DNA from: Minisyncoccota bacterium
GTDB taxonomy: Bacteria; Patescibacteriota; Minisyncoccia; Phycocordibacterales; UBA9973
Assembly (NCBI GenBank): GCA_018061145.1
Contig: JAGOUR010000001.1
Span: 875 to 64,874 of the forward strand
Length of the DNA: 64,000 nt
Reading direction: 5' to 3'
Shown: one piece after another, positions 1 to 64,000 of the stretch
How positions within the stretch are numbered: position 1 is the first letter of the stretch
Layout: every line of letters starts with the position of its first letter
Made by a program: the position numbers and the translations under genes
Notes under the pieces: model-generated
Database searches by the model: none
What the model saw: only the letters and a program-made list of their open reading frames with translations
Told to the model about the DNA's origin: nothing

Positions 1-1
1 T

Positions 2-286
2 GCTTTTGGTCATGGTCCAAAAGATGAACTCTGGAAGATCGAGGAGCACTTTGCGGAGCTCATAGACCTCTGTCAGCAAGTACTATCTGAAAATCCAATA
101 GCGATAATACTCAATGGTTATACAGCAGGATACTCTGCTATCGCATATGCGAATATTTTAAAGGATATGATGGCAAATTATGATGGAAAGATAGAGAGTG
201 GAGAGCTAGCTATCGCAGAATCTGGTAGTGATAAATTATTGCCTTGTGGTATTTTTGCAAGATGGGAGAGATCGAATTCGAAATAG
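2..286 (+). CDS. C-terminal fragment of a hypothetical protein (5' end lies outside the window)
   Basis: Open frame running from the window edge to TAG at 284-286; no recognisable motif. Confidence 0.3.
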   Translation, partial: AFGHGPKDELWKIEEHFAELIDLCQQVLSENPIAIILNGYTAGYSAIAYANILKDMMANYDGKIESGELAIAESGSDKLLPCGIFARWERSNSK

Positions 287-428
287 CTCCTTTCAAAAAG
301 CACGAATATTTTTTGGTAAAAAATTTCTCTGCTCGTCGATCAAGAAAATAATATTCATAAACTCATTTATTTTCTAATCTCCTGTGCAAGACTTTTTTCA
401 AGGACTATTTTAAATTCGATTTATTATT

Positions 429-1487
429 ATGAACAAACAAAAAACAGTATTTGTCGGTGTTAGTGGTGGAGTAGATAGCTCTGTATCTGCAGCATTACTA
501 AAAGACCAAGGCTACAACGTAGTCGGGGTATTTATTCGTACATGGCAACCTGATTTTATAGAGTGTACATGGCGCGATGAGCGACGGGATGCTATGCGTG
601 TATGTGCACATCTAGATATCCCATTCCTAGAATGCGACGGTGAGGAGGCCTACAAAAATGGCGTAGCAGACTATATGATCTCTGAATACAAACTAGGCAG
701 AACTCCAAATCCAGATGTAATGTGCAATCGTGAAGTAAAATTCGGTGTATTTTGGAATTTTGCAAAATCTCATGGTGCAGACTTTATCGCTACTGGGCAC
801 TACGCGCAGAATATAAATAATAAATTAGTAAAAGGTAATGATGAATCCAAAGATCAGTCGTATTTCCTGTGGACTCTAAATAGTGATGATCTAGAGCACA
901 CACTTTTCCCAATTGGCCATCTACCAAAAACTGAAGTGCGTAAATTGGCAGAAAAATACAAACTACCTACTGCAGTAAAAAAAGATTCTCAGGGTGTATG
1001 CTTCCTGGGACCACTCGATATGAAGGATTTCCTTTCTCACTATATCGAGCCAAAGAAGGGTGATGTTTTAAATGAAGATGGAGATATTATTGGGCACCAC
1101 GATGGCGCCGTATTCTTTACTCTTGGCGAGCGCCACGGTTTTCATATTACGGAAAAGGGGACAACCGATACTCCATACTATGTAATATCAAAAGATATTG
1201 ACAAAAATACAATCTATGTCAGTCCCAGGCCGGGCCTGGGACTGGAGGAGGAAGGATCAAATACGGAGTATGTATTGAATAATTCAAATATTTTAAAAGA
1301 AAATATTGATCAAACCAAAAAATATACAGCGCAGATCAGGTATCACGGAGAATTTTTGAATTGTAGTGTGATGTTTGATGATGTTAATCCAAAAATAACA
1401 TTTGATAATCCTATCCTGGTATCGCCAGGTCAGTCTATCGTAGTATACGATAGAGATATTTGTCTCGGGGGTGGAATCGTGAAATAA
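429..1487 (+). CDS. mnmA: tRNA-specific 2-thiouridylase MnmA
   Basis: N-terminal PP-loop SGGVDSSV and a full-length MnmA-like sequence. Confidence 0.9.
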   Translation: MNKQKTVFVGVSGGVDSSVSAALLKDQGYNVVGVFIRTWQPDFIECTWRDERRDAMRVCAHLDIPFLECDGEEAYKNGVADYMISEYKLGRTPNPDVMCNREVKFGVFWNFAKSHGADFIATGHYAQNINNKLVKGNDESKDQSYFLWTLNSDDLEHTLFPIGHLPKTEVRKLAEKYKLPTAVKKDSQGVCFLGPLDMKDFLSHYIEPKKGDVLNEDGDIIGHHDGAVFFTLGERHGFHITEKGTTDTPYYVISKDIDKNTIYVSPRPGLGLEEEGSNTEYVLNNSNILKENIDQTKKYTAQIRYHGEFLNCSVMFDDVNPKITFDNPILVSPGQSIVVYDRDICLGGGIVK

Positions 1488-1526
1488 AAATAGACGAATC
1501 AATATAAATAATAGTATAATAATAAT

Positions 1527-2012
1527 ATGTTAGAACAATTTTTTGATGCACAGACGATGGATATCGTAACAAAATTAACAATAGCTTTGTTTTTGGGGAT
1601 GTTTATTGGTATGGAACGTGTGTGGGCACACAAGACTGCCGGCATGCGTACGTACGCGCTCGTATCTATGGGGGCTGCATTGTTTGTCATCATATCTGAT
1701 CAGATGGTACAAGCCTACTCTACTTTTGCAGGTTTAAATCCACTATTTATAGCTGGTAATATACTAGTAGGGGTTGGATTCATCGGTACAGGATTGATAG
1801 TCACAAAAGATTCAAAGCTCATGGGTCTGACTACTGCTACTGGGCTGTGGGTATCTGCAGGTATCGGTATGGCTGCAGGTTTTGGTCTAACAAAACTAGC
1901 AATCATCGCTACGTTCCTGACCCTATTTATATTTATCGTAATCTGGTTCATAGAAAAACAACTAAAAAAGACAGAATTTTTCCAAGACGATTCTTTTAAT
2001 GATATAAATTAA
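1527..2012 (+). CDS. MgtC/SapB family membrane protein (short form)
   Basis: GMERVWAHKTAGMRTYALVSMGAALF core motif in a multi-TM protein; TATAAT 6 nt upstream of the ATG. Confidence 0.65.
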   Translation: MLEQFFDAQTMDIVTKLTIALFLGMFIGMERVWAHKTAGMRTYALVSMGAALFVIISDQMVQAYSTFAGLNPLFIAGNILVGVGFIGTGLIVTKDSKLMGLTTATGLWVSAGIGMAAGFGLTKLAIIATFLTLFIFIVIWFIEKQLKKTEFFQDDSFNDIN

Positions 2013-2020
2013 TTAAGATA

Positions 2021-2049
2021 CCCCGGCCCAGGTCGGGGTGTTTTAATTT
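2021..2049 (+). terminator. Rho-independent terminator after the MgtC-like gene
   Basis: ccccggcc-cag-gtcgggg hairpin followed by a T-run. Confidence 0.7.
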
Positions 2050-2075
2050 GTCCTTATTTTTGCTATATTATGTAA

Positions 2076-3815
2076 ATGCAATCAAATGAAATTCGCTCAC
2101 GTTTTCTAGCCTTTTTTGAAAAAAGAGGCCATAAAATAATACCTAGTGCATCACTCGTGCCCGAGAACGACCCATCAGTCCTTTTTAATACAGCTGGAAT
2201 GCAACCCCTCGTGCCATACCTCCTCGGGGAGGTGCACCCAATGGGTAAAAGAATCGCTGATATTCAGAAATGTGTCCGCACAGGAGACCTCGAAGACATC
2301 GGGGACAATCGGCACTTTTCATTTTTTGAAATGATGGGGAACTGGTCATTGGGAGACTACTTTAAAGATGAAGCTATTGCTTGGTCTTATGAATTCCTAA
2401 CTTCAAAAGACGAAGGTCTTGGGCTAGATAAGAGTCGCCTGTATGTGACTATCTTTGAAGGTGATGAAAATGCTCCATACGACCAAGAATCAAAAGATAT
2501 ATGGATGAAGCAAGGTATTCCAGAGAATCGTATCTATGCACTACCTGCAGATGATAACTGGTGGAGTCCTGGAGATAATGGTCCATGTGGCCCTTGTTCT
2601 GAGATGTTCTACGATATGGTAGGTAGTACTGGTGACCTTGACCATGAAGGATTTTTATCTGCAGTAAAAAAGGAGACTGTGATTGAAATCTGGAATGACG
2701 TATTCATGGAATATGAAAAGAAGGACGGAAAAGTAATTGGTAAATTAAAGCAAAAGAATGTAGACACAGGAGCAGGGTTGGAAAGAATATCTGCAGTAAT
2801 GCAAGGTCAGAAAACTGGCTACGAAACAGATATGTTGAAACCAGTTATGGATATGATACGTGAAAATGCTAAGCACCTAGATGATCTTTCTGCTCGCATT
2901 GTAGTAGATCATGTGCGTGCATCAACAATGCTTATTTCTGATGGAGTTATTCCTGCGAACAAAAGTCAGGGTTACGTTTTACGTCGTTTAATTCGCCGTT
3001 CTGTTTTTTATATGAAGAAATTAGGTCTTGATGACGGTATCGCAAACGAAATAATTAATTATTTCATTAATTTTTACTCAAATACATATCCAAGTGTTGC
3101 AGTTGTTGATATTGTTACTATATTTAAAACCGAAGAACAAAAATTCTCTACAACTTTAAATGATGGTAAAAAAGAATTTGAAAAAGGCACAGATCCTTTT
3201 GTTCTTGCGACTACCTATGGATTCCCAATAGAGCTTACTCTTGAATTGGCATCTGAAAAAGGTCAGACTATTGATTTGGAAGACTTTAAAGTTAAAATGG
3301 CTGAACATCAAAAGCTTTCTCAGACAGCATCTGCAGGAATGTTCAAAGGAGGTCTCGCAAACCATAATGACAAGACTATAAAGCTCCACACAGCACACCA
3401 TCTATTGCTAGCTGCACTGCAGGAGGTACTCGGAGTAGAAGTAAAGCAAAGAGGTAGTAATATCACAGAGGAGAGACTACGCATAGACTTTACTTTTGAT
3501 CGAAAAATGACAGATGAAGAGAAGCAAAAGGTGGAAGGCATAGTAAATGAAAAGATAAATGCTGGGTTAAATGTGATTCGACGTGAACTACCTCGTGAGG
3601 AGGCCGAGAAGATCGGTGCTCAGATGGAATTCGGAGCAAAATACCCAGATATGGTATCTGTATACTTCATAGAAGATGAGAGTGGTAATCAATTCTCAAA
3701 AGAATTCTGTGGTGGACCGCATGTGACCAATACAAAAGAGATCGGTCACTTTAAACTTCAAAAAGAAGAAGCATCATCTGCCGGTGTACGCAGAATAAAG
3801 GGAATATTGGAATAA
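2076..3815 (+). CDS. alaS: Alanine--tRNA ligase, short form (catalytic plus editing domains, no C-Ala domain)
   Basis: N-terminal AlaRS class II motifs (FFEMMGNWSLGDY). Editing-domain HTAHHLL and CGGPHV motifs. The gene ends at 579 aa with a terminator directly after. Confidence 0.85.
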   Translation: MQSNEIRSRFLAFFEKRGHKIIPSASLVPENDPSVLFNTAGMQPLVPYLLGEVHPMGKRIADIQKCVRTGDLEDIGDNRHFSFFEMMGNWSLGDYFKDEAIAWSYEFLTSKDEGLGLDKSRLYVTIFEGDENAPYDQESKDIWMKQGIPENRIYALPADDNWWSPGDNGPCGPCSEMFYDMVGSTGDLDHEGFLSAVKKETVIEIWNDVFMEYEKKDGKVIGKLKQKNVDTGAGLERISAVMQGQKTGYETDMLKPVMDMIRENAKHLDDLSARIVVDHVRASTMLISDGVIPANKSQGYVLRRLIRRSVFYMKKLGLDDGIANEIINYFINFYSNTYPSVAVVDIVTIFKTEEQKFSTTLNDGKKEFEKGTDPFVLATTYGFPIELTLELASEKGQTIDLEDFKVKMAEHQKLSQTASAGMFKGGLANHNDKTIKLHTAHHLLLAALQEVLGVEVKQRGSNITEERLRIDFTFDRKMTDEEKQKVEGIVNEKINAGLNVIRRELPREEAEKIGAQMEFGAKYPDMVSVYFIEDESGNQFSKEFCGGPHVTNTKEIGHFKLQKEEASSAGVRRIKGILE

Positions 3816-3819
3816 AAAA

Positions 3820-3848
3820 ATGCTCTAGTATTATCTAGAGCATTTTTC
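3820..3848. terminator. Bidirectional terminator between alaS and the convergent gene
   Basis: atgctctag-tattat-ctagagcat hairpin flanked by an A-run and a T-run. Confidence 0.7.
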
Positions 3849-3864
3849 ATTTCTTCATCAATTT

Positions 3865-4665
3865 TTAACCATTCGTTATTTCTTCATATACCATATTGTC
3901 TTCTGTTAAAAGTGGTATAAAAAAAGTAGACTCCAAATCTAGCCAGCTACCACCGAGCGATGACCATCTTTGGTAGGGGTAGCAATAGAGCATAAATTTG
4001 CCTTTTTCTTCAAAACGGCGTATGTCTACCATCCTTAAATCATCAATACCTGTTGGAATTTCTGGGTACTTTGTATTCAAAACAAACCAATTTCTAGTAG
4101 ATATTTTCTCAGCTAACATAGAAATAATAAAGCAATTCAAAATTTGTTTTGCAGACATACTTAAAATAGAGGGCTCTCTCTTAAATGAATAGAAATAATA
4201 GATAGGTCCGTTACCACCATACTTTTCTTTCATATTGAAAATACGAACATCTCTACTGATTATCTCTGTATTTTCTTTTTGAAGTAGCTCCTTGAATAAT
4301 AGGTCGATCGGAGGGTGATTTCCAAATTCAGCGAAAAAATCCTCGTAGTTTTCTGTCGTGAAGTCTGTGTTGACGCAAATGTCAGTACCAGACCAAACCA
4401 GATCTCTGGTCTCTTCCATTTTTTCAAGCTTTAATTGGGCTTTCTTCTCATTTTCAATTCTGATTTCCTTCTCTTTTCTTTCCCCCCTTTCTTTTTCTTC
4501 TGCCTTCTTGATGTTACGGAGTTGATTACGATTTAATCTGTTTTTGATACTCTTTACAAGAATAATGAATACAATGAATATTAATAATAAAATTATCCAT
4601 TGTTCGTGGTTATGGAATCTTTCAAAAATAGAAGATACCACAAAGATAGCTAAAAATGTTTCCAT
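3865..4665 (-). CDS. Hypothetical membrane-anchored protein with a charged coiled-coil segment
   Basis: N-terminal TM helix, KE-rich repeat region, no recognised catalytic motif. Confidence 0.4.
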   Translation of the reverse strand: METFLAIFVVSSIFERFHNHEQWIILLLIFIVFIILVKSIKNRLNRNQLRNIKKAEEKERGERKEKEIRIENEKKAQLKLEKMEETRDLVWSGTDICVNTDFTTENYEDFFAEFGNHPPIDLLFKELLQKENTEIISRDVRIFNMKEKYGGNGPIYYFYSFKREPSILSMSAKQILNCFIISMLAEKISTRNWFVLNTKYPEIPTGIDDLRMVDIRRFEEKGKFMLYCYPYQRWSSLGGSWLDLESTFFIPLLTEDNMVYEEITNG

Positions 4666-4774
4666 TGTGTATTGTTTTTTTGGGTTTTTTATAATAATAC
4701 ATTATTATTTGAGTGTGTCAATAATGATGTCCTTTAATTATTTTTTTAACATTTAGAAAATATTTCTTCTAGTC

Positions 4775-4823
4775 ACTAGAACCTAGCTACTAGAACCTAA
4801 TTTGTAGTATAATAAAACTACAA
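4775..4823 (+). promoter_or_regulatory. Promoter region of the FtsA-like gene: 14-bp tandem direct repeat plus a palindrome over the -10 box
   Basis: ACTAGAACCTAGCT / ACTAGAACCTAATT at 4775-4802. TTGTAGT-ATAATAAA-ACTACAA palindrome at 4802-4823. TATAAT at 4808-4813, 11 nt before the ATG. Confidence 0.4.
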
Positions 4824-4824
4824 T

Positions 4825-6000
4825 ATGCAATTTCCATTTATAAATAATTCAAAGAAAATCGTAGCTATTTTTGATGTAGGGTCTGATTCTATTGGTGTAG
4901 CCATCGTGCAATACCTATCTCCAAATGATCCACCAAAAATATTAAAATCCTTTAGAGAGGAGATCATGTTCAGAGAGCAGCTTGATTTTATGATTTTTAT
5001 GGATGACATGGTCAAGACACTAAAGAGCGTCGCTTTAAATGTGGCATCTTCTGGTGTAGGTGCTATATCAGATGTACATATAGTCCTATCCTCGCCCTGG
5101 TATGTGTCTGAAAATAGGCACATTGTAGTCTCAGAAAAAACTCCTTTTGTTTTTACAGAGAAAATATCTGACAATTTGGTAAAAAATGAAATTGAAAAAT
5201 TAAAAAAAATCCACCACGAAAAGTATGGGGGCAACCTTGATGATTTCAATATTATCGAGCAGGAGATAGTCCAGATTTCCTTGAACGGATACCCCGTGAC
5301 GAATCCTATTGGGAAAAAGGCATTGAGCGCAGAGATGAATCTAATAGTCATATTGTCATCCAGTACATGTATGAACCTGGTCAAAGATTGTATATCTTCT
5401 GTATTTCATCACGTAGATACATATTTTCACTCAAATATGTCAGCCCTGTTCATTGTAATCCGAGAAAAGTACATGAAAATGGATTCATATTTAATCCTGG
5501 ATCTTGGTGGGGAGATTACAGATGTATTCATCGTAGATGGTGGAATACCTAAAAATATAATATCTTTCCCGTACGGTAGACAGAATCTGTACCGAGACCT
5601 AAAGAAAGAGCTAATCAAGAACAGAGCCGAGGTGATGTCTCTATTTTCTCTATACCTAGACGGGTCATTGGAGGAAAGTCAGAAAATTAAGATGGAGAAA
5701 GCTTTGAATAACATACAAAGATCCTGGGCCCGTGAATTTGAGCTAGCATTGATGAGTATTCCCGAGCCTCGCATGATACCAAACTCAGTTTTTTTGGTTA
5801 TGAACAAGGACGTTCACCCTATGTTTTTCCAGATGTTTGCAGAAAAGAATGATTTTATTTACAAGATATTCAAGAATGAGTGCAATGTCCTGGGGCTAAA
5901 TGGTCCAGACTTCTTGGGTCTATGCAGGGTAGATGATGGCATGTGCGACCCGATGCTCATGATACAAGCATTATCTGTTAAGAGAAAATATATTAAATAA
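4825..6000 (+). CDS. Actin-like ATPase, FtsA/PilM family
   Basis: N-terminal IVAIFDVGSDSIGVAIV phosphate-1 motif and LILDLGGEITDVFIV phosphate-2 motif typical of the actin/Hsp70 fold. Confidence 0.45.
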   Translation: MQFPFINNSKKIVAIFDVGSDSIGVAIVQYLSPNDPPKILKSFREEIMFREQLDFMIFMDDMVKTLKSVALNVASSGVGAISDVHIVLSSPWYVSENRHIVVSEKTPFVFTEKISDNLVKNEIEKLKKIHHEKYGGNLDDFNIIEQEIVQISLNGYPVTNPIGKKALSAEMNLIVILSSSTCMNLVKDCISSVFHHVDTYFHSNMSALFIVIREKYMKMDSYLILDLGGEITDVFIVDGGIPKNIISFPYGRQNLYRDLKKELIKNRAEVMSLFSLYLDGSLEESQKIKMEKALNNIQRSWAREFELALMSIPEPRMIPNSVFLVMNKDVHPMFFQMFAEKNDFIYKIFKNECNVLGLNGPDFLGLCRVDDGMCDPMLMIQALSVKRKYIK

Positions 6001-6003
6001 TAT

Positions 6004-7320
6004 ATGGTAAAAAAAGTTGTACAAGATATAAATATCAAAAAACCAAAATTACTAAAATTTGATGAACCAAATGATTCAGTTATTTCTGGGGATTTAGATA
6101 CCGAGCAGAAATTTTCTGCTATATCTCAGATGCAGAGACGAAGACGCATACCTAGTACACCCATGGTAAAGAGAAAGAAGCTCCTGCCTAGATATTTCGT
6201 CTGGATCTTGGTAGCTTTGGTGATTGTATCCCTAGTATATGTATCTTATGCTTTTCTCCAAAAAGCGACAGTATCTATAAATACAAGGAAGCAGAATTTT
6301 ACTTTTAAGGAAGAGGTCTTTACTGCATACAAGCAAAATGAAAAAAAACCTCATTTTGAAATAATGATATTAAATGATGTATATAGTCGAAAGATTAACT
6401 TTATCGACCCCAAAGACGTATCCATAAAGGCACACGGTGTCGTATTTATAAAGAACGAATACAGCTCAAAGCCTCAAAAAATACTGATAAATACTAAAAT
6501 AGCCGATGATTACGGGAGGCTATACACTACAGATAGCACTGTGACAGTGCCTGGTTTTACAAAAGTAAAAGATAAAGTAATCCCTGGATCGACCGCTGTA
6601 AAAGTCACAGCTGTTTCTGCTGGGGAGGAGCACAACACCTCATCAAAAAATTTCTTGATACCTTCTTTTGAAAAGACAGATAAATATACAAAAATTTATG
6701 CTACAGCTCTCAATCCCATCATAGGCGGAGCATTAGGCAAGCTATACAGTCTGGGTCCAGTGGAGATTGGCACATTAAATGCCGAAGCGAATACATTCTT
6801 TCGAGAACAGGCAATGCGTAAACTCTCGGCTCAGATACCCCCTGGGTACATATTGTATCCCGGAGCTACAAATTTCTCTTATTCATTCAATCAGGACTCA
6901 AAATCTAAAGATGCAATAGGTGAAGTCGAGATATCTGGTGTAGTGAATGCTATTATCTTTAAAATTGAAGATTTGGAAAAGGTATTTATAAAGAGAGCTG
7001 GTCCGAACATAAAAGATTCTGAGTACTCTGAAATATCAGTAGAAAATATGGACTCTTTTATTCTAAAGCTTTCTGATAAGAACAAAATCATATCAAAAGA
7101 CATGAATGAGGTATCATTTAGTCTGACTGGTGGTAGTGTCCTGATTTGGAGCCCTGACATAGATCAGATCAGGCAATCCATCCTGGGTCTGGATGTTAAA
7201 GACCTAGGCCAAAAGACTCAAGAGGATCCCGGAGTGGTCGGTTCTAGTGTAGAATTCCTGCTACCTTTCCAAGACAAAATACCAAACAAAACCCATATGG
7301 TTGATGTTAAAACATATTAA
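6004..7320 (+). CDS. Single-pass membrane protein, possible partner of the FtsA/PilM-like protein
   Basis: Arg-rich cytoplasmic N-terminus, one TM helix (YFVWILVALVIVSLVYVSYAF), large extracytoplasmic domain. Starts 4 nt after the upstream gene. Confidence 0.35.
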   Translation: MVKKVVQDINIKKPKLLKFDEPNDSVISGDLDTEQKFSAISQMQRRRRIPSTPMVKRKKLLPRYFVWILVALVIVSLVYVSYAFLQKATVSINTRKQNFTFKEEVFTAYKQNEKKPHFEIMILNDVYSRKINFIDPKDVSIKAHGVVFIKNEYSSKPQKILINTKIADDYGRLYTTDSTVTVPGFTKVKDKVIPGSTAVKVTAVSAGEEHNTSSKNFLIPSFEKTDKYTKIYATALNPIIGGALGKLYSLGPVEIGTLNAEANTFFREQAMRKLSAQIPPGYILYPGATNFSYSFNQDSKSKDAIGEVEISGVVNAIIFKIEDLEKVFIKRAGPNIKDSEYSEISVENMDSFILKLSDKNKIISKDMNEVSFSLTGGSVLIWSPDIDQIRQSILGLDVKDLGQKTQEDPGVVGSSVEFLLPFQDKIPNKTHMVDVKTY

Positions 7321-7362
7321 TTTGACTGGAAAAGATATTTAAAGTATAATGGCAGTACATAC

Positions 7363-7581
7363 ATGAACGAAATTAAAACTGATGAAAATACAAAGGTAGG
7401 AGTCGTGATTGAATCTCTACCCAATACATTGTTCCGAGTAGATCTAGGTGATGACAAAGTTCTGATATCTTATCTGTCTGGAAAGATGCGTATGAACAGA
7501 ATAAAGGTCCTAGTGGGGGATAAAGTTGAGGTTTTGATCGATCCATACGGTGGTAAGGGTCGCATAACAAAGAGACTTTAA
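7363..7581 (+). CDS. infA: Translation initiation factor IF-1
   Basis: 72-aa S1-like protein with conserved VIESLPNTLFRVDLGD and RMNRIKVLVGDKV motifs. Confidence 0.9.
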   Translation: MNEIKTDENTKVGVVIESLPNTLFRVDLGDDKVLISYLSGKMRMNRIKVLVGDKVEVLIDPYGGKGRITKRL

Positions 7582-7712
7582 AATCCACACATTGTACGCC
7601 CGTATAAGGGCTTGCAATTTTTATTAATATAGTGTAGTATTACCCGATATACGCTTACAAGAAAAAGTACAGGGTTTTGGCCCTTGATTTTGTCTGTCGT
7701 TTGAATAAATTT

Positions 7713-7823
7713 ATGAAAATCAAAGCATCAATTAAGAAAATTTGTGCAAAATGCAAAATGGTTAAGCGTGAAGGACATCTACGCGTTATTTGTTCAAATC
7801 CAAAGCATAAACAAAAGCAGTAA
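7713..7823 (+). CDS. rpmJ: 50S ribosomal protein L36
   Basis: 36-aa [39 protein letters not shown]. Below the ORF-track size cutoff. Canonical position between infA and rpsM. Confidence 0.85.
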
Positions 7824-7872
7824 AATTAATAGTTAATACCTATCCTCCTCGGAGGAGAAAAACGATTGAGTT

Positions 7873-8253
7873 ATGAGAATTCTAGGAATTACAATACCAA
7901 ATAACAAGAGACTTGATATCGGCCTTACCGCACTATACGGTATTGGTCTTTCTCGTTCAAAGAAGATTTTAAAAGAAGCAGGAGTAGACGCAAGTGCAAA
8001 GGGTGATACTCTAACAGTTGACCAAGAGAATGCAATCCGTAAAGTTATAGAGTCTATGACTATCGAGGGGGCACTAAAGCGTGAAATAGCTTCAAACATA
8101 AAGCGCCTAAAAGATATCAAATCACACAGAGGAGTTCGTCATATGAAGAGACTTCCAGTATATGGACAGAGAACAAAGACAAATTCTCGTACAGTACGCG
8201 GAAATGTAAGAAAGACAATGGCTAGTGGTCGCCGAAAGGAAAGTAAGACATAA
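7873..8253 (+). CDS. rpsM: 30S ribosomal protein S13
   Basis: MRILGITIPNNKRLDIGLTALYGIG N-terminus; conserved position. Confidence 0.9.
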   Translation: MRILGITIPNNKRLDIGLTALYGIGLSRSKKILKEAGVDASAKGDTLTVDQENAIRKVIESMTIEGALKREIASNIKRLKDIKSHRGVRHMKRLPVYGQRTKTNSRTVRGNVRKTMASGRRKESKT

Positions 8254-8280
8254 GATCACTAGATAACTAATTCAAATTAT

Positions 8281-8694
8281 ATGGCAACAACAAAAACAAC
8301 TAACAAAAAAACAGAAGGAGCAAAGACAGTAAAAGTACCAAAGAAAAAGGTAGTTGCTGGTACTCTGCACGTAGAAGCTACTTTTAACAATACAAAGGTA
8401 GTTCTTTCTGATAAAGAAGGCAACACTATATTCTGGACTTCAGCAGGAGCACTAGGATTCAAGGGCGCAAAGAAGGGTACACCATTTGCTGCAGGTAAGG
8501 CTGGCTCAGTTCTAGGAGAAAAAGCAAAAGCTCTAGGCATAAAAGAGGTTGATGTTATTGTAAAAGGTGTAGGTAGTGGTCGTGAACCAACAATCAGATC
8601 ATTTATGGCTTATGATATCGAGATATCAGCTATAAAGGATATGACACCTGTACCGCACAACGGTCCAAAACCTAAGAAACCACGAAGAGTATAA
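8281..8694 (+). CDS. rpsK: 30S ribosomal protein S11
   Basis: GTLHVEATFNNTKVVLSDKEGNTIFWTSAGALGFKGAKKGTPFAA core. Confidence 0.9.
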   Translation: MATTKTTNKKTEGAKTVKVPKKKVVAGTLHVEATFNNTKVVLSDKEGNTIFWTSAGALGFKGAKKGTPFAAGKAGSVLGEKAKALGIKEVDVIVKGVGSGREPTIRSFMAYDIEISAIKDMTPVPHNGPKPKKPRRV

Positions 8695-8699
8695 AATAT

Positions 8700-9308
8700 A
8701 TGAAAACAGCTCAAAAATATAAAATTTGCAGAAGACTAGGATCAGGAGTGTTTGAAAAATGTCAAACACCTAAATTCGTCGCATCTGAGGCTCGCCACGC
8801 AAAGAGTAAGAAGGACAAGCGTCCAAAAGCTCTTTCAGGTTATGCTCTACAATTCATCGAAAAGCAAAAGGTTCGTTTTACTTACGGCCTTTCTGAAAAG
8901 CAATTTGCTAACTACATCAAAGAGACAGTATCACACAAGGGAACTCCCGCTACAGAATACCTATTTGAACTTATGGAGCGTCGTTTGGACAATGTAGTCT
9001 ACCGCCTAGGTCTAGCACACACACGCAGACTATCTCGTCAGATGGTATCTCACGGTCACATCACAGTTAACGGCAAGAAATCAACAGTAGCATCTCAGCG
9101 TGTTAATGTAGGTGATATTATCGCTGTTCGTGAGGGAAGTAAAAAGAGTGTACTATTCGCTAACTATGCAAAGAAATTAGAAGAATACACAATGCCTAAC
9201 TGGTTGACATTCAAAGCAGATACTCTATCTGGAACTGTACAAGGTAAGCCAAAGAATGCAGATGCATACTTGGATTTGGACACTGTGCTTGAGTTTTATA
9301 GTCGTTAG
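8700..9308 (+). CDS. rpsD: 30S ribosomal protein S4
   Basis: N-terminal KICRRLG motif and an S4 domain. Confidence 0.9.
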   Translation: MKTAQKYKICRRLGSGVFEKCQTPKFVASEARHAKSKKDKRPKALSGYALQFIEKQKVRFTYGLSEKQFANYIKETVSHKGTPATEYLFELMERRLDNVVYRLGLAHTRRLSRQMVSHGHITVNGKKSTVASQRVNVGDIIAVREGSKKSVLFANYAKKLEEYTMPNWLTFKADTLSGTVQGKPKNADAYLDLDTVLEFYSR

Positions 9309-9380
9309 TTTTTATTAATAGCGTATGAGTTATTTTTTAATAAATAATTAATATATTGCGGGGTAACTCGCGCAAATCAT

Positions 9381-10364
9381 ATGTCTGATTTAAATATCAT
9401 ATTACCATCAAAAATGAATGTAGTTTCAGAAAGTGCAACAAAAGGCACTTATGAAATTGACGGACTTTACCCTGGGTACGGACATACCCTAGGTAATTCA
9501 CTACGTCGCATTATCCTATCGTCACTTCCTGGTGCTGCAATAACATCACTTCGAATTAACGGAGTGGATCATGAATTTTCAGTTCTAGATGGCGTAAAAG
9601 AAGACGTTATCACAATACTGCTACACCTAAAGCAGATTCGTTTTCGTTTACTAACAGACGAAGCTCAGACAGTAACTCTAACAGCTAAGGGTCCAAAGAT
9701 CGTGACAGCAGCAGATGTAAAATGCTCTGGTCAGATCGAAGTCCTAAACGGCGATCTATATATAGCAGAACTAACAGGAAAAGAAACTCTAACAATAGAG
9801 ATGACAGTAGAAAAAGGTCTTGGTTTTATCCCAAAGGATGTACACCAGAAGACAAAGATGGAAGTAGGAGCTATCGCTCTTGATGCAATCTTTACTCCAA
9901 TCCGCCGAGTTTCTTATGAAGTAGAAGACATGCGCGTAGGAGACAAGACAAACCACAACCGTCTACGTGTGACTATCGAGACAGACGGATCACTAACTCC
10001 AAGAGAATCTCTAGAGAAAGCGATCGTAATCATGGTAGAACAACTACAGTCAATCGTAGGATTCACAGTAGAAAAGAAGACACCAGCTATTGCGAGTGAA
10101 GTATCAGGAGATAAAGAAGAAGGTGAGACAACTGGCGGAGAAGGAACAGGTAGTGAATTCACAGACATCCTAAAGACAAGAATCGACACACTAGACCTAT
10201 CTACTCGTACTCTAAATGCTCTAACAGAAGCAAACATTAGAACAATCGGAGGAATCGCAAGAAAGAAAAAGGAGGATCTACTAGAGATCGAAGGTATCGG
10301 TGAGAAAGGTATCAACGAGATCAAGAAGGCACTGGCAAATTATAGTATTACACTAAAAGAATAA
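9381..10364 (+). CDS. rpoA: DNA-directed RNA polymerase subunit alpha
   Basis: NTD motif [22 protein letters not shown]; C-terminal domain after a flexible acidic linker. Confidence 0.9.
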   Translation: [327 protein letters not shown]

Positions 10365-10386
10365 TTAATAGCATTAGAATTTATTT

Positions 10387-10740
10387 ATGAGACACGGAAA
10401 TCACAATAGAAAATTTGGAAGAGTGAAGAGTCAACGATCAGCATTGTTGAAGGGTCTTGTGCTATCTTTGATAAAACACGGACGCATTGAGACTACAGAA
10501 GCAAAAGCAAAGGAACTTCGCCCATACATGGAAAAGCTAGTCACAAAGGCAAACGAACAGACTCTACACTCACACAGACAGATCGTGTCTCGTTTATATG
10601 GACGTACAGCAGAGGCAAAGACACTTATAGAAAAGATTGCTCCAAAGTACAAGGGTCGCACTGGAGGTTATACTCGTATTACAAAGCTTGGTGAGAGAGC
10701 AGGTGATGCAAGTAAAATGTCTGTTATTGAATTTGTATAA
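10387..10740 (+). CDS. rplQ: 50S ribosomal protein L17
   Basis: MRHGNHNRKFGRVKSQRSALLKGL N-terminus. Confidence 0.9.
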   Translation: MRHGNHNRKFGRVKSQRSALLKGLVLSLIKHGRIETTEAKAKELRPYMEKLVTKANEQTLHSHRQIVSRLYGRTAEAKTLIEKIAPKYKGRTGGYTRITKLGERAGDASKMSVIEFV

Positions 10741-10751
10741 TTTTTAAATAT

Positions 10752-11111
10752 ATGGCAACTATCACACACAAAATCGACGCAGAAGGCAAGACACTAGGAA
10801 GAGTGGCTTCTGTTGCTGCACACGCACTCCTAGGAAAGAACGAGAGTGATTTCACAAAGAACAATGTAGCAGATGTACTCGTATACATCACAAATGCGAG
10901 CAAGACAAAGATGTCAGAAAAGAGAATGCTTGAGACTCTACACGAGACTTATTCTGGTCGTCCAGGTGGATTGAAGTTCAAGACAAATGCTAAAATCATT
11001 TCTCAAAAAGGAAAAGGTTTTATCGAGCTTTACCGTCTTGCTGTTTACAATATGCTTCCAAACAACAAGCTTCGCCCTCGTATGATGAAGCGTTTAACAA
11101 TAACTGATTAA
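10752..11111 (+). CDS. rplM: 50S ribosomal protein L13 (short)
   Basis: IDAEGKTLGRVASVAAHALLGK and YSGRPGG motifs; the L13-S9 pair follows L17. Confidence 0.8.
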   Translation: MATITHKIDAEGKTLGRVASVAAHALLGKNESDFTKNNVADVLVYITNASKTKMSEKRMLETLHETYSGRPGGLKFKTNAKIISQKGKGFIELYRLAVYNMLPNNKLRPRMMKRLTITD

Positions 11112-11115
11112 TTAT

Positions 11116-11526
11116 ATGAGTGAAAAGAAATCTACAAAAGAATACATTCGCGCAATTGGTCGCCGCAAGACAGCTACAGCTGTAGTACGTCTATACAAGG
11201 CAGCAAAGACATCTTACTCTATCAATGGCAAGGAACTAGCAGTTTACTTTCCGACAGCAGAGCTAAAGAAGATCGTTACTGGTGCATTTGAGACTGCAGC
11301 GTCAACAGAAAAGTTTGAAATGGTTGCTACTACAAAGGGTGGTGGAAGTCATGCTCAAGCAGAAGCTGTACGCCATGGAATCTCTCGTGCTCTCGTAGAG
11401 ACAGACCCAGAACTACGCGTAGTTTTGAAGAAAGCAAAGATGTTGAAGCGTGATCCTCGTGTCGTTGAACGTAAAAAGTTCGGACTCAAGAAAGCAAGAA
11501 AGTCACCACAATGGTCAAAACGTTAG
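11116..11526 (+). CDS. rpsI: 30S ribosomal protein S9
   Basis: C-terminal RKSPQWSKR; GGGSHAQAEAVRHGISRAL. Confidence 0.9.
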   Translation: MSEKKSTKEYIRAIGRRKTATAVVRLYKAAKTSYSINGKELAVYFPTAELKKIVTGAFETAASTEKFEMVATTKGGGSHAQAEAVRHGISRALVETDPELRVVLKKAKMLKRDPRVVERKKFGLKKARKSPQWSKR

Positions 11527-11530
11527 TGTT

Positions 11531-11561
11531 AAAAAATACTTCCTTCGGGAAGTATTTTTTA
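11531..11561 (+). terminator. Rho-independent terminator after rpsI
   Basis: aaaaaatacttcc-ttcg-ggaagtatttttt: perfect 13-bp stem plus T-run. Confidence 0.85.
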
Positions 11562-11690
11562 TTCTCCTCTTGAGGAGTACCCGTAGGGGGAGGTGGACGT
11601 ATTTGAATTCCTCCACCCCGTCCTTTGATTACAAATTCCACCCCTCAAGAGGGGAATTCAGACTCCCAAATTTAAATTTTTATGATATAA
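11562..11690 (+). other. GC-rich structured spacer with two inverted CCTC-NN-GAGG palindromes upstream of grpE
   Basis: CTCCTCTTGAGGAG at 11564-11577 and CCCCTCAAGAGGGG at 11641-11654 are reverse complements of each other. An internal GGTGGA/TCCACC hairpin and two GAATTC palindromes lie between them. Extended -10 TGATATAAT at 11683-11691. Confidence 0.3.
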
Positions 11691-11700
11691 TCTACTCGCT

Positions 11701-12282
11701 ATGCAAGATGAAAATGAAATAAAACAAAATACAGAAGAGGAAATTGTAGATGATATCACTTTTGTAGAGAGTACAGAAGACGGCGACGAACTACCAACAA
11801 AAGATATTGTTAAAAAGCTTCGCGAAGAGATAAAAACTCTACGTAAAGAAAAAGAAGAATATCTTACCGGATGGCAAAGATCAAAAGCCGACTATGCAAA
11901 TGCCCAGAAGGACACAGATAACAAGCTTAAAGAACTCCGAGGTTTTATCACAGCAGGATTGATAGAGGACTTGCTACCAGCACTAGATGCATTTGATATG
12001 GCTATATCAAATAAAGAAGTCTGGGAAAAAGTCGATTCAAACTGGCGCAATGGTATGGAATACGTATACCAGCAATTCCACCGGACTATCGAATCATACG
12101 GACTATCCAAGATAGATGCAGTAAACGTACCATTTGATCACAATATCCATGAAGCCATGGAGAATGTAGATACAGAAGACACAGCAAAGGATCACACAGT
12201 GGCACAGGTAATCCAATCAGGATACAAGATGGGGGACAAGGTAGTCCGCCCAGCCCGAGTAAAAGTATACATCACTAAATAA
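11701..12282 (+). CDS. grpE: Nucleotide exchange factor GrpE
   Basis: Coiled-coil N-terminus, LLPALDAFDMAI motif, C-terminal beta domain; the ATG is 9 nt after TATAAT. Confidence 0.85.
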   Translation: MQDENEIKQNTEEEIVDDITFVESTEDGDELPTKDIVKKLREEIKTLRKEKEEYLTGWQRSKADYANAQKDTDNKLKELRGFITAGLIEDLLPALDAFDMAISNKEVWEKVDSNWRNGMEYVYQQFHRTIESYGLSKIDAVNVPFDHNIHEAMENVDTEDTAKDHTVAQVIQSGYKMGDKVVRPARVKVYITK

Positions 12283-12284
12283 TA

Positions 12285-12317
12285 AAAAAGACTAGATTTT
12301 TAATCTAGTCTTTTTTA
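12285..12317. terminator. Bidirectional terminator between grpE and the convergent regulator gene
   Basis: aagactagatt-ttta-atctagtctt hairpin flanked by an A-run and a T-run. Confidence 0.75.
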
Positions 12318-12863
12318 TATCAACTTTAGAAATTCTTTCTCTGTGTCTTCATCGATTCGGTCTGTGACTATGACCATCATTTCTGTAGTCAGGCTCAAAT
12401 CCTTTTTTATATTCGTAAATAGATTCTCAAATGGGAGCATAGATATCCATACTGAATTCTTCACACAGGTAAATCCTGCCTTTTTTAGTAGGTATCTTAG
12501 GGCTTCGCGTTCACTCTTGCGATCCTCGGGGATATCCAGGATGACCATCCTCCAATATCCATCCCAAGATGTATCTACTAGGGCCCCATCTCCATCGAGC
12601 TTTTGACTATGAGCCTTCTTCTTGCCTTCTTTTGTCAGACGAGCGAAAAAACCCTGACCTCCAGGCACCATCTCTACAAATCCAGCATCTTCCAGGCCTT
12701 TTATAGAGCGATTTATAGCATATTTGGATTGAGTTCCTCCTCCCATTTGCAAGGGGAGGACTGAGGAGAGGTGAATTAAATCCTTAATTTCTTCCACCGA
12801 AACAGCACTCTTTCCAGCCAGCATTTTGATGATTTTCTTTGAAAAATCAGTCTTCTTTAGCAT
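12315..12863 (-). CDS. PaaX-family transcriptional regulator (short)
   Basis: N-terminal winged helix (GLEDAGFVEMVPGGQGFFARLTKEG). C-terminal SWDGYWRMVILDIPE...GFTCVKNSVWISMLP matches the WDGKWLLLL...GFG...S...P signature of PaaX. Confidence 0.5.
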   Translation of the reverse strand: MLKKTDFSKKIIKMLAGKSAVSVEEIKDLIHLSSVLPLQMGGGTQSKYAINRSIKGLEDAGFVEMVPGGQGFFARLTKEGKKKAHSQKLDGDGALVDTSWDGYWRMVILDIPEDRKSEREALRYLLKKAGFTCVKNSVWISMLPFENLFTNIKKDLSLTTEMMVIVTDRIDEDTEKEFLKLI

Positions 12864-12922
12864 GTTGACATTCTATCATATCTAAATATAATATCAACAT
12901 AGTTTTAGTGGTCGCTAAATAC

Positions 12923-12951
12923 TTGTCAAAAATATTTAGTTCGTATATACT
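12923..12951 (+). promoter_or_regulatory. Sigma-70-like promoter of dnaK
   Basis: TTGTCA(12923-12928)-17 nt-TATACT(12946-12951), about 118 nt upstream of the dnaK ATG. Confidence 0.5.
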
Positions 12952-13069
12952 GGGTACACAATTCTTAATTTTGTAATTTTTAATTTTATAAATAAGGCTA
13001 AATGTCTTAATTTTAAAAATTAATAATTTTGAATTAAAAATTTTATTATAATTAACTATATATAACATT

Positions 13070-14959
13070 ATGTCAAAAATCATAGGTATAGACTTGGGTA
13101 CAACAAATAGTGCAGTGGCGATCATCGAAGGTGGTCAGCCAAAAATAATAGAAAACATAGAGGGTGCTCGTACGACTCCATCTATCGTAGCGGTCGCAAA
13201 GAATGGTGATCGTCTTGTCGGACTACTAGCAAAGCGTCAGGCTGTGACAAATCCATCAAATACAGTTTACGGAATCAAGCGCTTTATGGGTCACAATTTC
13301 GACGATCCAGAAATACAAAAGACAGTGAGAACTGCATCTTTCAAGACTACAAAAGGTAAGGATAATGGGGTAGAAGTGACTCTAGCAAATGAAGCAAAGC
13401 GCCCAGAAGAAATCTCAGCTATGATCCTTTCAAAGATCAAGGCAGATGTAGAGATGAAGCTAGGTGAGAAAATCACTCAGGCTATCATCACAGTACCTGC
13501 ATATTTCAATGATGCACAGAGAAAGGCGACAAAAGACGCAGGTGCAATCGCAGGACTAGAAGTAATGCGTATTATCAACGAGCCTACAGCTGCTGCTCTA
13601 GCATACGGATTCAACACAAAGAAAGATGAAAAGATCGTAGTTTACGACTTTGGAGGTGGTACATTCGATGTATCAGTACTCGAAGTATCAAATGATGTGA
13701 TCGAAGTGAAATCTACAGACGGAGACTCTCATATGGGAGGTCGTGATATCGATCAAAAGATAATCTCATGGCTAGCAGATGGATTCAAAGCAAAGACAGG
13801 TATCGATATATCAAAGGATCCTCTTGCTCTACAGCGTCTAGATGAAGCTGCAGAAAAGGCAAAGATAGAACTTTCTACAACATTTGAAACAGAGATAAAT
13901 ATCCCATTTATCACTTCTGGTGCATCGGGCCCAGAGCACCTTGTAGAAAAGATGACTCGTGCGACTCTAGAATCTCTAGCAGATGAATATGTAAAGCGCT
14001 CTATCGAGATCACAAAGCGCGCTATGGAAGCCTCACCATTCAACATGAATGAGATCAATGAGATAATCATGGTAGGAGGTCAGACAAGAATGCCAGCAAT
14101 AGTAGAAGCTGTAAAAGCCCTATTCGGAAAAGAACCAAATCGTAGTATCAACCCAGACGAAGTAGTAGCCCTAGGTGCTGCTGTGCAGGCTGGTGTACTA
14201 CAAGGAGATGTAAAAGATGTGCTCCTACTTGATGTTATCCCACTATCTCTCGGTATCGAGACACTAGGCGGAGTATCTACAAAACTAGTAGAGAGAAATA
14301 CTACAATCCCATCATCTAAATCACAGACATTTTCAACTGCCGCTGACAACCAGACTAGTGTGGAAATACACATCACTCAGGGTGAGCGCTCAATGGCAAG
14401 TGACAACAAATCTCTAGGACGATTCATCCTAGAAGGTATCCCACCAGCACCCCGAGGTATGCCTCAGGTAGAAGTGACATTTGATGTAGATGCGAACGGT
14501 ATTTTGAATGTAAAAGCTAAAGACAAGTCTTCAGGAAAAGAGCAATCAATCCGTATCGAAGCTTCTTCAGGCCTCACAAAGGAGGATATCACAAAGATGC
14601 AGGCAGAAGCCGAGACTCACGCAGAAGAAGACAAGAAGAAGAAGGAGGTTGTAGATATGAAAAATACAGCTGAGATGATGATCTTTACTGCAGAGAAATC
14701 TCTAAAAGATTATGGAGACAAAATATCAAGTGATCTAAAATCACGAGTAGAAGGTGTCATCGAAAATGTAAAGAGAGCAAAAGAGGGCACTGATATGGAA
14801 GCTATTAAAAATGCTACAGAGATGCTATCTGCAGAGATGTCAAAGATAGGTGAAGAGATGCAAAAAGCAGGAGCAGAGCCAGCACCAGCTAGTGCACCAG
14901 AAGCTCAGCCAGATGAGATCAAAGATGCAGAAGTAAAAGAAAATCCAGAACAGAAATAA
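13070..14959 (+). CDS. dnaK: Chaperone DnaK (Hsp70)
   Basis: [27 protein letters not shown] motifs; full-length 629 aa. Confidence 0.95.
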
Positions 14960-14965
14960 TAACCT

Positions 14966-14998
14966 AAAATCTCCAAAAGTTAATTTTGGAGATTTTGG
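14966..14998 (+). terminator. Intercistronic hairpin (attenuator) between dnaK and dnaJ
   Basis: aaaatctccaaaa-gtta-attttggagatttt. Confidence 0.6.
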
Positions 14999-15024
14999 TG
15001 TCTATCTATATAATAGAAAAACAT

Positions 15025-16122
15025 ATGTCAAAAGATTACTACAATATACTAGGAATAGATAAGAGTGCATCAAAAGATGAGATCAAGAAGGCCTTTCATA
15101 AGATGGCGCATAAATACCACCCTGATAAAAACAAGGGTGATGATTCTAAATTCAAAGAGGTGAATGAAGCTTATCAGACTCTTTCTCATGATCAAAAGCG
15201 TGCTCAATACGACAGATTTGGATCCGAGGGTCCAGCTGGTTTTGGTGGAGGCCAAGGAGGAGGATTCGGAGGAGGTCAAGGTTTTGGAGGATTCGATTTC
15301 TCTGGATTTGCTCAGGGTCAGGGCGGTATGGAATTCGACATGGGTGATCTAGGCGAGATGTTTGGAGACATGTTCGGAGGTGGCCGTAGAGGGGCCCAGA
15401 ATCGCCGTGGACGTGATTTATCTACAGAAATAGATATGAGTTTCGAAGAGTCTATTTTTGGTGCTGACAAGGCTGTGAAGCTCTCAAAACAATCTTCTTG
15501 TGCTATCTGTAAAGGTACTGGTGCAAAGGTGGGGACAAAGATGGACGAGTGCAAAACTTGTAATGGTCAGGGGCAAATCAGAGAAATAAAAAGATCAATC
15601 CTCGGATCATTCCAAAGTGTAAAATCTTGTGATACTTGTACTGGTACAGGTAAGATTCCTCACGAGAAATGTAGTGAATGTAGTGGCAAGGGTGTCCTTC
15701 ATAAACAAGAGACTATCAATGTAGCCATCCCAGCCGGATTGCACAATGGCGAGACAATCAGGATGACCGGATATGGCGAGGCGATGAAGGGTGCACCATC
15801 TGGCGATCTATACATCAGACTAAATGTAAAACCACACAAGACATACAGGAGAGATGGGAACAATCTGATGACAGATATCCACATCAAGCTAACAGATGCG
15901 ATGCTCGGCACTGAGTACAAATTGGAGACATTGGATGGAAACTTAGACATCAAAATTCCAGCAGGAGTAAATCACGGTGAACTACTACGGGTAAAAGGCA
16001 AAGGTGTGCCAAACGGCTCACACAGAGGGGATATAATAATCCGCATTCAAGTAAAGATGCCTAGCAAGCTATCCAAAAAAGCTCACGAAGCAGTAGAGAA
16101 ATTAAAAGAAGAGGGTATATAA
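15025..16122 (+). CDS. dnaJ: Chaperone DnaJ
   Basis: J-domain HPD (YHPDKN), G/F-rich linker, four CxxCxGxG zinc-finger repeats. The preferred start MSKDYY is 10 nt after a TATAAT, in frame inside the longer ORF. Confidence 0.9.
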   Translation: MSKDYYNILGIDKSASKDEIKKAFHKMAHKYHPDKNKGDDSKFKEVNEAYQTLSHDQKRAQYDRFGSEGPAGFGGGQGGGFGGGQGFGGFDFSGFAQGQGGMEFDMGDLGEMFGDMFGGGRRGAQNRRGRDLSTEIDMSFEESIFGADKAVKLSKQSSCAICKGTGAKVGTKMDECKTCNGQGQIREIKRSILGSFQSVKSCDTCTGTGKIPHEKCSECSGKGVLHKQETINVAIPAGLHNGETIRMTGYGEAMKGAPSGDLYIRLNVKPHKTYRRDGNNLMTDIHIKLTDAMLGTEYKLETLDGNLDIKIPAGVNHGELLRVKGKGVPNGSHRGDIIIRIQVKMPSKLSKKAHEAVEKLKEEGI

Positions 16123-16135
16123 GAATATTTTTATA

Positions 16136-16171
16136 TAAAAAAACAGCTCATATCAATGAGCTGTTTTTTGA
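16136..16171 (+). terminator. Rho-independent terminator after dnaJ
   Basis: aacagctcat-atca-atgagctgtt plus T-run. Confidence 0.8.
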
Positions 16172-16215
16172 CTTAATCTATTATATATGTTAAAAATTAA
16201 GAAAATCCAATACAT

Positions 16216-16899
16216 ATGAAAAAAGATATTAAAATCGCGAATTATTCAGATCTAAAACCTATTAAGGTTATAGAGTCTGCCGAGAAAATGGTAAACATCT
16301 CACAGTTACTAAAGGATTGTATTTGTGTGTACTTACCACAGTCAAACGACATGATTAATTATGTCGGGGGTGATTTGTGGCTGAGAGAGAGTGTGGCTTT
16401 AAAAATTGAAAGAATTTCTATTCAATTAAGATTAAAATATCCAACGTACAGACTAAAGATTGTATACGGATATCGTCATCTAGAAATTCAAACAAAACGT
16501 TTTTATTTAAGGAGAGACAAATTAAAAGAATCAAATCCTGAAATGAACGAAGAAGATTTACTAGAGCTCGCAAATACAATGGTAGCAAATCCGGAAACAG
16601 CAGGCCATCCTACGGGTGGAGCTGTAGACTTAACTATCACTACGCCAAATGGAGACTTAGATATGGGTACAGAGTATGCTGATTTTTCAATGCCAGAAGA
16701 AATAAAAATGTATTGCCCTCATTTAACTGAAACACAAAAAAGCAACAGGAAATTACTTTGCGATCTTATGATCACAGAAGAATTTGCACCTTTTTATGGT
16801 GAGTGGTGGCATTATTCTTATGGTGACAGAGAATGGGCCTGGTTTTACAACAAACCAAATGCCATTTACAGTCAAATCGAATTTAGAAATATTTTCTAA
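16216..16899 (+). CDS. D-Ala-D-Ala dipeptidase (VanX/DdpX, peptidase M15D)
   Basis: HPTGGAVDLT zinc-binding motif and EWWHYSYGD C-terminal motif. Confidence 0.65.
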   Translation: MKKDIKIANYSDLKPIKVIESAEKMVNISQLLKDCICVYLPQSNDMINYVGGDLWLRESVALKIERISIQLRLKYPTYRLKIVYGYRHLEIQTKRFYLRRDKLKESNPEMNEEDLLELANTMVANPETAGHPTGGAVDLTITTPNGDLDMGTEYADFSMPEEIKMYCPHLTETQKSNRKLLCDLMITEEFAPFYGEWWHYSYGDREWAWFYNKPNAIYSQIEFRNIF

Positions 16900-16936
16900 A
16901 AAAAGCCCCAATCATAAAGATTGGGGCTTTTTTAAT
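16900..16936 (+). terminator. Rho-independent terminator
   Basis: agccccaatc-ataaag-attggggct plus T-run. Confidence 0.8.
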
Positions 16937-17004
16937 AATATCCAACTATTTACATTTGTAAATATTTTGATACTATTCTAAAATAGATTGCACACATTAA
17001 ATAT

Positions 17005-17712
17005 ATGATAAAAAAACCAACAAAAAAAATAGGAATACTAGGAGGCGCAGGACCAGCGGCAACTGCAAACTTTTTCAATGATATAGTCACAATTTCTCAG
17101 ACTAAATACGGAGCAGAGCAAGATACCGAATTCCCTGAAGTTATTCTGTACAACATGCCGATGGAAGGGTTCAATGAGACTGGTTTTGCTGATCCTGAAT
17201 CAGTAAAAGGTCAACTAATATCAGGTGTTCAGAAGCTTGAGTCTTGGGGTGCTGATTTTATAGCACTACCTTGCAATACTATCCACCACTTCACAAAAGA
17301 AATGCGTGATTCTATAAAAATTCCGATAATAAGCATTATTGAATCCACTGTAGATAGTGTAAAGAAAAATGAGATAAAGAGTGTAGGAATATTATCATCT
17401 AGAAGTACTCGAGAATTATCACTATATAAAAATGCACTTGAAAATGAGGGAATTAACGTATTCGAAGCTGACGAAAATGAGCAACAACACCTCGACAACA
17501 TAGTACTAAAGGTTATGTCTGGAACTCAAGGAGAAAAAGAAATGAAAGAAATGAATGCTATGGTAGACAGGATGAGTGAACTAGGAGTCCAGGGTGTTAT
17601 TTTAGGCTGCACAGAGCTACCACTAGCAATAAATCAATCTGATTCCAGTACAAAGCTTTTTAATACGATCAAGATCCTGGCTGAATATTCTGTAGACGAA
17701 GCATACAAATAG
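17005..17712 (+). CDS. Aspartate racemase (Asp/Glu/hydantoin racemase family)
   Basis: IGILGGAGPAATANFF N-terminal motif and a second half with GVILGCTELP. Confidence 0.65.
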   Translation: MIKKPTKKIGILGGAGPAATANFFNDIVTISQTKYGAEQDTEFPEVILYNMPMEGFNETGFADPESVKGQLISGVQKLESWGADFIALPCNTIHHFTKEMRDSIKIPIISIIESTVDSVKKNEIKSVGILSSRSTRELSLYKNALENEGINVFEADENEQQHLDNIVLKVMSGTQGEKEMKEMNAMVDRMSELGVQGVILGCTELPLAINQSDSSTKLFNTIKILAEYSVDEAYK

Positions 17713-17718
17713 AAACAA

Positions 17719-17757
17719 AAAATCCCTGTACTAGAATAGTACAAGGATTTTTATTTT
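17719..17757. terminator. Bidirectional terminator
   Basis: aatccctgtact-agaat-agtacaaggatt plus T-run. Confidence 0.65.
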
Positions 17758-18377
17758 TAAGCCGATTGATGTATCGGAATGGATTCATGGTGAACATGAC
17801 TCTGTGGCGGATAATGATCAACCTGATGAAAGCTACCATCTCTTTCAAATAGAATAATTGAAAAATTTAAATCTTTTAGATTTAGCTTACCTAAAATCTT
17901 AATGAGATGCTCTTGTTCTGTCCCGTAATACGAAGGTAGTATATTTATAATATTTTTATACCCTAATTCATATTTATAGACAGTTAAAGCTGCATCAAGG
18001 AGTACACATAGAGGAATTCCGCTACTATTAGTAATAGGAAAACCTGAAATATAATACTTTCCATCTTTTTGGTTTAGGTGAGCTCTTTTCTTTTTTTGTT
18101 CTAAATTCAACAATTTTTCCAAGATCTCCTTTGCTTTGTCTACCATCTTTGATTCAAAAACCAAAATATCAGGATCAAATAATAGTTCGACAACATCCTC
18201 ACTTTTTTCAAAATGAGAAACATTGGCCAGAGGGTGGAAATCATCAACAAAGAGCATTGTTTTGTCGGAGGGCTGTCTTACTTTATTTAGTATTTCAACA
18301 CCAGTAGTAGACCAGATCGTTGGTCCATAAGCTGAATAATAATGTCCAGCTTCGATAATGCGTATTACTTTATCCAT
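17757..18377 (-). CDS. Hypothetical protein with a His-rich C-terminus
   Basis: Intact 206-aa ORF; no recognisable motif. Confidence 0.3.
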   Translation of the reverse strand: MDKVIRIIEAGHYYSAYGPTIWSTTGVEILNKVRQPSDKTMLFVDDFHPLANVSHFEKSEDVVELLFDPDILVFESKMVDKAKEILEKLLNLEQKKKRAHLNQKDGKYYISGFPITNSSGIPLCVLLDAALTVYKYELGYKNIINILPSYYGTEQEHLIKILGKLNLKDLNFSIILFERDGSFHQVDHYPPQSHVHHESIPIHQSA

Positions 18378-18446
18378 AGTTCAAATTGTTTGTTTTTTAG
18401 AATTAAACCATATTTCAAATAAAAAGGAAATACCAATAGGTATATA

Positions 18447-18474
18447 TTTACATTTTGTCAAATTCGTGTATAAT
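18447..18474 (+). promoter_or_regulatory. Sigma-70-like promoter of the arginine decarboxylase gene
   Basis: TTTACA-16 nt-TATAAT, with a TG just upstream of the -10 box. Confidence 0.45.
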
Positions 18475-18528
18475 TATCAGTATTATTATTTATCTCAGGT
18501 TGGTTAAGAGCCCGCTTGTCATAAAGAG

Positions 18529-19911
18529 ATGAACAAAAATGTATCCGCTTCTAAGAAGCTTTGGAAGCTCGGAATGAAAGAGTTTAATACTCAATATTTT
18601 GATTATAGTAAAGAGGGTGATCTGATTATCAAAGAAGGTCACAATATTTACAACGTACGATACCTTGCAGAAAAATTCGGAACATCACTAGAGATACTGA
18701 TGCCTTTTGTTGTTGAAGAGAGATTGGAGGACTTCCTTGACCTAGCAGAGAGTATGTCTAAAAAGGTGGGATACAAAGGTAAATTCTTTTACCACTATCC
18801 TATGAAAGTGAATCAGAACAAAGAGGTAGTCATGTCTATCGTGGGCGAAGGTGCGCACCTAGAGACTTCATCATTTAATGACCTATATTTGATAAAGAAG
18901 ATGCTCGAGCAAGAGACTTTCAACCCAAACATCCGTATTCTTTGTTCAGGACCTAAAACAGACAAATACATAAATCTTATCGATGATCTACAGCACAAAG
19001 GAATCAAGATATTCCCACTAATCGAGGGCCCAAATGAGCTCAAATTCCTACAGCACTCAAAATATGATGTGGGTATTCGCCTAGATATGCCAGTAAAGGC
19101 AGATTCGTACTGGAACAAGCCGATTGACCGTTTTGGTTTTTCTGCAAAAGAAATACTAGAGATGGGTAGCTTCAAAAATCTAAAGATTGTTCACTACCAC
19201 ATTGGCTCACAAATTGAAAAATTGTCTGACGTCCTGGGTCCTATAAAGTATGCATTGGATGTGTACTTTAAACTCAAGGAAAAGAATCCGTCTCTAGATA
19301 CATTAGATATCGGTGGAGGTATGCCTATTCCATATACTCGCACAAAGAGTTATCCTATAGACAAGCTAATGGAAAAGGTTTTCGAATTGATCAAGAAAGA
19401 ATCTGAAAAGCATGAGATGCCTCAGCCAAACCTAGTATGTGAATGGGGTCGCTATATAGTAGCTCCTGCACAGATCACAGTTTTCAAGATTATCGATACA
19501 AAAACAATAAACCACAAAAAAGCTGCTGCAAAGAAATGGTATGTGATAGACGGTAGCTTTATGAATGACCTCCTAGACACTTGGGCAATAGGTCAAAAAT
19601 GGTCTATAGCTCCAGTCTCAGCCAAGAGAGATCATAAATTAAACGACGTATGGCTAGCAGGATCGTCTTGTGATTCCGATGACATATACACTGGGGTAAA
19701 TGGCACAGTTTCATTGCCAGATTATGATTCCAATGAAGGTGGAGACCCTATGTACATAGCAGTATTCGATACTGGTGCATACCAGGATCCTCTAGCGGCG
19801 CACCATTGTATGCTATCCTCACCAGCAAAGATCATAATAGAGAATGGTCACGTAGTAATAGCTCGTAAGAGAGAAACTCCCGAAGATGTAGGTAAAGACT
19901 TTGGTTGGTAG
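18529..19911 (+). CDS. speA: PLP-dependent arginine decarboxylase-like enzyme (SpeA-like, alanine-racemase-fold Orn/Lys/Arg decarboxylase family)
   Basis: YPMKVNQ (PLP-lysine region as in SpeA YPIKVNQ), HYHIGSQI and LDIGGGMPIPY motifs. Confidence 0.6.
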   Translation: MNKNVSASKKLWKLGMKEFNTQYFDYSKEGDLIIKEGHNIYNVRYLAEKFGTSLEILMPFVVEERLEDFLDLAESMSKKVGYKGKFFYHYPMKVNQNKEVVMSIVGEGAHLETSSFNDLYLIKKMLEQETFNPNIRILCSGPKTDKYINLIDDLQHKGIKIFPLIEGPNELKFLQHSKYDVGIRLDMPVKADSYWNKPIDRFGFSAKEILEMGSFKNLKIVHYHIGSQIEKLSDVLGPIKYALDVYFKLKEKNPSLDTLDIGGGMPIPYTRTKSYPIDKLMEKVFELIKKESEKHEMPQPNLVCEWGRYIVAPAQITVFKIIDTKTINHKKAAAKKWYVIDGSFMNDLLDTWAIGQKWSIAPVSAKRDHKLNDVWLAGSSCDSDDIYTGVNGTVSLPDYDSNEGGDPMYIAVFDTGAYQDPLAAHHCMLSSPAKIIIENGHVVIARKRETPEDVGKDFGW

Positions 19912-19913
19912 AG

Positions 19914-19942
19914 AGAAATCCCCAGAAATGGGGATTTTTTTA
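19914..19942 (+). terminator. Rho-independent terminator
   Basis: aaatcccc-agaaat-ggggattt plus T7 run. Confidence 0.8.
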
Positions 19943-20028
19943 TTGTGTAATAATATCACTGTTATATAATATATGTATTAGTAGTAGTTTAATCATTGAC
20001 ACCTAAAAAGTGCCAATAAAATTTAATT

Positions 20029-20973
20029 ATGCAAAAAAAATTTATTAAAAAGTACGCACTCTTAGCCATTTTTGGTTTAATGTTTTATTCTGGAGTAGTG
20101 AATGCAGAAGAAAATTCAACATCCTCAAATGATGACTCTCAGAAAAGCGAAGTTGAGGTAGAACATGCTGATGGTGAGGATATAGATGATATGAATGACG
20201 ATCGCCTAAGATTTAAGGGAAAGATAGAAGACAGAAAAATACAATTTGAACAAAAGGCAGAGGATCGAAAAATCAAAATGGAAGAAAAGAAGGTTAATTT
20301 TGATAAAAAGATAGAAGATAGAAAAATAAAAATTACAGAGAAAGCAGGAGAGAAAAAAGTCGAGATAGAAGCAAAGAGGGAAGAGATGTTGAAAAATGTC
20401 CTAGAAAAGAGAAAGGAGTTTGAGGTAAAGAAAGAAGAGATGAAGACAGAGATGAAAGCCAAAGCCGAAGCAGCAAAAGAAGCGCTGAAAAAATCACTAG
20501 GTGCGATAAAAGACGAGAAGAAAAAAGCTTCAGTTGAAAATATTGCAAACATAATAGATAATGCAAATAAGAATACTGGCACACGATTTACGAATACTGT
20601 CAATAGTGTTGAAAATGTATTAGTTTCTATTAAGTCTAGATCAGAAAAAGTTGGGGCTACTGGCGCAGACACTACACTTGCTCTAGCTGAGATAGCAAAA
20701 GCAGAGACTCTCATATCTGATGCTCGCACAGCTATATCTACTCAGTCAGCAAAAGTTTACACTATAGATATCACAGATCCTACAAAAGCCAAAGAAACCA
20801 TGAAGTCTACTCGTGACACCTTCAATGCAGACATAAAAGCTGTCCAAGAAAAGGTAAAGCTAGCTCGTGATGGAGTAAAGAAAGCAGCAGATGTCCTAAA
20901 GAAGACAACACCAAAACAAGCCCCAGCAACAGCACCCGCTACAACAGAAGCTACAGTAAACACAACAAATTAA
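20029..20973 (+). CDS. Secreted low-complexity repeat protein (K/E-rich, KIEDRKIK repeats)
   Basis: Signal peptide ending VVNA-EE, 11-residue KxEDRKIK repeats, PATAPATTEAT tail. Confidence 0.5.
   Translation: MQKKFIKKYALLAIFGLMFYSGVVNAEENSTSSNDDSQKSEVEVEHADGEDIDDMNDDRLRFKGKIEDRKIQFEQKAEDRKIKMEEKKVNFDKKIEDRKIKITEKAGEKKVEIEAKREEMLKNVLEKRKEFEVKKEEMKTEMKAKAEAAKEALKKSLGAIKDEKKKASVENIANIIDNANKNTGTRFTNTVNSVENVLVSIKSRSEKVGATGADTTLALAEIAKAETLISDARTAISTQSAKVYTIDITDPTKAKETMKSTRDTFNADIKAVQEKVKLARDGVKKAADVLKKTTPKQAPATAPATTEATVNTTN
20215..20370 (+). repeat. Approximately 33-nt imperfect tandem repeats inside the coding sequence
   Basis: Repeated agatagaagacagaaaaat(a/c)aaa units encoding KIEDRKIx; not a CRISPR array (no conserved spacer-repeat architecture). 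Confidence 0.6.
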
Positions 20974-20999
20974 TATAATTAAAAAGATAATATAAAAAT

Positions 21000-21239
21000 A
21001 TGAATAAAAATAAATTAATTATTGGAGCTATTGTGTTGATAATAGTTATAGCAGGTCTTGCTTATTATGCGTCTACACAAAAAGAAAGGATGACTCAAAA
21101 GGAAGAAGTAAATACGTTAGACCAAATGACAGAGTCTGACACAACAGAATCTATCGATTCATCTCTAAAAGAGATAGATATCGAATCTGGGCTAGATGTA
21201 GACATGGAATCCATTGATAAAGAGCTAAAAGTTCTATAA
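21000..21239 (+). CDS. Small membrane-anchored acidic protein
   Basis: N-terminal TM helix (LIIGAIVLIIVIAGLAYY) and an acidic C-terminus. Confidence 0.3.
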   Translation: MNKNKLIIGAIVLIIVIAGLAYYASTQKERMTQKEEVNTLDQMTESDTTESIDSSLKEIDIESGLDVDMESIDKELKVL

Positions 21240-21251
21240 TATGTTATATTT

Positions 21252-21278
21252 AAAAGGCATCCAATTGGATGCTTTTTA
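21252..21278 (+). terminator. Rho-independent terminator
   Basis: gcatcc-aatt-ggatgc plus T-run. Confidence 0.7.
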
Positions 21279-21283
21279 AATAT

Positions 21284-22534
21284 ATGAGTATGAACAACAA
21301 TCTAGATTTTGATGTGATTGTGGTCGGTGGTGGCGCCTCAGGGATGATGGCGGCTATTACAGCTGCACGTGCAGGACGAAAAGTATGCATAATCGAAAAG
21401 AATAAAAAGCTTGGTGAGAAATTAAAGATAACAGGTGGTGGTAGGTGCAATGTGACAAATGCCGAAGAAGACATACACAAGCTACTATCTATATATGGAG
21501 ATGCAAAAGACTTTTTATACTCTCCATTTTCTCAATTTAGCAACATGGATACTTTTAAATTCTTTGAAGATTTAGGATTGCCACTAGTAGTACAGGCGCG
21601 CAAGCGTGCTTTTCCTCATACAGAGAAAGCGGTAGATGTATTGAACGTAATGGAAAAAGAAGTAAAGAAGCTCAACATTCATTTGGTTATGGGCAATGCG
21701 GTTCGCAATATAATCCACACAGAATCTAGAATTAAAAAAGTAGAAACAGCAAAAGGTTCATATAGCGCGGAATCATTTATAATTTCTACCGGCGGATTGT
21801 CACATCCAGAAACCGGATCTACTGGTGATGGATTCAACTTCCTTCGGGATCTAGGTCATAAAGTAAAAAATCCTACTCCTACAATAGTGCCACTAGCTGT
21901 AGTGGATAATTGGGTCAAGGAGCTTGCTGGAGTATCTGTAGACCTTATGAAGATTACGTTTTATCTTGATGATAAAAAATCTTTTTCAAAGAAAGGGAAG
22001 ATACTCTTTACTCATTTTGGGCTATCTGGGCCATTGATACTAAATTCTTCAGCTCAAGTCCAAGAATTACTATACGACGGTATAGTAACTGCAAAGATAG
22101 ACCTATACCCAGATCACGACATAGCAATGCTAGACAAAAAAATTCTAAAAATATTTGATGAGAATAAAAATAAAAATTTTGGAACTATTTTTAAATTGAT
22201 AGCCCCAGAGGGGATGCATAAATCTCTTCATTCACTATTTACATATATAGATTTTGATACAAAGGTACATAGTGTATCCAAAGAAGACAGAAGAAAAATA
22301 ATAGACACATTGAAGGCATTGCCGATCGAGATAGAGGGTCTGATGGGCTACGAGCGCGCTGTAGTGGCTGATGGAGGCGTCACTCTGACCGAGATAGATA
22401 TGAAAACCATGAATTCAAAGATCATAAAAAATTTATTTGTGACAGGGGACTTGCTAGACATAAACAGACGATCAGGAGGATTCTCACTACAACTCTGCTG
22501 GACTACAGGATATGTAGCTGGTAAAAATGCATAA
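21284..22534 (+). CDS. FAD-dependent oxidoreductase, HI0933/aminoacetone oxidase family
   Basis: DVIVVGGGASGMMAAI Rossmann motif and ITGGGRCNVTN. The upstream in-frame ATG at 21269 lies inside the terminator hairpin, so the start is placed at 21284. Confidence 0.7.
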   Translation: MSMNNNLDFDVIVVGGGASGMMAAITAARAGRKVCIIEKNKKLGEKLKITGGGRCNVTNAEEDIHKLLSIYGDAKDFLYSPFSQFSNMDTFKFFEDLGLPLVVQARKRAFPHTEKAVDVLNVMEKEVKKLNIHLVMGNAVRNIIHTESRIKKVETAKGSYSAESFIISTGGLSHPETGSTGDGFNFLRDLGHKVKNPTPTIVPLAVVDNWVKELAGVSVDLMKITFYLDDKKSFSKKGKILFTHFGLSGPLILNSSAQVQELLYDGIVTAKIDLYPDHDIAMLDKKILKIFDENKNKNFGTIFKLIAPEGMHKSLHSLFTYIDFDTKVHSVSKEDRRKIIDTLKALPIEIEGLMGYERAVVADGGVTLTEIDMKTMNSKIIKNLFVTGDLLDINRRSGGFSLQLCWTTGYVAGKNA

Positions 22535-22624
22535 ACTAGACAGAGCTTAATATGTGACATCTAATACATCATGCCATTGACGGTATGGTGTATTTTGTAT
22601 TATAATACAAAAAAATTTCACATT

Positions 22625-23236
22625 ATGAATACACCCAAAAACCAAGGTCCGCTACAGGATCTTTTAGACAAATTGTTTTCTGGATATGTTAAGAGTCCGC
22701 TCTGTGGAATCTGCTTTGAATTTACAAAAGATAAAGATGGTGAACTGAGAGTCTTTACAATGAAAAAACAAACAGACCAGGACGAATTAATATCTTATGA
22801 GTCCAACGAGATTGACCCAACATTAAGAAAATTTCACATACCAAACAGAGGTATCGTAAAAAAAGAAGATGAAAATACCAGTAGAATTTATCATCCAAAT
22901 AAATTTTTATTACTAGTAGAACCATCCAAGAGATTCAAGACAATGCTAGAATCAGTATCAGAGATTGAACACACAGTACTGATAAGCGAACTAGTAAAGC
23001 ACCACTGGTTGTACCACTCTGAAGTATTTCCTCAAAGACAAGAAGGTCCAACTGAGCTATCTATGCAGTTCAAGTCTCTTAAGTTTTCATATGGATACAT
23101 AGGTGATTATCCATACACTATGAAAACTGAAAAGGACCAGAAAATTTACCTTAGCATCTATGAGGGGATTGAAGTATTCAAAGAATTAGATCCAGACCAT
23201 GACAAAATTCCATTAATAGGAAAACAGTCTAAGTAG
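22625..23236 (+). CDS. Hypothetical protein
   Basis: Intact ORF; the longer ORF starts at 22571; no recognisable motif. Confidence 0.35.
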   Translation: MNTPKNQGPLQDLLDKLFSGYVKSPLCGICFEFTKDKDGELRVFTMKKQTDQDELISYESNEIDPTLRKFHIPNRGIVKKEDENTSRIYHPNKFLLLVEPSKRFKTMLESVSEIEHTVLISELVKHHWLYHSEVFPQRQEGPTELSMQFKSLKFSYGYIGDYPYTMKTEKDQKIYLSIYEGIEVFKELDPDHDKIPLIGKQSK

Positions 23237-23247
23237 GAATCAGACAC

Positions 23248-23292
23248 TCAACGCGGGCGCAGGATTATATATCTTGTTCCGCGTTGTTTTTT
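23248..23292 (+). terminator. Putative terminator (large loop)
   Basis: aacgcgg ... ccgcgtt stem followed by a T6 run. Confidence 0.4.
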
Positions 23293-23387
23293 ATATGTAA
23301 TGTCGTAAAAGATATATTGTGCGACACTCACATATAAAAAACACCTATGAAAAAAGGACTTTTCAGCCCTTCCCTCAATATATTATT

Positions 23388-24320
23388 TTAAGAATCTAGA
23401 CCATTAATACATGCATTGAATTTAATTACCTGCATATTATAATCTTCAATCTGGGACTTTAATTTCTGGAGCAGTGAATTATAAGAGGACGCTAGGGAAT
23501 TGTAATCATTAATTTGCTCATTTGTGGTTTTACCCCCATACACTCCCCCGCTGTCTATATTATTCTTTTGGGTATCCAATTCCTTTTGATAATTATCTAT
23601 TTTTTTCTGATTTAGACTGATAGCAGTATCTAGTACTTTGTCTATACTAGGACACAGGCTCTTTGGTGTACCAAAATGTTGTACTGCCATCCACACATTG
23701 CGACCATTGTATTTACCTTGACCCACGGCTATGCCGATCTCTGTATATTTAGAATTGAGGATGTTTGCTCTGTGTCCTGGGCTATCCATCCATGCTTTAA
23801 CTAGATCATAATTATCTTTAAAATTTCCGAGGGCTAGATTTTCGCCAATCACTATATACTCGTATCCTACCTGATTACCCAGATCTCCCACTCCTTTACC
23901 TCCAGGAGAATTGTGTTCAAAGTATTGCTTTTCGAACATGTCTTTTACTTTAATCTCAGCAGAAGTATTTAATTTTTTATTTAGAGAAAGTGGGGGTAGA
24001 TCTGAAGTGTCTTTTCTAAAAACATTTGTAGAATTTAGTATGCCTCCTACCGTCAGAGATTGATTGTTGATCGTACCTGTGATTAGTGGGTCTATGACTC
24101 GCAGAGGCTCTGGCTCATTCACAATCTTTTTGATGATGTCTATCTTTGACTGAGGCTCTGGGTTTAGGTCAAATACGGGGCTAGTATCAGACTTTAAATC
24201 AACATTATTCTCATCGATAAAAGAGAGGGTATGCACATACAAGTCTTTTATCTCTACCCTATATGAGTAAAAAAGCATAGAAACCAATACTATTATGATT
24301 ATATTTGAAAGTGTGCGCAT
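23388..24320 (-). CDS. Secreted CAP/SCP (YkwD-like) domain protein
   Basis: N-terminal signal/TM. CAP-domain motifs HFTQIVW-like (HFGTP), SPGHRANIL, GENLA. Confidence 0.6.
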   Translation of the reverse strand: MRTLSNIIIIVLVSMLFYSYRVEIKDLYVHTLSFIDENNVDLKSDTSPVFDLNPEPQSKIDIIKKIVNEPEPLRVIDPLITGTINNQSLTVGGILNSTNVFRKDTSDLPPLSLNKKLNTSAEIKVKDMFEKQYFEHNSPGGKGVGDLGNQVGYEYIVIGENLALGNFKDNYDLVKAWMDSPGHRANILNSKYTEIGIAVGQGKYNGRNVWMAVQHFGTPKSLCPSIDKVLDTAISLNQKKIDNYQKELDTQKNNIDSGGVYGGKTTNEQINDYNSLASSYNSLLQKLKSQIEDYNMQVIKFNACINGLDS

Positions 24321-24400
24321 TTGATTTATATTATAAATATACTATATATTTTAGCATTTTTAGGGATATTTCCCATATAAAACAAGGCCCCATCTACCCC

Positions 24401-24429
24401 TTGATTTTATCAGAGAATTCAGGTATACT
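24401..24429 (+). promoter_or_regulatory. Sigma-70-like promoter of rpmA
   Basis: TTGATT-17 nt-TATACT, 77 nt upstream of the ATG. Confidence 0.5.
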
Positions 24430-24505
24430 AATACAAGTTTAATTATAAGGTATTTATCAAAAGTTTTCTAGGCTTTATGGCCCTGAAAACATATGTTTTA
24501 ACATT

Positions 24506-24778
24506 ATGGCACATAGGAAAGCTGGCGGTAGCGCTAAAAACTTAACAGATTCAAATCCAAAGTATCTAGGTACTAAGCTTTATGCTGGTCAAACTGCAAA
24601 AGCTGGTTCAATCATCATTCGTCAGCGTGGTACAAAAATCTTAGCTGGTACAAATGTTGATACAGGAAAAGATCATACCCTTTTTGCACTCAAAGAAGGT
24701 AAAATTAAATTTACAACAAAAAGAAAAATAAACTTTAACGGAACTACTTCAGTTAAAAAAGTTGTAAACGTAATATAA
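24506..24778 (+). CDS. rpmA: 50S ribosomal protein L27
   Basis: MAHRKAGGS...NPKYLG...IIIRQRGTK...GKDHTLFA. Confidence 0.9.
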
Positions 24779-24779
24779 T

Positions 24780-24809
24780 AAAAAACCTCTCGTGTGAGAG
24801 GTTTTTTAT
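24780..24809. terminator. Bidirectional terminator between rpmA and rplI
   Basis: aaaacctctc-gtgt-gagaggtttt. Confidence 0.8.
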
Positions 24810-24812
24810 TAT

Positions 24813-25256
24813 CTATTTGTTTATTATTTGAATTTTGCACTCCCCTATTTCGTCACCTTTTTTAATCTTAAAAGAATGACTTCCCAATTCTTTTATTGGA
24901 TTCGGTATGACGATAGAATGATCGTCTACAATATTACCAGTTTTTTCTTTTATTAATTTTACGAGATCTTTTGGGGAAACAGCAGAAAATAGGTGTCCTT
25001 TTTCATTTGCTTTTATGGTCAATGATAGTGATTCATTATTTATCTTGTCTACCATACTATGGAATATAGCCACTTCTTCATCGTGCTTTTTCTGCATAGA
25101 TTTTTTCTTGCTCTCTACTACAGCTATAGCATTGGGAGTAGCGAGCTCCGCTAGGCCTTTTGCTATTAAGACATTGCGAGCGTATCCATCTGCAAATTCT
25201 TTAATATCATATTTTTTACCAATCTTTTGTATGTCTGCCAATAATATAACTTTCAT
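24813..25256 (-). CDS. rplI: 50S ribosomal protein L9
   Basis: MKVILLADIQKIGKKYDIKEFADGYARNVLI N-terminal domain. Confidence 0.85.
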   Translation of the reverse strand: MKVILLADIQKIGKKYDIKEFADGYARNVLIAKGLAELATPNAIAVVESKKKSMQKKHDEEVAIFHSMVDKINNESLSLTIKANEKGHLFSAVSPKDLVKLIKEKTGNIVDDHSIVIPNPIKELGSHSFKIKKGDEIGECKIQIINK

Positions 25257-25380
25257 CCCATTAGAAGTAGATAATCTTTAGATTATCGTACATTATTTAA
25301 CTAATAATATCGAATATAAATAATTTTTTTAAATAGACCCCGTAGCTAAAACAACATATATGACTTCTAACGGGATTCAT
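25252..25380 (-). mobile_element. MITE-like element copy A (129 bp including the ATGAA target duplications) inserted at the rplI start codon
   Basis: On the minus strand: ATGAAT-CCCGTTAGAAGT ... CTTCTAATGGG-ATGAAA. Internal gataatc-taaa-gattatc hairpin. Creates a 27-codon mini-ORF MNPVRSHICCF... at 25297-25380. Confidence 0.5.
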
Positions 25381-25418
25381 ATATAGAATATAACACTATA
25401 AAATAGCTCATGCAAATA

Positions 25419-25449
25419 TGAAAAATGAGACTCTGGGAGTCTCATTTTT
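25419..25449 (-). terminator. Rho-independent terminator after ctpA
   Basis: aatgagactc-tgg-gagtctcatt with a flanking T-run on the minus strand. Confidence 0.8.
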
Positions 25450-26676
25450 CTACTTACCTTTTAATATTTCTACTGCTTTTTCTAGCTGAGGATCTTTTTT
25501 GTCCAGTAAATCTTTTTCTGTTATCGGGACTATATGATCCGGAGTCAAACCCTTTTCAGATATTGAATCTCCATTTGGAGTCAACCATCGAGCGACAGTG
25601 ACCTTTAGAGACGTGTCATCTGTGATATCGATGACCTCTTGAACAGAACCTTTACCGAAGGTCTTCTCTCCTACTAGAGTAGCTAATCCATTTTGTTGTA
25701 GGGCGCCGGCAAGGATCTCTGAGGCAGAAGCAGAACCTCCATCTACCAATATCACCAATTTTAATTGATCAGTAAATACTCTTGGGCCACGACTTTTTAT
25801 AACATCAGATTTTCTTTTGTCTCCATAATCTTCAGTAACAATAATTTTTCCAGCATCAAGGAACCAATTTGAAATGTTCACAGCAGAATCAAGATATCCA
25901 CCGGGATTGCCTCGCAGGTCTACCACCAATTTGTTGTATCCTGTCTTACTAAAATCCAACAATGCTTTCCTAAAAAGTTCAGCTGAATTCTCAGAGAAGC
26001 TATATAGACTGATGACAAAGACACCATCATCGCGAGCCTCGGTATCGATAGTAGGTATCTCTATCGTGTCACGAGTTATAGATATGTCTCGTGAAGTTTT
26101 TTCTCCCTTACGGTAAATATTTAGATTAACAACTGTACCCTTTTCTCCTCGAATCAGACTTATAGCTTTGTCGACAGTCATATCTGTAGTATCAGTCTTG
26201 CCTATCTTCAATATCTTGTCTCCTGATTTCAGCCCAGCTCTAAATGCGGGTGAATCTTTCAATGGGGCAACTATCGTCAAAATCTTATCTTTTATACTAA
26301 TCTCAGCTCCGATTCCGCCAAACGAACCATGAATACTATCATTGAATAACTTACTCTCTTCGGGTGGGAAAAATACTGTATATGGATCTCCTAGCGAAGA
26401 TGCTAGTCCTTGGACTGCGCCCCACACCTTTTCTTGATCTGTTTTTTTGTTTGCATAGATAGATTTTTCATTTATCTTTTGCCATACTTTCCAAAAAGGA
26501 GCAAAATCTGCATTCGTAGATACCGTGGAGTCTGTAGAGTTTGTAATATTTATTATAGGCACTGGCTCTGGCTGATTTTTATTGCCGAGAAAGTATCCAC
26601 CAGCAAAAACACCTACTATCAAAATAACAGAAGTAGCGATAAATAAATATTTTTGTTTAAAATTTATTTGTACCAT
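25450..26676 (-). CDS. ctpA: Carboxyl-terminal processing protease (S41)
   Basis: PDZ segment plus S41 motif LVILVDGGSASASEILAGALQ; N-terminal TM. Confidence 0.85.
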   Translation of the reverse strand: MVQINFKQKYLFIATSVILIVGVFAGGYFLGNKNQPEPVPIINITNSTDSTVSTNADFAPFWKVWQKINEKSIYANKKTDQEKVWGAVQGLASSLGDPYTVFFPPEESKLFNDSIHGSFGGIGAEISIKDKILTIVAPLKDSPAFRAGLKSGDKILKIGKTDTTDMTVDKAISLIRGEKGTVVNLNIYRKGEKTSRDISITRDTIEIPTIDTEARDDGVFVISLYSFSENSAELFRKALLDFSKTGYNKLVVDLRGNPGGYLDSAVNISNWFLDAGKIIVTEDYGDKRKSDVIKSRGPRVFTDQLKLVILVDGGSASASEILAGALQQNGLATLVGEKTFGKGSVQEVIDITDDTSLKVTVARWLTPNGDSISEKGLTPDHIVPITEKDLLDKKDPQLEKAVEILKGK

Positions 26677-26685
26677 AAAGATTGA

Positions 26686-27888
26686 TTAATTCTGCACTTT
26701 AAGAGCAGTAGGAGTATATATATTTTTAGGATCCCATAGCATCCAGCCACCCACCTCTAGCTTCTCGGTAGCGTCTATCTGAGCTTTTACCATAGTAGCA
26801 TCATAATTCGCACCTAGGTCAAAATCTTGGAGCCATGGACGGATTTTTGTCTTTGGTAGACCCATAGCTTCTGTTTTCTTTATTGCACCTACTATGGAAT
26901 TATTTATTACAGTACCAGGATTAGCAGCAGGATTCTTTAATCCATACTGACCCGCTGGGTAGTGAGACGGATATACCATAGGAGATATGTAGTCAAAGTG
27001 AGGAATTATCTTTTCCCATAATTGACCGATACCCATATCGTCTTTTGCCTCAGTAGTCAGGCCGAATACATCAGCAGACATCATGATGGGATTCTCTTTT
27101 TTTACTTCAGCATTTAGATTTGTAAAAAACTTCTCAAGGTTATCAGAACGAGTCACACCTTCTTTTAATTTATAATTAATATCTTTCATGTTTCCGTCAG
27201 ATGGATATCGAATATAGTCAAAATTTATCTCATCAAAACCAACAGCATACGAAGCTCTTGCAATGGCTACAGTATAATGCAGGACTTCCTCTCGTGCAGG
27301 ATCAAGGAATGATAAACCTTTTCTGTCTTTCCAAACCTTGCCATCACTCTTGCGAGTTATAGCCCATTCTGGTTTTTTTGCTGTTAGATATGAATCCTGA
27401 AACACAGACACGCGCCCGATAACATAGATATTTTTCTTGTGTAAATCTTCGATAAAAGTAGCCATATCACGAACACGATTCTCAACTGAGCCTAACTCAT
27501 TGATAAAAGGATCATCTGTCTTGAATGACACTCTTCCTGTGGCGTCTTTTATGTCTATTACGACAGAATTCAGCTCGGTCTTGTCTACAATATCCACGAG
27601 CCTTGATCTCTTACTAGGTACCCCGGCTATCCAGCTGGACATATAGAGGGCTTTTACTTTTTCTGGTGTAGTTATATGTGTGGCTATTATAGGAGTCGCA
27701 GCATTTTCTGGTGTAGATATAGTACCCACGGATGCAGAAGAATCCGAAACAGAAGCTATATTCAAGTCATCCACATGGGGTAAATTATTTTTATAAGAAA
27801 TAAACAAATAAGACAAGAAAAAGACCAATACGACGATCAGTAGTGTTATAAAAATTTTAAAATGTCTTCGTTTTATTATGATAGCCAT
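26686..27888 (-). CDS. Putative glycoside hydrolase-like TIM-barrel protein (DUF4015/GHL family), membrane-anchored
   Basis: N-terminal TM; motifs VVIDIKD, GFDEINFDYIRYP. Confidence 0.4.
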   Translation of the reverse strand: MAIIIKRRHFKIFITLLIVVLVFFLSYLFISYKNNLPHVDDLNIASVSDSSASVGTISTPENAATPIIATHITTPEKVKALYMSSWIAGVPSKRSRLVDIVDKTELNSVVIDIKDATGRVSFKTDDPFINELGSVENRVRDMATFIEDLHKKNIYVIGRVSVFQDSYLTAKKPEWAITRKSDGKVWKDRKGLSFLDPAREEVLHYTVAIARASYAVGFDEINFDYIRYPSDGNMKDINYKLKEGVTRSDNLEKFFTNLNAEVKKENPIMMSADVFGLTTEAKDDMGIGQLWEKIIPHFDYISPMVYPSHYPAGQYGLKNPAANPGTVINNSIVGAIKKTEAMGLPKTKIRPWLQDFDLGANYDATMVKAQIDATEKLEVGGWMLWDPKNIYTPTALKVQN

Positions 27889-27889
27889 A

Positions 27890-28105
27890 TTATTGATTTA
27901 TGTTTGCACTTTCTACAAATGATTGCATGTGATTTTCTTCACTCAAAATTCTCTTTTTTGCGCTCTTGTAAAAGTGATAACCAATAAATGACACTAGCAG
28001 ACCAAAGACACTAATAAATAGTGACCTGAAAAAACTAGGTATTCCCATGTAAGGCAAAATAGCGATTAATATTCCTACGATTAAAAGTATGCGTTCTTTT
28101 CTCAT
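27890..28105 (-). CDS. Small two-TM membrane protein
   Basis: 71-aa ORF with hydrophobic helices. Confidence 0.3.
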   Translation of the reverse strand: MRKERILLIVGILIAILPYMGIPSFFRSLFISVFGLLVSFIGYHFYKSAKKRILSEENHMQSFVESANINQ

Positions 28106-28123
28106 TATTTGATTATAAACTAT

Positions 28124-28813
28124 TTAAGAACGAGCTACAATGACGACGAATTCTCCGCGAACTTTATCTGTATTTTTTGTAAAGTAGTCAAGGGTATAAG
28201 AGGCGTCACCTTTTATAAATTGCTCGAAAGTCTTGGTCAATTCACGACAAACTACAACTGTACGCTTTTCATCGAGTACACTCGATAGTGATTCGAGAGT
28301 CTTCATTATCCTATGACTTGATTCATAGAATACATAAGTGCGATCATTCCCTGCAATTTCCTTAAACAGAGTCTCTCTCCCCTTTTTGTGAGGCAAGAAT
28401 CCGAGGAATATAAAATCGGCAGCAGATACACCAGAAGCAGAGATAGCAGATACCAGAGCACTAGCCCCTGGTATAGGTACTACACGAGCTTCGGAACCAA
28501 AAGATTCATATACTTGGGCGACTAACATCACACCTGGGTCTGATATACATGGAGTACCAGCATCAGATACCAGTGCGAGATTTTTACCCTCTTCTAGCAT
28601 TTGAATAATTACATTTTCTTTATTCTTTGTACTGTGGGCGTGGTAACTCACACATTTTGTATGTATATCGTATTTATTGAGGAGTACGCGTGTAGTTCGA
28701 GTATCCTCGCATAGTATAGTATCTACCTCTCCTAGTATGCGAATAGCCCGGAGGGTCATATCCTCGAGATTACCGATCGGTGTCGCTACTATGTATAGTG
28801 TGCCTTTTTCCAT
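28124..28813 (-). CDS. rsmI: 16S rRNA (cytidine1402-2'-O)-methyltransferase RsmI
   Basis: GTLYIVATPIGNLEDMTLRA and CEDTRTTRVLL motifs. The start is set at MEKGTLY; the ORF extends to 28858. Confidence 0.85.
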   Translation of the reverse strand: MEKGTLYIVATPIGNLEDMTLRAIRILGEVDTILCEDTRTTRVLLNKYDIHTKCVSYHAHSTKNKENVIIQMLEEGKNLALVSDAGTPCISDPGVMLVAQVYESFGSEARVVPIPGASALVSAISASGVSAADFIFLGFLPHKKGRETLFKEIAGNDRTYVFYESSHRIMKTLESLSSVLDEKRTVVVCRELTKTFEQFIKGDASYTLDYFTKNTDKVRGEFVVIVARS

Positions 28814-28861
28814 ATGTGGATTATATAGCAAAAAGGCATAAAAACCAATCATAAGCATAAA

Positions 28862-28900
28862 TAAAAACCAGTCCTAAGCAAGGCTTAGGACTGGTTTTAA
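28862..28900 (-). terminator. Terminator after the DoxX gene
   Basis: aaaaccagtcctaagc-aa-ggcttaggactggtttt. Confidence 0.75.
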
Positions 28901-28915
28901 ACTGAAAAACTTAAA

Positions 28916-29278
28916 TTAAAGAAACATGAGAAGTGCGCCGATGAGGGCTACATTCTTCATAAATGCGATTTGATCATTCATCTTCGCTTGAGCATCCTTT
29001 TCTTCCCAGAAATTGTGCATCATGAATGTAGTAGGTACCATGAACAATGTCAAAATCAATGCTGAAGCATTAGTATAGGCAGGACTTACAGCGAGCAAAA
29101 TACCTGCACCTCCGACTACTAGCATCACACCAGTGATGAGAACTGCCAATTCTGGCATAGGCACCTTTTTAAACTTTGCATAACCTGCAAGACTCTTTTG
29201 ATTCCTAAAATGATTAATACCTGAATAAAGAAAATACGCTCCAAACAAAACACGTCCCAATATTGCTAATGCCATCAT
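28916..29278 (-). CDS. DoxX family membrane protein
   Basis: LGRVLFGAYFLYSGINHF DoxX signature; 3-4 TM helices. Confidence 0.7.
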   Translation of the reverse strand: MMALAILGRVLFGAYFLYSGINHFRNQKSLAGYAKFKKVPMPELAVLITGVMLVVGGAGILLAVSPAYTNASALILTLFMVPTTFMMHNFWEEKDAQAKMNDQIAFMKNVALIGALLMFL

Positions 29279-29380
29279 AATGATTTTGATTCTACGGAAT
29301 CACGTCGCGTGCGCGATGCTATCCGATTAACTGTTAATATGCATACAGTATACCATACAAATATTTGCATTCAACAAACA

Positions 29381-29410
29381 AAAAACCCCAGCAATACTGA
29401 GGTTTTTATA
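29381..29410 (-). terminator. Terminator after gatB
   Basis: Imperfect hairpin aaaaaccccag...ctgaggttttt with flanking A- and T-runs. Confidence 0.6.
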
Positions 29411-29426
29411 TTAAAACTATTTAGAT

Positions 29427-30839
29427 TTAAGCGAGGAGTTCCTTTAGAATCTTTTGCACTAGGGCTGGGTTGGCACTCCCCTTTGTCTCCTTCATGATTT
29501 GTCCTACTAGTGACATCAGTGCATTCTCCTTGCCACCTTTATAGGTTGCTACTACAGCAGGATTTGCATCGATGATCTTTTGTGCGATTTCTTTGAGTGC
29601 GCCTTCATCATTCTTCTGAATCAAATCTTTTTCTGTGGCGATCTTCATCGGACTCTCGTCTGCAATTACTATCATAGCTAGGATATCTTTTGCTGCACGT
29701 GATGATATTAGTCCATCAGTAGTCATACGGATCAATTCTGCAAAGTGCTCATTGTTCGGTAGATTTATTTCTGGATTAGATTTCTTCAGTCCTAGGTAGT
29801 CTGAGGTGATATAGTTCGATGCCGTCTTGATCTGCTCAGGGCCATTTAATTTTGCAGCCACACCCTCGAACCACTCTGCTAATTTTATATCACCCACATA
29901 GCTCTCAATATCTTCATCTTTAATACCATAATCCTTTTGGTATCTAGCACGCTTTGCACTCGGTAGTTCGGGTAGATCAGCGCGAAGTTCCTCCATGTTG
30001 AACATTTTACTCAAATAGAATTTTGGGATATCTGGATCTGGGAAATATCTATAGTCATCTGCTGTCTCCTTGCGACGCTGAGAGAAAGTCTTTTGCTTTG
30101 CATCGTCCCATCCACGAGTCTCCTTTACTATCTCATCAATCTTATCCTCCTCTATTAGATCTATCATGCGCTTTTGTTCGTATATAGCAGCACGCTCAGC
30201 TGATTTGAATGAAGCAATATTTTTCACCTCTACTGGTATACCGAATTTATCGGGATCAGTAGATACAGAGATATTCACCTCGACACGCATCTGACCTTTT
30301 TCCATATTGGCATCTGATACGCCCAGGTATCGTAGTAGCATCTGTAGCTCCTTTGCAAAATTTCCGATCTGCTCGATATCATGAATCACAGGCTCGGTCA
30401 CTAGCTCCATCAATGGCACTCCAGCACGATTGAAATCTACGAGGGATCCATCTGCACTGTGGGATGAAGTCGCTGTATCTTCCTCGAGGTGCACACGAGT
30501 GATATCCACCCCTGCCAATTTACCACCTTTGACTATTGGGTATTTGTATTGTGAAATCTGATATGCTTTTGGAATATCTGGATAAAAGTAATTTTTACGG
30601 TCAAATTCAGTGAAATCGGAAACTTCCCCATCTATAGCCATTCCTACGCGTACGACGCTCTCTATGGCCTTTTTATTGCATACTGGGAGTGTTCCTGGGT
30701 GGGCCATACATACTGGGCAGACGTTGTAATTTGGGTGATTCTCCTCGGGGTCGTTCTTGCACCCGCAAAACATTTTGGATACTGTATTCAGCTCCGCGTG
30801 TATTTCAAGACCTATTGTTGTGTAGTATTTTTTTTCCAT
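29427..30839 (-). CDS. gatB: Asp-tRNA(Asn)/Glu-tRNA(Gln) amidotransferase subunit B
   Basis: MEKKYYTTIGLEIHAELNT N-terminus and a GatB/YqeY tail. Confidence 0.9.
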   Translation of the reverse strand: MEKKYYTTIGLEIHAELNTVSKMFCGCKNDPEENHPNYNVCPVCMAHPGTLPVCNKKAIESVVRVGMAIDGEVSDFTEFDRKNYFYPDIPKAYQISQYKYPIVKGGKLAGVDITRVHLEEDTATSSHSADGSLVDFNRAGVPLMELVTEPVIHDIEQIGNFAKELQMLLRYLGVSDANMEKGQMRVEVNISVSTDPDKFGIPVEVKNIASFKSAERAAIYEQKRMIDLIEEDKIDEIVKETRGWDDAKQKTFSQRRKETADDYRYFPDPDIPKFYLSKMFNMEELRADLPELPSAKRARYQKDYGIKDEDIESYVGDIKLAEWFEGVAAKLNGPEQIKTASNYITSDYLGLKKSNPEINLPNNEHFAELIRMTTDGLISSRAAKDILAMIVIADESPMKIATEKDLIQKNDEGALKEIAQKIIDANPAVVATYKGGKENALMSLVGQIMKETKGSANPALVQKILKELLA

Positions 30840-30851
30840 ATTTTTGTTTAT

Positions 30852-31754
30852 TTATCTTACCATATTTGAGGCAAATTCATTAAATTTTTCAATATCAGCT
30901 TTTGACCCGAGAATATGAATTTGGGAGGGGCTAAAAACTACAATATTCTTTTCATCACTATCTTCTTGAATTCCACCATCTATTGTATCGTCATCAAATT
31001 TTTTTAAATACGCAGCTTCTGAGAGAATACTATCCATACTATCTCTAGTACCATTTTCAACGTGAGGATTTTTGATATCTAACAAAGCATATATAATTCT
31101 CCCGTCTGGCAATATTTTATAATGATTATAATCTGGAATTAAATAATAAGGTAGAAACATTTTTCCAAACTGGAACCCAAGACCTTCTTTATTCTTAAAA
31201 TACTTAATTTTTTCATAATTTAGAACTGCATTTAACTCATTCCCCGAATTTACTTCTTTGACAATGTACAAAAATTCGGCATTAATTTTATCCCACATTT
31301 CTATTGTGTCTTTGTTAAATTTTTCAAAATCTCCTGCAGGCTTTTGTCTATTGTGATACCAGTCAAGATTGTCTGACTCGTATGAATCAAAAATCGCATA
31401 CAAAACTTTTTTATATTTAGTGGCAAAACCTTCAGCTAATTTTTTATTATCTGTAAAATAGTAGTCATCAATACCCTTTATACTAGAAAGTTCATCTAGG
31501 CCCACTTTCTTTTTAAACTCATCAAAATCTCTATTTGTACCATGATAAACAATATCTTTAATTTTACTATCAGGAAAAATAGTTTTTAGATATTCAATAT
31601 ATTGCTGCTCAGTTCCAATTCTTGCAAGTTCAGGATTTAATTTAAAAACTTCTTGTATGTTCTTTTCTTGTTCAGAAATTTGTAAATTCTCAACAATTTG
31701 ATCTTTTTTAGATTCTACGGGTTCTAGTTTTTGATTAAAGGGATTATGTTCCAT
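30852..31754 (-). CDS. Hypothetical protein with a weak ADP-ribosyltransferase-like H-G-T / Y-Y signature
   Basis: IVYHGTNRDFDEF followed by DDYYFTDN. No other support, so treated as hypothetical. Confidence 0.3.
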   Translation of the reverse strand: MEHNPFNQKLEPVESKKDQIVENLQISEQEKNIQEVFKLNPELARIGTEQQYIEYLKTIFPDSKIKDIVYHGTNRDFDEFKKKVGLDELSSIKGIDDYYFTDNKKLAEGFATKYKKVLYAIFDSYESDNLDWYHNRQKPAGDFEKFNKDTIEMWDKINAEFLYIVKEVNSGNELNAVLNYEKIKYFKNKEGLGFQFGKMFLPYYLIPDYNHYKILPDGRIIYALLDIKNPHVENGTRDSMDSILSEAAYLKKFDDDTIDGGIQEDSDEKNIVVFSPSQIHILGSKADIEKFNEFASNMVR

Positions 31755-31792
31755 TTGAGTATTTTACCAAAAAATATGAGGTTTAATAAGGG

Positions 31793-31820
31793 TTGACATT
31801 ATACAAATAAGTGATATAAT
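31793..31820 (+). promoter_or_regulatory. Near-consensus sigma-70 promoter for the 31845 gene
   Basis: TTGACA(31793-31798)-16 nt-TGaTATAAT(31812-31820); an A/C-rich leader with no Shine-Dalgarno sequence. Confidence 0.55.
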
Positions 31821-31844
31821 ACAAACAAACCAAAAACAAATAGT

Positions 31845-32144
31845 ATGAAAAAGTTTATTAGATTCCAATTCACTATCAATGACAAGAATTATTTTTTCTT
31901 AAAAGAAAGCCTCGTAGAATTACCACTTGGAACACAGTATTCCCCTAACGGACAAGAGCTCTATTTTGGAGTAGTAACAAAATTCAAATTCAACGAAAAA
32001 GATAACATCTTTTTAACTTGTATTTTGAACGATCACAATTACAACAAAAAAAGAGATGAAGTCCCTGTAGAGTTCATTATTGAAATGATGAAAAATGCAG
32101 GCTGGGAATTGTTGCCTGAAGAACCAGATGGATTGGATGTTTAA
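31845..32144 (+). CDS. Hypothetical small protein
   Basis: 99-aa intact ORF downstream of a strong promoter, followed by a terminator. Confidence 0.35.
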   Translation: MKKFIRFQFTINDKNYFFLKESLVELPLGTQYSPNGQELYFGVVTKFKFNEKDNIFLTCILNDHNYNKKRDEVPVEFIIEMMKNAGWELLPEEPDGLDV

Positions 32145-32149
32145 AATTT

Positions 32150-32186
32150 TAAACCCACAGACGACCCGCTCGTTTGTGGGTTTTCT
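32150..32186 (+). terminator. Rho-independent terminator
   Basis: cccacagacga-cccgc-tcgtttgtggg plus T-run. Confidence 0.75.
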
Positions 32187-32237
32187 GTATTTTATTGGTA
32201 TACATATAAATATTTGCTAGAATATACGTATACCTTT

Positions 32238-32720
32238 ATGAACAAGAAAAGAACTTGGTCTGAAACACAACTTAAAGATGCAGTTAAATCTTCTAAGAGT
32301 TACAGAAATGTGATTAGTCTTTTGGGGTTAAGGCCTACTGGTGGAAATTATGATCAAGTAAAGAAATATATTAATCAATATGGTTTTTCAACTAAACATT
32401 TTACTGGGAAAGTCTGGAATAAAGGATTAAAATTCCCCGATCGGAATTATATAGAATTAAAAGACATTCTTGTTCTAAATAGCACCTACCAAAGTCATAA
32501 GTTGAAAAAAAGACTGTTTTCGGTTAAACTAAAAGAACCTAAATGTGAAGAATGCGGCTGGGCCAGAATATCTCCAGATGGTAGACTTCCTTTGGAATTA
32601 GACCATATTAATGGAAATAGGCATGATAACAGGATAGATAATTTAAGAATTTTATGTCCGAACTGTCACAGCATGCAATCAACACATAGAGGTAAAAACA
32701 GAAAAGCCCGAGTGGTGTAA
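32238..32720 (+). CDS. HNH endonuclease (homing-endonuclease-like)
   Basis: C-terminal HINGNRHDNRIDNLRILCPNCHSMQ HNH motif. The 3' end overlaps the tRNA-Leu by 15 nt. Confidence 0.7.
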   Translation: MNKKRTWSETQLKDAVKSSKSYRNVISLLGLRPTGGNYDQVKKYINQYGFSTKHFTGKVWNKGLKFPDRNYIELKDILVLNSTYQSHKLKKRLFSVKLKEPKCEECGWARISPDGRLPLELDHINGNRHDNRIDNLRILCPNCHSMQSTHRGKNRKARVV

Positions 32721-32789
32721 TTGGTAGCCACGAGAGACTTAAAATTTCTTGTCATTTATGACGTGCGGGTTCGACCCCCGCCTCGGGCA
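32706..32789 (+). tRNA. tRNA-Leu (anticodon TAA)
   Basis: Manual fold: 7-bp acceptor GCCCGAG/CTCGGGC. U8. D-loop AATTGGTAG. Anticodon stem AGAGA/TTTCT with loop CT-TAA-AA. Long variable arm GTCAT-TTAT-ATGAC. T-arm GCGGG-TTCGACC-CCCGC. Discriminator A. Confidence 0.8.
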
Positions 32790-32794
32790 CAAAT

Positions 32795-32823
32795 AAAAAT
32801 AACCTCTTTTGAGGTTATTTTAA
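32795..32823 (+). terminator. Terminator after tRNA-Leu
   Basis: aaataacctc-tttt-gaggttattt plus T-run. Confidence 0.7.
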
Positions 32824-32859
32824 TTTGTGATTTGAAAAAGTAATTGTTTTACTTTTTCA

Positions 32860-32946
32860 AAGGGTCGAAAGACGGAGGCTGACGAGCCGAGTCGGGGTCG
32901 CGAGATTTTTCAGCAGAAAAATACTTGTGACCGGTACCCCGCCTCC
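32860..32946 (-). other. GC-rich complex hairpin region, probably the terminator of the 32947 gene; carries a tRNA-3'-end-like 10-mer
   Basis: ggaggc...gcctcc outer stem. ACCCCGCCTC repeats the 3' part of tRNA-Leu (32775-32783). Confidence 0.25.
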
Positions 32947-33252
32947 TTAATTCGAAGTTTTGCTGATATTTAAATTAGTTTTTAGGTCTTCGGGGATTTC
33001 ACCTTTATTTAATTTATCAATTGTATTCTGATTTATACCCAGGCTATCTACCTGCGTTTTCAGATTATTCACTGTGGGGTCAATGACTAGAGTTTTAAAA
33101 ACCATAGCAGGGATAGATTTCAAATATGCCATATTTTCTTTAAACTGAGGAGATTCGAAAATACTTTTTAGATTATACTGAGTAACCAAAATCAAACCAA
33201 TTATTACGATTAAGATAAATAAAGCACTTCCCTTTTGACGATTTTTATTCAT
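32947..33252 (-). CDS. Small membrane protein
   Basis: N-terminal TM (ALFILIVIIGLILV). Confidence 0.35.
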   Translation of the reverse strand: MNKNRQKGSALFILIVIIGLILVTQYNLKSIFESPQFKENMAYLKSIPAMVFKTLVIDPTVNNLKTQVDSLGINQNTIDKLNKGEIPEDLKTNLNISKTSN

Positions 33253-33273
33253 AAATAAATAATACCATTATGA

Positions 33274-34578
33274 TTATTTTTTGACCATTGTTGATGTGAC
33301 TCTTGGTAGGTATAGCATCGGATCTAGATATGCACTAGTAGGTGCGATAGGCATGATAAATGTCTTGCCAGCACAAGATATACTAGGCACAGTATCTACT
33401 CGGGCACCCTGAGATGCATATACAGTCACATGCAGATGTGGACCTGTAGAGTGACCAGTATTGCCGCTGTATCCTACAACATCACCAGTTTTTACCTCAT
33501 CCCCAGCTTTTGCTGTATAAGACGAAAGGTGTCCGTATGTAGTGGACAGACCATTGTCATACTTTATAAATACCCACTTTCCAAAAGAAGCCTTTTTGCA
33601 ATAAAGATCAGTATCTCCCACGCCCATCACCGTACCATTTGCCATAGATTTTACAGGTGTACCGATAGGAGCACGGAAGTCCACGCCAGAGTGAGATCCA
33701 GATGCATACAGGCGCCCAGAGGCAGAAGTCTTGCCGAATAATTGAGTGATGAATACTTTATCCAATGGCCATGCAAATACCTCGGAACCAGCAGATGGTA
33801 TCAATTTAGGATTTAGCAAGAATTTTAGTTTTGATTCATAATCTCTTATATCTTTTTCAAATTGATCACGGATCTTGATTTGCTCGGCTAGCATCTTTTT
33901 ATACTCAGCTTCCTTGTTCTTTGTCTCCTGTAAAAGATTATCTTTTTCTGATTTTGTTATCTCAATTGTTTTTTGTTTTTGAACTAGCGTATTCTTTAGA
34001 GTTTTTAGATTTTTCTCCTCTAATTCTTTTTTGGTCTTAGATACTAGGAGCTGATCCTTGTCATCAGACAATTCTTCGATGGATTTATCGAGCTTTGCAC
34101 TGACAGACATCACAGAATTGTAATTAAAAGAAGCATCACTGAGATCTTCAGACGATAATACTCTCTCCAGCTGTGTAATATTTTCATTTTGATACTGCTC
34201 GTATAGTAATTTTGCTATTACCCTACGGCTGATATCGATGTCGCTCTGAGTCTCTTTTATCTCAGTATTCAGAGATCCTATGACTAGGCCAGTCTTTTTG
34301 ATTTGTTTTTCAATCTTTTGTTTTTCTGCGAGTAATTTGGATCTAGTCAGAGTTAATTCTTTTATTATACTCGCTAAAGTTGTTTTTTCTGAAGAAGTCA
34401 CGTCTATCATACCTTGGTACCTGGCAATCTCTCGGTCTATCTTGGCAATTTCAGCACTCGCACTATCTATGCGCTCCCTCATCTGCTCTGCAGTCTCTGC
34501 ATTCACATCAAAAGAAAAGAAAGACATATAAATGCCTATGGTTAAAAAAACAAATAGAGGTAAAAATTTAATTTTCAC
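33274..34578 (-). CDS. M23 family metallopeptidase with N-terminal coiled coil (EnvC-like)
   Basis: Signal/TM, long coiled coil, C-terminal HSGVDFRAP...GHLSS...GNTGHSTGPHLHV M23 motifs. Confidence 0.8.
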   Translation of the reverse strand: MKIKFLPLFVFLTIGIYMSFFSFDVNAETAEQMRERIDSASAEIAKIDREIARYQGMIDVTSSEKTTLASIIKELTLTRSKLLAEKQKIEKQIKKTGLVIGSLNTEIKETQSDIDISRRVIAKLLYEQYQNENITQLERVLSSEDLSDASFNYNSVMSVSAKLDKSIEELSDDKDQLLVSKTKKELEEKNLKTLKNTLVQKQKTIEITKSEKDNLLQETKNKEAEYKKMLAEQIKIRDQFEKDIRDYESKLKFLLNPKLIPSAGSEVFAWPLDKVFITQLFGKTSASGRLYASGSHSGVDFRAPIGTPVKSMANGTVMGVGDTDLYCKKASFGKWVFIKYDNGLSTTYGHLSSYTAKAGDEVKTGDVVGYSGNTGHSTGPHLHVTVYASQGARVDTVPSISCAGKTFIMPIAPTSAYLDPMLYLPRVTSTMVKK

Positions 34579-34593
34579 CTCTACAGTATACTA

Positions 34594-36081
34594 CTATTTT
34601 GTTAAAATTTGAATTGCCGTTTTCAATCTCTCTATTGTTTCCTTTTTACCGAGTATCCCCATTAATACAAATGGATCCGGTGATTTATCTCTACCTGATA
34701 GAGCGTATCGTATAGGCCAGAGAATATCCCCACGTCCCACTTCTTCTGCATGTGGCCAAATAGATTCCTTTATAAAATCTTTATTGAAGTTTTCCTCTAT
34801 AATTCCATCGATTATAGATATAGACTTTTCCAAATAAGAAGCCAGAGTCTCGTATTTGTTCTCTTGAGGTATTTTTGAAGACTTGAAAAATAACACATCT
34901 TTTTCGTATACGGGTTTTCCGAAAAAATATAACAGATCTCCAGCCTCTGCCATCTCTATAATATCAGTACCTTTTGATATTCTCTCCATTACAACAGGAG
35001 TGATGTTGTGAACTATTTCATTTGAAAATCCAGGTAGATTTTTAATAGACTCTGGTATGAATTTCAAAATATATTCTTCTTGATCTTCATAAGAAAGTTT
35101 TTTTAAGTGTTCACGATTTATCCAATCAAGCTTTTCTTCATTAAAATGTCCTCCACCGTGTTGAACTTTATTCAAATCAAAAAGTTGAATAAATTCCTCG
35201 GGAGAAATTATTTCTTTTTCATCCCCCGGATTCCATCCGATAAATACAAGAAAATTGAGCATTGCTTCAGGCAAATACCCTTCTTTTTTATATTCAAGAA
35301 TATCTTTAGCACCATCACGTTTACCCAATTTTTTCTTACCATCAGGGCTCATTATAGGAGGTAAGGTTGCAAGATGTGGACGTTCTATTCCTAGAGCTTC
35401 ATATAATGCAAGGAATTTTGGAGTTGACGAGATGAATTCATCAGCACGCATAATATGAGTAACTCCCATTTCAAAGTCATCAATAATGTGTGCAAAGTTA
35501 TAAGTAGGATACCCATCACTCTTAATCAAAATAAAATCATCAAGAGCTTCCGCTCCAGCTTTTAAATTACCTCTTATTTCATCGTGCCATTCATAGGATT
35601 TTATATCTGTAATCTTTAATCGAAGTGGCTGTGAACCATCCCAAGCTGGGGGATTTTCTGGGCGATAATCTCGATAAAGAAAAGGTCTTTTCATCTCTTC
35701 AGATTTTTTCCGGAAAGCATCAATCTCTATTTCTGTATATGGATCTGCATATGCTAATCCTTTTTCAACTAAAGTTTGTGCATATTTTTGATATGAATCT
35801 AGGCGTTGTGATTGTAGATATGGTGCATGTGGTCCACCAATATCAGGACCCTCATCCCAAGTGATACCTAGCCAATTTAATGATTGTATAATGTGCTCTA
35901 TAGAACCCTCTACCTCTCTTTCTTTGTCTGTATCCTCTATTCGAAAAATGAAAGTTCCATTGTTTTGCCTAGCAAATGCCCATGCGTATAGTGCAGTACG
36001 TACACCTCCAATATGCATAAAACCTGTAGGTGAAGGAGCAAAACGTGTAACTATTTTTTTATTATCTGTATTTGTATTCAT
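34594..36081 (-). CDS. gltX: Glutamate--tRNA ligase
   Basis: RFAPSPTGFMHIGGVRTALY (HIGH) and KLGKRDG (KMSKS-like). Confidence 0.9.
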   Translation of the reverse strand: MNTNTDNKKIVTRFAPSPTGFMHIGGVRTALYAWAFARQNNGTFIFRIEDTDKEREVEGSIEHIIQSLNWLGITWDEGPDIGGPHAPYLQSQRLDSYQKYAQTLVEKGLAYADPYTEIEIDAFRKKSEEMKRPFLYRDYRPENPPAWDGSQPLRLKITDIKSYEWHDEIRGNLKAGAEALDDFILIKSDGYPTYNFAHIIDDFEMGVTHIMRADEFISSTPKFLALYEALGIERPHLATLPPIMSPDGKKKLGKRDGAKDILEYKKEGYLPEAMLNFLVFIGWNPGDEKEIISPEEFIQLFDLNKVQHGGGHFNEEKLDWINREHLKKLSYEDQEEYILKFIPESIKNLPGFSNEIVHNITPVVMERISKGTDIIEMAEAGDLLYFFGKPVYEKDVLFFKSSKIPQENKYETLASYLEKSISIIDGIIEENFNKDFIKESIWPHAEEVGRGDILWPIRYALSGRDKSPDPFVLMGILGKKETIERLKTAIQILTK

Positions 36082-36090
36082 ATATTTTAA

Positions 36091-37218
36091 TTAAGCTTCA
36101 TGAGCAAGGGCCATATCTATCGCCTCTTGGGCTATCTTTGTAGCTGCGTCTGGAGTAGAGAAAGCTTTTGCTTTTTCTTTCATCTGATTCAACCTATCTG
36201 TATTATTCATGAGCTTGTCGATCTCGGCTACGAGTACATGTGGTGTTAGATTTGCTTCTTCTAGTACATCACAAGCTCCAGCTCGAGCATAAGAGAATGC
36301 ATTCTTCCTCTGGTGATCACCATTTGAATTTGTGATCGGTATGATGATAGATGGCACACCCCAAGCTGCAATCTCGAATATCGTAGACCCTGCACGAGAG
36401 ATGACTAGTGTCGCTGCGCCTGCAGCCATCTTTGTAGTTAGATTGTTCAGATATGGATACACTATGTAGCGAGCTTTATATGGATTCTTTTCTAGCATCA
36501 AATCAGAGCGCAATTTTACTTCTTCAAAATTCTTTGGACCAGCCTGATGTATAATCTGATACTTTGATATCAGATCTGGCAATGCCTCGATCAATGTACT
36601 GTTTATGATTTCTGCACCCTGTGACCCGCCTACTACAAATATAGTCTGCACATCACGACTGAGTTTAAAGAATTCAAACATGCCAGTAGTCGCAGCAGCA
36701 GATACTTCGCGTCGGACAGGCTGACCCACCCATGCAGTTTTATCTTTGGGGAATTGCTCACCTGCCTCTGGATATGACACAGCGATACGCTTTGCGAATT
36801 TTGAAGCCCAAAGATTCAATCGTCCAGCGCTAGAATCTGATTCATGTACGATCACGGGTATGCGCAAAATCTTTGCTGCAAATACAGCTGGGAATGAAGC
36901 ATATCCACCCTTTGATATAACTACATCAGGATATATAGAGAAGAGTCTAATCAAGCCATAGAATAGACCAGTAGCAGTTTTGAATAAATCCAAGAAATTC
37001 AAGATAGATGAGTATGTGCGCATCTTGCCTGCAGGCACTCCTACAAATTCGATATTATTCTCAAAAAGCATCCTTTTATCATAAGGTGCATCGGACATAT
37101 AGTATAGCTTTACGTCTAGTATTTTCTCTTTATCTACAAGTTTATTTATCTCTTCGGCGATAGCGATGAGCGGATAAAAATGACCACCTGTACCACCCCC
37201 TGTCAACAATATTTTCAT
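36091..37218 (-). CDS. murG: Undecaprenyldiphospho-muramoylpentapeptide beta-N-acetylglucosaminyltransferase MurG
   Basis: MKILLTGGGTGGHFYPLIAIAEE N-terminus. Confidence 0.9.
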   Translation of the reverse strand: MKILLTGGGTGGHFYPLIAIAEEINKLVDKEKILDVKLYYMSDAPYDKRMLFENNIEFVGVPAGKMRTYSSILNFLDLFKTATGLFYGLIRLFSIYPDVVISKGGYASFPAVFAAKILRIPVIVHESDSSAGRLNLWASKFAKRIAVSYPEAGEQFPKDKTAWVGQPVRREVSAAATTGMFEFFKLSRDVQTIFVVGGSQGAEIINSTLIEALPDLISKYQIIHQAGPKNFEEVKLRSDLMLEKNPYKARYIVYPYLNNLTTKMAAGAATLVISRAGSTIFEIAAWGVPSIIIPITNSNGDHQRKNAFSYARAGACDVLEEANLTPHVLVAEIDKLMNNTDRLNQMKEKAKAFSTPDAATKIAQEAIDMALAHEA

Positions 37219-37254
37219 AGTATTAGTATAGCTTATTTTGTTAATTTTTTAAAA

Positions 37255-38358
37255 TTAGGCAGTTTTCTTTTGTTCTCGTGAGATATTCAAGATTATTCCG
37301 ATGATACCGATAGCTAGGAGTAGGTTCGTACCACCATGAGATACGAAAACAAGTGGAACTCCCGTGAGTGGGAATACTCCGATGATCGATGCGATATTCA
37401 TAAATGATTGAGCAGTGAATAGAGTGATGATACCGATAGTAAATATTTTACTAAAAGAGTCTGGCGAATAGTATGCGATTTTATATCCACGCAAAGCAAA
37501 AGCTACAAAAAGGAATATGAGTAAAGTAGAACCGATGAACCCTACTTCTTCACCTATGACTGCAAATATAGAGTCCCCTTGTGGTTCAGGCAAGTAATTG
37601 AATTTCTGTATACTCTGACCCAGGCCTCTACCAGCCACACCACCCGATCCCAGGGCGATCAGAGATTGCTGGAGCTGATACGAAGATCCGGATGGATCAT
37701 ACGATGGGTCCATAAAAGTTTTTACTCGCTCGAGAAGATATGGCTTTGTCATGACTAGTCCACCAAAAGCGAGCATCGCCACCATAACCATCATCAATAT
37801 ATATTTCCACGGCATACCAGACACGAATAGCATAACCAATGCAGTCGCAGACATGAGAATCAGACTCTTTGTATCAGGCTGATTTATCAAGATAGTAGCG
37901 ATCAGTCCGAGTAGTACCACTAGTGGTAGTACGCTCCACCTCCAATCAGAAACCTTTGTCTTCACCCATGATAGCCAGGCAGAAAAATAAATAACAAAAG
38001 CAATCTTAAGAAATTCCACAGGCTGAAAAGACAATCCGAATACATTGATCCAGCGTCTAGCACCTCCATGAGAGAATCCCACATGTGGCACAAAGACCAG
38101 ACAAGTCAGCACGATAGCCCCGATAAATATATATAGTGAGTATGCCCTCCAGAATTTATACGGAATCTTCATAGTAAAAAACATAGCCACCAATCCACCA
38201 AGTAGTCCAAAGACAAATTGATTGAACATGACTCCGTAGAATTTCGCTTCATTCTTGGCAAGTATCCCCAGAGATGAAGATGTAAACATAACAGCCCCCA
38301 CCACTATGAGGGCTACAACTATACCAAAAAATACTTTGTCGATGTGTTTTGTTTTCAT
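37255..38358 (-). CDS. ftsW: Cell division protein FtsW (SEDS family)
   Basis: 10-TM FtsW/RodA/SpoVE pattern; sits between mraY and murG. Confidence 0.8.
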   Translation of the reverse strand: MKTKHIDKVFFGIVVALIVVGAVMFTSSSLGILAKNEAKFYGVMFNQFVFGLLGGLVAMFFTMKIPYKFWRAYSLYIFIGAIVLTCLVFVPHVGFSHGGARRWINVFGLSFQPVEFLKIAFVIYFSAWLSWVKTKVSDWRWSVLPLVVLLGLIATILINQPDTKSLILMSATALVMLFVSGMPWKYILMMVMVAMLAFGGLVMTKPYLLERVKTFMDPSYDPSGSSYQLQQSLIALGSGGVAGRGLGQSIQKFNYLPEPQGDSIFAVIGEEVGFIGSTLLIFLFVAFALRGYKIAYYSPDSFSKIFTIGIITLFTAQSFMNIASIIGVFPLTGVPLVFVSHGGTNLLLAIGIIGIILNISREQKKTA

Positions 38359-38480
38359 CCCGTTAGAGATAGGAAATGTTTACATTTCCGTATATTTTTA
38401 ATTTCTAGTAAATAATACGACTTTATTTTTTAAACAACCGTAGTTAGAGATAAAACAAACGCATCTCTAACGGGATTCAT
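38354..38480 (-). mobile_element. MITE-like element copy B (127 bp including the ATGAA target duplications) inserted at the ftsW start codon
   Basis: On the minus strand: ATGAAT-CCCGTTAGAGAT ... ATCTCTAACGGG-ATGAAA. Perfect 12-bp inverted repeats. Internal ggaaatgt-aaa-catttcc hairpin (38372-38389). Mini-ORF MNPVRDAFVLSLTTVV at 38430-38480, beginning 2 nt after the mraY stop codon. Confidence 0.55.
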
Positions 38481-38482
38481 AT

Positions 38483-39532
38483 CTAACTTACGAGATACAA
38501 TATGACACCCAAGATAGAAGTGATAATACTCACCACCCAGTACCTCATAACAACTTTGTATTTAGGCCAACCGAGAGCTTCAAAGTGGTGATGCAATGGT
38601 GCAAATAAAAATACTTTTTTACCATTTCTAAATTTACGAGAAATCATCTGTATAATCACAGATAGTGAAGTCATAAACAGAGGGAATGCAATAATTGGTA
38701 ACAATAGAACAGTATCTGTTAAAAATGCAATGACAGACAATGTGACAGTCAGACCCATCATGCCAGTCTCACCCATATAAAAACGCGCAGGCGGTATATT
38801 GAACCAGAGAAATGCAAGTATCCCCCCAGTGACCACAGCACAAAAAGCCGCTAAATCTATCTGCCCATTAAATAACGATATAAATGTATAAGCAGCAAAA
38901 ATAGATGCCAGTACTCCACCAGAGAGTCCATCGATACCATCGATCACACTACCGGACCACACTGCGATCATAACAAATATAAAAACTGGTATAAATAAAA
39001 ATCCAAGTTCTATAAATCCATAGCTCGGTATATACAGAGAGCTGATCCCTAGCTTGCTATAGAACCACCAGCTAATGATCACTCCTAATACTAAAATTAT
39101 AGACAACTTTATAAAACGTAAAATGATTGGATCTTTTCTCCAGACACCTCTACCGAATATCTGTATAAAATCGTCTCCCAACCCTACTAGGGACGCTACA
39201 ATCAAAGTGAACAATGGCAATATAGTCTGCCCACGAGAGATAAAGTACATCTTCTCTGTCCAGAGAGAATTGTAAGAAATATTTAAAATAAGAAATATAA
39301 AAATAGTAAACAATACAGACATCCACACAACCATACCCCCTGTACGAGGAGTAGACAATTCGGCTACACCATCATGGATATTTTGGAATTCACCTTTTGG
39401 TACATTTTCATTGCGAGAAGTATTCTTCCACATTTTATATTTAAAAAAATAATGAGTCAGAATTGGTGTCAAAAAAATACCTGAGATAAAAGATATCGTA
39501 GCCGGTAATAATATTTTTATTGCATTAGTCAT
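38483..39532 (-). CDS. mraY: Phospho-N-acetylmuramoyl-pentapeptide transferase MraY
   Basis: 10-TM MraY pattern and conserved DD motifs (GDDFIQ, SVIDGIDGL). Confidence 0.9.
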   Translation of the reverse strand: MTNAIKILLPATISFISGIFLTPILTHYFFKYKMWKNTSRNENVPKGEFQNIHDGVAELSTPRTGGMVVWMSVLFTIFIFLILNISYNSLWTEKMYFISRGQTILPLFTLIVASLVGLGDDFIQIFGRGVWRKDPIILRFIKLSIILVLGVIISWWFYSKLGISSLYIPSYGFIELGFLFIPVFIFVMIAVWSGSVIDGIDGLSGGVLASIFAAYTFISLFNGQIDLAAFCAVVTGGILAFLWFNIPPARFYMGETGMMGLTVTLSVIAFLTDTVLLLPIIAFPLFMTSLSVIIQMISRKFRNGKKVFLFAPLHHHFEALGWPKYKVVMRYWVVSIITSILGVILYLVS

Positions 39533-40085
39533 TGTTTTGATTGTTGATTGTATTGTTTAATCGAGCGACCACACTCCCATAATCAGGTAGATCTTCTATC
39601 TTTGTCACACCCATATAAGACAGAGTCTCTATCGTCGGCTTGTACAGGACCCTCCTAGTGTCTTTTGTGTCAGATTCTTTTGCCACCAATCCCCTAACGA
39701 GCAAATTGCGGAGAATAAAACTAGAATTCACTCCACGGATATAATCTATCTCACTACGAGTCACGCCCGACCGTCCATCGGTACTAGGTCCATTTTTATA
39801 TAGAACGATAGACAATGTCTCCAGTGACGCCTTTGATAATTCTTTTGTAATTTCATCTTTTCGTAGGGATTCTATAATTGATGAAAGTTCTTTTGATACA
39901 GACATCATGACCTCGTCGCCATTGCGAACAAGGGCCACTCCTCGAGTAGAGAGTGCTTCTGCGAGTAATGCGCACGCACTATCTACGTCCTCTACAGATA
40001 CAGACAAAATATCGGCGATTTTCTTTATCGTCATACTCTCGCCCTTATAAAAAAGTAATCCTTCTATTTTTTGTTCTAAATGCAT
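39525..40085 (-). CDS. scpB: SMC-Scp complex subunit ScpB
   Basis: IEGLLFYKGESMTIKKIADIL and a second winged helix TRSEIDYIRGVNSSFILRNLLVRGLV. Confidence 0.8.
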   Translation of the reverse strand: MHLEQKIEGLLFYKGESMTIKKIADILSVSVEDVDSACALLAEALSTRGVALVRNGDEVMMSVSKELSSIIESLRKDEITKELSKASLETLSIVLYKNGPSTDGRSGVTRSEIDYIRGVNSSFILRNLLVRGLVAKESDTKDTRRVLYKPTIETLSYMGVTKIEDLPDYGSVVARLNNTINNQNND

Positions 40086-40211
40086 AAAATTAATTAAGTG
40101 AATTAAAAGTTGTTAATCGTAGGGGGTTTTGAGGCTGTCGAGCCCCAACTTCAGATATTTTTTAAGATCGATATTTTTTCTGAAAAATCCGTACCCGGAG
40201 ATTAATTACTT

Positions 40212-40967
40212 TTAAGGAACGATTTGCTTACTAATACTCATATCTTCAAAATGATTATTCTGTATCACGTCTATCACACCTTCTCTTACCAATTCTAGCA
40301 TGGCGAGAAATGAAACGATAACATGAACCTTGACCTCTCGATGATCCCCTCCTCCATGACTCTTTGTAAAATCCCGAAATGATAAATTCATCGCATCCTG
40401 TATTCTATCCGTCAGACTATTTATCATCTCATCTATACTCATAACCTTTTTGATCTCTACTTCGGGTAATGGTTCGGCTTTCTTTGGAGTATTTTGCAAT
40501 ACTTCATTTACCAAGTTTGCCATATTGGCAATAGTGATATTTTTATCCGGAGAAAAGATAACTTCATTGAAATTCCTATCCATTGGTGCATGGAAAATCT
40601 GCTGGCCAAAATTCTCACGGACTTTTACGCTCACATCCTTGATGATTTTATATAGAGACAATCTTGATTCTAGATCCACAATCTTTTCCTCTTCATCTTT
40701 TGATAAAGCGAGATTCGGTAGTAGAGATTTTGATTTTATCAAGATCAAAGTAGAAGCGATCAGTATAAAGTACGATACATCTGACACCCTCTTTTCAGTC
40801 GGGATATCAGACATACTTTTGACATAAGATATATAATCATTCGTCACGTCTGACAGTGATATCTCGTTAACAAAAAGCTTCCTACTCTCTATAAGAGAAA
40901 GTAGGAGCTCTAGTGGCCCTTCAAATGAACCTGCTTTTACTTTGTAAAATGTAGCAGTTTCTTCCAT
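40212..40967 (-). CDS. scpA: SMC-Scp complex subunit ScpA (kleisin)
   Basis: FEGPLELLLSLIESRKL N-terminal motif. Confidence 0.75.
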   Translation of the reverse strand: MEETATFYKVKAGSFEGPLELLLSLIESRKLFVNEISLSDVTNDYISYVKSMSDIPTEKRVSDVSYFILIASTLILIKSKSLLPNLALSKDEEEKIVDLESRLSLYKIIKDVSVKVRENFGQQIFHAPMDRNFNEVIFSPDKNITIANMANLVNEVLQNTPKKAEPLPEVEIKKVMSIDEMINSLTDRIQDAMNLSFRDFTKSHGGGDHREVKVHVIVSFLAMLELVREGVIDVIQNNHFEDMSISKQIVP

Positions 40968-40973
40968 ATTATT

Positions 40974-42329
40974 TTAATATCCTTCTCCGTCACCGCTTAG
41001 TCTCTCGTCGATTCTGTTCATGTCACGTGGGAACATGCATGCTTCACGCACATTTTTAAGTCCAAGCAATTGCATTGTGATACGCTCTGCACCAAAAGCA
41101 AAACCTCCTTCGGGTGGTACACCGTATTTGAATGCCTCTAGGAACATCTTTACCTTTGCAGGATCCATACCCCAAGTCTTTACATTTTCCATCAGTTGAT
41201 CGTATTTATTTACACGACGTCCACCAGACAGCCATTCGAGTCCACGGCACAATAGGTCCATACCTTCATTGTATTCTGGCTCTTCAGGATTTGCGTAAAC
41301 ATAAAAAGGTTTTTGACGAGTTGGAAAACCATAGACAAAGACAAAGTCTGAACCTGTCTCATTTTTTACTATCTCACATATCTCTCTTTCATCTTGAGCA
41401 TTCAAATCTTTTTCGCCTCGGACATCACGATTATAGACTTCAAATATTTTTTGCTGAACTTCTCGTAATGAATATGTAGGTGTCTTTTCTATCATCACAG
41501 GCAAAGTAGCATCGAGTAATTTTAAGTGATCTGCGTTTTTCTCTTCTACTTGCTTCAATATATATCTCACAGTATCTTCGGCCATATCACGTACATCCTC
41601 CCAAGAATCGATGAATCCCATTTCAGCATCCAGTGACACTATCTCTGTAAGGTGACGAGTAGTAGAGGATGGCTCTGCACGGAAAACTTTGTTCACAGAA
41701 AAACATCGCTCAAAAGCAGACATGACTATCTGCTTGTAGAGCTGTGGAGATTGTGAGAGGTATGCTCTTTTATCAAAATAATCTATTTGGAAAACTTCTG
41801 CGCCACCCTCAGCAGTAGCAGGTACTATAGAAGGAGCCTGGAATTCAAAGAACATATTCTGCTTCATAAATTCACGGAATGAATCGATGATAGTCTCACT
41901 CACTTTGAATACTGCTTGGATTTTAGGCTGACGTAGCACTAGAGCACGATTATCTAGCTCTGTAGTCAATTCGAGATTATAACCAGTCAAAGACATATCA
42001 AAAGGTAGAGTCTCGGCTTCTGCTAGCACCTCTATACCCTGTATTTCAAGCTCGAGTTCACCATTGAGTACTCCCACTTTTACATTTCTCTCTGGGCGAG
42101 GGTTTACCTTGCCTTTTACTTTTACTACGAATTCACCACGCAGAGTTTTCCCTACTTCTAATGCTTCTGTGTAGTTTGGGAGTATCACACCTTGTACTCG
42201 GCCAGTCATATCGCGGAAATCTAGGAATATCATCTTTCCTTGATCACGGCGCACATCCACCCATCCGGCGATAGTCACCTCTTCACCCATCTTCTTATTT
42301 AAATCTTTTATGTATGTTCTGTTTTTCAT
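40974..42329 (-). CDS. aspS: Aspartate--tRNA ligase, archaeal/eukaryal type (likely non-discriminating), or AsnRS
   Basis: N-terminal OB fold (VTIAGWVDVRRD). Class IIb motif 2 FRAEPSSTTRHLTE and motif 3 GGFAFGAERITMQL. The start is set at MKNRTY; the ORF track begins at a GTG. Confidence 0.7.
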   Translation of the reverse strand: MKNRTYIKDLNKKMGEEVTIAGWVDVRRDQGKMIFLDFRDMTGRVQGVILPNYTEALEVGKTLRGEFVVKVKGKVNPRPERNVKVGVLNGELELEIQGIEVLAEAETLPFDMSLTGYNLELTTELDNRALVLRQPKIQAVFKVSETIIDSFREFMKQNMFFEFQAPSIVPATAEGGAEVFQIDYFDKRAYLSQSPQLYKQIVMSAFERCFSVNKVFRAEPSSTTRHLTEIVSLDAEMGFIDSWEDVRDMAEDTVRYILKQVEEKNADHLKLLDATLPVMIEKTPTYSLREVQQKIFEVYNRDVRGEKDLNAQDEREICEIVKNETGSDFVFVYGFPTRQKPFYVYANPEEPEYNEGMDLLCRGLEWLSGGRRVNKYDQLMENVKTWGMDPAKVKMFLEAFKYGVPPEGGFAFGAERITMQLLGLKNVREACMFPRDMNRIDERLSGDGEGY

Positions 42330-42333
42330 ATTT

Positions 42334-42546
42334 TTAATGTATATATTGAGGAATCTGTTCACACGGATATCCTACGATAAAGGTCAATGCTACGAGTATC
42401 CAGTAAAATGGAGCAAAAGCAAAATAGATAATCTTGTCTTTTTTCCACATCGGCAGATACCACGCCTGAACTTTCATAAATAGCATAGACAAAGGTATGT
42501 TTATGACATTTAAAAGTATCAGCACAATACTAAGGAAGAATTTCAT
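42334..42546 (-). CDS. Small two-TM membrane protein
   Basis: 70-aa hydrophobic ORF immediately downstream of MITE-like element copy C. Confidence 0.3.
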   Translation of the reverse strand: MKFFLSIVLILLNVINIPLSMLFMKVQAWYLPMWKKDKIIYFAFAPFYWILVALTFIVGYPCEQIPQYIH

Positions 42547-42668
42547 CCCGCTTAGAAGCAGATCGCGATCAGCTCGCTTTTTTGCTTGATTATATTAATA
42601 ATATTTTTAAAGCTTTTTTCCATATTTTTGTTTTTTAAATTGCGATCGCGGCTTCTAACGGGATTCAT
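42542..42668 (-). mobile_element. MITE-like element copy C (127 bp) inserted at the start codon of the small membrane protein
   Basis: On the minus strand: ATGAAT-CCCGTTAGAAGC ... CTTCTAAGCGGG-ATGAAA. The interior is unrelated to copies B and D but carries two GCGATCGC palindromes near its ends. Mini-ORF MNPVRSRDRNLKN... (38 aa) at 42552-42668. Confidence 0.5.
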
Positions 42669-42672
42669 ATAA

Positions 42673-43665
42673 TTAAAAGTCTACTCCGACTTTAATACGA
42701 ACATCTTTCATCTTCTTTTCAATCACTGTTCGTGCCTTTGTGCGACCATCTTGTAATATCTTCTTTACTTCATCGATATTGTCTTCGTAGTATTTTCTCT
42801 TGTCTCTCATCGGACCTATGAATGCTATAACGTCAGCTAGGAGTGCCTCTTTTAGATCTTTGTATTTACCCTCGTGCTTTACATATAAATCTTCTAGATA
42901 TGCCTCGTCGCGGAAAAGTTTGTGGATAGCATATACATTCTCTGGTCTCTTTCCGGTAGAATCTGTGACGATACTCATCACTGCCTTCTTTATCTCCTCA
43001 TCTGTGCCGAATAGTGGTATGACATTGTCGTAGCTCTTGCTCATCTTGCGGCCATCGATACCTGGCACGACTGCTACATTGTCCATGATCAAGGCTTCGG
43101 GTAATTTAAAAGTCTCTCCGTATGCATTGTTGAATTTTTGTGCGATATCACGTGCGTATTCGATATGCTGTTTTTGGTCTTGCCCTACTGGTACAATATC
43201 TGAATCTTGGATCAGGATATCTGCCGCCATGAGAACTGGATAGTCGAATAGTCCTACACTAGCCTCCTTGCCCTTTGCCTCAGTATCCTTGTATGCATGT
43301 GCACGCTCTAGGAATGGTACAGTGACCAGACAATTAAAATACCAGCATAGCTCTGTCACCTCGGGTATATCGGACTGCTTGAATAGGCATACCTTCTTTG
43401 GATCAAGTCCACAAGCCAGGTAATCCATAGTAATATTTAGTATTGATTTTGATAGCTTTTCCTTGTCTTGGACTGTAGTGATAGCATGGAGATCAGCTAT
43501 GAATATAGATGTCTCATATTTGTCCTGCAGGTCCACAAACTGTCGAATAGCCCCAAAATAATTGCCGAGATGCATGTCCCCAGTTGGTTTTATACCTGAA
43601 AGTAAAACTTTTTTCATATATCCTATAATACCAAAAAACCAAAACTTTTGCACATATGACAACAA
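42673..43665 (-). CDS. trpS: Tryptophan--tRNA ligase
   Basis: GIKPTGDMHLGNYFG (HIGH) and KMSKS. Confidence 0.9.
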   Translation of the reverse strand: MLSYVQKFWFFGIIGYMKKVLLSGIKPTGDMHLGNYFGAIRQFVDLQDKYETSIFIADLHAITTVQDKEKLSKSILNITMDYLACGLDPKKVCLFKQSDIPEVTELCWYFNCLVTVPFLERAHAYKDTEAKGKEASVGLFDYPVLMAADILIQDSDIVPVGQDQKQHIEYARDIAQKFNNAYGETFKLPEALIMDNVAVVPGIDGRKMSKSYDNVIPLFGTDEEIKKAVMSIVTDSTGKRPENVYAIHKLFRDEAYLEDLYVKHEGKYKDLKEALLADVIAFIGPMRDKRKYYEDNIDEVKKILQDGRTKARTVIEKKMKDVRIKVGVDF

Positions 43666-43711
43666 AAAAGGAAAGCAATTATAATGTTGCTTTCCTTTCG
43701 TAGAATTTCTT

Positions 43712-44257
43712 CTAACTAAGCGTTATGCTTAATTTTTCCTGAATCTTGCTTGTAATCTGTTCCTCGCAATATTCATTAAAGTTTGTACATGCTTTTTTTA
43801 TTGTATCCAAAGTCTCTTCATTTGAAACTTTTTCAAACAATAGATCAGAAAATGAATCTACAATAAATGACAAACAGTCATAATCATCCCTATCTTCTGC
43901 TAAAACTTTATACATTTCTGAAAGCTGAGCAAATGATTGTTTTTTAAGATAATTATTCACAGCCTCGCTTCTTCTCGAAAATAATTCATTACTATTCTCA
44001 CTCAAATCACGATAACAACCATGAATTAATGAAAACAAATTTGAATATTTATCGTCGTCACTAGCAAGATCAGACTGATATTTATCCATCAGTATTTCCC
44101 TGAAGAATAAGATTAACTCCTTATCTTTCTGTGACACATACAATGATTCAATTTGCCTAGTTTTTAAACTTTTGAATGCAACAGCAAGCTGCTCGTCAAC
44201 AAAAGAATCTTTTATCTCAGACTCTTCTGGAATAATCATTTTATCAATTAGTACCAT
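43712..44257 (-). CDS. Hypothetical acidic protein
   Basis: Intact 181-aa ORF; no motif. Confidence 0.3.
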   Translation of the reverse strand: MVLIDKMIIPEESEIKDSFVDEQLAVAFKSLKTRQIESLYVSQKDKELILFFREILMDKYQSDLASDDDKYSNLFSLIHGCYRDLSENSNELFSRRSEAVNNYLKKQSFAQLSEMYKVLAEDRDDYDCLSFIVDSFSDLLFEKVSNEETLDTIKKACTNFNEYCEEQITSKIQEKLSITLS

Positions 44258-44388
44258 AATTATGTATTTTTTCTTTACATTACATCTAATTCATAATTAT
44301 GTCAAACGAATTTTATCCCCATATTATTCACTTAATTATCCTACTTTAGCTGTTTGCGATATTTGATTAGATAAAATAGAATGGAAGG

Positions 44389-45795
44389 ATGGCTATCAAA
44401 AAAGAAAATCTCAGAGTCCCCCCACAGAGTGTGGATTCAGAAAAAGCAGTCCTCGGATCTATCATGCTCCGACCTGGTGCAATACACGAAATCACAGATA
44501 TTATAAACAGTGATTCTTTTTATGCTGGCAAGCATTCTCAAATTTGGAATATCATGAATGAGCTCTCTGCAAAGGGCGAGCCTATCGATCTGATTTCTGT
44601 ATCACATAGACTAGGAGAAAAAGGCATGATCGATCAGGTGGGTGGTATCGGATATCTATCTGAATTGACCAATGCAGTCCCCGCTTCTACAAACATCCGC
44701 CACTATGCAGATATAGTAAATAAAAAGCACGTACTCCGAAAAGTCATCGAGGCTGGATCAGATATTTCCGAGCTCGGTTTCAAAGAAGACATCGAGGATA
44801 TCCTAGATGTAGTGAACCAGGCAGAGAAGCGCATCATGGGAGTAGGTGGATTCTCAAAAGGAAAAACATTTCAATCTCTAAAGGAGTCCCTACCCGAGGC
44901 TTGGGAGCGTCTTGAAAAGCTCCACGAGAATCGTGGTATGCTCCGCGGTGTACCTACAGGATTCCGTGATTTGGACAACCTACTTTCTGGTTTTCAAAAG
45001 TCTGACCTCGTAATCCTCGCGGCTCGTCCATCTGTCGGTAAGACAGCTTTTGCTCTGAACATCGCCCGTCATGCCGCATCAAAGCACCAGATACCTACAG
45101 TCATCTTCTCACTAGAAATGGGAACGCAGCAGCTAGTAGATAGAATGCTCGCCGCTGATGCAAATGTGAATGCATGGAATCTAAGAACTGGAAATATCTC
45201 AGCAGAGAGTGAATTTTCAAAGATTCGCGACTCCCTAGACAAGCTAGCCAAGGCTCCGATCTTTATCGATGATATCGCCGGTAACACTATCGGCCGTATG
45301 CGCTCTGTATGCCGTCGTGTGCACGCCGAGCATGGCATAGGACTGATACTAGTGGACTACCTACAGCTGATGTCTACATCAAAGAGCTATGACAATATGG
45401 TGAACCAAGTGACTGAGATATCTCACTCTCTCAAGGCTCTCGCTAAAGAATTCGACGTGCCAGTCATCGCCCTATCACAGCTATCTCGTGCGGTGGAACA
45501 GCGTGGAGGCAAGCCTCGTCTGTCTGACCTCCGTGACTCTGGATCCATCGAGCAGGACGCCGACGTCGTGATGTTCATCCACCGCGAAGACAAGGGCAAG
45601 GATGAGAGTGAGCGTACAAATATCGCCGAGATACTAGTGGAAAAACACCGTAATGGACCAGTGGGTCATGTACAGCTATACTTTGATGATAAACTCGGAG
45701 CGTTCCTAGACCTTGAAAAAGGTAATCTAAATGGTTTTGCAGCAATGGCAAATTCTCAAATATCATCACCTCAAAATGGATTGGATGGATTTTAG
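44389..45795 (+). CDS. dnaB: Replicative DNA helicase DnaB
   Basis: Walker A ARPSVGKTAF, DYLQLM and SQLSR motifs; N-terminal DnaB domain. Confidence 0.9.
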   Translation: MAIKKENLRVPPQSVDSEKAVLGSIMLRPGAIHEITDIINSDSFYAGKHSQIWNIMNELSAKGEPIDLISVSHRLGEKGMIDQVGGIGYLSELTNAVPASTNIRHYADIVNKKHVLRKVIEAGSDISELGFKEDIEDILDVVNQAEKRIMGVGGFSKGKTFQSLKESLPEAWERLEKLHENRGMLRGVPTGFRDLDNLLSGFQKSDLVILAARPSVGKTAFALNIARHAASKHQIPTVIFSLEMGTQQLVDRMLAADANVNAWNLRTGNISAESEFSKIRDSLDKLAKAPIFIDDIAGNTIGRMRSVCRRVHAEHGIGLILVDYLQLMSTSKSYDNMVNQVTEISHSLKALAKEFDVPVIALSQLSRAVEQRGGKPRLSDLRDSGSIEQDADVVMFIHREDKGKDESERTNIAEILVEKHRNGPVGHVQLYFDDKLGAFLDLEKGNLNGFAAMANSQISSPQNGLDGF

Positions 45796-45809
45796 CGGAA
45801 AGTAAGGAT

Positions 45810-45937
45810 ATGAATCCCGTTAGAGATGTGCTTGTCATATTTCTAACATTAGTTGGTACATAAAATAAAGTCGTATTATTTACTAGAAATTAAAAAAATA
45901 CGGTAATGTAAACATTACCTATCTCTAACGGGATGAA
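45810..45937 (+). mobile_element. MITE-like element copy D (128 bp including the ATGAA target duplications) inserted at the recR start codon
   Basis: ATGAAT-CCCGTTAGAGAT(45816-45827) ... ATCTCTAACGGG(45921-45932)-ATGAAC. Internal ggtaatgt-aaa-cattacc hairpin (45902-45919). Mini-ORF MNPVRDVLVIFLTLVGT at 45810-45863. The interior is about 85% identical to copy B. Confidence 0.55.
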
Positions 45938-46541
45938 CCAAATAGAAATACTCGCACAACTTTTCAAGGAATTCCCAGGTATTGGCGAAAGACAAGCCAA
46001 GCGTTTTGTGTATTTTCTATTGCACAAAAATCCTACATATATCCGAGAGCTCAGTGATGCGATAGTCGCAGTCAAAAATACAATAAAGCAATGCCCATCC
46101 TGCTATCTATTCTTTCAGTCTGAGCGCGATAGTCTGTGTGATACTTGCCGTGATCCAAAGACGGATCATACTTCCCTGCTAATCATCGAAAAAGATGCAG
46201 ATCACGAGAGCATTAAAAAGAGCAAGAATTATAGTGGTATGTATTTCATCCTAGGCGGATTGATACCGATCGTCACCAAAGACACACCGAACTTTGTCCG
46301 AGTGAACGAACTGATGCGAGTGATTGAGAATAGATTCAAGAATGAAGGTCTAAAAGAAATCATCATTGCCCTATCGCTAAATCCTCAAGGCGAGAATACT
46401 GACACATATATTCGTGAATTACTAAATAGTTATGATGGCAAGATAAAGATATCGAGCCTGGGCCGTGGACTATCCACAGGATCCGAGCTCGAATATGCCG
46501 ACAGTGAGACAATAAAAAACGCCCTACGCAATCGTTCCTGA
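45933..46541 (+). CDS. recR: Recombination protein RecR
   Basis: N-terminal FPGIGERQAKRFVYFLL HhH motif, C4 zinc finger CPSC...CDTC, Toprim domain. Confidence 0.9.
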   Translation: MNQIEILAQLFKEFPGIGERQAKRFVYFLLHKNPTYIRELSDAIVAVKNTIKQCPSCYLFFQSERDSLCDTCRDPKTDHTSLLIIEKDADHESIKKSKNYSGMYFILGGLIPIVTKDTPNFVRVNELMRVIENRFKNEGLKEIIIALSLNPQGENTDTYIRELLNSYDGKIKISSLGRGLSTGSELEYADSETIKNALRNRS

Positions 46542-46570
46542 TTACGTAGGGTGTTTTCTTTGATTTTAAT

Positions 46571-47320
46571 TTATCTCAGAGCAAATTTATTATGGTTTGG
46601 CACAAATGAATATTGGTAACCGATGAAAAATTCCACCTTACCTTCATACACCTTACCTGTACCAACTACAAAATTTGACCTCCATTTTGATAAATCAATA
46701 CCCCCTTGAAAAAGAAAGTAGTCATGACCTTCTCTAATTCGAGCAGATGACTGAAAAATAATACCAACACCTTTTCTAACCCAAATAGGATTAGTTAAAA
46801 AGCTGTAGGTTGCTTCGATACCACCAATGCGATGCTCGGCTGATCCAACCACTGAGTAATTGCAACCAATGTTGAAATTCAGAAAAGGCTTTCTGAACCA
46901 TGCAATATCTTGCATGTATAATTTCAACCCACTTTGAACATGATTTGCTCCAGGATGAATCCCGAAAAGATCATTTTCAAATGAAAAGGAGGCATGTAGT
47001 GGTCCAAAAATTTTTGGATCTACAGTAAAAGAGTAATCCTTAAAGCCATGGGTAAAGTTGTACTCAGCGAACCAAGTACACCTAGTTTGAATGAGGTCAA
47101 ATTTAACCAATCCATTAGTGTTTACCATGAACTGATGGCCATCTGGCGAATAAGCAAATTCTCCTTCGGCTATTTTTAGCCACGGGAATTTTGGATGCCC
47201 ATCAGAATGATGTTCAGTATCTGGAGGAATAGAGTCAAAGTGACGATCTTCGTCATCTTGAGCTGATAGATTTAGCGCTCCAAGCGCCAAAACTGCAAAG
47301 AGTAAATTTTTAATGTGCAT
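46571..47320 (-). CDS. Secreted hypothetical protein, beta-strand-rich (possible barrel/porin-like)
   Basis: Signal peptide (LLFAVLALGALNLSA), alternating aromatic/hydrophobic pattern, acidic His-rich N-terminal segment. Confidence 0.3.
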   Translation of the reverse strand: MHIKNLLFAVLALGALNLSAQDDEDRHFDSIPPDTEHHSDGHPKFPWLKIAEGEFAYSPDGHQFMVNTNGLVKFDLIQTRCTWFAEYNFTHGFKDYSFTVDPKIFGPLHASFSFENDLFGIHPGANHVQSGLKLYMQDIAWFRKPFLNFNIGCNYSVVGSAEHRIGGIEATYSFLTNPIWVRKGVGIIFQSSARIREGHDYFLFQGGIDLSKWRSNFVVGTGKVYEGKVEFFIGYQYSFVPNHNKFALR

Positions 47321-47429
47321 ATGTGTTGTTTGGTTTTATAGAACCTTATGTGGTTCATCAGATCTAGTAAAACCAAACAACTCTCCATTTGACAACTTAA
47401 CTTTCTTGTATTATAACATAATCCCACAG

Positions 47430-47461
47430 AAAAAGCAAGCCCCCACCGGATGGTGGGGGCT
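47430..47461 (-). terminator. Terminator after rplU
   Basis: gcccccacc-ggat-ggtgggggc with an A/T-run. Confidence 0.8.
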
Positions 47462-47478
47462 TTGCCTTGTGAGTGTGA

Positions 47479-47796
47479 TTATTTTATAGCTGAGATCTTC
47501 ACTTCTGTAAATTCTTGTCTGTGACCGTTTCTCTTTAGGTATCGGCTCTTTTGCTTGTATTTAACAACCTTTACTGTCTTACCTTTACCATTCTTTTGGA
47601 ATAGAGCTTCTACTTTTGCACCCTTTATGTATGGGGCACCGATTGTAGTATCTGCACCATTGTCCACTAGTAGTACATTTTCAAATAATACCTTGTCACC
47701 AAGGTTAAATTCTCCAGCCAATTTCTCGACTTTAAGAACATCGCCTACAGCGACTTTATATTGCTTTCCACCTGTTTCAATTACTGCAAATTCCAT
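47479..47796 (-). CDS. rplU: 50S ribosomal protein L21
   Basis: MEFAVIETGGKQYKV N-terminus. Confidence 0.9.
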   Translation of the reverse strand: MEFAVIETGGKQYKVAVGDVLKVEKLAGEFNLGDKVLFENVLLVDNGADTTIGAPYIKGAKVEALFQKNGKGKTVKVVKYKQKSRYLKRNGHRQEFTEVKISAIK

Positions 47797-47855
47797 AGTT
47801 CACATATAATACACAAAAGTTTTGAAAAATGCAAGGGGGGCGGTATAATATCCAT

Positions 47856-48659
47856 ATGATTTCAAAATACACCTATAAAGGACTCACTTGGATAGACCTA
47901 GTAAACCCCACAAATGGCGAGGTTGACCATATAAATGAAGACTACAATATTCCCTCGGTTTTTGCCAAAGAATTACTCAATAACGACCCAGAGATAGGAA
48001 TAACAGGCCAAGAAGACATTGTCGAGGTAGTATTAAACTTCCCAAAAATCAAAAATCACAAGAATAATACAATCGATCAAAAGATAGTATTCCTCGTGGG
48101 GCACAATTTTATAATTACCTCGCACGAGCACCAGATAGACACACTCACCCAATTTTCAAAGAAGCTAGAGGTAAAGCTGTCCCTGGAACAGCCACTCCCG
48201 GTATCGAATGCTAGTCTCGTGTATTTTTCTATTGTTAAAACACTAATCAGTAGCAATACGGACGATCAAAAAGAAATCGAGATACAGATTGAGAACATAC
48301 AGAAAAAGCATCAAAAACATTCAAAGAAGCTGATCAGCCAGATAATGAATCTTAAAAAGGTACTGATTGATTTTAAATACAATACAGAGATACAAAAAAA
48401 TATGTTGTCGTATTTTGATTACTACGCAGAGAGCTTTTTCAAGATAGACACTAGGAGATATACAAATGAGATGGCTGTAGAGTATTCAAAATTAGAGAGC
48501 ATTATAAATATGCAATCATGCACTATCGACAACATCTCAAATATGATAAATATAGCGATGGACAAGCGTATCTATAGATTGATATTTGTCTTTTCATTTT
48601 TTGCAATCCTAGCATTATCAGCTATATTGATATTGCGTATAACTGCAATTAACTTCTAA
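47856..48659 (+). CDS. CorA-like divalent cation transporter homologue (divergent, no GMN motif)
   Basis: N-terminal GLTWIDLVNPTNGE resembles the CorA WIDLxNPTxEE. Single C-terminal TM. ATG 7 nt after a TATAAT. The longer ORF starts at 47829. Confidence 0.35.
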   Translation: MISKYTYKGLTWIDLVNPTNGEVDHINEDYNIPSVFAKELLNNDPEIGITGQEDIVEVVLNFPKIKNHKNNTIDQKIVFLVGHNFIITSHEHQIDTLTQFSKKLEVKLSLEQPLPVSNASLVYFSIVKTLISSNTDDQKEIEIQIENIQKKHQKHSKKLISQIMNLKKVLIDFKYNTEIQKNMLSYFDYYAESFFKIDTRRYTNEMAVEYSKLESIINMQSCTIDNISNMINIAMDKRIYRLIFVFSFFAILALSAILILRITAINF

Positions 48660-48663
48660 CTAT

Positions 48664-50034
48664 ATGCCACTAAAATTAAAAAACACACTAACTAAGACAG
48701 AAGAAGTTTTCGAGCCTATCAATAAAGACTCTGTATCTTTGTATACTTGTGGACCCACAGTCTACAATTATCCCCACATAGGAAACTACCGTGCCTATAT
48801 CTTTGGCGACATATTAAAGCGTACACTTTCATATCTAGGCTACAATGTGAAGCACATCATGAACATCACAGATATAGACGACAAGACTATCCGTGATTCC
48901 ATAGCCGAGGGCAAGACTCTGGCAGAATTCACAGAATTCTACACACAGGAATTTTACAAAGATATCGAAGCAATCCATATCGTACGTGCAGAAAAATACA
49001 CAAAGGCTACAGATTACATCGATGAGATGGTCAAGATGATAGAGACTCTGATTGAGAAAGGTTTTGCATACAAGGGAGACGACGGGTCTGTGTATTTTGA
49101 CATCGCAAAGGATACCGAGTACGGAAAACTATCTCACTTTACCCTCTCTGATTTAAAAGAGAATGCAAAGGGTCGCATGTCTGCTGATGAATACGACAAA
49201 GAAAATGCCCAAGATTTCGCATTATGGAAAGCTTGGGATGAGAATGATGGTGAAGTATTCTGGGAGACCAGTCTAGGAAAAGGACGCCCTGGCTGGCACA
49301 TAGAATGCTCTGCGATGAGTATAGCCGAGCTCGGTGACCATATCGATATCCATACCGGTGGAGTCGACAATATGTTCCCCCACCATGAAAATGAAATCGC
49401 TCAGTCAGAATGCGCCACAGGACACCAATTTGTAAAATACTGGATGCACAATGAGCACCTGATGGTAGATGGCAAGAAGATGAGTAAATCAGCTGGCAAT
49501 TTCTATACCCTCCGTGATATTGAAAAGCTTGGTATCACACCTATGGCGTATCGTTATTGGCTCTATATGGGCAATTACGACACGAAAGTGAACTTTACGA
49601 TCGAAGCTGTGTCTGGCGCACAAACTGCCCTAGAACGCCTTTATACTGCATATAGAGATTTAGGAGATAATTCGGAAGTCGGACTTCCGAATATGGATTA
49701 CAAGACAAAATTCACCGAATTTATCAGTGACAATCTAAATACTCCAAAAGCTTTAGCCTTAGTGTGGGAATTGGTAAAAGATGAAAGTGTGTCCCCTATG
49801 GATAAAAAAGCTACCTTACTTGATTTTGATAAAGTCCTCGGTTTTGGATTTGAAAATATAAAAGAAGAGACAGATATAGAGATACCATCTGAAATATCAA
49901 AATTGGCAGAGACTCGTACGCAGGCTCGCAATGAAAAGAATTGGTCCGAGAGTGACAAACTCCGCGACCAGATCAAAGATCTCGGCTACGAAATCAAAGA
50001 CACAGACACAGGATACAAAATCTCAAAAATATAA
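48664..50034 (+). CDS. cysS: Cysteine--tRNA ligase
   Basis: CGPTVYNYPHIGNYR (HIGH) and KMSKSAGN. Confidence 0.9.
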   Translation: MPLKLKNTLTKTEEVFEPINKDSVSLYTCGPTVYNYPHIGNYRAYIFGDILKRTLSYLGYNVKHIMNITDIDDKTIRDSIAEGKTLAEFTEFYTQEFYKDIEAIHIVRAEKYTKATDYIDEMVKMIETLIEKGFAYKGDDGSVYFDIAKDTEYGKLSHFTLSDLKENAKGRMSADEYDKENAQDFALWKAWDENDGEVFWETSLGKGRPGWHIECSAMSIAELGDHIDIHTGGVDNMFPHHENEIAQSECATGHQFVKYWMHNEHLMVDGKKMSKSAGNFYTLRDIEKLGITPMAYRYWLYMGNYDTKVNFTIEAVSGAQTALERLYTAYRDLGDNSEVGLPNMDYKTKFTEFISDNLNTPKALALVWELVKDESVSPMDKKATLLDFDKVLGFGFENIKEETDIEIPSEISKLAETRTQARNEKNWSESDKLRDQIKDLGYEIKDTDTGYKISKI

Positions 50035-50178
50035 TAAGTATAATATTACGATATGTCAATGTTGACATTGAGTGAAAAATATTGATATTCTTTTACTAAG
50101 AGTAGTTTTTTGACAATTTTTCTAAAACACCCCGTTAAAGGACGGGAAAGCTTGTATGCAAGTAAAAAAGTTACAGTT

Positions 50179-50352
50179 ATGGCAAATTCAAAACAAAAAC
50201 AAGCACCTACAAGAGTTATTACTCTCTGTGGGTCACAGGGCTGTTGCCCTACAGTATCCTTTTTTAAAAAAGGTATTGTAATCAAGGATGATTTTGGTGG
50301 TTCAGTAAAACTCACCAGAAAACAATTTATGGCAATGTTAAAAACAAGGTAA
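50179..50352 (+). CDS. Small Cys-cluster peptide, candidate RiPP (sactipeptide-like) precursor
   Basis: 57 aa: MANSKQKQAPTRVITLCGSQGCCPTVSFFKKGIVIKDDFGGSVKLTRKQFMAMLKTR. Followed by a terminator and then a radical SAM/SPASM gene. The longer ORF 50110-50352 starts at a TTG. Confidence 0.35.
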   Translation: MANSKQKQAPTRVITLCGSQGCCPTVSFFKKGIVIKDDFGGSVKLTRKQFMAMLKTR

Positions 50353-50365
50353 TTGCCGCCAACCA

Positions 50366-50406
50366 AAAAAGCGTGGATTGATTTTTATTAATTCACGCTT
50401 TTTTTA
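50366..50406 (+). terminator. Terminator/attenuator between the small peptide gene and the radical SAM gene
   Basis: aaaagcgtg-18 nt loop-cacgctttt plus T-run. Confidence 0.65.
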
Positions 50407-50430
50407 AAGAAAATTAAACCCAAAAAAAAT

Positions 50431-51762
50431 ATGAATGCGATAAAATTTTCTCGTTTTCTTAAATTTTATGAGAACGAAGAATCTGTTGGAATTTTTCATC
50501 AGATTAACCCTGATCCAATTGTTTTGAAGAAGAGTAACTGGGAATCTTTCAAAAAAGACCCATCTTCTTACCCTAGATTAAAAAAAATATTTACAGAAAG
50601 AGGACTAATTATTAAAGACGATTTCGAGGATGAAAAATTGATTAATGAATCAAAGATGGAACTCATTAATAGATTGAATGATCCGAAGATTTTGTATTTA
50701 ATGACAGCCCAACACTGTAATATTAAATGTGACTACTGCCCTATCCCAGAGATTGCAAAAAATAAAGGTAACAATCTTTTATCCAAAGAAAATGCAATTA
50801 TGGGTCTAGAATTATGGTTTAATCATATTAAATCCACAAATTACACTGGACCACTCTGGCTTATTTTTTATGGAGGTGAACCGTTGTTAAATTTCACAGT
50901 AATTAAAGAAGTTGTTGACTACCTACAAGAAAAAAAACAGAGAGTGATCTTTCCAAACATTAACATAATGATTGCAACAAATGGATTACTGATTAACGAA
51001 GAGATTATGTTTTTTTTCAAAAAGTACAATTTTTTTGTTAGTATTGGAATTGATGGATTTACCCCAGAAACAAATTCCAAAAGGTTAAACTCTGCCGAAA
51101 ATGACACCTCATTTAACTTAATAAGCAAAATTAAAACGATGTCAGATATGGGAATTACGATTGGAGCATCAGTTAGCATTACAGAAGATAATTTGAATGA
51201 AATTAAAAATTTCTCAACTAAGTTAAATGAAATTGGCGTAACTGATTTTGGTTTTAATTTTTTAAAAGGTAAAGCACTCGAAAATCTTAAAATATCCAAT
51301 GGAGAGTATTTCAAAAGAGCAAGTAATGCAATTATTGAAAACTATCAAATGTCGGAGGGAAAATCTATAGATGCTCAGATTAATCGTAAAATTAATTCCT
51401 ACAATGACAACTTACCCTTCCCAGCAGACTGCACATGCTATGGCAATCAAATAGTAATACAGGCTGATGGTTACATTACGAATTGCCCATTTTACAGAAA
51501 TGACATTAAGCACATTTCTGAGGTTGATAAGAACTTTCTTATTCACGAAACAAAAGAGGTGCAAGACTGGAGAAATCGTCTACCACTTTTAAATGATAAA
51601 TATTTAAAAGAATCATCTATGAGTCTATGTGGTGGTGGATGTACCTGGAGTCAATTAGATCAAAATAAAGAAATGCTAACAATAGATGAAAATCAGTTTA
51701 TTTTTAGTGAAATAACTTTAAAATATTTAATCTTTAAAACACAAGAGGAGGAATTAATATGA
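50431..51762 (+). CDS. Radical SAM enzyme with C-terminal SPASM domain (peptide-modifying maturase type)
   Basis: CNIKCDYC (CxxxCxxC), GGEPLL, and C-terminal CTCYGN...NCP...CGGGC cysteine cluster. An 85-aa N-terminal extension could be a RiPP recognition element. Confidence 0.75.
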   Translation: MNAIKFSRFLKFYENEESVGIFHQINPDPIVLKKSNWESFKKDPSSYPRLKKIFTERGLIIKDDFEDEKLINESKMELINRLNDPKILYLMTAQHCNIKCDYCPIPEIAKNKGNNLLSKENAIMGLELWFNHIKSTNYTGPLWLIFYGGEPLLNFTVIKEVVDYLQEKKQRVIFPNINIMIATNGLLINEEIMFFFKKYNFFVSIGIDGFTPETNSKRLNSAENDTSFNLISKIKTMSDMGITIGASVSITEDNLNEIKNFSTKLNEIGVTDFGFNFLKGKALENLKISNGEYFKRASNAIIENYQMSEGKSIDAQINRKINSYNDNLPFPADCTCYGNQIVIQADGYITNCPFYRNDIKHISEVDKNFLIHETKEVQDWRNRLPLLNDKYLKESSMSLCGGGCTWSQLDQNKEMLTIDENQFIFSEITLKYLIFKTQEEELI

Positions 51763-52562
51763 GAGATATTAACTGCGCAATTATCGGTGGATCTGGTTTG
51801 TACGAATTAGACAATTTTAATATTGTCAAAAAAATACCAATGAATACACCTTATGGTAGTCCATCAGATGAGATTACAATCTACGAGGATGGTGGGAAAA
51901 AATTTGCTTTTATTCCCCGTCACAACAAGGACCACACAATCCCTCCGCACAAAATACCCTACAAGGCTAATATTTACGCCCTAAACAAACTAGGAGTTAA
52001 AAATATTTACTCAACATGCATTGCTGGTAGCCTTAAGAAAAGTATTCTACCTGGAAGTTTTGTGATTATTGATCAAATTGTGGACTTTACCTGGGGAAGA
52101 GATGATTACTTTGAAGTTGATAAAAACTTTAAGCATATTGCATTTGCTTCACCTTTCTGTTCTCATTTGAAAGATCAAGTAATAAAGGCATGCAAAAAGC
52201 AAGGAGTAAAATCTAAAAATAAAGGTACAGCCGTAATTATTCAAGGGCCTCGCTTTTCAACATTAGCGGAAAGTCTTTTTTACATGAGCAATGGATGGGA
52301 TATCATAAACATGACACAATACCCAGAAGCTTATTTTGCTCGAGAGTTTGGAATGTGCTACTCAACACTTGCAATGATTACAGATTACAACCCGGGTGTT
52401 TTAGAAAAATTTCAGATGAAAAGAAAAAATGCTGATAGTATTAAGAAAATACTAAATAATAGCATTGATTCTTGTAAAAGTATTTTACACTTACTAGTTC
52501 AAGATGACCAAAACCATAAATGCACTGAGTGCTATTTTGAGTCCTATCTTGAAAAACTTTAG
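51759..52562 (+). CDS. mtnP: S-methyl-5'-thioadenosine/5'-deoxyadenosine phosphorylase (PNP/MTAP family)
   Basis: AIIGGSGL and TPYGSPSD motifs. The start overlaps the radical SAM stop (ATGA). GAGGAGG Shine-Dalgarno 7 nt upstream. Confidence 0.7.
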   Translation: MRDINCAIIGGSGLYELDNFNIVKKIPMNTPYGSPSDEITIYEDGGKKFAFIPRHNKDHTIPPHKIPYKANIYALNKLGVKNIYSTCIAGSLKKSILPGSFVIIDQIVDFTWGRDDYFEVDKNFKHIAFASPFCSHLKDQVIKACKKQGVKSKNKGTAVIIQGPRFSTLAESLFYMSNGWDIINMTQYPEAYFAREFGMCYSTLAMITDYNPGVLEKFQMKRKNADSIKKILNNSIDSCKSILHLLVQDDQNHKCTECYFESYLEKL

Positions 52563-52568
52563 AAAGAG

Positions 52569-52595
52569 GCCCTTGCTGATGCAGGGGCTTTTTTA
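52569..52595 (+). terminator. Rho-independent terminator
   Basis: gcccttgc-tgat-gcaggggc plus T6 run. Confidence 0.75.
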
Positions 52596-52608
52596 ATATA
52601 ATCAAAGG

Positions 52609-53370
52609 ATGAGATCAAATCAAAAAATTAGTGAGGTTTTTAAAAAAATAGAACAGTCTAATAAAGCTTTGGGGCTAGTTCTTTATGGGTCAAAATCAGA
52701 CAATACTGAAAATAAATTTAGTGATTATGACATTTTGGTTGTTTTACCAAATGAAAACAATAAAATAGATTCATCTTTTACTTACATAGAAGGAATCCCG
52801 ACCGATATATTTTATTGCACAAAAGATGAGTTGATTTCAATACCCACTGTAATAATTGCAAATACAAAAGAAGATTGGCTCGTCAGCTGGATTCAGAATG
52901 GTAAAATTATATTTGAAAATGAAAATGTTTTTAAAAGTATTAAAAATAAAGTGATAAAACGGGTATTCACTCCTGAAAATCTAAATAACTGTATATACAA
53001 AATAAATCATAATTTCATACAAGATTCTAGATATTTCAAAATGCGAGGTAAAAAATTTAGAGAGATCTATAGAATAAAATTTACACATAGTATCAATAAT
53101 ATTCTATATTCATTCTTTTGTATAGAAAAAATACCTTGGCGTGGTGAAAAGTGGGCTGTTTTACTCATGGAAGTAAAGTATAAAAAATTTTACAAACAAT
53201 ATACGAGCTGCTTAAATGAAAAGAGTGAGGAAATACAATTTAGTAAGTACAAAAAGATTGTGGAAGATATTACATTACCATTTGGTGGTATTTGGTCAGA
53301 TGAAATTTTTGCTGACTATGTAAACAAGAAAAGTGATGAAAATAGTATATTAAAAAGTATTATTAAATAA
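52609..53370 (+). CDS. Pol-beta superfamily nucleotidyltransferase, ANT(4')/Lnu-like
   Basis: LGLVLYGSKSDNTENKFSDYDILVV (GS-x10-DxD) N-terminal nucleotidyltransferase domain plus a C-terminal helical domain. 253 aa, as in kanamycin nucleotidyltransferase. Confidence 0.5.
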   Translation: MRSNQKISEVFKKIEQSNKALGLVLYGSKSDNTENKFSDYDILVVLPNENNKIDSSFTYIEGIPTDIFYCTKDELISIPTVIIANTKEDWLVSWIQNGKIIFENENVFKSIKNKVIKRVFTPENLNNCIYKINHNFIQDSRYFKMRGKKFREIYRIKFTHSINNILYSFFCIEKIPWRGEKWAVLLMEVKYKKFYKQYTSCLNEKSEEIQFSKYKKIVEDITLPFGGIWSDEIFADYVNKKSDENSILKSIIK

Positions 53371-53404
53371 CAAAATCCACCAGTAAATTCTGGTGGATTT
53401 TAAA
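53371..53404. terminator. Bidirectional terminator
   Basis: aaaatccaccag-taaattc-tggtggatttt. Confidence 0.8.
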
Positions 53405-53411
53405 ATTATAC

Positions 53412-55091
53412 TTATTTCACAGCGTCCAATTCTATAAAGAACGTAGAACCTTTACCCATACCTTCTGAATTCACCCCTACGTGACCCTTGTGTGCATCTA
53501 CAATCTCTTTTGCTAGATATAGACCGAGTCCTGATCCACTAGTGTTCATGCGAGCACCCTCGCCACGAGCAAATTTCTGGAATAGTGTAGCTTTGATTTC
53601 TGGGGATACTCCCATACCAGTATCTTTTATCTCTACGAGAACCTTATTGTCTTTATTAGATAAAGTTACTTCAATACTACCCTGTTTTGTATATTTAATA
53701 GAATTATCGATCAGGTTTAGTACCACCTGGCGGAGCTTTTCTTTGTCTCCATGAACTTTGTGATTATTCCCATCTTCACTATAAGTCAATTTCAATCCCT
53801 TCTTGCCTGCCGTAATAGACAGGTCTTCGGATGTAGTCTTTACTATCTCTGTCATACTGAAATCCACCATCACATACTTCATTCCACCAGATTCAATTTT
53901 GGACACATTGAGCAAGTCCTCTACGACAAGGGTCAGATTTTGACTAGATTGGAATATTCTATCCACTGCTTCTTTTGCTTTTGGTCCAATCTCTCCAAAG
54001 TCACCCTCGACTACCATAGATGCATAACCCTTTATAGCCGTGAGCGGTGATCGGAGCTGATGTGAAGCCAGTGAAAGGAACTCTGTTTTTAACTTATCAA
54101 CATTTATTAATTTTGCATTTGATTCTTCGAGCTTGATATTTGATTCTTCGAGTCTGAGCTTTGAAGACTCCAGCTGTACAGACAATTGCTCGATACGCAC
54201 ACGCTGATCACTCTCCTTCTTTAGATTTCTGTATAGGATGATAGACAACCCTAGTGTCAGAGCTACAGTTACAATAGTCAACAATGTATCTGCACCTCCA
54301 TTGATAAAGAATAATTGCCCACCCATGAGAATAACAAGTCCTCCTACTAAATAGTGAGTACCCAGCATGTTGAAGTGAAATATATCCAGTTCAAATACAG
54401 CATAGATAATAGCGATAAGGAAAAGAGGCATAGCAAACAAACTATACAGATTGTATTCATATACACCCGTAACAGACGCTATGTATTCTGTAATTCCAAA
54501 AATAGACAAGAACAAGAATATAGATCCTAGAACGATTAAATCTGCTTTTTTATCTTCCTTGGGTTGATCAATAAAAAATGCTCTGATCATATAGCCCGAT
54601 ATTGTAAGACCAACGAGACCCTCAATTACAAGCTTGTAGATATCTAAAGTATTATTATTTAATGCTTCACAAAATGAGTGATCAAAACCAGTAACGGAAT
54701 TATTTGTAATTGTAATCACAAAAGGTACTACAAGAGCTAATATAAATAATATTTTTGTATACTTATGTATATCTCTTTCGTAAATAAAAGTAAGCACAAA
54801 ATAGAGAGACAGCAAAAAGAAAACAATCTCAATATAAGGCAAAACAGACCAGAAAGAATAAACAAGGTCGTAATTTGTTGATGTCCAAATAACAACATCT
54901 CCAATAAGCCAAACACAGAAAGAGAAAATAAATGCTAAAAATAGCTTAGAAAATAAGTTAAATTTAGCTTTAAATAATATAAATAAAGACAAAGACAAAG
55001 ATAGCAATATTGGAACTATGTGTGAGTATTTTGCCAAAAGCTCAAGACTTCCCCCAGTCACACTTGTACAAGTATTAATTATTTCATTCAT
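53412..55091 (-). CDS. Membrane-bound sensor histidine kinase
   Basis: About 8 N-terminal TM helices, coiled coil, H-box LSLASHQLRSPLTAI, HATPase_c (GMGVS..., GSGLGL). Confidence 0.8.
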   Translation of the reverse strand: MNEIINTCTSVTGGSLELLAKYSHIVPILLSLSLSLFILFKAKFNLFSKLFLAFIFSFCVWLIGDVVIWTSTNYDLVYSFWSVLPYIEIVFFLLSLYFVLTFIYERDIHKYTKILFILALVVPFVITITNNSVTGFDHSFCEALNNNTLDIYKLVIEGLVGLTISGYMIRAFFIDQPKEDKKADLIVLGSIFLFLSIFGITEYIASVTGVYEYNLYSLFAMPLFLIAIIYAVFELDIFHFNMLGTHYLVGGLVILMGGQLFFINGGADTLLTIVTVALTLGLSIILYRNLKKESDQRVRIEQLSVQLESSKLRLEESNIKLEESNAKLINVDKLKTEFLSLASHQLRSPLTAIKGYASMVVEGDFGEIGPKAKEAVDRIFQSSQNLTLVVEDLLNVSKIESGGMKYVMVDFSMTEIVKTTSEDLSITAGKKGLKLTYSEDGNNHKVHGDKEKLRQVVLNLIDNSIKYTKQGSIEVTLSNKDNKVLVEIKDTGMGVSPEIKATLFQKFARGEGARMNTSGSGLGLYLAKEIVDAHKGHVGVNSEGMGKGSTFFIELDAVK

Positions 55092-55094
55092 ATT

Positions 55095-55895
55095 TTATTT
55101 AATATTATTTTTAATTAAAGAGAGGTGCGAATACCAAAAATCTTCAGTTTCAATATCCATGGGCGGAATAGGGACAATCAGAGGTTTAAGACCTGTCAAA
55201 TTTATAACTTTTTCCAACGCAGGCAAAACGACTTCCTTAGTAAAATCACCTTCACTGTCAGTAGAAACTAGAAAATTTTCAAATAATATACCGTGGCAAA
55301 CAAAAAATAAAAAAAAGTTAAAATAAACAAAATGTATAGAATCAGCATTGTTTTCTTTATACCAACTTGATTCATCATGAAAATAAATATCACTTAAACC
55401 ATACAATCCAAACGACTTATGATGAAAATCTATAAGTGATTCGTCCCATTTAGTTTTAATTTCTTTAATTTTTTTACCGTTATAAATATTAAAGTCTACT
55501 ATATTTATTTTTTCAACAATATCATCTCCCTTTTTATCTAAACCGTCACTGACATGAATTTGACCCAATGAATGCTTATACTTATTGTTTGATGTAAATT
55601 TATCATCATAATACTCAAAAAATATAGGCTTCAAATTGTTTTCACGCGCCAAACCAACAAAAGCTCTACACTCGTGATTTGGTGTAGCTAACTGCCTAGC
55701 AATAACAGCACAATTTTTGTCATTTAAAATTTCAGGTATTTCTCCAGCAAAAAGATCTTTGATCTTATTAACCAAATCAACATCTTTTTGCCTTTCTTCA
55801 AGTAGTCTTAGCGCATCAGATAAAGGAGTATATACAATCTGATTAAAGATATTGTGATCAGACATTATAGTATTGTAATCTCCTATGGATGACAT
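55095..55895 (-). CDS. Hypothetical protein co-transcribed upstream of the histidine kinase
   Basis: Intact 266-aa ORF with a 3-nt gap to the kinase start. Confidence 0.3.
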   Translation of the reverse strand: MSSIGDYNTIMSDHNIFNQIVYTPLSDALRLLEERQKDVDLVNKIKDLFAGEIPEILNDKNCAVIARQLATPNHECRAFVGLARENNLKPIFFEYYDDKFTSNNKYKHSLGQIHVSDGLDKKGDDIVEKINIVDFNIYNGKKIKEIKTKWDESLIDFHHKSFGLYGLSDIYFHDESSWYKENNADSIHFVYFNFFLFFVCHGILFENFLVSTDSEGDFTKEVVLPALEKVINLTGLKPLIVPIPPMDIETEDFWYSHLSLIKNNIK

Positions 55896-55898
55896 ATA

Positions 55899-56318
55899 TT
55901 ATTTCTTTTTATTAACCTTTACTTCTTCGACTACAGGAATAACTATTTCTTCTTCTGCAGGCTCTGGGGCTACACAAACTTCGTTTGTAATATCTTCTTC
56001 TGTACATTCAGTCTTTTCACCCTGTACTGCTCCAGATTGTATAGCAGAAGTACAATCTTCATTTACACAAGCAGAAAAATCACGAGCTTTGATCGTGTAT
56101 TGATTATAATAAGATAGATTATTTGGAGGACATTCTCCGTCTATGGAGCAATCTCGATAGAAGCAAGTTTCTTTTGTATTATCACAAGCAGTCTCGACTA
56201 TAAAATTATAGTCTTTTTTGAAATAGAAAAAATAAAAAGAAGTAGCGATAACAACAGCACAACTTATTAATAATATATAGAGAAATACATTATGACTTTT
56301 TGGTTCTTCTTCAGGCAT
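55899..56318 (-). CDS. Membrane-anchored Cys-rich protein
   Basis: N-terminal TM; about 10 Cys in the extracytoplasmic part; acidic C-terminus. Confidence 0.3.
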   Translation of the reverse strand: MPEEEPKSHNVFLYILLISCAVVIATSFYFFYFKKDYNFIVETACDNTKETCFYRDCSIDGECPPNNLSYYNQYTIKARDFSACVNEDCTSAIQSGAVQGEKTECTEEDITNEVCVAPEPAEEEIVIPVVEEVKVNKKK

Positions 56319-56338
56319 GTATTTATTTTACCATAGAA

Positions 56339-57265
56339 TTACATTAGCAAGAACACACTTCCTACTATCATCACCACTATGGCGATGATTTTTGGGATCA
56401 GGACTTTTTTGGTGATGTTCTCGTTCACTATATGCGGGAAGAATTTTGTCCCTACGATAGTCAGGAATAGTACGATAGCAGGCTGGAATGTACCTACGAG
56501 GTACACCATAGTCACAGGTGCTAGCAATAGTGCAAAGTTAGTCAAAAGATTCCCGGATATTGTGGCTAATTCACTGACAGTATTTACGATAAAAATCTTT
56601 ACACCACCCTTGTGGTTCATATTCATAAATTCTTCTCTGTATTTTGGCACGAATAGATAAATGATGAGACCAGATATTCCGAGCCCTATATATTCCCAGA
56701 ATGATGACACCCAGAAATCCCCTTCGATAGTCACATATTTAAATATAATCCCAGAGATGGCTACTAGTACGCAAGCGATGAGCATATAGAATACTGGCTT
56801 TCTCTTTATCTGTCTCTTCTCCGCACTAAAATCAATAGATAGGAATACTAGTCCTAGTAGCATGATGACAGTACCCAGGATCTGATTATTGTTGAGTGTC
56901 TCGCCTAGGAATAGATAGCCAAAGATATAGCCAAACATCGGCACTGTCAGGAACCATGGAGCCACATTCGATACCTCTTCGATCTCCAATGCATATAGAT
57001 ATAGGACTATCCATACGATAGTGATGAATCCAGTGAGTCCGAGTAGTAGTGCATCTATTATCGATACTTCAAACAATCCTCGCACAAAAAATGCGATAAA
57101 GAATGCAATGAAGAATCCTATGAGACTAGAGAATAGCACGAGACCCCCAGAGCTATGTTCCTTTTCCCTGTCTGAATATTTAGCTATTAGATATTGATCG
57201 GCTATATTGACCAATGCCCATAAAAATGGAGCCCCCAATGCAATTAAAAACCAATTCATATACAT
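56339..57265 (-). CDS. EamA/DMT superfamily transporter
   Basis: 10-TM duplicated EamA pattern. Confidence 0.65.
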   Translation of the reverse strand: MYMNWFLIALGAPFLWALVNIADQYLIAKYSDREKEHSSGGLVLFSSLIGFFIAFFIAFFVRGLFEVSIIDALLLGLTGFITIVWIVLYLYALEIEEVSNVAPWFLTVPMFGYIFGYLFLGETLNNNQILGTVIMLLGLVFLSIDFSAEKRQIKRKPVFYMLIACVLVAISGIIFKYVTIEGDFWVSSFWEYIGLGISGLIIYLFVPKYREEFMNMNHKGGVKIFIVNTVSELATISGNLLTNFALLLAPVTMVYLVGTFQPAIVLFLTIVGTKFFPHIVNENITKKVLIPKIIAIVVMIVGSVFLLM

Positions 57266-57273
57266 ATATTATA

Positions 57274-58524
57274 TCACAAAAATAATAAATCTTGTCCCAA
57301 GTCTCCCACCTCGGTGCCGATTTTTTGTCTACCTAGAGATCTGGATGTCGAAGCTAGATAGATGACCCTCTTGCCATATTTACTCTCTAGGCTGTCTATC
57401 TGACTATATATGTCTTCATACTTTTTGCTCTTGGGCACACTACCAAATAGGTCATCCTGGGTGACTGTCTTTATGAACAGATCCTGAAATGTCACACCAG
57501 CGGTCCGATACAGCAGATCCCCGTTGTACACTTCTTTAAATTTATCACGAATATTTTCAATAATGACTTCCGGTGTATTGGTGGGCTCAGGTAGAGTGAC
57601 TTTGCAAATGTAAAATTTAAAATCTTTTGTTTTTAGGAAGAAAGAAAATTTATTTGTATACAGCTTGTAATGTCGCATCTTTCTGCATGCATCCTCGACA
57701 TGCTTTGATAACTCCGACAATAGGAATATCTGATCACTTGTAGCTGGGTGAAAACTATGAGTCTTTTGGATGGACGCAAATAGTGCCTTGGGTTCTGGAT
57801 CCAACTGAATTATGTATACACCCTGTAGCTCATACCAGATTGTCTGGTAAGGTTTTGCGAGGTTTAATTCTACCCAGGATAATTCCTTATTTACAAATTC
57901 TCCGGCTGTGCGTACACCGCGATCCTTTAGGAATTTTGAAGTCTGAGGACCGATGCCCCAGATTTTGTCGATTGAAAAATTTGCAAGATAGTCTGGGGCA
58001 TTTTTCTTTTCTATCACAGTCAGACCATTTGGCTTTACCCACTTGGATGCCACCTTGGCCAGGACCTTGGTCGGAGCGAGCCCTATGGATACAGATAGTC
58101 CCAGCTCTTCATTTATTTCTTTTTTAATCCTCTGTGCGATTTGAAGATAGGTCATATGGAGGCAGTTATCCAGATATGTCAGATCGGCAAAGCATTCATC
58201 GATACTATACTCCTCGACATCATCGGCATACCTGCGTACGATTTCAAACATTTTTCGAGAATACATGACATAGCACTGATAGTCTCCAGGTAGAATTATA
58301 ACTTTTGGGAATTTCTTCTTGATTTGAAATATTGGCATACCACGCACCACACCCAGAGCCTTGGCCTCATACGATAATGCAGACACAATACCACGCTCTT
58401 CACCAGTGACCACAGGCAAGCCTTTTAATTTTGGATTCTTGGCGATCTCACAACCTACAAAAAAAGCATCACCATCTATGTGGAGGATCACTTTTTCATG
58501 AGAGATTTTTTCTTGTGACACCAT
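57274..58524 (-). CDS. dinB: DNA polymerase IV (Y-family, DinB)
   Basis: ILHIDGDAFFVGCE and SIDECFADLT catalytic motifs; little-finger domain. Confidence 0.85.
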   Translation of the reverse strand: MVSQEKISHEKVILHIDGDAFFVGCEIAKNPKLKGLPVVTGEERGIVSALSYEAKALGVVRGMPIFQIKKKFPKVIILPGDYQCYVMYSRKMFEIVRRYADDVEEYSIDECFADLTYLDNCLHMTYLQIAQRIKKEINEELGLSVSIGLAPTKVLAKVASKWVKPNGLTVIEKKNAPDYLANFSIDKIWGIGPQTSKFLKDRGVRTAGEFVNKELSWVELNLAKPYQTIWYELQGVYIIQLDPEPKALFASIQKTHSFHPATSDQIFLLSELSKHVEDACRKMRHYKLYTNKFSFFLKTKDFKFYICKVTLPEPTNTPEVIIENIRDKFKEVYNGDLLYRTAGVTFQDLFIKTVTQDDLFGSVPKSKKYEDIYSQIDSLESKYGKRVIYLASTSRSLGRQKIGTEVGDLGQDLLFL

Positions 58525-58535
58525 CTATACATTGT

Positions 58536-58557
58536 ACTGTGAACGGACGTTCACAGT
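58536..58557. promoter_or_regulatory. LexA-type SOS box (GAAC-N4-GTTC) upstream of dinB
   Basis: ACTGTGAACG-GA-CGTTCACAGT: perfect 10-bp inverted repeat containing GAACGGACGTTC, 12 nt from the dinB ATG. Confidence 0.5.
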
Positions 58558-58643
58558 CAATCATTCTTCTTCATATTTTTATTGCAAAACAATAGTATTT
58601 TGATACAATGCTTTTATAGTAATTTTAATCAATACCCAATAAC

Positions 58644-59534
58644 ATGGTAGATTCAATAATAAGTGCAAAGAAAATCGATGATGCAGATGTAGTCATACTA
58701 TCAGCTGCATATGAAAAGACTGCTTCTAGTCGCAAAGGTACAGCCAGCGGTCCATCTGCAGTCATGAAGATGCTCGACAGCAAGCTTGAGCTTTTTGACC
58801 GTAACTACAAGAAGAATGTATGCGAACATGTAAAGATAGGTCACAAAGATGTAGGCAATATCAGCAAGATGACTCCACAAAAAGCTCTAGACAAAATAGT
58901 GGCTGAATCTACAAAGATATTGGATAAGGATAAATTTGTATTCCTCCTCGGTGGCGAGCACTCTGTATCATTAGGACTCCTCACAGCTCTCTCTAAAAAG
59001 GTAAATCCAAAAGACGTAACAGTAGTCCAGATAGATGCACACTGTGACCTACGCAATGATGACAGTGACTACAGCGATGACCCTACAAATCTAGCTCACT
59101 CATGCGTACTACGCCGTGTAAACGAGCTAGGTTACCCATTGGTCCAGGTAGGTATCCGCACATATTTCAAAGGTGAATACGAATACTTCTCTGACCCAAA
59201 GAACAATATCAAAACTTTTGAATGGGGCAATGGCAAAAAGGTGCCGACAGTAGAAGAGATAATAAAATCAATCAAGACAAAGTATGTATATATCACTATC
59301 GACGTAGATGGATTTGATCCGGCTCACATGCCAGGTACAGGTACATCTGTCCAAGGAGGTCTGGAGTGGTGGTACGGAGTAGAACTGATAGAAAAAGTTA
59401 TCAAGGCAAAGGAACTCGTAGGTGCAGACATAGTAGAAGTCTCTCCTATGAAAGATTCAATCCTGACAGAATACGGCGCAGCTCAACTCCTCTACGGAAT
59501 GGTAGCTCACAAATACAGAAATAAATTAAAGTAA
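58644..59534 (+). CDS. speB: Agmatinase (ureohydrolase family)
   Basis: GGEHS, DAHCD and DVDGFDPAHMPGTGT Mn-binding motifs. Confidence 0.7.
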   Translation: MVDSIISAKKIDDADVVILSAAYEKTASSRKGTASGPSAVMKMLDSKLELFDRNYKKNVCEHVKIGHKDVGNISKMTPQKALDKIVAESTKILDKDKFVFLLGGEHSVSLGLLTALSKKVNPKDVTVVQIDAHCDLRNDDSDYSDDPTNLAHSCVLRRVNELGYPLVQVGIRTYFKGEYEYFSDPKNNIKTFEWGNGKKVPTVEEIIKSIKTKYVYITIDVDGFDPAHMPGTGTSVQGGLEWWYGVELIEKVIKAKELVGADIVEVSPMKDSILTEYGAAQLLYGMVAHKYRNKLK

Positions 59535-59537
59535 AAT

Positions 59538-59582
59538 GAAAAAATCTGCAAATCAATTTCTTGATTTGCAGATTTTTTATTT
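59538..59582. terminator. Bidirectional terminator
   Basis: aaaatctgcaaatcaa-tttc-ttgatttgcagatttt. Confidence 0.8.
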
Positions 59583-59585
59583 TCG

Positions 59586-60068
59586 TCACATTTTTTTAGG
59601 TACTTGCCATTTTTTACTTTGGCAATTATACACATAATACAGTTCATTCTTTCCTACAGCTCTCATCATTAACTGAAAATTAAAGCTGTCTAAAAGGTAG
59701 ACCATATCTTGTGGATAGTACCATCCATACGGATCATTTGTAGGATTTACAATCTCTTCAAAAATAAAAGAATTACTCACACTATCAAATCCTTTATTTT
59801 CAAATAGGACAGAGAATGTTCGTTCACCCCTGAAATTCACTACAGCAAAATCACCGCATGCAGTATGCCATTCATAAGCAATATACGATGATCTTTTATA
59901 TAGAGGAAGCGTATCTCTACGATTAATCTGCACGTCTTGATTGTCGTACAGTAATCTAATTTTGGCACCAAAGTTAAAGGTAGCCACAGATGATGGAGTG
60001 ACATTTGTTTTTGGGCCCATGCAAGAGCTGAAAAACAAGCAAAAAGGTAAAATGTATAAATACTTCAT
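59586..60068 (-). CDS. Putative lipoprotein
   Basis: MKYLYILPFCLFFSSC lipobox-like signal. The ORF extends to 60119. Confidence 0.35.
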   Translation of the reverse strand: MKYLYILPFCLFFSSCMGPKTNVTPSSVATFNFGAKIRLLYDNQDVQINRRDTLPLYKRSSYIAYEWHTACGDFAVVNFRGERTFSVLFENKGFDSVSNSFIFEEIVNPTNDPYGWYYPQDMVYLLDSFNFQLMMRAVGKNELYYVYNCQSKKWQVPKKM

Positions 60069-60163
60069 AATTGATAAGAATTTTTTAACACAATACCACA
60101 ATACACACAAAATATCCACACAAACAAAATCCCCAAAGGATAGACCTTTGGGGATTTTTATAT

Positions 60164-60913
60164 CTATATTTTACTTCCAACTTCTAGATTAAGGTTCTTT
60201 GCGGCACTCTGTCTCTGCAATACTATCTCGATAAATCGTTTATCTTTATATCCGGAGCTACCCTTTGTAAAGTATGCCTTGCCATCTTTGGGCACATCGG
60301 TGAGCCTCTCGATAAAATCATAATCAGATGTAGAGTTTCTCAATTCTTGATCGTGCTCATATACGATAGTAGTCTTGCAGTTACCAAAGCAATCCACATA
60401 CCAGACAAAATTGTCATTACCAAAATCAAATATCTCCCCTATTTTTGCATTTATATCTTTGCCTTGGAAAATCCAATTTGTAAGATGAGGCAGATATTCA
60501 TAACTTCGGAATTGTGATTCAGATATTCTCATAGCTTCTTCCTCTGGGAGAAATTGACTGCATACAGTATATACATCTGTCTCTTGAATCTCGGACATTA
60601 GGCCGAGCTTCTTTGCGAGCGTAAAACAATTTGGAGTACCTACTACAGTGATGTTCCCTGCTTTACCAAAACAAAATGGTATACCATTTGGGTATTTTTC
60701 CTTTGTTCCCCTAGGAGCTACATTCACCACGATGATACCCGATGTACCACTGTAGGCATCCAGTGCATCGACTAGACAGCCGGCAGCCTCTAGGTCGTGT
60801 GATACTCCTATGAAATTCAAATTAGCACTATCACCTATTAGTGATTTGTATCTTATCTCTTGGCGTCCACGAGCATTTGCATCAGCACAGTCTGAAATAA
60901 TAGTTATCTGCAT
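60164..60913 (-). CDS. SAM hydroxide adenosyltransferase family protein (DUF62, fluorinase/chlorinase-like SAM hydrolase)
   Basis: C-terminal VWYVDCFGNCKTTIVYE matches the DUF62 VxYIDHFGNxITNI motif; N-terminal ITIISDC. Confidence 0.5.
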   Translation of the reverse strand: MQITIISDCADANARGRQEIRYKSLIGDSANLNFIGVSHDLEAAGCLVDALDAYSGTSGIIVVNVAPRGTKEKYPNGIPFCFGKAGNITVVGTPNCFTLAKKLGLMSEIQETDVYTVCSQFLPEEEAMRISESQFRSYEYLPHLTNWIFQGKDINAKIGEIFDFGNDNFVWYVDCFGNCKTTIVYEHDQELRNSTSDYDFIERLTDVPKDGKAYFTKGSSGYKDKRFIEIVLQRQSAAKNLNLEVGSKI

Positions 60914-60916
60914 ATA

Positions 60917-61939
60917 TTATCCGATATACTTTGCTATCAATTCATTTGCCTTTGCAGGATTTGCTTTTGCCTCTAGTAGTGCAGTCATCATCAGTGGAGC
61001 TACGATTGTAGCATCACTCTCGACTACGAACATAGGTGTATCTTGAGTTAATTTATCCCAAGTGATTTTTTCATTTGGAGTAGCTCCCGAGTATGACCCG
61101 TATGATGTAGTAGAATCAGAGATCTGACAGAAGTATGCCCATGGCTTTGCAGGCAATTCCATATCATATTTAAGAGATGGCACTACACAGATTGGGAAAT
61201 CTCCGGCTATACCTCCTCCGATTTGGAAGAATCCAATACCAGCACCTTCTGAAAGTTTTTGATATTGATCATAGAATGCACCCATGTATTCGATACCTGA
61301 CTTTGCGATTAACGCAGATGCATCTCCATGTTTTACATGAGAAGCAAAGATATTTCCAAAAGTAGAATCTTCGTATCCTGGGACTACTATTGGCAGATTA
61401 TTCTCCGCAGCAGCTAGTAGCCAGCATTCCTCAGCTTTACCTTCGTGCTTTTCCTTGTCTAGGGCCTGGATAAGCTCATAGAAATATTCATGCCAAAAAC
61501 GGCGCTCGTTATTCTTTGTAGCATTTTCCCACATTGGTACGATATGCTTTTCAACAGCACGAAAAGCCTCATCCTCTGGGATACTAGTATCTGTGACACG
61601 ACGCATACGATTCTCTAGGATCTTTGTATCGTCTTCTTTTGTAAAGTAACGATAATCTGGGAAATCTTTATAACTACTATGCGCAACAAGACGGAATAGT
61701 GATTCTTCTAGGTTTGCACCTGTCACGGACATACCGTGTATTAGTCCTGCACGTATAGCCGGAGCGAGTGTTATACCCAGCTGAGCAGAAGACATAGCTC
61801 CAGCGACAGCCCAAAACATCTTGCCACCATTCTCTATATGGCGCCAGTATGCAATAGTCGCATCCCGAGTAGCGCGTGAATTAAAGTTCTTGTAATTCTT
61901 AAGGATAAATTCTAATGTTGGTAATTGTGTGTTTTCCAT
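60917..61939 (-). CDS. Deoxyhypusine synthase-like protein (homospermidine/deoxyhypusine synthase family)
   Basis: AVAGAMSSA and GMSVTGANLEE NAD-binding region; FFQIGGGIAGDF. ATG 6 nt after a TATAAT. Confidence 0.65.
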   Translation of the reverse strand: MENTQLPTLEFILKNYKNFNSRATRDATIAYWRHIENGGKMFWAVAGAMSSAQLGITLAPAIRAGLIHGMSVTGANLEESLFRLVAHSSYKDFPDYRYFTKEDDTKILENRMRRVTDTSIPEDEAFRAVEKHIVPMWENATKNNERRFWHEYFYELIQALDKEKHEGKAEECWLLAAAENNLPIVVPGYEDSTFGNIFASHVKHGDASALIAKSGIEYMGAFYDQYQKLSEGAGIGFFQIGGGIAGDFPICVVPSLKYDMELPAKPWAYFCQISDSTTSYGSYSGATPNEKITWDKLTQDTPMFVVESDATIVAPLMMTALLEAKANPAKANELIAKYIG

Positions 61940-61972
61940 GCAAAAATTATACTCCGAAAATACCCTAAACGC

Positions 61973-62003
61973 AATTCTCCGCCAACATTGTGGCGGAGAA
62001 TTT
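61973..62003 (-). terminator. Hairpin between pth and the deoxyhypusine-synthase-like gene
   Basis: aattctccgcc-aacattgt-ggcggagaatt. Confidence 0.6.
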
Positions 62004-62004
62004 A

Positions 62005-62565
62005 TTAATTGTATTTTGTCATTGCTTTTTCGTATCCAGTAGAGACTATAGTAGTCAAAATATCAGAAACTAAGGGTGAGATATTGTCTTTTAGAATATC
62101 TAGATCTTCTTTTGAGAAATTACCCAAGACATCTGGCTTGCGCAGGACTCCGGTATCATCGAGTATCGATACACCTACACGTATACGTACAAATTCCCGA
62201 GATGAGAGCTGTGACATTATAGATTTGATACCATTGTGCCCACCATCACCCCGATCATGAGAGATTTTTATCTTGCCGAGAGGTAGATCTATATCGTCCT
62301 GCACTACGATAATGTCATTGTTTGTAAAATTATATTCTTTGACTAAATACGGGAGGATGCTACCAGTGTCATTCATAAAAGTTTCTGGTTTTGCAAAAAT
62401 TATATCTTCATCGTCTAAATTAATGTGGGCCAAATTTGAATTCGCATATTTATTAAAATTCCAATCAAGATTTTTATTCAAATTATCAAAAATAATCCAC
62501 GCCACATTGTGACGAGTTTGAAGATATTTCTCCCCCGGGTTACCTAAGCCGATAATTAATTTCAT
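62005..62565 (-). CDS. pth: Peptidyl-tRNA hydrolase
   Basis: MKLIIGLGNPGEKYLQTRHNVAW N-terminus. Confidence 0.9.
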   Translation of the reverse strand: MKLIIGLGNPGEKYLQTRHNVAWIIFDNLNKNLDWNFNKYANSNLAHINLDDEDIIFAKPETFMNDTGSILPYLVKEYNFTNNDIIVVQDDIDLPLGKIKISHDRGDGGHNGIKSIMSQLSSREFVRIRVGVSILDDTGVLRKPDVLGNFSKEDLDILKDNISPLVSDILTTIVSTGYEKAMTKYN

Positions 62566-62665
62566 CTAATTATTTTATCAAAAATAGACAAAACTAGCTA
62601 ATCCGATTCACGACACATATTCCCCTATTCCGTCAAATATATTTATGTGGTAAAATAGCATATAT

Positions 62666-63274
62666 ATGGAAAATAATACCGAAGAAACAAAGGTAATTTT
62701 GAAAAAAGACAGAAAAGTATGGGTAAGAGAGCAATTACTCAATATTTGGGACTTGGTTAAGTTTATAGCTCTAGCCCTTATAATAGTCATCCCTATCCGT
62801 ACATACATAGCTCAGCCATTTATAGTATCCGGTGAATCCATGGTTCCCACATTCCAAGATGGTCAATATCTCATAGTAGACGAGATATCTTACCGTATGG
62901 GTCATGTAAACCGAGGAGATGTAGTTATCTTTAAATACCCCCACGACACATCTAGATATTTTATAAAAAGAATCATAGGATTACCAGGTGAACAGATCGA
63001 GATATCAGGCAAGTCAGTGAAAATCACAAACAAGGAAAACCCTCTAGGTTTTACATTGAGTGAACCGTATATAAATGAAGATTTCATCACCAATGAAAAA
63101 TATAACACAGGCCCAGATGAATATTTTGTAATGGGAGACAACAGAAACAGGAGTGCAGACTCAAGATCATGGGGTGTTGTAAATAAAAAATTCTTAATAG
63201 GAAGAGCATATCTCCGATTACTACCTTTTAATTCGATAGATTATTTACCAGGAGAATATAAAGAAGAAAAATAA
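62666..63274 (+). CDS. lepB: Signal peptidase I
   Basis: SGESMVPTF (Ser box), GDVVIFKYP, RIIGLPGE, YFVMGDNRNRSADSRSWG. Confidence 0.85.
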   Translation: MENNTEETKVILKKDRKVWVREQLLNIWDLVKFIALALIIVIPIRTYIAQPFIVSGESMVPTFQDGQYLIVDEISYRMGHVNRGDVVIFKYPHDTSRYFIKRIIGLPGEQIEISGKSVKITNKENPLGFTLSEPYINEDFITNEKYNTGPDEYFVMGDNRNRSADSRSWGVVNKKFLIGRAYLRLLPFNSIDYLPGEYKEEK

Positions 63275-63285
63275 AATGAGTACAC

Positions 63286-64000
63286 CAAATAAAAAAACAA
63301 ATAAAGAAGCTCCCGTATCGGTAAAAGGTATGCGTGATTTTATAGATGAGCAGTATTACCTATACCAGGGATTTTTTGAAAAAGCACAAGAGATCGCTGT
63401 TTACTACGGATTCAAGCCGATCAAAACTCCAATAGTTGAATTCAAGGATGTCTACACAGCCGGAGTCGGTGAAGGTACAGATATCGTAGACAAAGAAATG
63501 TACAACTTCAAGACAAAGGGTGGCGATGAGCTCGCCCTACGCCCAGAAGGCACAGCAGGTGCCATGCGTGCATATATCGAGCATGGAATGCAATCACTAC
63601 CTCAGCCTGTGATGCTCTACTACTATGGACCATTTTTCCGCCACGACAACCCTCAGCGTGGTCGCTATCGTGAGCTACACCAATTCGGACTCGAGATCAT
63701 GGGTACAGAAAAGAGTATAGCCGACGCACTGATCATAAAGACGACAATTGCAATTCTAGAAGAAGTAGGCGCAAAAAATCTTGTTGTAGATATAAATTCT
63801 ATTGGAGACAAGGAATCTCGACCTGCTTACGTAAAAGAGCTAGTAAATTATTACAAAAAGCACCTCAGTGAGCTAGGCGCTATAGACAAAGATAGACTCA
63901 AGACAAATCCACTAAGAATACTCGACTCCAAGGACCCAAAGACTATATTGGTAAATGAAGGGGCACCAGATGCCGTCTCGTTTTTGACTGGTGATTCAAA
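63286..64000 (+). CDS. hisS: Histidine--tRNA ligase (3' end beyond the window)
   Basis: GMRDF, ALRPEGTAG and FRHDNPQRGRYREL (motif 2) class II signatures. Confidence 0.9.

Follow-up and report, generated by a model that had tools for sequence, protein, structure and literature searches.

A three-gene cassette of Patescibacteria encodes a conserved small cysteine-loop protein, a radical SAM enzyme with peptide-maturase architecture and an MTAP-type phosphorylase

The locus lies in a 64-kb stretch of DNA from a Minisyncoccota bacterium (hereafter, the window) and consists of three genes on the same strand, encoding a small protein, a radical SAM (rSAM) enzyme and an MTAP-type nucleoside phosphorylase. 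The features of the locus and its immediate surroundings are as follows, with the evidence for each given last.

50062..50091, + strand: sigma-70-like promoter candidate (TTGACA, 18 nt, TG-TATTCT) 5' of the small gene; consensus scan
50179..50352, + strand: gene of the 57-aa small protein; ORF, homologue alignments, synteny, AF2
50365..50405, + strand: intergenic terminator-like hairpin with A-tract and U-tract; RNAfold, orthologous loci
50431..51762, + strand: candidate radical SAM peptide/protein maturase, 443 aa; ORF, motifs, Pfam
50431..50685, + strand: RRE-like N-terminal domain of the rSAM enzyme, residues 1-85; predicted βββ-ααα
51745..51751, + strand: GAGGAGG Shine-Dalgarno sequence of the MTAP gene, within the end of the rSAM gene; read from the sequence
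51759..52562, + strand: MTAP-type nucleoside phosphorylase, 267 aa; PF01048, NCBIfam, PDB, synteny
52563..52594, + strand: terminator-like hairpin with U-tract closing the operon; RNAfold
52609..53370, + strand: nucleotidyltransferase-fold protein, 253 aa; PF01909, PF18765

The features named in the first-pass annotation of this DNA, namely, the 57-aa ORF with its cysteine cluster, the hairpin with its U-tract, the 443-aa rSAM enzyme, the MTAP gene and the GAGGAGG element, are all present where it placed them. The small ORF runs from ATG 50179 to TAA 50352 and encodes the sequence MANSKQKQAPTRVITLCGSQGCCPTVSFFKKGIVIKDDFGGSVKLTRKQFMAMLKTR. Position 50110, given previously as the start, is an in-frame TTG from which an 80-aa product would result; ATG 50179 is favoured because homologues measure 55-65 aa. 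These homologues are 30-57% identical to the window copy in protein comparisons and form a family of at least 436 clusters. Residues C17, G18, C22, C23, P24, D37, D38, G41 and L45 are invariant in the alignments, and position 50 is occupied by an aromatic residue in most homologues. Conservation spans the entire central 35 residues, the variable part being the N-terminal tail. The three cysteines (positions 17, 22 and 23) are all found in the N-terminal half, with C22 in the context C-C-P-T-V, and the gene is present in one copy per locus. Protein-level conservation, together with the presence of the small gene in each of the 51 cassettes that include upstream DNA, is beyond what is expected by chance, and by these comparisons the ORF is a real, conserved gene. 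The window protein has no match in Pfam or NCBIfam, Pfam searches at E values up to 10 with 37 family members returned scattered chance matches only, and a PDB profile search gave no match below E 0.6. AF2 predicts a ββββα fold (pLDDT 84), with the Cys motif in the loop that joins β1 to β2 and DDFGG at the turn between β3 and β4; in a meander sheet, these two elements would share one edge. The substrates of rSAM enzymes in RiPP pathways are mostly disordered, and the predicted fold counts against the explanation favoured below.

Some relatives of the small protein are leaderless and start right at the Cys motif. Two of these are encoded in phage contexts (L086, located beside portal and head genes, and L087) and have the same Cys and DDYGG motifs, with no rSAM gene nearby. 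The motif must therefore have some rSAM-independent function, for example, metal binding, and these phage homologues also count against the favoured explanation. A cysS gene upstream of the locus prompted the idea that the small ORF is a leader peptide for attenuation by cysteine supply. This was rejected because a 35-residue protein core is conserved, phage copies exist and cysS is not a conserved neighbour. Likewise, the resemblance of rSAM residues 54-65 (RGLIIKDDFEDE) to KGIVIKDDFGGS of the small protein was treated as a chance likeness, since its E value is 0.07 and the family consensus lacks it.

The rSAM enzyme contains the motif C96-x3-C100-x2-C103, which is invariant across 28 homologues, GGEPLL at residues 148-153, and the cysteine-containing segments C334-T-C336, N-C352-P and C400-GGG-C404. 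It belongs to the radical SAM superfamily (PF04055, 53.5 bits versus a gathering threshold of 29.5), and at least 120 enzyme clusters are homologous to it over the full length, with identities of 33% and above. The N-terminal extension pointed out in the first-pass annotation is real and has a predicted βββ-ααα topology, which is that of an RRE. A sequence search with the first 90 residues of 10 orthologues found no PqqD/RRE match, an observation that counts against the favoured explanation. SPASM domains are characterized by a 7-Cys motif (CX9-15GX4C, CX2CX5CX3C and a final C) and two auxiliary [4Fe-4S] clusters. The cysteines for which a C-terminal SPASM-like cluster had been proposed are present, but the resemblance is partial: the enzyme has no PF13186 match in Pfam at E<=0.1, only C334, C336, C352 and C404 are invariant among the auxiliary cysteines (at position 400, S, C, A and H all occur), and alignment to CteB reveals the absence of the CX2CX5 part and of the terminal Cys. 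Given that just the four Aux-I cysteines are conserved, the auxiliary domain fits a truncated, Twitch-like SPASM domain retaining Aux I only.

Nearly all of the best NCBIfam matches to the enzyme are RiPP or protein maturases, and the enzyme scores under the family cut-off wherever one applies. The FibroRumin maturase leads (TIGR04136; 146.5 bits, E 1e-42, residues 58-434, cut-off 400), followed by PapB (NF047865; 99.6 bits, E 2e-28, cut-off 340), CcpM (90 bits), HxsB (77 bits), anSME (TIGR03942; 76.8 bits, cut-off 349), QhpD (76 bits, E 2e-21, cut-off 453) and the SCIFF maturase (TIGR03974; 72.8 bits, cut-off 425). Among PDB profiles, CteB (E 1.6e-23) and anSME (E 1.5e-20) match the enzyme, and SkfB does so weakly (E 1e-8, residues 176-363). 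The anSME alignment begins at query residue 89, as anSME does not have the N-terminal domain of the rSAM enzyme. The proposed assignment to the AlbA/ThnB-type sactisynthases does not hold: RumMC (NF035951) ranks 25th with 42 bits versus a cut-off of 720, and it is the sole sactisynthase model among the best 25 NCBIfam matches listed. Judged by sequence, the enzyme falls below every curated family cut-off and has the architecture of peptide maturases, and its grouping with the latter, rather than with families acting on large substrates, is supported. Thus, neither of the two outcomes regarded in the first-pass annotation as fatal to its proposal was encountered, since the enzyme groups with maturases and the small ORF is conserved beside it.

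Analysis of related loci shows that the three genes form a stable cassette. In 50 of the 51 cassettes with upstream DNA, the small gene is located directly upstream of the rSAM gene on the same strand; the exception is L030, where it is inverted and found ~2 kb downstream. MTAP follows the rSAM gene directly in all loci with enough downstream DNA (48/48), either overlapping or abutting it. Most of the loci belong to Patescibacteria/CPR, including Pacebacteria, Uhrbacteria, Berkelbacteria, Zambryskibacteria, Giovannonibacteria and others. Distant rSAM homologues (24-28% identity) are accompanied by neither the small gene nor MTAP, and the sole distant locus examined (L060) has CxCxC-rich small ORFs upstream instead. 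The cassette loci contain no other conserved candidate small ORF, and clustering of neighbours across 52 loci yielded no protease, exporter or immunity gene. The only recurrent neighbours in these loci are MTAP, an ABC-F ATPase, a uridine-kinase-like protein and a nucleotidyltransferase. No curated family exists for the peptide or for the enzyme of the cassette, and literature searches returned nothing relevant on the cassette and no description of either protein.

The promoter candidate upstream of the small gene has 10 out of 12 consensus matches and an extended -10 TG, a consensus match rather than functional evidence. The 5' leader structure is unremarkable (z = -0.7), and an Rfam search of the leader and the intergenic region found no riboswitch or known RNA. 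The terminator hairpin that had been proposed between the small gene and the rSAM gene is borne out by folding: its 18-bp stem runs into a U-tract, and its predicted stability (dG -20.3/-22.2 kcal/mol, z = -5.27, RNAfold) is equalled by none of 200 shuffled sequences. A simple terminator scan did not include it among its calls. A structured, usually GC-rich hairpin is found at the equivalent intergenic site in most orthologous loci. Because the distance from the hairpin to the rSAM ATG is 26 nt, no promoter fits between them. The hairpin is probably a leaky terminator that sets the ratio of peptide to enzyme. A second hairpin (dG -21.7 kcal/mol, z = -4.26, RNAfold), which was absent from the list of the first-pass annotation, follows the MTAP gene.

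The ATG of the MTAP gene overlaps the TGA of the rSAM gene (ATGA), so that the two are translationally coupled. The product belongs to the PF01048 superfamily (112 bits versus 25 in Pfam) and stays under the equivalog cut-offs of TIGR01694 (239 versus 274.85 bits) and NF005876 (253 versus 306 bits). Archaeal MTAP structures 1v4n and 2a8y match at E ~1e-56 (3.5e-57 for 1v4n). Its regions for binding phosphate and ribose are conserved, and the base-recognition motif, canonically TDYD, reads TDYD or TDWD in most cassette orthologues and TDYN in the clade of the window. MtnP cleaves 5'-deoxyadenosine, which radical SAM enzymes release as a by-product and which inhibits them (PMC8102628), and the role of the cassette MTAP is presumed to be phosphorolysis of 5'-deoxyadenosine and/or MTA. 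The cassette differs from MtnP-dependent salvage in that its MTAP is coupled to one specific radical SAM gene, an arrangement for which literature searches found no precedent, and in that the genes of the downstream shunt (MtnA, aldolase) are lacking. Alternatively, the protein may be a general MTA/nucleoside salvage enzyme that is simply syntenic with the cassette; a uridine-kinase-like gene recurs nearby (after the ABC-F gene in 11 loci, with a homologue within 4 kb in 16).

Among characterized systems, the cassette resembles the SCIFF/ranthipeptide pairs (ScfA-ScfB, CteA-CteB and freyrasin PapA-PapB), in which a small Cys peptide is likewise encoded beside a maturase consisting of RRE or RRE-like, rSAM and auxiliary-cluster domains, in a minimal cassette without a dedicated protease or exporter. 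Lineage-wide conservation is another common trait; SCIFF is found throughout Clostridia, a pattern that has been read as arguing against an antimicrobial role. Both PapB/freyrasin and QhpD make Cys-to-Asp links, and the cassette peptide has an invariant DD. The cassette also differs from the SCIFF/ranthipeptide systems. The three cysteines of the small protein form a CGxxGCC loop, instead of CX3D repeats or the six cysteines within ~45 residues, in a C-terminal core, expected of SCIFF precursors. In addition, the enzyme lacks a second auxiliary cluster and scores far under the PapB and SCIFF maturase cut-offs, the peptide has a predicted fold, the operon includes MTAP and the hosts are CPR rather than Firmicutes. 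QhpD, whose model matches the cassette enzyme at 2e-21, is a radical SAM enzyme that installs intramolecular Cys-Asp/Glu thioethers in the small protein QhpC, which is retained in the cell, where it functions as a subunit, instead of being secreted as a natural product. Unlike in the QhpD-QhpC system, neither dehydrogenase subunits nor a QhpE-type protease are encoded near the cassette, and the small protein has no detected partner enzyme. FibroRumin, the best-scoring curated family, also adjoins Cys-rich small ORFs (L060); however, its relatives are 24-28% identical and have neither the CGxxGCC peptide nor MTAP.

From the gene order, conservation, domain architecture and motifs of the cassette, we infer a substrate, a chemistry, a role for MTAP and a location of the product. 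The explanation that we favour, and to which we assign an even chance, is that the operon of small protein, leaky terminator, rSAM maturase and MTAP makes a modified intracellular small protein, the adjoining 57-aa protein being taken as the rSAM substrate by adjacency alone. The RRE-like N-terminal domain of the enzyme would dock the small protein via the conserved β-strand that precedes the Cys loop. SAM would be cleaved at the [4Fe-4S] site formed by C96, C100 and C103, and the resulting 5'-deoxyadenosyl radical would abstract a hydrogen, so that one or more of C17, C22 and C23 could be joined to an acceptor carbon. The likeliest acceptor would be within the invariant DDxGG loop, which the prediction places next to the Cys loop, and the product would carry a thioether from Cys to Asp, of the kind made by PapB and QhpD, and not a sactionine at an alpha-carbon. 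The nearest characterized relatives form non-alpha thioethers (PapB, CteB and QhpD), cyclophanes (ChlB) or formylglycine (anSME); because the fold neighbours catalyse four different chemistries, the thioether is only the most plausible guess. The intergenic hairpin would allow an excess of substrate over enzyme. Each turnover would free 5'-deoxyadenosine, a radical SAM inhibitor, which the coupled MTAP would phosphorolyse to adenine and 5-deoxyribose-1-phosphate. By analogy with SCIFF peptides or the QhpC subunit, and unlike a secreted bacteriocin, the product is probably an intracellular stapled mini-protein with a lineage-wide function. More speculatively, and with a rather modest chance of being right, the cassette could yield a radical-SAM-stapled, folded ββββα mini-protein or a peptide-derived cofactor that serves as a lineage-wide cellular component of CPR, its maturation being hard-wired to 5'-deoxyadenosine removal by a dedicated MTAP and its unmodified scaffold having been borrowed by phages.

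Alternatively, the small protein might not be a substrate, being a stand-alone mini-domain with a Cys3(+Asp) site that binds a metal, an Fe-S cluster or nucleic acid and acts as an operon partner or regulator, with the rSAM enzyme modifying another target encoded elsewhere, be it a peptide, a protein or a small molecule. The confidently predicted ββββα fold, the leaderless homologues in phage modules devoid of rSAM and the possibility, suggested by the AF2 model, that both invariant loops form one site on the same sheet edge are in line with such a role. It is nonetheless unlikely in view of the strict 1:1 presence in 51/51 cassettes, the attenuator-like hairpin between the genes, the RRE-like domain of the enzyme, whose nearest families all act on an adjacently encoded small peptide or protein, and the lack of an alternative conserved small ORF in the loci. 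Less probable still is that the same substrate undergoes a different chemistry, such as anSME-like oxidation of C22 to formylglycine, C-C cyclophane formation, epimerisation or cyclopropanation. The anSME models score 77 bits, the invariant C22-C23-P24 supplies the C-x-P of the sulfatase motif (C-x-P-x-R), and position 50 is usually aromatic. However, where the sulfatase motif has Arg, the peptide has a hydrophobic residue; the simplest role for three invariant cysteines is that of thioether donors, and the best-scoring characterized sequence families, PapB and CteB, make thioethers. Furthermore, anSME enzymes, which recognize C/S-x-P/A-x-R in their substrates, have two auxiliary clusters and no RRE, whereas the cassette enzyme has an extra N-terminal domain and one auxiliary site fewer.

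The first-pass annotation had regarded the locus as a candidate sactipeptide-type RiPP locus with an enzyme of the AlbA/ThnB type. Read as a classical bacteriocin locus, it would encode a leader-plus-core precursor bridged in a hairpin from Cys-S to alpha-carbons by an AlbA/ThnB-like sactisynthase, and the product would be cleaved, exported and active on other cells. The layout of the peptide, with its cysteines confined to the first half and acceptor-like residues conserved in the second, would agree with this, as would the terminator between precursor and enzyme, common in RiPP operons, and the combination of RRE-like domain, rSAM core and auxiliary Fe-S domain that the enzyme shares with AlbA, ThnB, SkfB and RumMC. 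An ABC-F gene of a ribosomal-protection-like family, found after MTAP in 32 of the 52 loci (with a homologue within 4 kb in 36), could in principle provide self-immunity to a ribosome-targeting peptide. We consider this explanation very improbable, given that export, protease and immunity genes are lacking from the 52 loci, the RumMC score is below those of ranthipeptide-type and other maturases, a single auxiliary cluster site is conserved, the peptide is predicted to fold, is present in one copy, has some relatives devoid of a leader and is conserved at its centre with a variable N-terminal tail, the opposite of what is usual for leader and core, and the cassette is spread across many CPR lineages, not just among scattered close relatives. 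The ABC-F protein has no membrane domain and is probably neither an integral member of the cassette nor an immunity protein, because none is encoded within the 64-kb window and its gene, where present, starts a median of 136 nt past MTAP.

Patescibacteria have tiny genomes with very few biosynthetic clusters, and a cassette that is intact across many such lineages likely serves a CPR need; the earlier remark on the rarity of RiPP clusters in reduced genomes misleads here, since this cassette is widespread in CPR. The lack of protease and exporter genes and the SCIFF-like spread make the cassette look more like a source of a lineage-wide modified mini-protein than of a classical antibiotic peptide. 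Genome-mining tools could label such loci as ranthipeptide or sactipeptide clusters, a label that the evidence suggests is premature. The cassette appears to be an uncommon natural example in which a radical SAM enzyme and the disposal of its inhibitory by-product are genetically coupled, and its enzyme, a single-auxiliary-cluster relative of SPASM maturases, is useful for mechanistic comparison. With three genes in ~2.4 kb, it is directly testable by co-expression and mass spectrometry. The nucleotidyltransferase encoded downstream in the window is a possible member of the system, and 10 of the 52 loci have a homologue of it no more than 4 kb away from the cassette, on either side.

The radical SAM gene of the window belongs to a three-gene cassette, in which it is preceded by the gene for a 57-aa Cys-cluster protein and followed by a gene for an MTAP-type protein. 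The locus contains the following features.

Features of the cassette and its flanks
48664-50034, cysS
50062-50091, sigma-70-like promoter match
50179-50352, 57-aa ORF (small protein)
50365-50404, 18-bp hairpin with U-tract (dG about -20 to -22 kcal/mol, z = -5.3)
50431-51762, radical SAM ORF, 443 aa
51745-51751, GAGGAGG preceding the MTAP ORF
51759-52562, MTAP-type ORF, 267 aa, its ATG overlapping the radical SAM stop codon (ATGA)
52563-52594, second terminator-like hairpin (dG -21.7, z = -4.3)
52609-53370 (+), nucleotidyltransferase-fold gene (PF01909/PF18765)

Among 200 shuffled sequences, none folded as stably as the first hairpin, which ends 26 nt before the radical SAM ORF. Exact-match database entries carry the small ORF as 'hypothetical protein' and the enzyme as 'radical SAM protein'. 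The motifs from which the first-pass annotation had proposed a sactipeptide-type RiPP locus are all present, namely, CGSQGCC (residues 17-23) in the small protein and C96xxxC100xxC103, GGEPLL, CTC, NCP and CGGGC in the enzyme.

The small ORF is a genuine, widely conserved gene tied to the radical SAM enzyme. An initial search returned three homologues with 50-57% identity, and the order small ORF, radical SAM gene, PNP-family gene was found on the contigs of one peptide homologue and one enzyme homologue. A profile scan of one genome per species for the enzyme returned 80 loci. Wherever the enzyme is at least about 30% identical (loci L001-L047, L052, L063, L073 and L079), the arrangement is the same, with a small-ORF homologue upstream and an MTAP homologue immediately downstream. 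According to the peptide HMM, each of the 51 cassettes for which upstream DNA was included has a single copy. Neither the peptide nor MTAP was found with enzyme relatives of 24-28% identity (L053-L083, mostly from Firmicutes); in the one inspected, L060, the small ORFs that lie upstream are CxCxC-rich instead. The peptide family comprises at least 436 clusters at 90% identity and 542 representatives at 50% identity, and none of its clusters has a Pfam domain or a name beyond 'hypothetical protein'. Invariant positions are C17, G18, C22, C23, P24, D37, D38, G41 and L45, the N- and C-terminal tails being the variable parts. Most hosts are MAGs of Patescibacteria (CPR), including Pacebacteria, Uhrbacteria, Zambryskibacteria, Giovannonibacteria, Berkelbacteria and Minisyncoccales. 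Locus L030 is the only one where the small gene (7311-7583, minus strand) is not directly upstream of the radical SAM gene; here it is encoded ~2 kb further downstream, in the opposite orientation. Full cassettes also occur on two contigs of 64% GC from MAGs labelled Pseudonocardiales (L033 and L036; JAFAPC010000178.1 and JBOHFR010000032.1), with an ABC-F gene divergently upstream. Thus, unless these are binning errors, the distribution of the cassette extends beyond CPR.

The enzyme, a peptide/protein maturase, lies in the SPASM/Twitch clade and falls within no curated family. Pfam recognises Radical_SAM and Fer4_12, with no match to the SPASM domain, and every NCBIfam match is below its cut-off: FibroRumin maturase (146.5 bits, cut-off 400), PapB ranthipeptide maturase (99.6, 340), CcpM (89.7, 500), HxsB (77.3, 370), anSME (76.8, 349), QhpD (76.1, 453), SCIFF maturase (72.8, 425) and RumMC sactisynthase (42, 720). 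A PDB search with the family profile retrieved CteB (5wgg, 1.6e-23), anSME (4k36), TigE (8vpo), ChlB (9gm3) and SkfB, and SuiB and SkfB come further down among the neighbours of the structure model. AlphaFold modelled the enzyme with confidence (pLDDT 91.7, pTM 0.90). In this model, residues 10-82 are predicted to form three strands followed by three helices, the topology of the peptide-recognition domain (RRE), with no PqqD-type match at the sequence level. Beyond the SAM-cluster triad, the only cysteines invariant in 28 homologues are C334, C336, C352 and C404, while C400 varies. When aligned with CteB, C334 and C352 correspond to the CX9-15GX4C element and C404 to the last cysteine of CX2CX5CX3C; the CX2C and the terminal cysteine are absent. 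The four invariant residues correspond to the set for the first auxiliary Fe-S cluster (Aux I), as judged from the known ligand sets of anSME and CteB. Hence, the Aux II site appears to have been lost and the domain is Twitch-like rather than a full SPASM. A stretch of the N-domain of the enzyme (residues 54-65, window 50590-50625), RGLIIKDDFEDE, resembles KGIVIKDDFGGS of the peptide (7/12 identical, E 0.07), a likeness that is probably due to chance, because it is absent from the family consensus.

The MTAP-type protein matches solved archaeal MTAPs (E 1e-56), slightly under the NCBIfam equivalog cut-offs. All cassette MTAPs share a C-terminal CxC...YY motif. The base-recognition motif, TDYD in solved MTAPs, is TDYD or TDWD in most of them and TDYN in the clade formed by the window protein (residues 208-211, window 52380-52391) and those of L001, L002 and L032. 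These features may reflect an altered base specificity. MtnP cleaves 5'-deoxyadenosine, an inhibitory by-product of radical SAM enzymes, to adenine and 5-deoxyribose-1-phosphate (PMC8102628). That an MTAP is translationally coupled to a specific radical SAM gene, the two overlapping or abutting in nearly all loci, is most simply explained by clearance of this by-product; the protein may otherwise be a general salvage enzyme with conserved synteny. In most orthologous loci, too, the small gene and the radical SAM gene are separated by a strong hairpin, as a rule GC-rich and often followed by a U-run, its sequence itself not being conserved. In the window, no space is left for a promoter between the hairpin and the radical SAM gene, so that expression of the enzyme and MTAP presumably depends on read-through and is lower than that of the small protein. 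Such a difference fits a substrate-to-enzyme relationship.

The system operates like a radical SAM RiPP or protein-maturation pair. In the best reading, whose probability we put at about even, the radical SAM enzyme modifies the adjacent small protein, MTAP clears 5'-deoxyadenosine and the product stays in the cell. An RRE-like maturase with a single auxiliary cluster would act on the invariant cysteine loop of the small protein, most plausibly installing one or more thioethers that tie this loop to the DDxGG loop beside it, as Cys-Asp links like those made by PapB and QhpD; MTAP would take away the 5'-deoxyadenosine; and the product, by analogy with SCIFF and QhpC, would be a cellular, lineage-wide component. 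We are more confident of the enzyme being a peptide/protein maturase, moderately confident that its substrate is the small protein, and less so of the particular chemistry.

In an AlphaFold model built from a 40-sequence alignment (pLDDT 84, pTM 0.62), the small protein looks folded, with predicted β-strands at residues 12-15, 25-28, 33-36 and 42-45 and a C-terminal helix at 47-55. The CGxxGCCP motif forms the β1-β2 loop and DDFGG the β3-β4 turn. In a meander sheet, both would share one edge, a placement that we infer from this model, and the invariant segments would come together as a single site. Distant members of the family (47-56 aa) start directly at 'LCG', without the N-terminal extension. 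These leaderless homologues begin LCG..CCP and retain DDYGG; one directly follows phage portal and head-completion genes (L086, 1661-1804), and others belong to arrays of tiny genes (L087, 1048-1218, where the genes overlap, and L084, 534-701), neither array giving Pfam matches for its tiny genes. No radical SAM gene was seen on the three contigs, and the scaffold with its Cys/Asp site thus exists independently of this enzyme. Its occurrence without the radical SAM gene in L086 and L087 is the main argument for the alternative that the small protein is a metal- or nucleic-acid-binding partner and not a substrate, which we regard as unlikely. In P0245, a metagenomic homologue of 116 aa, the domain is duplicated in tandem within one ORF, and loss of the CC pair is seen in the second repeat ('RGHNCYLRIDF...IIKDDLLGTVRL').

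A modification of the same substrate by other chemistry, e.g. formylglycine or cyclophane formation, is quite unlikely in our estimate. The fold neighbours of the enzyme catalyse at least three different reactions: CteB, itself a SCIFF/ranthipeptide maturase, forms thioethers, ChlB cyclophanes and anSME formylglycine. The chemistry is therefore not readable from homology. A secreted sactipeptide bacteriocin, along the lines of the first-pass annotation, is improbable: the enzyme scores below the sactisynthase cut-off, and no protease, membrane transporter or immunity-like gene recurs in the 52 loci. Nor does the enzyme reach the cut-offs for ranthipeptide/SCIFF maturases, FibroRumin or anSME, or contain a full SPASM domain. 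The cassette differs from known systems in its peptide family, truncated auxiliary domain, apparently folded substrate, MTAP coupling and CPR-wide distribution, and our literature searches turned up no account of it. Its interest lies mainly in its conservation in minimal genomes and in being directly testable.

In most relatives, drawn from L004-L052, MTAP is followed by a ribosomal-protection-like ABC-F ATPase (NF000355, 425 bits, above the cut-off of 380; median gap 136 nt) and then by a uridine-kinase-like protein (e.g. L006, 6293-7966; L009, L011). The ABC-F protein may be functionally linked to the cassette, e.g. as immunity to a ribosome-targeting product. The whole 64-kb window has no ABC-F gene, no uridine-kinase-like gene and no other CxxxCxxC ORF. 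Ten of the 52 loci, the window among them, have a nucleotidyltransferase homologue no more than 4 kb from the cassette, on either side and either strand; the window protein (52609-53370) gives a weak match of the MntA/ANT(4') type. Apart from a tRNA-Leu(TAA) at 32706-32790 (+), the window contains no tRNA and no Rfam match. The 559-aa ORF at 53412-55091 (-) has a long hydrophobic, probably multi-pass N-terminal half and C-terminal motifs that look histidine-kinase-like by eye; its homologues are near the cassette in seven loci, probably reflecting shared synteny.
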